The position numbers and the translations under genes are program-made. A stretch of DNA of 32,000 nucleotides from Promethearchaeota archaeon. Its GTDB lineage: Archaea > Asgardarchaeota > Lokiarchaeia > Sigyniarchaeales > SOKP01. The stretch is taken from positions 150,001 through 182,000 of the forward strand of contig JAUWGH010000001.1 in the NCBI GenBank assembly GCA_030606485.1, given 5' to 3'. Below, piece by piece: positions 1-32,000 of this stretch. The notes below the pieces were generated by a model. It was not told the origin of the DNA. It made no database searches and was given only the letters and a program-made list of their open reading frames with translations. Each line of letters starts with the position of its first letter. Position 1 is the stretch's first letter.

Positions 1-227
1 ACAGGTGCTTTTTCAGTTATTACAACATCAATGGCTTGTGGACCCTTTTGTCCCTCTTCAATTGTGAACTCTACTTTATCTCCTTCATTTAATGTTTTAA
101 ATCTATTTTCTTCAGCTGAAATCGCAGTATAATGAACAAATACATCCTTTTCCTCCCCCTCATCTTCAAAAGTAATAAAACCATAGCCTTTTCGGCTATT
201 AAACCACTTTACAGTTCCATTTACCAT
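1..227 (-). CDS. cspA: Cold-shock domain protein (partial, runs off the left edge)
   Basis: Hand translation from ATG at 227: [76 protein letters not shown]. Contains RNP1 (KGYGFI) and RNP2 (VFVHY) CSD motifs. Not in the ORF track. Confidence 0.93.
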
Positions 228-413
228 TCTTAAAACCAAATATTAAATCTACTAACATTGTTCAAATTGAAACAATTAATTATTTGATGAACTTAGTAAT
301 ATTAAATTCTTTGTTATTTTAATAAATTAGATTAATGCATTATCTATTTTTTTTTTGGAAAAGAAATTTTAAAAATGAGTAGAATATTTAAAATTAGAAG
401 TATCATAAAATTT

Positions 414-929
414 TTACTGTTCACTTACTGGTTGTTCTTCTCTTCCATAAAATGAACTAGAACTTACAAATTTAAGTGTATCTTCTTCATCTTTTTTTAA
501 AATATATGAAGGTGAATCAATTCTTTTGCCATTGACTTCAATATGCCTATGTGTTATGAATTGCCTTGCTTGATAAATTGAATTAGCAAGACCTTTTTTA
601 AATACTAAAGTTTGAAGTCTTCTGTTTAAAATATCTTCAACAGTCATAAGTAAAAGATCTTCAAATTCAGCATTTTTCTCGATAATTCCCAAACGAATCA
701 GTTTATCCATTAAAACCCTTAATTCTTTTTTTTGTCTTTCTGGTGGAAGAGTTCTTATTTTTCTGGCAGTTCTTCTATAATTCCCTAATTGCGTTCGATG
801 TTTCCAAAATTCTCTTTTATTTCGGAGTCCATATTCTCCTAAATATCTTAATTCTTCTTCAATTCTTTGTTTTTGGAAGGGATGACTGGGCTTCTTATAT
901 TTTTTCTTTAATCTTCTTGGATCTCCCAT
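414..929 (-). CDS. rps4: 30S ribosomal protein uS4 (archaeal type)
   Basis: MGDPRRLKKKYKKPSHPF N-terminus, YGLRNKRE, RRLQTLVFKKGLANSIYQARQFITHRHI S4 domain. Confidence 0.97.
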   Translation of the reverse strand: MGDPRRLKKKYKKPSHPFQKQRIEEELRYLGEYGLRNKREFWKHRTQLGNYRRTARKIRTLPPERQKKELRVLMDKLIRLGIIEKNAEFEDLLLMTVEDILNRRLQTLVFKKGLANSIYQARQFITHRHIEVNGKRIDSPSYILKKDEEDTLKFVSSSSFYGREEQPVSEQ

Positions 930-946
930 TTATTTTCACTTTATTA

Positions 947-1441
947 TTAATATTTCTTTTCTAATTGTCGGCGAATTTTTTTTCGGATTACTCCCACGAC
1001 AAGACCCTTACGACCTGTAGAGCGTGTTCTCTGCCCTCTAACCTTCAGACCGAACCCATGCCTATAGCCTTTCCAAGATCTAAGTCTTCGCATTCTTTCA
1101 ATATCTCTTTTAACAGTTAATTCCAAACGAGGTCCTGTTATATGGAGATATTCACCAGTTCTTAAGTCTTTCTGTCTATTAACCATCCAATTGGGAATCC
1201 CATTTTTTATGGGGTCCTCAATTATTTCTTCGATTCTTTTAATATCTTTTTCAGAAATCAATCCTATTCTTATTGTTGGATCTATATTTGCAATTCTTAA
1301 GACTGCTTGCGAAAATCTTAGTCCAACACCTTTAATTTTCACTAATCCAAATCGGATCGGCAATGTACCATCTATATTAGTACGTAGTATTCTAATAATC
1401 TCTTTGAAAGTTTTTTGCTTTATTATAGTTTCTTGTGCCAT
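947..1441 (-). CDS. rps13: 30S ribosomal protein uS13
   Basis: IKGVGLRFS, NRQKDLRTG, SWKGYRHGFGLKVRGQRTRSTGR. Confidence 0.97.
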   Translation of the reverse strand: MAQETIIKQKTFKEIIRILRTNIDGTLPIRFGLVKIKGVGLRFSQAVLRIANIDPTIRIGLISEKDIKRIEEIIEDPIKNGIPNWMVNRQKDLRTGEYLHITGPRLELTVKRDIERMRRLRSWKGYRHGFGLKVRGQRTRSTGRKGLVVGVIRKKIRRQLEKKY

Positions 1442-1711
1442 TATATTATTAAATATAATAAGGAGATAATTATTAATTTTATGATTAAAAAAAAATACGC
1501 TAAATATTCTACTGTTTTAACTCTGAATAAAAAATTTTAATTTCTACAAATTAAAAATAATTATAAAATATTGCATATTCCTATACAAGGTAAATAAACT
1601 TTAAAGTATTAATGATTCAGCCATCTATTAACCAATACTTTATTAAATTATTTAGGAATGATAATTTTCGTTGAAAAATTGATTGAGTTTTAAATAAAGA
1701 CGATTTTTAAA

Positions 1712-4495
1712 ATGAAAACAAAAAGTAACATTTCAATGGGAACGAGTATAAATATTGAGCATAAAGGCATTGAAGAAATGTCTGAGTTGTTAAAATCCTC
1801 TTACTATTGTTATGATTGTAATCGTTGTATTAATATATGCCCTCTCTCTCCATTTGGATTGTTTTATCCAAGGCAATTAGTTAGAGATTTCTCTACTTAC
1901 TCAGTTGAAGTGGCAATTAATAACTCAAATATTTGGAGTTGTTTAACTTGTGGACTTTGTTCAGAATACTGTCCAATGTCTAAAGATAACGTTGGTGTTA
2001 ATTTTCTTGATATTATTTTGAAACTTCGGAATATTGCTACAGAAAATGACCCATTTCAAGAGGAAAAGCTTCAATGTACAACTCATGGTCGATTATATTC
2101 AAATTTACCGTATTTAATGGCTAATGATCAAATAGAATTAGTAAATAAAATTGGTTTTTTAGATAATACAGATTTAAAGATTGCTAAAAAAGGAGAAATA
2201 GCATATTTTATAGGTTGCTTGCCATTTATGAATGGAATATCACCGTGCACACAAGCTTGCCCTGCAAATATTGATGTTCAAGGATATATTACATTAATTA
2301 AAGAAGGAAGATTTCAAGAATCTCTCAATTTAATACGGGAAAGGAATCCCCTTCCAGGTGTATGTGGACGAATTTGCACACATCCATGTGAATTAAATTG
2401 TAATCGTAATACTATAGATAAGCCAATTGCCATCAGGGCATTAAAAAAATTTGTTGCTGATTGGGAAATAAAAAACCAACCCTTAAGTCAATTACAACCA
2501 TTTGAACAAACAAACGAACAAGTTGCTATTATTGGTTCGGGACCCGCTGGCTTAGCAGCAGCATATTTCCTCGCAAAGAAAGGATACAAACCAACAATAT
2601 TTGAAGCCAGCCCCTTTAAAGGAGGTATGTTGAGAGTTGGAATCCCAGAATATCGATTGCCTGATGACATTTTGGATTATGAAATTGAATTCATAGAAAA
2701 AAGTGGAGTCGAGATAAAAACAAATGTTCCAATAGGACCAGATTTGACATTTAAGAAATTAACAAATATGGGTTATAAAGCGATTTTTATATCAATAGGG
2801 CTCCAGAGTAGCCGAAGTATGAGACTCGAAGGTGAAGAATTAAATAATGTTATAGGAGGAATAAAATTTCTCAAAGATTTCAGACCTACAGATCAAGAAT
2901 CTAAAAAATCTACTGTGATAATAAAAGATAAAATTATTGGAGTAACGGGTGGTGGAAATGTTGCTATGGACTCAGCAAGAACTGCCGTAAGGTTAGGTGC
3001 AAAAAAAGTGATTATTATTTATCGACGTTCGGAAAAGGAAATGCCTGCAGCAGAAGAGGAAATTGAAATGGCAAAAGAAGAAAATATAGATTTTCAATTC
3101 TTAACTAATCCAGTAAAAATAATTGGAGATAAAAAAGGAAATGTTTCCAAAGTAGAATGTATCCGAATGAAACTTGGCGAACCAGATTCTTCAGGAAGGA
3201 GAAGACCTATTCAAATCGAAGGTTCTGAATTTAAAATGAAAATTGATGTGTTAATATTAGCAATAGGTCAAGAAGCTGATTATTTTCTCCTAAAGGCAGC
3301 TCAAAATGAGTTGATAATAAATAAAAGAGGTAGAATCCAAATTGATGACTCTACTTTAGAAACAAATATCCCTGGTGTTTTTGCTGGGGGAGATGTTACA
3401 GAAGGTCAAGGAATAGCAATTAGAGCAATAGCTAATGGATATGAAGCAGCAATTTCTATTGATCGATATCTAAGAGGGATTGATATAGGTGAAAACAGAT
3501 TTAAAAGAGAAGAATTTAAAACATCACCAATCCCTAAAAAGGAAGTCAATCTCGAAGAGAGAAATGATCTGCCTCTTATCCCAATAGAAGAAAGATGTAG
3601 CTCTTTTAATGAAGTTGAACTCGAATTTACCGAAGAAATTGCAATTCAAGAAGCAAATCGATGCTTAAATTGTAATAGTTGTTCTAACTGTGATATCCCT
3701 TATGAAAAAAATGATGATTCATTTAATAGTTCCCAAAAACCAAAACATTACTATGGAACATGTCAATTTCCACTCTACAATAACAATATTGATTATCTGA
3801 AAATTCCCAAAACAACTATTGGTATTTTAAACCTTAATAATATCACGCCGGTGGTTTTAGCTGATGAGAGATGTTGTGGACATGATTGTTATTGGACCGG
3901 AGATCTTGATACTTTCGAAAAATTGGCAAAATATAACATGAAATTATATAAAGATGCAGGAGTAAAAACCATAATATGCAGCTGTGCTGAAGGTTACTAT
4001 ATGTGGAAGTATGTATATAAAGACTTTTTTAAAGATGATAATGAATATAATTTTAAAGTATATCACATTAGCGAATACATACAAAAAGAAAGATTATTAG
4101 ATGATTTGAAACTATCTAATCAGGATAAAATTAAAATAACTTACCATGACCCCTGCAGACTTGGCAGATTGAGTAATGTTTATGATGCTCCCCGTGAGAT
4201 ATTAAATAATTTATCAAATGTTGAATTAATAGAAATGATAAATATTAGGCAAGATGCAAATTGTTGTGGAGTCTCTGCTTATATCTCTTGTAGTAATTAT
4301 TCAAAACTACTACAAGGTCAAAGAATTAATGAAGCTATTGATACAGGTGCCGAATATTTGATAGTAACATGCCCAAAATGTTTAACTCATTTTAATTGCT
4401 ATCTACAAGAAAATAGAGATTTAAGACTAAAAGTAATGGATTTAGTCTCTTTCCTTGGAATGATATATCGTGATAAGGAGATATTACTTCAATAA
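1712..4495 (+). CDS. Fe-S flavoprotein fusion: HdrC-like 2x[4Fe-4S] + GltD/NfnB-like FAD/NAD(P)H module + HdrD-like CCG domains
   Basis: CYDCNRCINICP and CLTCGLCSEYCP. GltD module: SPCTQACPA, NPLPGVCGRICTHPCE, GSGPAG, GGGNVAMDSAR, YRRS, AGGD. CCG motifs: ERCCGHD, CSCAEG, YHDPCRLGR, NCCG, TCPKC. Confidence 0.88.
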   Translation: MKTKSNISMGTSINIEHKGIEEMSELLKSSYYCYDCNRCINICPLSPFGLFYPRQLVRDFSTYSVEVAINNSNIWSCLTCGLCSEYCPMSKDNVGVNFLDIILKLRNIATENDPFQEEKLQCTTHGRLYSNLPYLMANDQIELVNKIGFLDNTDLKIAKKGEIAYFIGCLPFMNGISPCTQACPANIDVQGYITLIKEGRFQESLNLIRERNPLPGVCGRICTHPCELNCNRNTIDKPIAIRALKKFVADWEIKNQPLSQLQPFEQTNEQVAIIGSGPAGLAAAYFLAKKGYKPTIFEASPFKGGMLRVGIPEYRLPDDILDYEIEFIEKSGVEIKTNVPIGPDLTFKKLTNMGYKAIFISIGLQSSRSMRLEGEELNNVIGGIKFLKDFRPTDQESKKSTVIIKDKIIGVTGGGNVAMDSARTAVRLGAKKVIIIYRRSEKEMPAAEEEIEMAKEENIDFQFLTNPVKIIGDKKGNVSKVECIRMKLGEPDSSGRRRPIQIEGSEFKMKIDVLILAIGQEADYFLLKAAQNELIINKRGRIQIDDSTLETNIPGVFAGGDVTEGQGIAIRAIANGYEAAISIDRYLRGIDIGENRFKREEFKTSPIPKKEVNLEERNDLPLIPIEERCSSFNEVELEFTEEIAIQEANRCLNCNSCSNCDIPYEKNDDSFNSSQKPKHYYGTCQFPLYNNNIDYLKIPKTTIGILNLNNITPVVLADERCCGHDCYWTGDLDTFEKLAKYNMKLYKDAGVKTIICSCAEGYYMWKYVYKDFFKDDNEYNFKVYHISEYIQKERLLDDLKLSNQDKIKITYHDPCRLGRLSNVYDAPREILNNLSNVELIEMINIRQDANCCGVSAYISCSNYSKLLQGQRINEAIDTGAEYLIVTCPKCLTHFNCYLQENRDLRLKVMDLVSFLGMIYRDKEILLQ

Positions 4496-4563
4496 TAATT
4501 AGAGATTCCTGTAATAATAATAAGATAATTCAATATTTTTAATAATTCTTATCATAATTTTAT

Positions 4564-6018
4564 TTAATAATATTGAGGAATATGTTCTTTCTCCATTTTT
4601 ACCTTATCAATATGTTCAGTACAATTTTTTCTTTTCATTTTGGCAATTTTTAATAATAAGTTTAAACCGGGCTGAACATCTTGAAGATCTTTCCATTCGA
4701 CATAATTTTTATCGACTAATCCCTTAAAAATTTCCTTTCCAACTTTTGTTCTGACTAAAACAGTCGACCACCCTGCTGGGGACCCAATTGAGCCTATAGA
4801 AATATCAGCAGATTCTGATGTTAAATCATAACAATATTCGCAATCTTCTCTAGCTAGGGAAGTTATTTCTTTAATTGGGATATTTTTAGGTTCTCCATTT
4901 TTTGGATATATAAAAAATTTTCCTTTATTTATGTCCATTTTTTTTATATCATTAATTTCTACAGACAATCTTTTTGCAATTTCTAAAATACTCTCATATG
5001 GAAAGCTTTCCATACAAAAAATTCCAATTCTAAATTTAACTTTTTCCATATTAGGAGTTTTAAAATTATAAATATGAGATTTTAGTAATGCTTGCATCAT
5101 GCATGGCGTTCCAACTACAGCCAAGTTTTCACAATCTATATGCTGATTTAATAATTGCAAATTAGGATTATTTGCATATTTTGTACCTGAGGTTTTTTTA
5201 ATATCATCTTTATTTTTAATTAAAAGTGGTGTTGGCTTCCAAATTGTTTCACTCATACCAGCCCCAATTGCACCATCAATTTGCTGGGTATCAAATAAAT
5301 AATATAAAATAGAACTTGCAATTCCACCATCTTGGCAAATTTTGGATATCTCATCAACTTTTGTTTTTGCAGAATATGCTTCCAAATATTCTCCAATATC
5401 TGATTGATTTTTAAATTTATTTGAATTAGAGATATATATGTTTAAAATGTCTATTGGTAAGTATGACCTTGGACAAACTGTATAACATAACCCGCAACTA
5501 ATACATTTCTCATCATCAATAATACCAACGCCGTTATCAATTTTTATACAATCAACAGGACAAATTCCTTGACAAATTCCACAACCAGAACATATTTTTG
5601 AATCAAATATAACCTTGACAGGTTCATATATTGGTTTAACTTTAATAAAATCCTTATTTTTAATATTAAATTCTAATTCTGAAGTATTTTCATTTTTTTT
5701 AATTTCAATTAAATTTTCATATTTTAAAAGATAAGATAAGCTCAAGATCTTTTTTAAATCATGATTAAATTCTTTACTAAATTCTTTTAAATCTTTAATA
5801 GAAGCAATTTCTTTATTTTTTAAAAAATTAAAAAGAGAATATTTTAATTTGTCTTCATCGTACAATGTAAAAATGAAATCGTAATATTCCTCTTCTGAAT
5901 ATATTCCTGAATTTAAAATGTCTTCCTTAGAATCAATTAGATTTCTAAATCTATATGATTTCATAACATTTAATGCATCATTTAAAACATTCCTATTAAT
6001 ATTCTCTTGCACTTTCAT
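4564..6018 (-). CDS. Coenzyme F420 hydrogenase/dehydrogenase beta-subunit family (FrhB/FdhB-like) with a ferredoxin domain and an extra N-terminal domain
   Basis: CSGCGICQGICP and CISCGLCYTVCP, QDGGIAS, SGTKY, VGTPCMMQAL, IGIFCMESF, CEYCYDLTSESADISIGSIG. Confidence 0.9.
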   Translation of the reverse strand: MKVQENINRNVLNDALNVMKSYRFRNLIDSKEDILNSGIYSEEEYYDFIFTLYDEDKLKYSLFNFLKNKEIASIKDLKEFSKEFNHDLKKILSLSYLLKYENLIEIKKNENTSELEFNIKNKDFIKVKPIYEPVKVIFDSKICSGCGICQGICPVDCIKIDNGVGIIDDEKCISCGLCYTVCPRSYLPIDILNIYISNSNKFKNQSDIGEYLEAYSAKTKVDEISKICQDGGIASSILYYLFDTQQIDGAIGAGMSETIWKPTPLLIKNKDDIKKTSGTKYANNPNLQLLNQHIDCENLAVVGTPCMMQALLKSHIYNFKTPNMEKVKFRIGIFCMESFPYESILEIAKRLSVEINDIKKMDINKGKFFIYPKNGEPKNIPIKEITSLAREDCEYCYDLTSESADISIGSIGSPAGWSTVLVRTKVGKEIFKGLVDKNYVEWKDLQDVQPGLNLLLKIAKMKRKNCTEHIDKVKMEKEHIPQYY

Positions 6019-6071
6019 TTTTCTTCAAATTAAATATTTATTTATAAAATAATCCGAGATCCCTTGCAAGG

Positions 6072-6113
6072 AGAGTCACTTTATAACTAAAATTTTTTTA
6101 TAAAGGTCATTCT
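6072..6113 (-). promoter_or_regulatory. Candidate SECIS element (eukaryote-like GA-quartet hairpin)
   Basis: Minus strand reads AGA-AUGAC-CUUUAUAA-AAAAAUUUUAG-UUAUAAAG-UGAC-UCU: AUGA/UGA core, perfect 8-bp helix, A-rich apical loop, AGA/UCU lower helix. Lies directly 3' of a gene with two in-frame TGA. Confidence 0.75.
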
Positions 6114-6115
6114 AT

Positions 6116-6538
6116 TCAGATTTTTTTTGGTAAAGGAGGCAATTTTTTTAGTTTCTCTATTATATCAGTAGTAGCATTAAGAAAATTTTCCACCTCTGCA
6201 GCAGATACAAAATAATATTCAACTCTATTTTCAGATATTCCGATATGTTTGAAAAGTTTTTTTAAAAATTTAATATGCTTATATGTATTCATATTACCAT
6301 CTCCGAACTCACACTCATGCTCATGTCAACCTATTATTGCAACCCCATCTGCCCCACTGAGAAGTGATTCTATGATTATATCCAAACTTACACGTCCTGT
6401 ACATTTCACTCTTATTATATAGATATCAGATGAATATTGTTTTCTACAAGTACCGGTTAAATCTGCAGCTGCATAACCTCATTTTTCGCAAGCAAACATT
6501 ATAATTTTAGGATTTTGATTTATTATTTTACTTTCCAT
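6116..6538 (-). CDS. mvhD: Methyl-viologen-reducing hydrogenase delta subunit (MvhD/VhuD), selenoprotein with two Sec (U20, U71), 140 aa
   Basis: Hand translation: MESKIINQNPKIIMFACEK-U-GYAAADLTGTCRKQYSSDIYIIRVKCTGRVSLDIIIESLLSGADGVAIIG-U-HEHECEFGDGN...NRVEYYFVSAAEVENF. TGA at 6479-6481 and 6326-6328 align with the Cys of the CxxC and GCH motifs. GAGGGG RBS upstream. Confidence 0.92.
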
Positions 6539-6576
6539 TTTTTTTAAACCCCTCATTTTTTATTATTCACTTAGAT

Positions 6577-8550
6577 TTAAACTGTATCCTCTATAGAATA
6601 ATTATTTCCACAGATTCCATATATTTCACTTTTAAATTGATTATTCCTATAATATTTTAAATCTAATGCATTAGCTGGACAGACTGTTACACACAATCCA
6701 CATCCTTTACAGTTTAATTCATCTATTTCGGCTATACCATCTTCATTTACTTTAATAGCGTGATAGAAACATGATTTTTCACACCGGTGGCATCCCATAC
6801 ATAGATTCTGATCAACTTCCGGAATCATTAAATCCAGTCTTATTCTGCCTGATAATACTAGAGCCGATGCTTTACTCGCAGCTGCTAATGCAGTAGATAC
6901 GGAATATGGAATGTTTTTTGGACCTGCAGCACAACCACAAATATATATACCCCGTTTATTGGTCTCTTGAGGTGAAAGACATCCATGAATTTCTGATAAA
7001 AATCCATTTGGCCCTTTGTCCAATCCCAATACTTCAATGGCTTCTTTTGTTCCTTTTGATGGATTGATTCCGGTGGATAAAACAATTAAATCATATTCCA
7101 TCTCTTGAATGCCCAATGATTCTCTTAAAGAATCTTGCACCAAAAATTTCAAATTTTTTGTTATCGGATCTTCATACACTCGTGAAATATTACTCTTTAT
7201 AAAATTAACTCCTGCTTTCCTCGTTGTGGTATAATATTCTTCATTCCCTTTATCGGTAGCTCTAATATCAATGTAAAAAATTGTGATTTCTATATCTGGA
7301 TATTCTTGTTTTAAAAGTTGGGCATTTTTCATTGCAACCATACAACAAACACCCGAACAATATATATTAGCTTTTAAATTCCGTGATCCAACACACTGAA
7401 ACATAGCAACATTTTTAGGCGTTTTACAATCGGAAATTCTATGGACATGACCATCAGTTGGACCGATTGGACTTAACAATCTTTCCAATTCTATTTGGGT
7501 TATTACATTTGGATAGATGCCATAACCATACTCATTACTATCAATAATTGGATATTCATCCCAACCAGTTGCTATTATAACAGCCCCCACTTTAATATCG
7601 ATATATTCTGGCTGTTGTTCATAATCAATTGCTTCAGCAGGACAATTTGTTTCACAAAGTTTGCAGTCAATGCATACTTCTTTATCAATTAAAGCAAGAA
7701 TCGGGACTGCTTGTGGAAATGGAATATAAATTGAATGTCTCTGCCCAATTCCTCTATTAAATTCATCTGGCACATCTATTGGACATTTAGTGGTGCATAA
7801 ACCGCATCCCGTACATTTGTTTTCATCAACATATCTTGGTTTTTTAAGAATTTTTATTTCATAATTGCCAGCGAATCCACCAAATTCGACAACTTCACAG
7901 TATGTCATTAATTCAATATTTGGATGTTTTGATGCATTAACCATAATTGGTGCTAGTACTCATATTCCGCAATCATCTGTTGGAAATATTCGATCTAACT
8001 GTGCCATTCTACCGCCTATTGTTGGTTCTTTTTCAACTAGATATACCTTAATACCATGATTTGCTAAATCTAACGCAGCATTCATCCCGGCAATACCAGC
8101 TCCTATAACTAACGCCGATTTTTCAACGCTAAATTCTTTGATTGGCACAGTTTCTAAAAGACGCGCTCTATTAACTCCTGCACGAATTAAATTTTTTGCT
8201 TTTTGAGTCGCTTTTTCTTTATTTTCTTGATGTACAAAAGAACAATGTTCTCTTATATTTACCATTTGAAAATAATTTGGATTTAATCCGGACTCAGCAC
8301 ACAATGATTTGTATGTGGGTTCATGAATTTTTGGTGTTCATGACGCTACTACAACTCTATTTAAGTCCAACTCTTGAATATCATTTTTAATTATTTGTTG
8401 ACCTGGATCTGAACATGTGAATTTATTAATTTTAGTCACTACAATATTTGGTAATGTTTCTGCAAAGTCTCTTAATGCTTCACAATCTACGTAACCCCCT
8501 ATATTTACCCCTCACTCACAAACATAAACTCCAATGCGAACTTGTTCCAT
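6577..8550 (-). CDS. hdrA: Heterodisulfide reductase subunit A, selenoprotein with three Sec (U13, U71, U197), 657 aa
   Basis: One continuous frame from ATG 8550 with TGA at 8512-8514 (VYVCE-U-GVNIGG), 8338-8340 (VVAS-U-TPKIHE) and 7960-7962 (FPTDDCGI-U-VLAP), each where HdrA has a conserved Cys. Also GAGIAG, CVGSR, YCSGVCC and four ferredoxin motifs. Joins track ORFs 7960-8304 and 6577-7944. Confidence 0.93.
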
Positions 8551-8701
8551 AATACTCCCCTTAATTACTCACCTGTTTTTTTACTTTTAATAAATTAAAT
8601 AATGTAAATTATTTTTCTTTTAAAATTTGATTTAAAATAAAAATTGTAATTGAGAAAAAGAAGAATAAAATTTATTTTTATTGATTTATTTTTAATTAAC
8701 A

Positions 8702-8890
8702 ATGAGTTCAGAAGAAGATCCAATTGAAGCTTTTGTTAACAGATTTATGGAAAGGGAAAGCTTGAAAGGTAAAAAAAATAGGATCCTACTCCAATCGATT
8801 GCAAAAAAGGTAGGATTATTCGAAAATAAAATTAAAACCGCTTATCTTAGAGCAACTCTAAGCAAAAGAATTAATAATCAAAAAAAATAA
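8702..8890 (+). CDS. Small hypothetical protein (62 aa)
   Basis: ATG start, protein-like composition, fills the gap between hdrA and serS without overlap. No recognised motif. Confidence 0.55.
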   Translation: MSSEEDPIEAFVNRFMERESLKGKKNRILLQSIAKKVGLFENKIKTAYLRATLSKRINNQKK

Positions 8891-9074
8891 TTTTTTTTAT
8901 TACTATTTGTTCCTTAATAACTTATAAGATCAATATTTTTTTGTAAATGTTTTGGTTGATGAATAAATAAAAATAACTTATCAATAATTTACTACTAATA
9001 CTAATTATTATAATAAAGGAAAAAATTACATAAAAATTCATTAAGATATTGAAAATTGGGTCAATAACAAGAAA

Positions 9075-10376
9075 ATGCTTGATATCGAGAAATTTCGAAA
9101 AAATATTGATTTGATATATGAATCCGAGAAAAAACGCTTTAAAGATTCAAATATAGTTGATAAAGTTATCGAGTATGATACAAATTGGCGAAAAAAATTA
9201 CAAGAATTAAATGAATTAAGACGTCAAAGAAATATCCTCTCTCAGGACACATCTGCAATGAAACTAGCCCATACACCCCCAGAAAAGATCGAAACAACTA
9301 TTCAGCAATCAAAAGAAATTGGAAATTTAATTCCAAGTATTGAAAATGAAGTAAATAAATTATTAGAAAAACGGGATGAGTATCGTTATAAGGTTGGAAA
9401 TTTAATTCATGAAAGTGTTCCTGTAGGTGAGAATGAAGATTCAAATGAATTGATCAGAGCTGTTGGTGATTTACCAAAGTTCTCATTTGATCCGCTTTCT
9501 CATGTTAATTTAATTGAACTTATTGATGGTGCAGATATTAAAAGGGCATCTAAAATTTCTGGTTCCAGATTTTATTTCCTAAAAAATGATATAGTTTTAA
9601 TGAATCTTGCATTAATGCAATTTGCTTTAGATTTCTTAATTTCAAAAGGTTTTATTGCATTATGGACCCCATTTTTCATCAAATATAATTCAATTAAAGC
9701 AGCATCAGAACTTGCTGATTTTGAAGAACAATTATATAAGATTCAGGATCAAGACTTATATATGATTGCAACAGCTGAACAAACGCTTGCTGCATATCAT
9801 CAAAATGAAGTAATAGATAATGATCAATTACCGCTAAAATATGCCGGAATCTCAACTTGTTTTAGAAGGGAAGCTGGGGCTCATGGTAAGGATACATTAG
9901 GAATTTTTCGCGTTCATCAATTTGAAAAAATTGAACAATTTATATTTTGCAAACCTGAAGATTCTTGGAATTATCATGAGGAATTAAATAAAAATACTGA
10001 AGATCTTTACAAACAACTAGAAATTCCATATAGAATTGTAAATATTGCTTCTGGAGAAATGAATGATAATGCTGCAAAAAAATACGACCTTGAAGGATGG
10101 TTTCCCGCTTCAAATGCATATAGAGAACTAGGTTCATGTAGCAATTGTTTGGATTATCAGGCAAGAAAATTAAATATTCGATTTGGGAAGCTAGGTGATC
10201 CTGAAGGATATCATATAATCCATACATTAAATTCTACTGCAATAGCAACAGAAAGAACTATATGTTGTATATTGGAAAATTATCAAAATAAGGATAATTC
10301 TATAAATATCCCAAAAGTCTTACAAAAATATATGAATAATAAAAAAATTATATATCCAGTTAAGGGTGAAAAGTAA
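9075..10376 (+). CDS. serS: Seryl-tRNA synthetase
   Basis: MLDIEKFR N-terminal coiled coil, IATAEQ (TxE), motif 2 FRREAGAHGKDTLGIFRVHQFEKIEQF, ELGSCSNCLDYQAR, TLNSTAIATER. Confidence 0.97.
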   Translation: MLDIEKFRKNIDLIYESEKKRFKDSNIVDKVIEYDTNWRKKLQELNELRRQRNILSQDTSAMKLAHTPPEKIETTIQQSKEIGNLIPSIENEVNKLLEKRDEYRYKVGNLIHESVPVGENEDSNELIRAVGDLPKFSFDPLSHVNLIELIDGADIKRASKISGSRFYFLKNDIVLMNLALMQFALDFLISKGFIALWTPFFIKYNSIKAASELADFEEQLYKIQDQDLYMIATAEQTLAAYHQNEVIDNDQLPLKYAGISTCFRREAGAHGKDTLGIFRVHQFEKIEQFIFCKPEDSWNYHEELNKNTEDLYKQLEIPYRIVNIASGEMNDNAAKKYDLEGWFPASNAYRELGSCSNCLDYQARKLNIRFGKLGDPEGYHIIHTLNSTAIATERTICCILENYQNKDNSINIPKVLQKYMNNKKIIYPVKGEK

Positions 10377-10426
10377 GCATATCCGAAATTATTATTGAAG
10401 ATTTTGAAGAATGGTATGATACCAAG

Positions 10427-11611
10427 TTGGAAGATATTTTTTCTAAAGTCAAACGAAAAGCACAGAAATTAACTGAGAGCATTGATCAAAGTTTAATACA
10501 CTTAAAAAAATCAATAGATAGAATGGAAAAGTCCGAAGCCAAGGAGAATCTAGACCAAAAGGCAAATAAATCATTAACATATTTTACAGAGAGAGTTAAA
10601 AAAGATATAAATATTATTGAAATTCCGGAAGATATGACCTATGAAAAACTCTCTACATTATTGAAAGAAATCAAAAAATTATTTGAATTAATAACTGATA
10701 TTAGTAGAAAGACCATTCCAAAATTTCAAAGGGATTTTCAAGCAGAAATAAAAGATCTACATTATTATACAAGAAAATTAGGCCAAAAAGGTGGAATACT
10801 AGATAAATTCTTGAGAGAAAAATATAAAAAAATTAGAGAAGCTGAAAATTTGATCAACAAGTTACCAAAATTATTTGCATTAAAAAATAATATTGAAAAT
10901 GCTAAAAACTCAATAAATGAAATAGGCAATGAAAAGGAAGATGTAGCGATACAATTGGAATCTTTAAAAAATGAATTATTAAAGTTTGAGGATCATGCAC
11001 TTTTTAAAAAACAATCAGATTTGAACAATGATTTATTTCATTTAAAAATGGATATAAATGATAACTTGAAATTTAAAAAAGCCTTAAAAAAACTACGAGT
11101 TGAGGTAGAAAGGGGAACTATTAAACTAAGAAATATTTCCATCGATGACATCAAAGATTTTTTTAAAGATCCTATTGTCAATTTATGTAAAGATAGTAAA
11201 GATCTAAGAAAACTGTCTATTTTATTAGTGCAATTAAGAAAGACCTTAGAATCAAATGAATTAAAATTAAAAACAACCAAAAAGGAATCTACTATAGAAC
11301 ACATTAATCAAATTCTTTCAGGAAATGAATTAAAAGAAAACATTGAAAAATATAAACATTTACAAGAAGAAATTAGTAATTTAGAAAAAGAAATCAATGA
11401 AACTGGACTTTCAAAAAAAATTTTCCAATTAAAAGAGAAAATTGCATCAGCAAGTTTGAAAAAAGATCATTTAGAAAACGATTTTAAAAAGAAAAATGAT
11501 GATTATCTTTCATATCTCAAAAAATTAAAAGAAGAACGTGAAAAATTTAGTAAAATGGTAGAGGGTATTACCGATGAGAGAATTAAAATTGCAATAACTT
11601 TTTCTTTTTAA
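10427..11611 (+). CDS. Hypothetical coiled-coil protein (true start possibly ATA at 10379)
   Basis: 394-aa ORF rich in K/E/L with heptad character, no Walker motifs. The frame is open upstream to 10370. Confidence 0.8.
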   Translation: MEDIFSKVKRKAQKLTESIDQSLIHLKKSIDRMEKSEAKENLDQKANKSLTYFTERVKKDINIIEIPEDMTYEKLSTLLKEIKKLFELITDISRKTIPKFQRDFQAEIKDLHYYTRKLGQKGGILDKFLREKYKKIREAENLINKLPKLFALKNNIENAKNSINEIGNEKEDVAIQLESLKNELLKFEDHALFKKQSDLNNDLFHLKMDINDNLKFKKALKKLRVEVERGTIKLRNISIDDIKDFFKDPIVNLCKDSKDLRKLSILLVQLRKTLESNELKLKTTKKESTIEHINQILSGNELKENIEKYKHLQEEISNLEKEINETGLSKKIFQLKEKIASASLKKDHLENDFKKKNDDYLSYLKKLKEEREKFSKMVEGITDERIKIAITFSF

Positions 11612-11629
11612 AAAATAATTTAAATAATT

Positions 11630-12322
11630 TTATTTATTGGACCTTATACTTTCTTGTAAATTCAGTTTTAAAAATTTATAAGTTTCTGTATCCGTAAGAT
11701 CAAAAATCTTTAAATATTGATATCCCAAAATTACGTGTTCCTTTAGATCCGCATCAAAACCAGCTCGAAATGAGTCGTATAAGACGATCTGTTTTAACTT
11801 TTTTTTTCTTGCTAATTCTATTTGGGCAATTAAAGATGAATTCTTAGAATTTGAAAAACAAGTTTTAATAATATTTGGAGGTGATCTACCAATTAAAGAA
11901 ATACCTAATGAATTTACCGATGGACATATCACTAACTGGTTTTTTTTTAATAGCTCACTTATCTCCAAGAAGTTTTTTTGTGAAATGAGAATTAAATCTG
12001 CAAAAGCAATTAATGTACTGATTGGATTATACTTTTTTATGATAATATCACTAATTTCAGTAATAACATTATTAAAATCTGGAGATTTTTCACTCCTTTC
12101 TTCTTTAATTGGAATAAAACCATAATCTCGTGAAATTTCTAAAATTTCTTGCGTATTACAATATACAATCTTTTTAGAGAAACAATCTATTTGCAAAGTT
12201 TTTTGGCAAATATCTTTAAACATTGCTAATGTGAATTCTTTTATCTTTTCTTTAGAAAAAATATCACGTAATCTTATCTTGGCTTGATCTAATTGAGATA
12301 CGGGTACAATAAGAATACTCAT
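11630..12322 (-). CDS. cofC: CofC-like 2-phospho-L-lactate/PEP guanylyltransferase (F420 biosynthesis), divergent
   Basis: MSILIVPVSQLDQAKIRL, LAMFKD, AFADLILI, VICPS, YDS...FDAD follow the CofC pattern. Start placed at the second Met. Confidence 0.7.
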   Translation of the reverse strand: MSILIVPVSQLDQAKIRLRDIFSKEKIKEFTLAMFKDICQKTLQIDCFSKKIVYCNTQEILEISRDYGFIPIKEERSEKSPDFNNVITEISDIIIKKYNPISTLIAFADLILISQKNFLEISELLKKNQLVICPSVNSLGISLIGRSPPNIIKTCFSNSKNSSLIAQIELARKKKLKQIVLYDSFRAGFDADLKEHVILGYQYLKIFDLTDTETYKFLKLNLQESIRSNK

Positions 12323-12373
12323 ATTTAATAAAAATAAAAAAGGAATATTTAAAAACAATAATAATTCTTAAAA

Positions 12374-12898
12374 CTAAACTCTTGTCATAATTTTTTTAGA
12401 AATATCACTAAAGATTAAATCAACATTAATATTCTTTTTAGCTGAAGTTTCAATATAATTTACTTTAAATTCTTCTGCTTTCTTAAGTCCGTCTTCTTTT
12501 AAAATCTTCCTTTGCCCCTCTAAGTCCATTTTATTTCCTACGATTAATAATGGAATATCTCCTGAGAGATCTCTTATTTTCTTAATCCAAAAATCTATAT
12601 CCTTAAAACTCTGTTTGTTAGTTAAATCAAATACAATGATAGCACTACTTGCACCTTGAAAATAATATTCCGTTACAAATAATTTATCAATTTGACCACA
12701 TATATCCCATAAAAAAAGCGTTAAATTAACATTTGAATCTGTAAATACCTTTTGATCTATTTCTTTTATAAAGAAATTTGCCCCAATAGTTTGGATATAT
12801 TCGTCTAAAAATGTATTATCACAATATCTTACAATTAGGGATGTCTTTCCAACCCTATATGAACCGGTCATTATTACCTTTGCTTTATAATTTGTCAA
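12374..12898 (-). CDS. Rab-like small GTPase
   Basis: G1 GSYRVGKTS, G2 YIQTIGANF, G3 WDICGQ, G4 GNKMD, G5 ETSAK. No C-terminal Cys prenylation motif. Confidence 0.92.
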   Translation of the reverse strand: MTNYKAKVIMTGSYRVGKTSLIVRYCDNTFLDEYIQTIGANFFIKEIDQKVFTDSNVNLTLFLWDICGQIDKLFVTEYYFQGASSAIIVFDLTNKQSFKDIDFWIKKIRDLSGDIPLLIVGNKMDLEGQRKILKEDGLKKAEEFKVNYIETSAKKNINVDLIFSDISKKIMTRV

Positions 12899-12925
12899 AT
12901 TATATTAACTCTTATTTTAAATTTT

Positions 12926-13774
12926 TTAATTTTTTCTTGATTTTTTTATTATTGTTCCTTCTTTACATTCTGCACTAATAAAATGGTTAAATAAATGGAC
13001 ATATCCAATGATTTGTCCTTTATCCCCACCTTCTAACCATAATCCCGAATTATATTCCGGTAATTCTTTTGGTTTATCTAGGGTTGTTAATAAAAATTCA
13101 TTATCAGCAATTAAAAGGCCAAAAGGAACAATATTTGATTTAACGGATTTATATATTTTAATACCTATTCGTAATAATTTTTTAAGATCATCATATAACT
13201 TGGAAGTTACATTTAATGCAATTATTATTTCAATCTTTTCGTCTTTAAATTTTTTAAAATAAATCCTATCAAGCAACCACTTATATCCCTCATCACCCAT
13301 TATTAGATCTGGTGTAATTATGAAATAGATTCTTTCTCGTGATTTTTCAATTAGGTCTATAATTCTATTTCGAATATTTTCCTTTGAATATATACTCCAG
13401 ACCCTGGACTCAGTCTTTTCCACTGGTGGTTCTAAACTTTTTATTTGTTTTTCAATATCAGTAGTAATTACTATCTTGTTCCTTAATTCTTTTCGAATAA
13501 TTGCAAAAACACTGGAAGGTGGTTTAGCTTTATACCCTGCACCCCTTTTAATGGGTTCCCTTTGTACAAAATTCTTATCAACCAATCTATTTAAAGAGTC
13601 ATACACCCTTGCTCTATCAACTGAAGAATACCTAGAGATTTCTGCAGGACTTAAATAACCATATTGAACTAAAGTCAAATAGACTTTAGCATCATTTTTT
13701 GTGAAGTGATTTAATTTCTCTAATTTTTTTACGATGTTATCAAAATTCGAACTTATTATTTCGGGCTTTTCAAT
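12926..13774 (-). CDS. TrmB-family transcriptional regulator (start probably non-AUG, upstream of the TTG at 13678)
   Basis: wHTH: FTKNDAKVYLTLVQYGYLSPAEISRYSSVDRARVYDSLNRLVDKNFV, followed by a TrmB effector/PLD-like domain. The first HTH helix lies upstream of the track start. Confidence 0.85.
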   Translation of the reverse strand: MEKPEIISSNFDNIVKKLEKLNHFTKNDAKVYLTLVQYGYLSPAEISRYSSVDRARVYDSLNRLVDKNFVQREPIKRGAGYKAKPPSSVFAIIRKELRNKIVITTDIEKQIKSLEPPVEKTESRVWSIYSKENIRNRIIDLIEKSRERIYFIITPDLIMGDEGYKWLLDRIYFKKFKDEKIEIIIALNVTSKLYDDLKKLLRIGIKIYKSVKSNIVPFGLLIADNEFLLTTLDKPKELPEYNSGLWLEGGDKGQIIGYVHLFNHFISAECKEGTIIKKSRKN

Positions 13775-14224
13775 GATTAGACATCAAATCCATATTCTAT
13801 ATTTAAATATATAATCTCAGATAACATTATTAAATTTAATTTTTTACTCAAATTTTATTTCAAAATTGGTTTAATAAATTAAAAAAAAAAAATTTGAAGA
13901 AGAATTTTAATTAAAGAATTCAAATAATTTTTACATTTGTATTAATAATAATAGTTGAATAATTCGAACTTTTTTTAAATTATTAATAAAAAATTCCTAC
14001 ATTCCATAAAAAGGATTCCAAAAATTAAATCAAATTTTTTTATTTATTTTTATATTTTGTCGGTATTTAACTGTATCAATTTTTTTTACTAACAATGAAA
14101 AATATATTCAGAAATTAAAGTAAATATTAATTCGAAACAAAATATTTATATATTAGAAAGATGTAGGTTATATTAAACACAAAAAAAATTTTTAATATAA
14201 AAAATATTAGTGGAGGAAAAAATT

Positions 14225-14458
14225 ATGGCTAAAAAGAAACCAGCCGCTAAAAAAAGAGAATCTTATATCGCAAAAGCTCCTATTAGGCGCTTAATGAAAG
14301 CGGAAGGCGCTCGTTTAGTGGCTGCAGAAGCTCTTGATAAATTAATTGGCTATTTAGAAGACGCAGGTGCAAAAATAACAAAAGATGCAATCGCTCTTAC
14401 GAAAGTAGCGAAAAGAAAGAGAGTTACAGCTGTTGATATCCGAAACGCTGCAAGATAA
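14225..14458 (+). CDS. Archaeal histone with a Lys-rich N-terminal extension (77 aa)
   Basis: MAKKKPAAKKRESY-IAKAPIRRLMKAEGARLVAAEA...AKRKRVTAVDI. Histone fold including the L2 R...D pair. Confidence 0.92.
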   Translation: MAKKKPAAKKRESYIAKAPIRRLMKAEGARLVAAEALDKLIGYLEDAGAKITKDAIALTKVAKRKRVTAVDIRNAAR

Positions 14459-14504
14459 ACAAATTTAAAAAACAATTTTTAAAAAATTCTATTTTTTTTT
14501 CTTA

Positions 14505-15023
14505 TTAAAAATTCTTAAAGTAATCTTTATTAATATAATCGTTAATTTTTTCTTTATAGCGTTTTAAGACAGATTCTAATCCTTCAATTACAATACGAGA
14601 ATTTGAAACAATATCAATAAATCCTAATTCATTATTATATCTTGGAATTATGTGAAAGTGAAAATGTTCTATACTTGCGCCAGAATTTGGGCCTTCATTT
14701 ATTCCAATGTTAAAACTATTAGCATTGAATACATCGCTAATTAATTTTTGAAGGCCTTGAATTAATCTTGAAATATGAATTATTTCTTGTTTAGTTAATT
14801 CTTGAAAAGATTTAATATGTCTGTTAGGTACTACTAATAAATGGCCGGGATTATAAGGAAAGGCGTTAAGAGAAACCAACGCGACATTGTCTTGATATAT
14901 TTTAAAAATCTTTACCCTTTCATCGCCATCTCTGATGGAACATAATATACACTCAACATCAGGGCGATCCTTGTTTCTAACATAATCTTCTTTTCCAATT
15001 GCTTGAAGCCAGCGATCGAACAT
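14505..15023 (-). CDS. HIT-family hydrolase (Ap4A phosphorylase/hydrolase-like)
   Basis: CILC, LNAFPYNPGHLLVVP, FNIGINEGPNSGASIEHFHFHIIPRY. Confidence 0.93.
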   Translation of the reverse strand: MFDRWLQAIGKEDYVRNKDRPDVECILCSIRDGDERVKIFKIYQDNVALVSLNAFPYNPGHLLVVPNRHIKSFQELTKQEIIHISRLIQGLQKLISDVFNANSFNIGINEGPNSGASIEHFHFHIIPRYNNELGFIDIVSNSRIVIEGLESVLKRYKEKINDYINKDYFKNF

Positions 15024-15044
15024 TTTATAGAAAACCTAATAATA

Positions 15045-15614
15045 TTATGAATATAATGAAAAACTTGGGTCAGATGAGTCTCCTTTTCCTTTTTCAAAAA
15101 TTGATTTATCAATCTTTCCTGAACAGACTTCCCCTAGTAAAATATTTGCATAAAGTGCAATATTAAATACATTTTTAATGCTTTTAAATAAATCATTCTT
15201 TGAAATTATATTGCTTTTTTCTATGAAGATCTGGTCGGAAATAAGATATCTATAATTTCGAATATCTATATTATACATTAAATTTCTTAATAATAATGCT
15301 TTTTTCAAAAGTATAAAAAAAGAAAACTTTTTCTCTTCTGGCAAGGAATTTAAAGCTTTTACATGTGGTTCGGAAATTTGAGTTGCAATTTGGATGATTA
15401 TATAATCTTTTTCTTTCGGTTTAATTATTACCATTAATTTAGTATTAGGATTCTTTCCTCTTGGATCTGGTGGATATGCAATTTCAAAACCAAAATCAAT
15501 TTTAGGTCTTGAGGGTAATTTTTTTCTCAATATTCCCTCTTCCAATAAATAGTCGAGAATTTGTGCCTTAACAGTTTTAGCTTGTTCTGATTCTTCTTTT
15601 TTATTATCAGACAT
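15045..15614 (-). CDS. Conserved archaeal hypothetical protein (DUF2299-like)
   Basis: ILDYLLEEG...FGFEIAYPP N-terminus resembles DUF2299 proteins as I recall them. Start at MSDNKK. Confidence 0.6.
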   Translation of the reverse strand: MSDNKKEESEQAKTVKAQILDYLLEEGILRKKLPSRPKIDFGFEIAYPPDPRGKNPNTKLMVIIKPKEKDYIIIQIATQISEPHVKALNSLPEEKKFSFFILLKKALLLRNLMYNIDIRNYRYLISDQIFIEKSNIISKNDLFKSIKNVFNIALYANILLGEVCSGKIDKSIFEKGKGDSSDPSFSLYS

Positions 15615-15715
15615 CAATTTCACGAGATTTTTAATTGATTTTTATTTTATTTAAACTAAATAATAAAAGTTTAGGAAAAAAAAAGATTATTGAAAAAATT
15701 TATTTGTGTCAATAT

Positions 15716-16069
15716 TCAATATTTTCCTTTGGGTCTTTTCTGGGCATCAACTTCAGAATCTTTAAGCACTTGAATATTTTCTTCCATTTCCGCAAGAGGA
15801 GTACAAAAAATAATTGAATAATCTGTTGTTGAAATATATATGTAACCTACAATTCCCAAACCATAAACATTGTTATCCTTTCCAATGTAAGTATGGTCTA
15901 TCATCATTTTTATCGCCTGAGATTGATCTTCTAATTCAATTAATTGCGGACGACAAGCTGTAAATCCAGGGCCCCTTTGAGCTAATAAAAAATTAGCCAA
16001 GGCATAATCTAAATCATCAGAGATTTCGCCACTTTCATTAACTATTTTTGCGACTTTTGGTTCAGTCAT
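15716..16069 (-). CDS. Hypothetical protein
   Basis: 117-aa ORF within a co-oriented cluster, no recognised motif. Confidence 0.75.
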   Translation of the reverse strand: MTEPKVAKIVNESGEISDDLDYALANFLLAQRGPGFTACRPQLIELEDQSQAIKMMIDHTYIGKDNNVYGLGIVGYIYISTTDYSIIFCTPLAEMEENIQVLKDSEVDAQKRPKGKY

Positions 16070-16105
16070 ATAACAACTAAAATTTTTTTAAATATTTTCT
16101 ATTGT

Positions 16106-16393
16106 CTAGTAATTTAATGTTCGCGTTACGTTTTCTTGATAATCTCCACTCCAGACTTCATCTACTGAGTGCACAGCACATGTTAAACTTTCTAATTTTT
16201 CGATGATTTCTTTCAGATCCAAATTTTCTCCTTGTATTGTTATTTTTACTGAGGCTGTTTTTTCATCAATCTCCTCGACTTTTATTTTAACTCCTTTTAC
16301 ACCCTCGAGATTCATTAGTTCTGTAGCTAATATGTCTATATTTGGTTGGTGGGGTTTAAGGACATCCAAAACCAGTCTTTTAATCAAGTTCAT
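16106..16393 (-). CDS. DUF211 family protein
   Basis: RLVLDVLKPHQP...EIDEKT...KITIQG...AVHSVDEV is the DUF211 pattern. Confidence 0.88.
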   Translation of the reverse strand: MNLIKRLVLDVLKPHQPNIDILATELMNLEGVKGVKIKVEEIDEKTASVKITIQGENLDLKEIIEKLESLTCAVHSVDEVWSGDYQENVTRTLNY

Positions 16394-16456
16394 TTTTGTT
16401 CTTTCTTAAGAGTTTTTTAATTATTTGTTTGCAATAAGATATTTGTATTGAAATAT

Positions 16457-17149
16457 CTATAAAAAAGTTTTTATTGCCTTTTTTAAATCTTGAGCAATTT
16501 TTTTTTGTTCTACTATAAAATTTGCACCTTTTAAATCTTTTTCTGAGTGCCTAAAAGTTAATATTCCAATAGATGGTGCACTAATATTGTTTGCACCTTT
16601 AATATCTCGTGGATTATCCCCAATAATTAATAATTCTTGATTGACCAGATTAAATTTTGTGCAAATATAGTTTAGATGATCCGAATGAGGTTTTGAGTTA
16701 ACGACATCGTCTCTACCAACAATAAAATCGAAATAATTTAATATTTTTATCTTCTTTAAAGTTTTTTTGGCGGTTTCATTAGTATTTAAAGTATATATTG
16801 CTTGTTTTAATTGTTTTTGATGGCAAAATTCTAAAACCTCCTTAATTCCATCAACAATCTTAGCGTTTTCTGCTGCCTGGCCTTCCACTTTGATGATAGA
16901 TTTTTCAACTTTTATTAATATTTTTTTTACTTTTTTCTCAGAAATTTTCATTTCTTTAAATTTTTCCTTTCCAATCTTCACATTTTCTAATATAGGCTTT
17001 TGAATACTTAAATCAGAAGGGTCTACTCCATTTTCCGTGAAAATTTCAATAGCGTTTTTTCTCGCTTGGATAAAGTCTATATTAAAATATACGAGAGTCC
17101 CGTCTAAATCCCATGCTATTGCCCTTATCTTTTTCTCTGGAACACTCAT
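16457..17149 (-). CDS. HAD-superfamily hydrolase (phosphoglycolate phosphatase-like)
   Basis: Motif I WDLDGTL, motif II TLN, motif III KPH, motif IV IGDNPRDI. Confidence 0.92.
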   Translation of the reverse strand: MSVPEKKIRAIAWDLDGTLVYFNIDFIQARKNAIEIFTENGVDPSDLSIQKPILENVKIGKEKFKEMKISEKKVKKILIKVEKSIIKVEGQAAENAKIVDGIKEVLEFCHQKQLKQAIYTLNTNETAKKTLKKIKILNYFDFIVGRDDVVNSKPHSDHLNYICTKFNLVNQELLIIGDNPRDIKGANNISAPSIGILTFRHSEKDLKGANFIVEQKKIAQDLKKAIKTFL

Positions 17150-17167
17150 AATACAATTATACTTTAA

Positions 17168-17743
17168 TTAATACGATAAAGTTTTATAAATCGGGCCTTT
17201 TGGAGTTAGATCTGACATTTTTAACACTAATTTATCTATTGTGAATTCACCTAAATCTGAATTTTTATTCTGCTTTATCAAATTTGTAAAATCATCAAAA
17301 TTTTTATAGTTAATTTTATTAGATTTTAATCTCCCAATAGTTAAATGAGGCTTAAAGATTTCTCTTTTATCTTTTTCAATATTCAGCTGATTTTTTAACA
17401 AATTTTCAAGAGCATCTTTAATTTCTTGCAAAAATTGAATATCCCCTATCAACCTAACCCAAATTGTACTATATCCTTTAAATTGCCCAATACCTTTTAG
17501 AGAATATTTTTTTACCCCATCTTTAAAAAATTCATTGTTGATATGATTAGTAATTAAATTATAAATCACTTTAGCTTGAGATTCTTCAATATTGCCAAGA
17601 AATTTCATTGTAATATGATAATTTTCTGGCTCAACTATCTTAATTTTTGTTTGAATATTTTTTAATTTATTTGAGAAATCAGTTAAATTCCTAATTGTTT
17701 GTTCATCTTTTAATTCGAATGCTATAAATGTTCTAATTTTCAT
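17168..17743 (-). CDS. thpR: RNA 2',3'-cyclic phosphodiesterase (2H family)
   Basis: MKIRTFIAFEL, two HxT motifs (YHITMKFLG, PHLTIGR), SDLTPKGPIY. Confidence 0.93.
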   Translation of the reverse strand: MKIRTFIAFELKDEQTIRNLTDFSNKLKNIQTKIKIVEPENYHITMKFLGNIEESQAKVIYNLITNHINNEFFKDGVKKYSLKGIGQFKGYSTIWVRLIGDIQFLQEIKDALENLLKNQLNIEKDKREIFKPHLTIGRLKSNKINYKNFDDFTNLIKQNKNSDLGEFTIDKLVLKMSDLTPKGPIYKTLSY

Positions 17744-17750
17744 AATTTTT

Positions 17751-18899
17751 TCAAACTTTTTTTTCCCAATATTTTTTGATTCGAAAATCAATTTCATTTA
17801 TTCTATTCTTTTGTTCGGGGATAATATGGACCTCTTTTAAATCATCTAAATTGTTAGATTCAATAATTTTTATTATATCTTGTAAAAACATAACATTCAT
17901 TTTGGCCCTGGTATCTGCATCTGCACTCGCATTATGAGGTATAAAAGTAAATCGCAAATTAGGATTCTCTTTTTTTATTATTTTAAAACGTTCTAAGATT
18001 TGAGGTTCGATTGGTTCAATTGGTCCGAAAACATCAAACGCTAAATTTATCGAGATCTCTCTATTTTCTAATAATTCTAAAAGATCATAAATATTAATTA
18101 TTTCCCCTCGTGCGGTGTTAACTAAAAGTGCATCCTTTTTCATTAATTTTAATAAATCTCTATTGACAATTCCTTTAGTTTTTTCCATTAATGGAATATG
18201 AAGTGAAATAATATCACAATTGGTAAAAATTTCTTCATAATTATCAATAAATTTTATTCCCGGATATTCTTTTTCCATCGCTTTATTTCTGAACATATCA
18301 TTATACCATATTTTTACTCCCCAAGGATATAATCTTTTTATTACCTCCTGGCCTATTTGACCTACACCAATAATTCCCAGTGTTTTGTTATCAATTTTTG
18401 AACACAGTTTTTGGTCGAGGTCCCACTTCTCTTCCGCTGTCCATTTTCCATTCCATACAAAATTATGTAAATCAACTAAGTTTCTAAGATTTTCTAAAAT
18501 AATTGCTATTGTAAAATCTGCTACAGTCTCAAAAAGAACACCCGGAGTAGTAGTTATTAGAATTTTATCTCCAGAAACCCTACCAATATGGTTATATCCC
18601 ATTGTAGCAGTAGCAACAGCAAAAACTTCTGAATTTACAAGAAAATCTGTTGGTAATTCATGACTCAAATGACATCCAATAATATCAGGATTAAAATTTT
18701 GTATTTCATCATGTATTTGAGATTCTAAAGGAAAACGTCCATCGAATATTTTTATTTCAGCTTTCTTTTTTAGAATATCCCATAATTCCACTATTTTTTC
18801 TCGATATTTTTTACTTATTTTTGAATTTAAGCCAATTTCGGTATCAGAAAATACGTTTGAAGTGAAAAAGATTTTTGTTTTATATTGCATCTTATTCAA
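17751..18899 (-). CDS. D-isomer-specific 2-hydroxyacid dehydrogenase (glyoxylate reductase-like)
   Basis: GYNHI, TPGVLFETVAD, GIIGVGQIG, LHIPL, VNTARG, DVF..EP, PHNASA. Confidence 0.9.
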   Translation of the reverse strand: MNKMQYKTKIFFTSNVFSDTEIGLNSKISKKYREKIVELWDILKKKAEIKIFDGRFPLESQIHDEIQNFNPDIIGCHLSHELPTDFLVNSEVFAVATATMGYNHIGRVSGDKILITTTPGVLFETVADFTIAIILENLRNLVDLHNFVWNGKWTAEEKWDLDQKLCSKIDNKTLGIIGVGQIGQEVIKRLYPWGVKIWYNDMFRNKAMEKEYPGIKFIDNYEEIFTNCDIISLHIPLMEKTKGIVNRDLLKLMKKDALLVNTARGEIINIYDLLELLENREISINLAFDVFGPIEPIEPQILERFKIIKKENPNLRFTFIPHNASADADTRAKMNVMFLQDIIKIIESNNLDDLKEVHIIPEQKNRINEIDFRIKKYWEKKV

Positions 18900-19071
18900 A
18901 TTACTTTATTTTTATACTATTACTTAAATTAAAAAAAAATTAAAATTTTTTATTTTTGATAAAAAATCTGCATAGAACATAATTTCAAATATTTCATTAA
19001 ATCTTCATAGGATGATTTAAATTAATGCAAATAAGCCTAACATTTAAAAAAATAAATAGAAAAAAGAAATC

Positions 19072-19941
19072 TTAAAATTCATAGCCACACTGTTTGCATA
19101 TACGCTTCTTGGCGTACAACGGAATATGACCAACATAAGACAGCACTTTACTCTTATCTTCAACCTCTTTAATTTTAACTCCACCACACATTGGACATAT
19201 TATTCTCTCATCACTTGAAAAACCTCCAGCTGCGCTAATCTCTGGTGGCTTTAACTCACTTAATTCAGACTCCACTTCTTCTAATTTCTCAGCAGTCTTA
19301 GCCAATGCATCATCTTTCTGTGCGAGAGAAGTTGTTAGAGCAGTCAATTGACTATCCTTTTCTTTCAAATCTTTGGTTAATTCACTAATTCTATCATGAT
19401 TAGAAGCAATTTCAGTTTCAAGTTCTTTGATTTTATTTGTTTTTGCTTCGAGATTAATTTTAAGTTCTTCTCCTTCTTTTTCTAATTTAGTTTTAAGTTC
19501 TTCTATATCTTTATCTTTTTGTGATATTTCCTTTTCTAAATCAGCAACAGTTCCAGACACATTATTTAATTTTCCTTCTAATTCTGTATTTCTTGTTTTA
19601 ACATCGCTTAGTTCATTTTCTAATTCAGTTTTAGTTGATTGTAGATTTGATTCAAGTTCAATAATTTTACTATCAGATGTTTCCTTTTCTTCTTTTAGAG
19701 CACTCAAATTTGATTCTGTTGAACTCAATTTTTCTTTAGTTTCATTCAAACTCTGTTCCGTTGAAGATAATTTATCATTAGTTTCATTTAATTCTTTAAT
19801 TTTTTTATCCAATTGTGTTTTAGTAGTAGCTAATTGTTTTTCTAAATCATTCACTTTCGCTCGTAAATCTAGTAAAACCTTCCCTTGAACCTTTTGTGTC
19901 TTACTTGGTTTTGCTTCTATTGCAGCCCAATTAATACTAAT
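19072..19941 (-). CDS. Long coiled-coil protein with a C-terminal Zn ribbon (probable ATT start)
   Basis: Heptad-rich K/E/L body, ending in CPMCGG...CKQCGYEF. The frame stays open 29 codons upstream of the track GTG (19854) to an ATT preceded by AGGTGA. Confidence 0.85.
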   Translation of the reverse strand: MSINWAAIEAKPSKTQKVQGKVLLDLRAKVNDLEKQLATTKTQLDKKIKELNETNDKLSSTEQSLNETKEKLSSTESNLSALKEEKETSDSKIIELESNLQSTKTELENELSDVKTRNTELEGKLNNVSGTVADLEKEISQKDKDIEELKTKLEKEGEELKINLEAKTNKIKELETEIASNHDRISELTKDLKEKDSQLTALTTSLAQKDDALAKTAEKLEEVESELSELKPPEISAAGGFSSDERIICPMCGGVKIKEVEDKSKVLSYVGHIPLYAKKRICKQCGYEF

Positions 19942-20111
19942 TGTTTTTCACCTTAATAACTTTATATAAATCGATATATTTAGTAATATAACTTTAAATA
20001 TTTTAAATCTGTTCTTCTTAATTAAAATTTTGAAAAAAAAACTATTTTGGATATCTTTAGTACTATAAAAATATTTTATATTAAAAAAATTAACTGTATT
20101 TGTGTTTCAAT

Positions 20112-20930
20112 ATGGTGCAATTAAAGAATAATAAAATTCAGATCATTTCTACATCTGGTATTTTTAAGGATAAAGCATCATTTTTTTTATTAATTGAATT
20201 TATTTGTGGTATTTTTATTGTAATCTATACAAGTTTATGGTTAATAGATTATTTACTTCAAGGATTTTGGATTTTATGGTTATTAGTTCCATTATCTGTA
20301 TATGGTTGTTTGTATCTATTCACATTTACTACTACATTTATTGCATTTCTATTATTGCGATTAGTAAATAAAATTTATCCTCCTAAAGAGGGAATATTTG
20401 AGCGAAATAGTAAAGGTTGGAAATTTTGGAGGTATAGATATTGGATAACCTATCTTCCTCTTTGGTCAGTAAGAGCACTACCACTTCCTTGGTTGGATAT
20501 TGCTATATATAGAATTTTTGGAGTAAAATTAGGAAGAAATGTATGTATTTATGATGGGTGGGTTGATCCCGAATTTATAACTATCGGAGAAAATACAATG
20601 ACAAGTCTGAATACAATAATCCACTCACATTTAATATATAATGATAAACTAATAATACAGCGTGTAGAAATTGGAAAAAATTGCATCATTGGACCCCAAA
20701 CAATTGTTTCTCCAGGAACCACTTTGGAAGAAGGAACAATTTTAGGAGCCAATAGTATTACAAAAATTGGACAAGTATTAGAAGGAGGTAAAATTCATGT
20801 TGGTGTTCCCGTCTCAAAAAGCTTTCCAATTATGAGTATTGAGGAGACTGAGACTAAATTGGCAAAGCTTGGAGTTGAACAATATAAAAAAAAACAAGAA
20901 GGTAAGAATCAGGAGGAGAAAAAAGAATGA
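20112..20930 (+). CDS. Membrane-anchored left-handed beta-helix (hexapeptide repeat) acyltransferase-like protein
   Basis: Two N-terminal TM segments, PPKEGIF, FGVKLGRNV, IGENT/IGKNCIIG hexapeptide repeats, HVGVP. Confidence 0.85.
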   Translation: MVQLKNNKIQIISTSGIFKDKASFFLLIEFICGIFIVIYTSLWLIDYLLQGFWILWLLVPLSVYGCLYLFTFTTTFIAFLLLRLVNKIYPPKEGIFERNSKGWKFWRYRYWITYLPLWSVRALPLPWLDIAIYRIFGVKLGRNVCIYDGWVDPEFITIGENTMTSLNTIIHSHLIYNDKLIIQRVEIGKNCIIGPQTIVSPGTTLEEGTILGANSITKIGQVLEGGKIHVGVPVSKSFPIMSIEETETKLAKLGVEQYKKKQEGKNQEEKKE

Positions 20931-21670
20931 GTGGTCCAACTAGTATGAAGCTTGCTTCTCCTACTCCAGTAGATGCACGAATTAGGAAAAAATATTTAAT
21001 TATCTATTTTATAATAATATTTCTTAGTTTTATCCCCTTAACGATTTTCGAAAATTATTATTTTAAACTTTTTTGGGTATCTGGATGGATTTGGTTATTT
21101 TGGATTCTCTTTCCACTTAATATCATTGCTGGGATATATATCCTGTTACTTAGCTCACTTATTGTTTCCAAAATTTTTATTATGATTGTTAATTTAATTC
21201 ACAAACCAAAAGAAGGAATCTTCCAACGAGACATTAAAGATAAGGATTATTTATTTTGGAATATTAGAAATTTGATAAAAAAGTGGCCACTTTATATATC
21301 TGGAACAAATCCTTTGCCATGGTTAAAAAATAAATTTGTTTTAAGGATTTTTGGAGTTAGAATAGGAAAGAATACATCTTGTGATCAATGTTGGATATCT
21401 TCAGAATTTATTTCTATTGGAAATAATGTAATTTGCGGGATTAGTAGCACAATACTCTCATATGGAATTGAAAAGGATAAGTTCTTTTTAAAAAGGATCG
21501 TAATTAACAGTAATGTTGAAATGGGTTCTAAGGTTGTATTAATGCCTGGAACTCAAGTAGGAGAAAACGCAAAGATTTCTGCACATTCTTATACCTTACC
21601 AGGACAAATATTGGAGGTAAATAAAAATTACGGTGGTCATCCTGCTAAACTACTGGAAGAATCTAAGTAA
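20927..21670 (+). CDS. Second membrane-anchored hexapeptide-repeat acyltransferase-like protein (paralogue of the upstream gene)
   Basis: TM segments, KPKEGIFQR, FGVRIGKNT, IGNNVICG, YGGHPA. ATGA overlap with the upstream gene. Confidence 0.85.
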   Translation: MSGPTSMKLASPTPVDARIRKKYLIIYFIIIFLSFIPLTIFENYYFKLFWVSGWIWLFWILFPLNIIAGIYILLLSSLIVSKIFIMIVNLIHKPKEGIFQRDIKDKDYLFWNIRNLIKKWPLYISGTNPLPWLKNKFVLRIFGVRIGKNTSCDQCWISSEFISIGNNVICGISSTILSYGIEKDKFFLKRIVINSNVEMGSKVVLMPGTQVGENAKISAHSYTLPGQILEVNKNYGGHPAKLLEESK

Positions 21671-23249
21671 ATAGATTAATTGAATATCTCCCAATATTTG
21701 TAATTTTATTTTCCGTTAAATCATTCTCATATAATTCTACTAAGCCATCTCTATAAAGGTCTATTTCTACAAAAACCTCGTTGAAATAATCCTTTTTCAA
21801 ACTGGATACGCTAGAAAATATTGAATTATCTATTTTTGTATTTAAAGACAAACCGGATGAGCTGGTTAGAATTAAAGCAATCTGTGATAAAGAAAATCTT
21901 GATAATACATCTCCAGCATCAACTAATTCTGTTTTCCAAACACTCATGGGTGTAGGAATTATCTCATGATGACATAAAACACAAATTACTTTTTCTCTTG
22001 ATTTTTTCATAGTCTGTTCTGAAATTTCTTTTATTCTACGGCGTCCAATTCGACCAAATTTAGAATTAAATGTAGTTGTATCCAATGCCAAAACAACCAG
22101 TTTATCATCTTCATAAGTAGAATCTAAATCACCAATATTTTTGAGCCATAATTGATAACCATTTGGTTTAACATCATTTATTCCGGGAACTACGATGTAA
22201 GGATATGTTATTTCCTTTAATCTCTCTCTTGCAAATTCATACTCTTCTTTATAACTATTCTTAGTGACATTTCCAGAGTGCAAAACAATTGAAATGTCAT
22301 TTTGATTGTTGATTTTTTGAATTAATTTATTAAAGGTTTGTTCTGTTTTTTTATCGTCTGGAGAAAGAGAAGAATCAAAAAAGTGTATTATTTTACAAAA
22401 AAGTTTTTCATCTTTTTTTTTCTTTCTCAATGAATAAGTGGATACTTTTCGAAAAATTTCTTTTTTAAATTTTTCTTGCTGTAGGATTGGAATAATATTA
22501 AATCTAAAAATATCATTATTCAAATCTATTATATTGTAAGTAAAATTTTCCCTATATCTTGTTTTATTAGAGGAGAATGTACCGGAATTAAAGGCTAGCA
22601 GATCATGGTTCCCAAAATTAATAGTATAAAGATTGGATATATGTCTATGTCCATTTAAAACTAAATGAACCCCACACTCCTTAAGTACTTGAAGCATATC
22701 ACCAGAATCAAGGATTGCAGATCTCTCCTTCCCTGTATGTGGGATTGGTATCAATTGATGATGAAAACAAACCACTTTCATTTTATTAGGTCGATCAAGC
22801 AATAAATTTTTTACCCTCATCATTGTTCTATAATTAATTTTACCTGTTGCTAGGTCAGGTATTGTTGAGTCTAATGCCAATAAGAAAAAATTCTCATCTT
22901 CAATTTCAAAATGTCTTTCACCAATCATTTCTTCAAAAAGTAGGTATCCTACGTTTAAAGCATCATGATTTCCAATAACATATTGAACTGGGACTTTTTG
23001 CTTTATCTCACTCATTAAAGTCTTTGCATATTCGAATTCAAGTAGAGTGCCATTTTGGGTGAGATCTCCAAGATGTATAATATAATCAATATTTTTGAGT
23101 TTATTTATTTGCTCAATTCCCTTTTTAAAAGCAGTCAAATTAAAATCCGATTCACTATTACTTATATGAGTATCTGAAATTATCAAAAATCTTTTTTTTA
23201 CGCCTTCTGAAATTGTTGGATTTGCTACTTTAATAGAAGTTGTTTTCAT
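21663..23249 (-). CDS. Metallophosphoesterase with two calcineurin-like domains (second degenerate)
   Basis: Domain 1: SDTH, GDLT, GNHD, HH, GHRH. Domain 2: FDSS, SGNVT, GIND, HH, SSSG. Confidence 0.88.
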   Translation of the reverse strand: MKTTSIKVANPTISEGVKKRFLIISDTHISNSESDFNLTAFKKGIEQINKLKNIDYIIHLGDLTQNGTLLEFEYAKTLMSEIKQKVPVQYVIGNHDALNVGYLLFEEMIGERHFEIEDENFFLLALDSTIPDLATGKINYRTMMRVKNLLLDRPNKMKVVCFHHQLIPIPHTGKERSAILDSGDMLQVLKECGVHLVLNGHRHISNLYTINFGNHDLLAFNSGTFSSNKTRYRENFTYNIIDLNNDIFRFNIIPILQQEKFKKEIFRKVSTYSLRKKKKDEKLFCKIIHFFDSSLSPDDKKTEQTFNKLIQKINNQNDISIVLHSGNVTKNSYKEEYEFARERLKEITYPYIVVPGINDVKPNGYQLWLKNIGDLDSTYEDDKLVVLALDTTTFNSKFGRIGRRRIKEISEQTMKKSREKVICVLCHHEIIPTPMSVWKTELVDAGDVLSRFSLSQIALILTSSSGLSLNTKIDNSIFSSVSSLKKDYFNEVFVEIDLYRDGLVELYENDLTENKITNIGRYSINLFT

Positions 23250-23311
23250 ATTTATTTAAAAACAAATTAACTATAAAATTATTAATATATTAAAATTATT
23301 AAGGTATTAAA

Positions 23312-24535
23312 ATGCAAAACATAAACTCAAAGCTTTTTAATTTGATTCTCATCCGATACGGTGAAATTTGGCTTAAATCAAAGAAAATTAAAAGCCGAAT
23401 GCTAAAAACTCTAACAAAAAATATCATATTTTCTTTGAAAAAAAATAATATACCTTTTCATAAATATCAATACACTCAAGATTTTGCAAGAATACTGTTT
23501 TTCTTAAAAAATGAAGATATAAATAAGGCCATTGGCGTCTTAAAAAAGAAAGTCTTTGGAATCCACTCAATTAGTCCTGCAATAAGAACCTCGAGTATAT
23601 TAAAAAATATTATCAATAGAACTCTTGAAATAGGGAAAGATATTTTAGATCAGAATGATTCTTTTGCTATAAGAGCAAGGAGGTCTGGAAAACATCCATT
23701 TACATCACAAGATGTTGCAGAACAGTGTGGATATGCAGTTTTAAGTTGTTTTAAAGATTTGAATCTAAATGTTAATTTATCAAATCCAAAAAAAAATATA
23801 TTTATCGAAGTTCGAGATAATTTTACTTATATTTTCACGAGAATTATAAAAACTGATTGGGGAGGTCTTCCAATTGAACCCGGTAAGCATATTATTAATA
23901 TGGATATTGGACGACCAACTGATTCTCTTGCGGCATTCTTATTAATGAAACGTGGTTGCAAAATACACCCGATTATTTTTAATTTATTCGAAAATAAGAA
24001 AAATTTAGATTCAATTTTGAGTAATTATAAGATTATAGGGACATACTATAACGATAAAAATTTAGACCTTAATATCATAAATTTTAATCCTATTTTAAAA
24101 AAAATTCATAACGAAATCAGTGAAAAAAAGTATGTGTGCGCTCTTTGTAATTTAATTCGATTAAAAATTATATCAAATCTTTTAAAATCTAGTCACTTTA
24201 AAGGCAAAATCAAAATTCGAGGATTAACCACTGGTATCAATTTAACTAACATCGATTGTTGCCCTAATGCTGTAGACCTAGATATTCTAGCATATAGTAA
24301 TGAATTTTTAGACTTACCAGTTTTCACATCTTGTATCGGTTTAGAAATAAAAGAAATTATTGATATGTTAAATAAAATCTCTCCTCATCTGAAAGGAAAA
24401 AAATATTGTCCTTACTGCCCCAAAAATCAGGAGTTTAACTATCAATTAGTTTATGATTTATATGAATCGATGAATTTAGAAAAATATATCAAAAAAGAAT
24501 TATTTGAAGTCAAAAACCTCAATATCTATTCGTAG
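23312..24535 (+). CDS. thiI: ThiI-like THUMP-domain protein with a degenerate PP-loop
   Basis: IRYGEIWLKS, THUMP (FAIRARRSGKHPFTS, VNLSNP, IEVR), GGLP, LMKRGC, CALC. The SGGxDS loop is replaced by IGRPTDS. Confidence 0.8.
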   Translation: MQNINSKLFNLILIRYGEIWLKSKKIKSRMLKTLTKNIIFSLKKNNIPFHKYQYTQDFARILFFLKNEDINKAIGVLKKKVFGIHSISPAIRTSSILKNIINRTLEIGKDILDQNDSFAIRARRSGKHPFTSQDVAEQCGYAVLSCFKDLNLNVNLSNPKKNIFIEVRDNFTYIFTRIIKTDWGGLPIEPGKHIINMDIGRPTDSLAAFLLMKRGCKIHPIIFNLFENKKNLDSILSNYKIIGTYYNDKNLDLNIINFNPILKKIHNEISEKKYVCALCNLIRLKIISNLLKSSHFKGKIKIRGLTTGINLTNIDCCPNAVDLDILAYSNEFLDLPVFTSCIGLEIKEIIDMLNKISPHLKGKKYCPYCPKNQEFNYQLVYDLYESMNLEKYIKKELFEVKNLNIYS

Positions 24536-24607
24536 TGAAAATAAAATTTTATTAATTTTTTATAATAATGAGGTTTAAAAAGTCATAAAAACTCTTATTA
24601 TAAGATT

Positions 24608-24889
24608 ATGGCTAAAGTACGGCTATATTTACTAAATATTTTTTATCTAAGAGTTAAAAAGAACCTTTTAGAATATGAAGCTAATAATATCAAACAACTC
24701 ATTTCAAAATTTGTAGCTGAATATAAAGATAAAATTGGAACCGATTTTTTAAATACAAAACAAAATTTTGTGAATGACCTAATAATAATCCTTCTAAATG
24801 GTAGAAATATACGATTCTTAAAAGGGAAAAAAACCAAATTAAGTGATAATGATAAAATTTATCTATCTCTTCCAGTTTCGGGAGGTTAA
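24608..24889 (+). CDS. MoaD/SAMP/Urm1-like ubiquitin-fold sulfur carrier
   Basis: ILLNGRNI...LSDNDKIYLSLPVSGG with a C-terminal GG. Confidence 0.9.
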   Translation: MAKVRLYLLNIFYLRVKKNLLEYEANNIKQLISKFVAEYKDKIGTDFLNTKQNFVNDLIIILLNGRNIRFLKGKKTKLSDNDKIYLSLPVSGG

Positions 24890-24988
24890 ATCTAAATCAT
24901 GAGAAATTTTATATATAGTATCATTCTATATATTTTACAACTGTAAAGTGAAAATTTTGAATTATACTAAGATCATTTTCTGATTATA

Positions 24989-25921
24989 ATGCCAAAGAAA
25001 TCCATTAAATTTTTAGGTTTAGATTTCGCGGGAAAGACAAGCATAATTACTGCTATCAAAGAAAAATTTGGTTATATAGAAAAAGTAAAAGAATTAAAAC
25101 CTACAAGATATATTGAACGAGAGGAATTTCAATTCTTAAATTTAGAAATTATTAGCCACGATTTTGGAGGTCAAGTACAATATAGAGATGATTATTTAAA
25201 ATACCCTAACCGTTATCTTGCAAATACAGATCTTTTATTTTATATAGTTGATTGCCAGGATTCTGAACGTTATGGGGAATCACTGGATTATTTTGATAGA
25301 GTTATGGAATACTTTAAGGAACAACGCCAGAATATTCCGATCATGGTTCTTTTACATAAATTCGATCCTGAAATAAAAGAAAATCGAGAGTTAAATAAAA
25401 GAGCATTGGTATTAAAGCAAAATTTATTGAAATATAAAGAATTTCAGATTTATTTTTTTGAAACTTCTATTTTTGATATTAAAAGTATTATGGATGCTTT
25501 TTCAACGGGTTTGTCATTTCTCTTCGAAAATATTGAGATGCTTTATAGCTACTTCGAAGATATTTCTAAAAGATATAATATTCTTTTCATTTCTTTAATT
25601 GATTCTACTGGAATCACTGTTGGAGAATATTATTCGGCATTAAGGTTGATTGATAAATTGAAAATTTATAATATCTACTTGGAAGTTTTAAAAAAAGTTA
25701 AAATGGAAAATAAAGAAAAATATGAATTTTCTGATATACTTTCAAATGGAAAACGTTTTTCTGGTGTTATTGAAGTTTTAAATTTAAGTAATTTCGATTT
25801 TTATTTATTAATTATAATTGAAGAAGAAAAAGAAGATTTAGAAAAAACGATTAGCGCTTTAGATGCCATTGAAGCCGAGAAAGATAAAATGGAAGTAATT
25901 ATTTCACAAATCCTTACATAA
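24989..25921 (+). CDS. Arf/Rag-like small GTPase with a C-terminal alpha/beta domain
   Basis: G1 GLDFAGKTS, G2 PT, G3 HDFGGQ, G4 HKFD, G5 ETS, followed by about 130 aa of additional domain. Confidence 0.88.
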   Translation: MPKKSIKFLGLDFAGKTSIITAIKEKFGYIEKVKELKPTRYIEREEFQFLNLEIISHDFGGQVQYRDDYLKYPNRYLANTDLLFYIVDCQDSERYGESLDYFDRVMEYFKEQRQNIPIMVLLHKFDPEIKENRELNKRALVLKQNLLKYKEFQIYFFETSIFDIKSIMDAFSTGLSFLFENIEMLYSYFEDISKRYNILFISLIDSTGITVGEYYSALRLIDKLKIYNIYLEVLKKVKMENKEKYEFSDILSNGKRFSGVIEVLNLSNFDFYLLIIIEEEKEDLEKTISALDAIEAEKDKMEVIISQILT

Positions 25922-25937
25922 ATTCTCTACTATAAAA

Positions 25938-27026
25938 TTAGCTCTTTAAAAATTCATCTAATTCTTCTTTATCTGGGCTCTCTCCTTTTGAGATTTTAAA
26001 TGCAGCTGTATATGTACCAAATTTTCCGCAATTTTCTAGTACTTCAAATAATTCTTTACGATTTTCCGGCTGATAAAGTGATTTAAGATGGTTTAAATCT
26101 TCAATAAGATTATATAGTTTTGAAATAAATCCAGCAGAATAGGTATCTCCAGCACCAGTTTGGTCTAAAACTTTAACTGGCATAATTGGGATTTTAATTT
26201 TAATATCATATTCGCTCCTAATAAAGGAACCTTTTCTTCCATGTGTGTAAATCCTTATATGGGAAAATTTTTTCATTATTTCATCAATGACATCAATTAA
26301 ATTCTCTATTCCAATTTCATCTTCAACGTTTATTAATGATTTTCCCAATATTTCCGCCAAATCCCTAAGATTAGAAAACATAATATCCATTTTATAATTT
26401 AAAATTTCTCGTAATTCTTCAATTGACTTTACTTGTTGTAATTCTAACGTGAAGATGGATATAATATTTTTATTTTTTGACAATTGAATGGGCTTTTTAT
26501 ATTTTTTTGCAATAGGTGTAAAGAAAATAATCTTATTTCCAGTTAAAACTCTCTCGTTTAATTCAATTTTATCAAAATTCATTTCCCGTTTTAAATTTGG
26601 AGCAACTAAGATTTTTGTAATCGAAGAGTCCTCAATAATTGTACTAATTGGGGTTGGTTTATCAATTTGATATACATTTTCTATGTCAATTCCCATATTT
26701 CCCAATTCGTCTAATATCCAACTCGCGTCTTTTCCAATAATTGTCAATAATTTTATTGGTAATCCTAATTTTAACATTAATTCTGCAGAATTATTCCCGT
26801 TTCCTCCACGATTTAAAAATGAAATTCCTTCATTTTTTTTGTGTGAATCCAAAATCGTCTCTAAAACCCTTTCTTTCAAAAAATTTTTCGATTTAATTTT
26901 ATTAATTTCATAAAGACCAAAGATTTTATCTGAAATTCTTTCAATAAGTTGGTTAAAGAATTTTGTTTTATAATACAAGTCAATATGGCATTCTCCTACA
27001 ACTAAGATTTTTTTTCTCTCTTTCAT
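25938..27026 (-). CDS. PfkB/ribokinase-family carbohydrate kinase
   Basis: GGNGNNSA, YTHGRKGS, VLDQTGAGDTYSAGF. Confidence 0.9.
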   Translation of the reverse strand: MKERKKILVVGECHIDLYYKTKFFNQLIERISDKIFGLYEINKIKSKNFLKERVLETILDSHKKNEGISFLNRGGNGNNSAELMLKLGLPIKLLTIIGKDASWILDELGNMGIDIENVYQIDKPTPISTIIEDSSITKILVAPNLKREMNFDKIELNERVLTGNKIIFFTPIAKKYKKPIQLSKNKNIISIFTLELQQVKSIEELREILNYKMDIMFSNLRDLAEILGKSLINVEDEIGIENLIDVIDEIMKKFSHIRIYTHGRKGSFIRSEYDIKIKIPIMPVKVLDQTGAGDTYSAGFISKLYNLIEDLNHLKSLYQPENRKELFEVLENCGKFGTYTAAFKISKGESPDKEELDEFLKS

Positions 27027-27066
27027 GATAATCAGATTCTTATCTCTAAAATATGATTACAAAATG

Positions 27067-27166
27067 CGCAGAAGGAGGGAATTGAACCCCCGCGTGTGAA
27101 ACACACACCGGCTTTCCCGATTCTAAGAATCTCGAGGCCGGCGCCTTACCACTAGACTACTTCTGC
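27067..27166 (-). tRNA. tRNA-Ser(CGA) with a 17-nt intron at 37/38 (27114-27130)
   Basis: Acceptor GCAGAAG/CTTCTGC with G73, D arm GTC-TAGTGGTAA-GGC, anticodon stem CCGGC/GCCGG with CT-CGA-G, long variable arm TGTGTGTTTCACACG, T arm GGGGG-TTCAATT-CCCTC. Confidence 0.93.
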
Positions 27167-27374
27167 TTGTGCTATATTACTTAATTAAATTTTTTAATTT
27201 ATTTTCTATTATTAAATATGGGAAGTTTTTTTTAATTATTTTTACTCACATTCAAATATTGGAAATTTCTTCATTTTGCTATAAAGATTTTCCCAAATGA
27301 AATATATATTATTTTGCAAAATATTAATTAAACATTTTTAGAATTTTTACTATTGAAAATTCGAGGTTTTTATC

Positions 27375-32000: not shown

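Follow-up and report, generated by a model that had tools for sequence, protein, structure and literature searches.

A Lokiarchaeal-type SECIS element downstream of the hdrA-vhuD gene pair of a Promethearchaeota archaeon and its conserved three-way-junction frame

The 3' UTR of the hdrA-vhuD operon of this Promethearchaeota archaeon very probably carries a canonical Lokiarchaeal (Promethearchaeial) SECIS element of the lokiSECIS or type I eSECIS-like kind, as judged from sequence comparison. The element is real and its type is already published; the modest structural addition reported here is a conserved three-way-junction frame around the known hairpin. A preliminary description had placed a eukaryote-type (k-turn) SECIS 3' of mvhD, and an element of the Lokiarchaeal kind does stand directly after the two-Sec MvhD/VhuD gene, which makes it one more instance of a published element and confirms the by-eye recognition of SECIS elements. 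The window, i.e., the whole stretch of 32,000 nt that was analysed, corresponds to positions 150001-182000 of contig C10 in a 13-contig assembly of 3.75 Mb; the genome has a GC content of 29%. Unless a contig is named, coordinates are window positions.

The hairpin is encoded on the minus strand (window 6113 to 6072), as are the two genes preceding it. The in-frame UGA (Sec) codons of hdrA are codons 13, 71 and 197 (8512-8514, 8338-8340 and 7960-7962), situated 2404, 2230 and 1852 nt 5' of the AUGA of the hairpin, and the HdrA sequence is intact on both sides of each of them. A spacer of 38 nt separates hdrA from vhuD, in which codons 20 and 71 (6479-6481 and 6326-6328) are in-frame UGA; an alternative vhuD start at 6556 is the start of the published orthologue. 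The five in-frame UGA codons (three in hdrA, two in vhuD) thus span 218-2404 nt 5' of the AUGA, which lies 5 nt past the vhuD/mvhD stop; the stop UGA itself, 8 nt from the AUGA, is within the element. The parts of the locus are as follows.

6577-8550, minus strand: hdrA, 657 codons, UAA stop; Pfam FAD/NAD-binding and 4Fe-4S domains
6116-6538, minus strand: vhuD/mvhD, 140 codons, UGA stop at 6116-6118; Pfam FlpD, PF02662, E=1.7e-39
6044-6128, minus strand: whole SECIS element (85 nt); three-way covariance model R1, 79 bits, E=6e-17
6116-6122, minus strand: predicted 5' strand of helix P1 (AAUCUGA), which holds the vhuD UGA stop; from MFE folds and covariation
6111-6113, minus strand: AG of the putative short k-turn C-helix (6112-6113) and bulge position L1 (A, 6111); from the inferred k-turn register
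6107-6110, minus strand: AUGA core, in which AU would be bulge positions L2 and L3 and GA the tandem sheared G.A/A.G; invariant in 20/20 sequences
6098-6106, minus strand: upper stem, 5' strand (CCUUUAUAA); its first position forms a C.U mismatch with U6078
6087-6097, minus strand: 11-nt apical loop AAAAAUUUUAG, five A first and AG last; fits the published lokiSECIS loop
6078-6086, minus strand: upper stem, 3' strand (UUAUAAAGU)
6074-6077, minus strand: core GA (6076-6077) followed by CU of the C-helix (6074-6075), i.e., the conserved GAC/AAC trinucleotide
6060-6072, minus strand: predicted second hairpin P3 (UCCUU-GCA-AGGGA), loop with conserved GC(A/G), between the SECIS arm and the P1 3' strand
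6051-6057, minus strand: predicted 3' strand of P1 (UCGGAUU); from folds and covariation

Read 5' to 3', the hairpin is AGA-AUGA-C-CUUUAUAA-AAAAAUUUUAG-UUAUAAAG-U-GA-CUCU, with an upper stem of nine positions comprising eight Watson-Crick pairs and one C.U next to the core. The features picked out in the preliminary description are present: an AUGA/GA core (AUGA at 6107-6110, GA at 6076-6077, minus strand), a perfect 8-bp helix and unpaired As after the AUGA, the last being the A-run that opens the 11-nt loop. The short stem that it had offered as an observation of its own is likewise real, but not new, being contained in Mariotti et al. 2016 (PMC4989117), and its statement that eukaryote-like SECIS elements are established for Lokiarchaeota is borne out by the lokiSECIS literature (PMC4989117; PMC11227280). 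That interpretation was thus right, but the element as well as its short geometry had been published before.

The 3' end of vhuD shows a peculiarity in this genome. A run of 8 A precedes UCUGAAUAG (6121-6128, minus strand) versus 7 A in three genomes of the same genus (L004-L006), so that vhuD ends here in ...PKKI-UGA instead of ...PKKSE-UAG; the longer run may reflect a true indel in the homopolymer or a fault of assembly. Many relatives use the conserved UAG of the AUAGAAUGA motif as their vhuD stop. Within the supplementary FrhD/VhuD (2-Sec) set of Huang et al. 2024, the same-genus proteins are identical to the present VhuD except for the C-terminal residues, two of the three also differing in one internal residue. 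Downstream, 32 nt past the end of the SECIS element, begins a gene of the FrhB/FdhB family (4564-6018, minus strand) that carries an N-terminal extension and a 4Fe-4S dicluster; this gene may be part of the same operon or be transcribed from an AT-rich promoter of its own. The DNA is present in cold-seep and marine-sediment metagenomes, and contigs from four RNA-labelled or possibly-RNA runs span only pieces of hdrA and vhuD, with 5900-6250 uncovered.

The folding energy of the hairpin region was not better than chance when compared with dinucleotide shuffles (z=+0.67), and that of the 85-nt element did not differ significantly from shuffled sequences (z=-0.66); single-sequence thermodynamics was therefore not counted as support. 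A loose AUGA/9-bp/11-nt/GA pattern occurred 25 times in the whole genome against approximately 17 expected, or 10 times against approximately 6 per genome in Markov-simulated sequence when at least 8 pairs were demanded. The strict sequence pattern had one exact match in the window; shuffles averaged 0.4 matches with one mismatch allowed. A pattern-only genome scan was rejected as evidence, being too unspecific and informative only together with gene context. With energy and loose pattern near chance, the significance of the element rests on context and covariation. An Rfam scan around the site, at the gathering level and at E<=10, returned no SECIS family (including the eukaryotic RF00031), and the matches near the site were sub-threshold snoRNA/lncRNA noise far below gathering scores. 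Mariotti et al. (PMC4989117) likewise report that eukaryotic and other Rfam SECIS models give no match.

VhuD homologues with two in-frame UGA codons were found in 40 of 41 related genomes. When 30 orthologous loci were fetched, an AUGA/9-bp/11-nt/(G/A)A element was present at most approximately 60 nt from the end of the vhuD match in 21, among them 19 with the element within 30 nt and one with a 10-nt loop. The stems of the orthologues differ in sequence and keep their complementarity by compensatory changes. In an unfitted MAFFT alignment of 20 elements (A2), 95.6% of the upper-stem cells pair and changes on both sides occur in 9/9 pairs; the corresponding values are 82% of cells and 5/7 pairs for P1, and 86% and 4/5 pairs for P3. 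With the three helices taken together, 0/500 shuffles reached the values observed for this alignment, and slid controls gave 31-57%. A second set (A3) consisted of 31 elements outside the training set, in an alignment that was model-fitted and for that reason leans towards the structure; here 88.7% of cells pair versus 58.5% in shuffled and 38-51% in slid controls, with double changes in 21/21 pairs. Unconstrained MFE folding of the 31 recovered the SECIS stem 25 times, P3 22 times and P1 20 times. The covariation downstream of orthologous mvhD/vhuD genes that the preliminary description had proposed to look for was thus checked, and every stem pair covaries across orthologues and paralogues.

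The three-way covariance model matched at full length in each of the 24 same-family genomes, with 2-10 such matches per genome, and gave matches in 3 of the 11 genomes from a second family. For approximately 19 of 20 elements, the stop of an ORF containing UGA is at most 40 nt away; these ORFs are vhuD paralogues, hdrA-like genes standing alone, selD and genes of small proteins with Sec at the end. GUGA-type elements from a GC-rich sister family, and an element from one complete genome of another family, have the same P1/P3 layout, as seen by eye and in MFE folds of a few sequences.

Below the core, the preliminary description had drawn a short AGA/UCU helix. It can form in this sequence, but it is in the wrong register and is kept neither in the paralogues on contigs C8 and C12 nor in the orthologues; the conserved feature at this place is an invariant G-C beside a 3-nt bulge. 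Both the G of the AG before the bulge and the C after the GA are invariant in A2 and A3, so that no covariation can come from that pair. These columns suggest a k-turn register with a C-helix ending in G-C (in most cases with A-U as the pair beneath), a bulge of three nucleotides, N-A-U, and the tandem G.A/A.G. The present sequence fits such a k-turn with the putative pair G6112-C6075, the bulge A-A-U, the G.A/A.G pairs and a variable 3b.3n pair. The predicted first NC-helix pair is often non-canonical in relatives; here it is the C.U, and the stem position next to the core is unpaired in 7/20 (A2) and 10/31 (A3) relatives too.

Folds and covariation support as closing helix the long-range P1, formed by 6116-6122 with 6051-6057, which would also enclose the P3 hairpin at 6060-6072. 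On this comparative evidence the SECIS core is set in a predicted three-way junction, all three helices of which covary over 51 elements. The searchable text of Mariotti 2016, Huang 2024, Sun 2021 and a 2026 review contains no mention of a junction or of an extra 3' hairpin; the P1/P3 architecture, absent from the text of this literature, figures apart, is possibly the sole new point of the present analysis. A further-reaching proposal, which we regard as doubtful, is that the functional SECIS in this archaeal order is a k-turn-based three-way junction (variable P1, SECIS arm and P3) in which P3 and the junction are required, for example as a docking site for an Asgard SECIS-binding factor or aEFSec. 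If the junction or P3 should be functional, this would change the minimal Asgard SECIS to be used in reporter or binding experiments.

Sec machinery genes present in the genome are those of tRNA-Sec, SepSecS, a SelB-like factor and SelD, the last with one in-frame UGA. SepSecS is the neighbour of tRNA-Sec. The SelB-like factor exceeds the curated cut-off and lies 3.5 kb from tRNA-Sec/SepSecS, all three being clustered within 6 kb (C2:188523-194265). The tRNA-Sec contains an intron according to ARAGORN. A tRNA-Ser(CGA) in the window (27066-27166, minus strand) has a 17-nt intron; it was seen by Rfam and by the ARAGORN intron search and missed by default ARAGORN.

The strict motif occurs at four other sites in the genome. 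It follows two more two-Sec vhuD paralogues on contigs C8 and C12, and it stands 38 nt past a small Sec ORF ending in GGGUC (C1:354946-354980, minus strand). A vhuU-like gene (DCULSCAAH; C5:254780-254814, plus strand) stops at the UGA contained in the AUGA of its SECIS, which has AA as 3' core; this layout is shared with VhuU.1 as given by Mariotti et al. 2016 (PMC4989117). In the source genome (C1) and at relatives' loci L087, L092 and L091 there are small ORFs that have Sec as their last residue or close to it (...PPPNGGGUC, ...GGPSU..., ...CGTUG..., ...FKU), and several of them include a hydrophobic stretch. The same SECIS architecture comes after every one of these ORFs, which may represent a family of tiny selenoproteins. 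At a fourth vhuD paralogue (C1:59054-59148, plus strand) the SECIS arm is longer and type II-like, bearing a mini-stem at its apex, in the same P1/P3 frame (33.9 bits). The SelD gene of the source genome (C1:19411-20600, plus strand) is followed by a different, longer 3' structure, and the SelD genes of two relatives (L085, L086) by a standard type I three-way element.

For the hdrA-vhuD operon the following course of events is proposed. The AUGA/GA core would fold as a k-turn at the base of the 9-bp stem, which is topped by the A-rich 11-nt loop. The k-turn SECIS would then recruit, by direct contact or via a k-turn-binding protein, the archaeal elongation factor specific for Sec; the latter route is considered because no SBP2 is known in Asgard archaea. 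Sec-tRNA(Sec) would thereby be delivered to the five UGA codons upstream (three in hdrA, two in vhuD), presumably on a polycistronic mRNA. The stop UGA of vhuD is predicted to terminate translation and not to be recoded, because it is too close to the AUGA, inside the element. To our knowledge, no lokiSECIS has been experimentally tested so far.

Over the 32-kb window the covariance model, run with filters off, detected no second element (the next match reached 18 bits), and the best other match on the minus strand, inside hdrA, reached 14 bits (E=0.64); being the only one in the window, the element would have to serve both hdrA and vhuD. That it serves vhuD alone, with the three hdrA UGA codons using another signal or not being read through, is improbable. 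Such an arrangement would spare the element an action on UGA codons 1.85-2.4 kb away, across a UAA stop and a cistron boundary, for which there is no experimentally proven precedent. Against it stand, besides the absence of a second element in the window with filters off, the intact HdrA sequence flanking the hdrA UGA codons, the hdrA stop, which is UAA as the shared-SECIS model predicts, and the stand-alone hdrA-like genes of relatives (L073, L077), which have their own element at the stop.

Two other readings dispense with selenocysteine. A k-turn RNA of unrelated role, such as an L7Ae-binding 3' end, a stability or termination structure or a C/D-box-like sRNA, draws on the fact that AUGA/GA k-turn motifs are a hallmark of C/D-box sRNAs and L7Ae sites as well, and the genome contains two L7Ae-family genes, L7Ae at C5:40860-41099 and a second member at C5:183045-183326, and, near the site, weak, non-significant snoRNA-like Rfam matches. 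These matches are, however, far below gathering scores, and those of the covariance model lie almost only at stops of UGA-containing ORFs, which makes this reading very unlikely. The C/D-box sRNA variant was rejected outright: neither C'/D' boxes nor guide regions were found, and a 9-bp covarying stem comes directly after the core. Less probable still, with a negligible likelihood, is a functionless AU-rich palindrome arisen by chance in a genome of 29% GC; the non-significant MFE z-scores and the frequency with which loose patterns occur by chance would agree with it, but it is effectively refuted by the conserved position and by the compensatory substitutions in three helices over 51 elements from more than 24 genomes.

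The preferred reading, a lokiSECIS shared by hdrA and vhuD, agrees closely with the published descriptions. According to Mariotti et al. 2016 (PMC4989117), a lokiSECIS consists of AUGA, a 9-bp stem and then GA, and is sited beside the stop codon; its 11-nt loop prefers A at the first five positions and closes with an ultraconserved G that mostly has an A before it, and the GAC/AAC trinucleotide is also noted there. The hdrA-vhuD pairs of that study have one shared lokiSECIS downstream of vhuD, hdrA always stopping at UAA or UAG and vhuD being free to stop at UGA. Huang et al. 2024 (PMC11227280) describe a type I eSECIS-like element and extend the model, with a stem of 7-15 bp and at most 2 mismatches, to more than 400 Asgard genomes. 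The present element shares the AUGA directly 5' of the main stem (6107-6110), the 9-position stem, the 11-nt loop AAAAAUUUUAG and the GA (6076-6077) followed by C, as well as its location only after vhuD, an hdrA stop other than UGA, compensatory changes and a Sec machinery in the genome. No difference exists in the core; the hairpin of the published main texts has no more than a simple stem below it, whereas P1 and P3 are predicted here.

With the eukaryotic SECIS (RF00031; SBP2-bound k-turn) the element has in common the AUGA...GA quartet, the unpaired A's at the start of the loop, the 3'-UTR position and the predicted action on several distant UGA codons. It differs by an upper helix of 9 bp versus approximately 12-15 bp, by a predicted three-way junction in place of helix I plus an internal loop, by its position 5 nt past the stop and by the lack of an Rfam match; a homologue of SBP2 has not been reported in Asgard archaea. 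The euryarchaeal SECIS (Methanococcales/Methanopyrus) is similar in its 3'-UTR location and in serving the same gene, vhuD, and in the methanococcal VhuD SECIS the main stem is also flanked by AUGA and GAC/AAC (PMC4989117), but a GAA_A bulge and a GC-rich upper stem there contrast with an uninterrupted AU-rich 8-bp helix here. Judged from secondary structure only, the predicted extension of a k-turn core with G.A/A.G and a 3-nt bulge into a three-way junction on the C-helix side resembles the k-junction (Wang et al. 2014, PMC4005666; TPP riboswitch), with the differences that here 1-4 canonical pairs lie between k-turn and branch point and that the function is unrelated.
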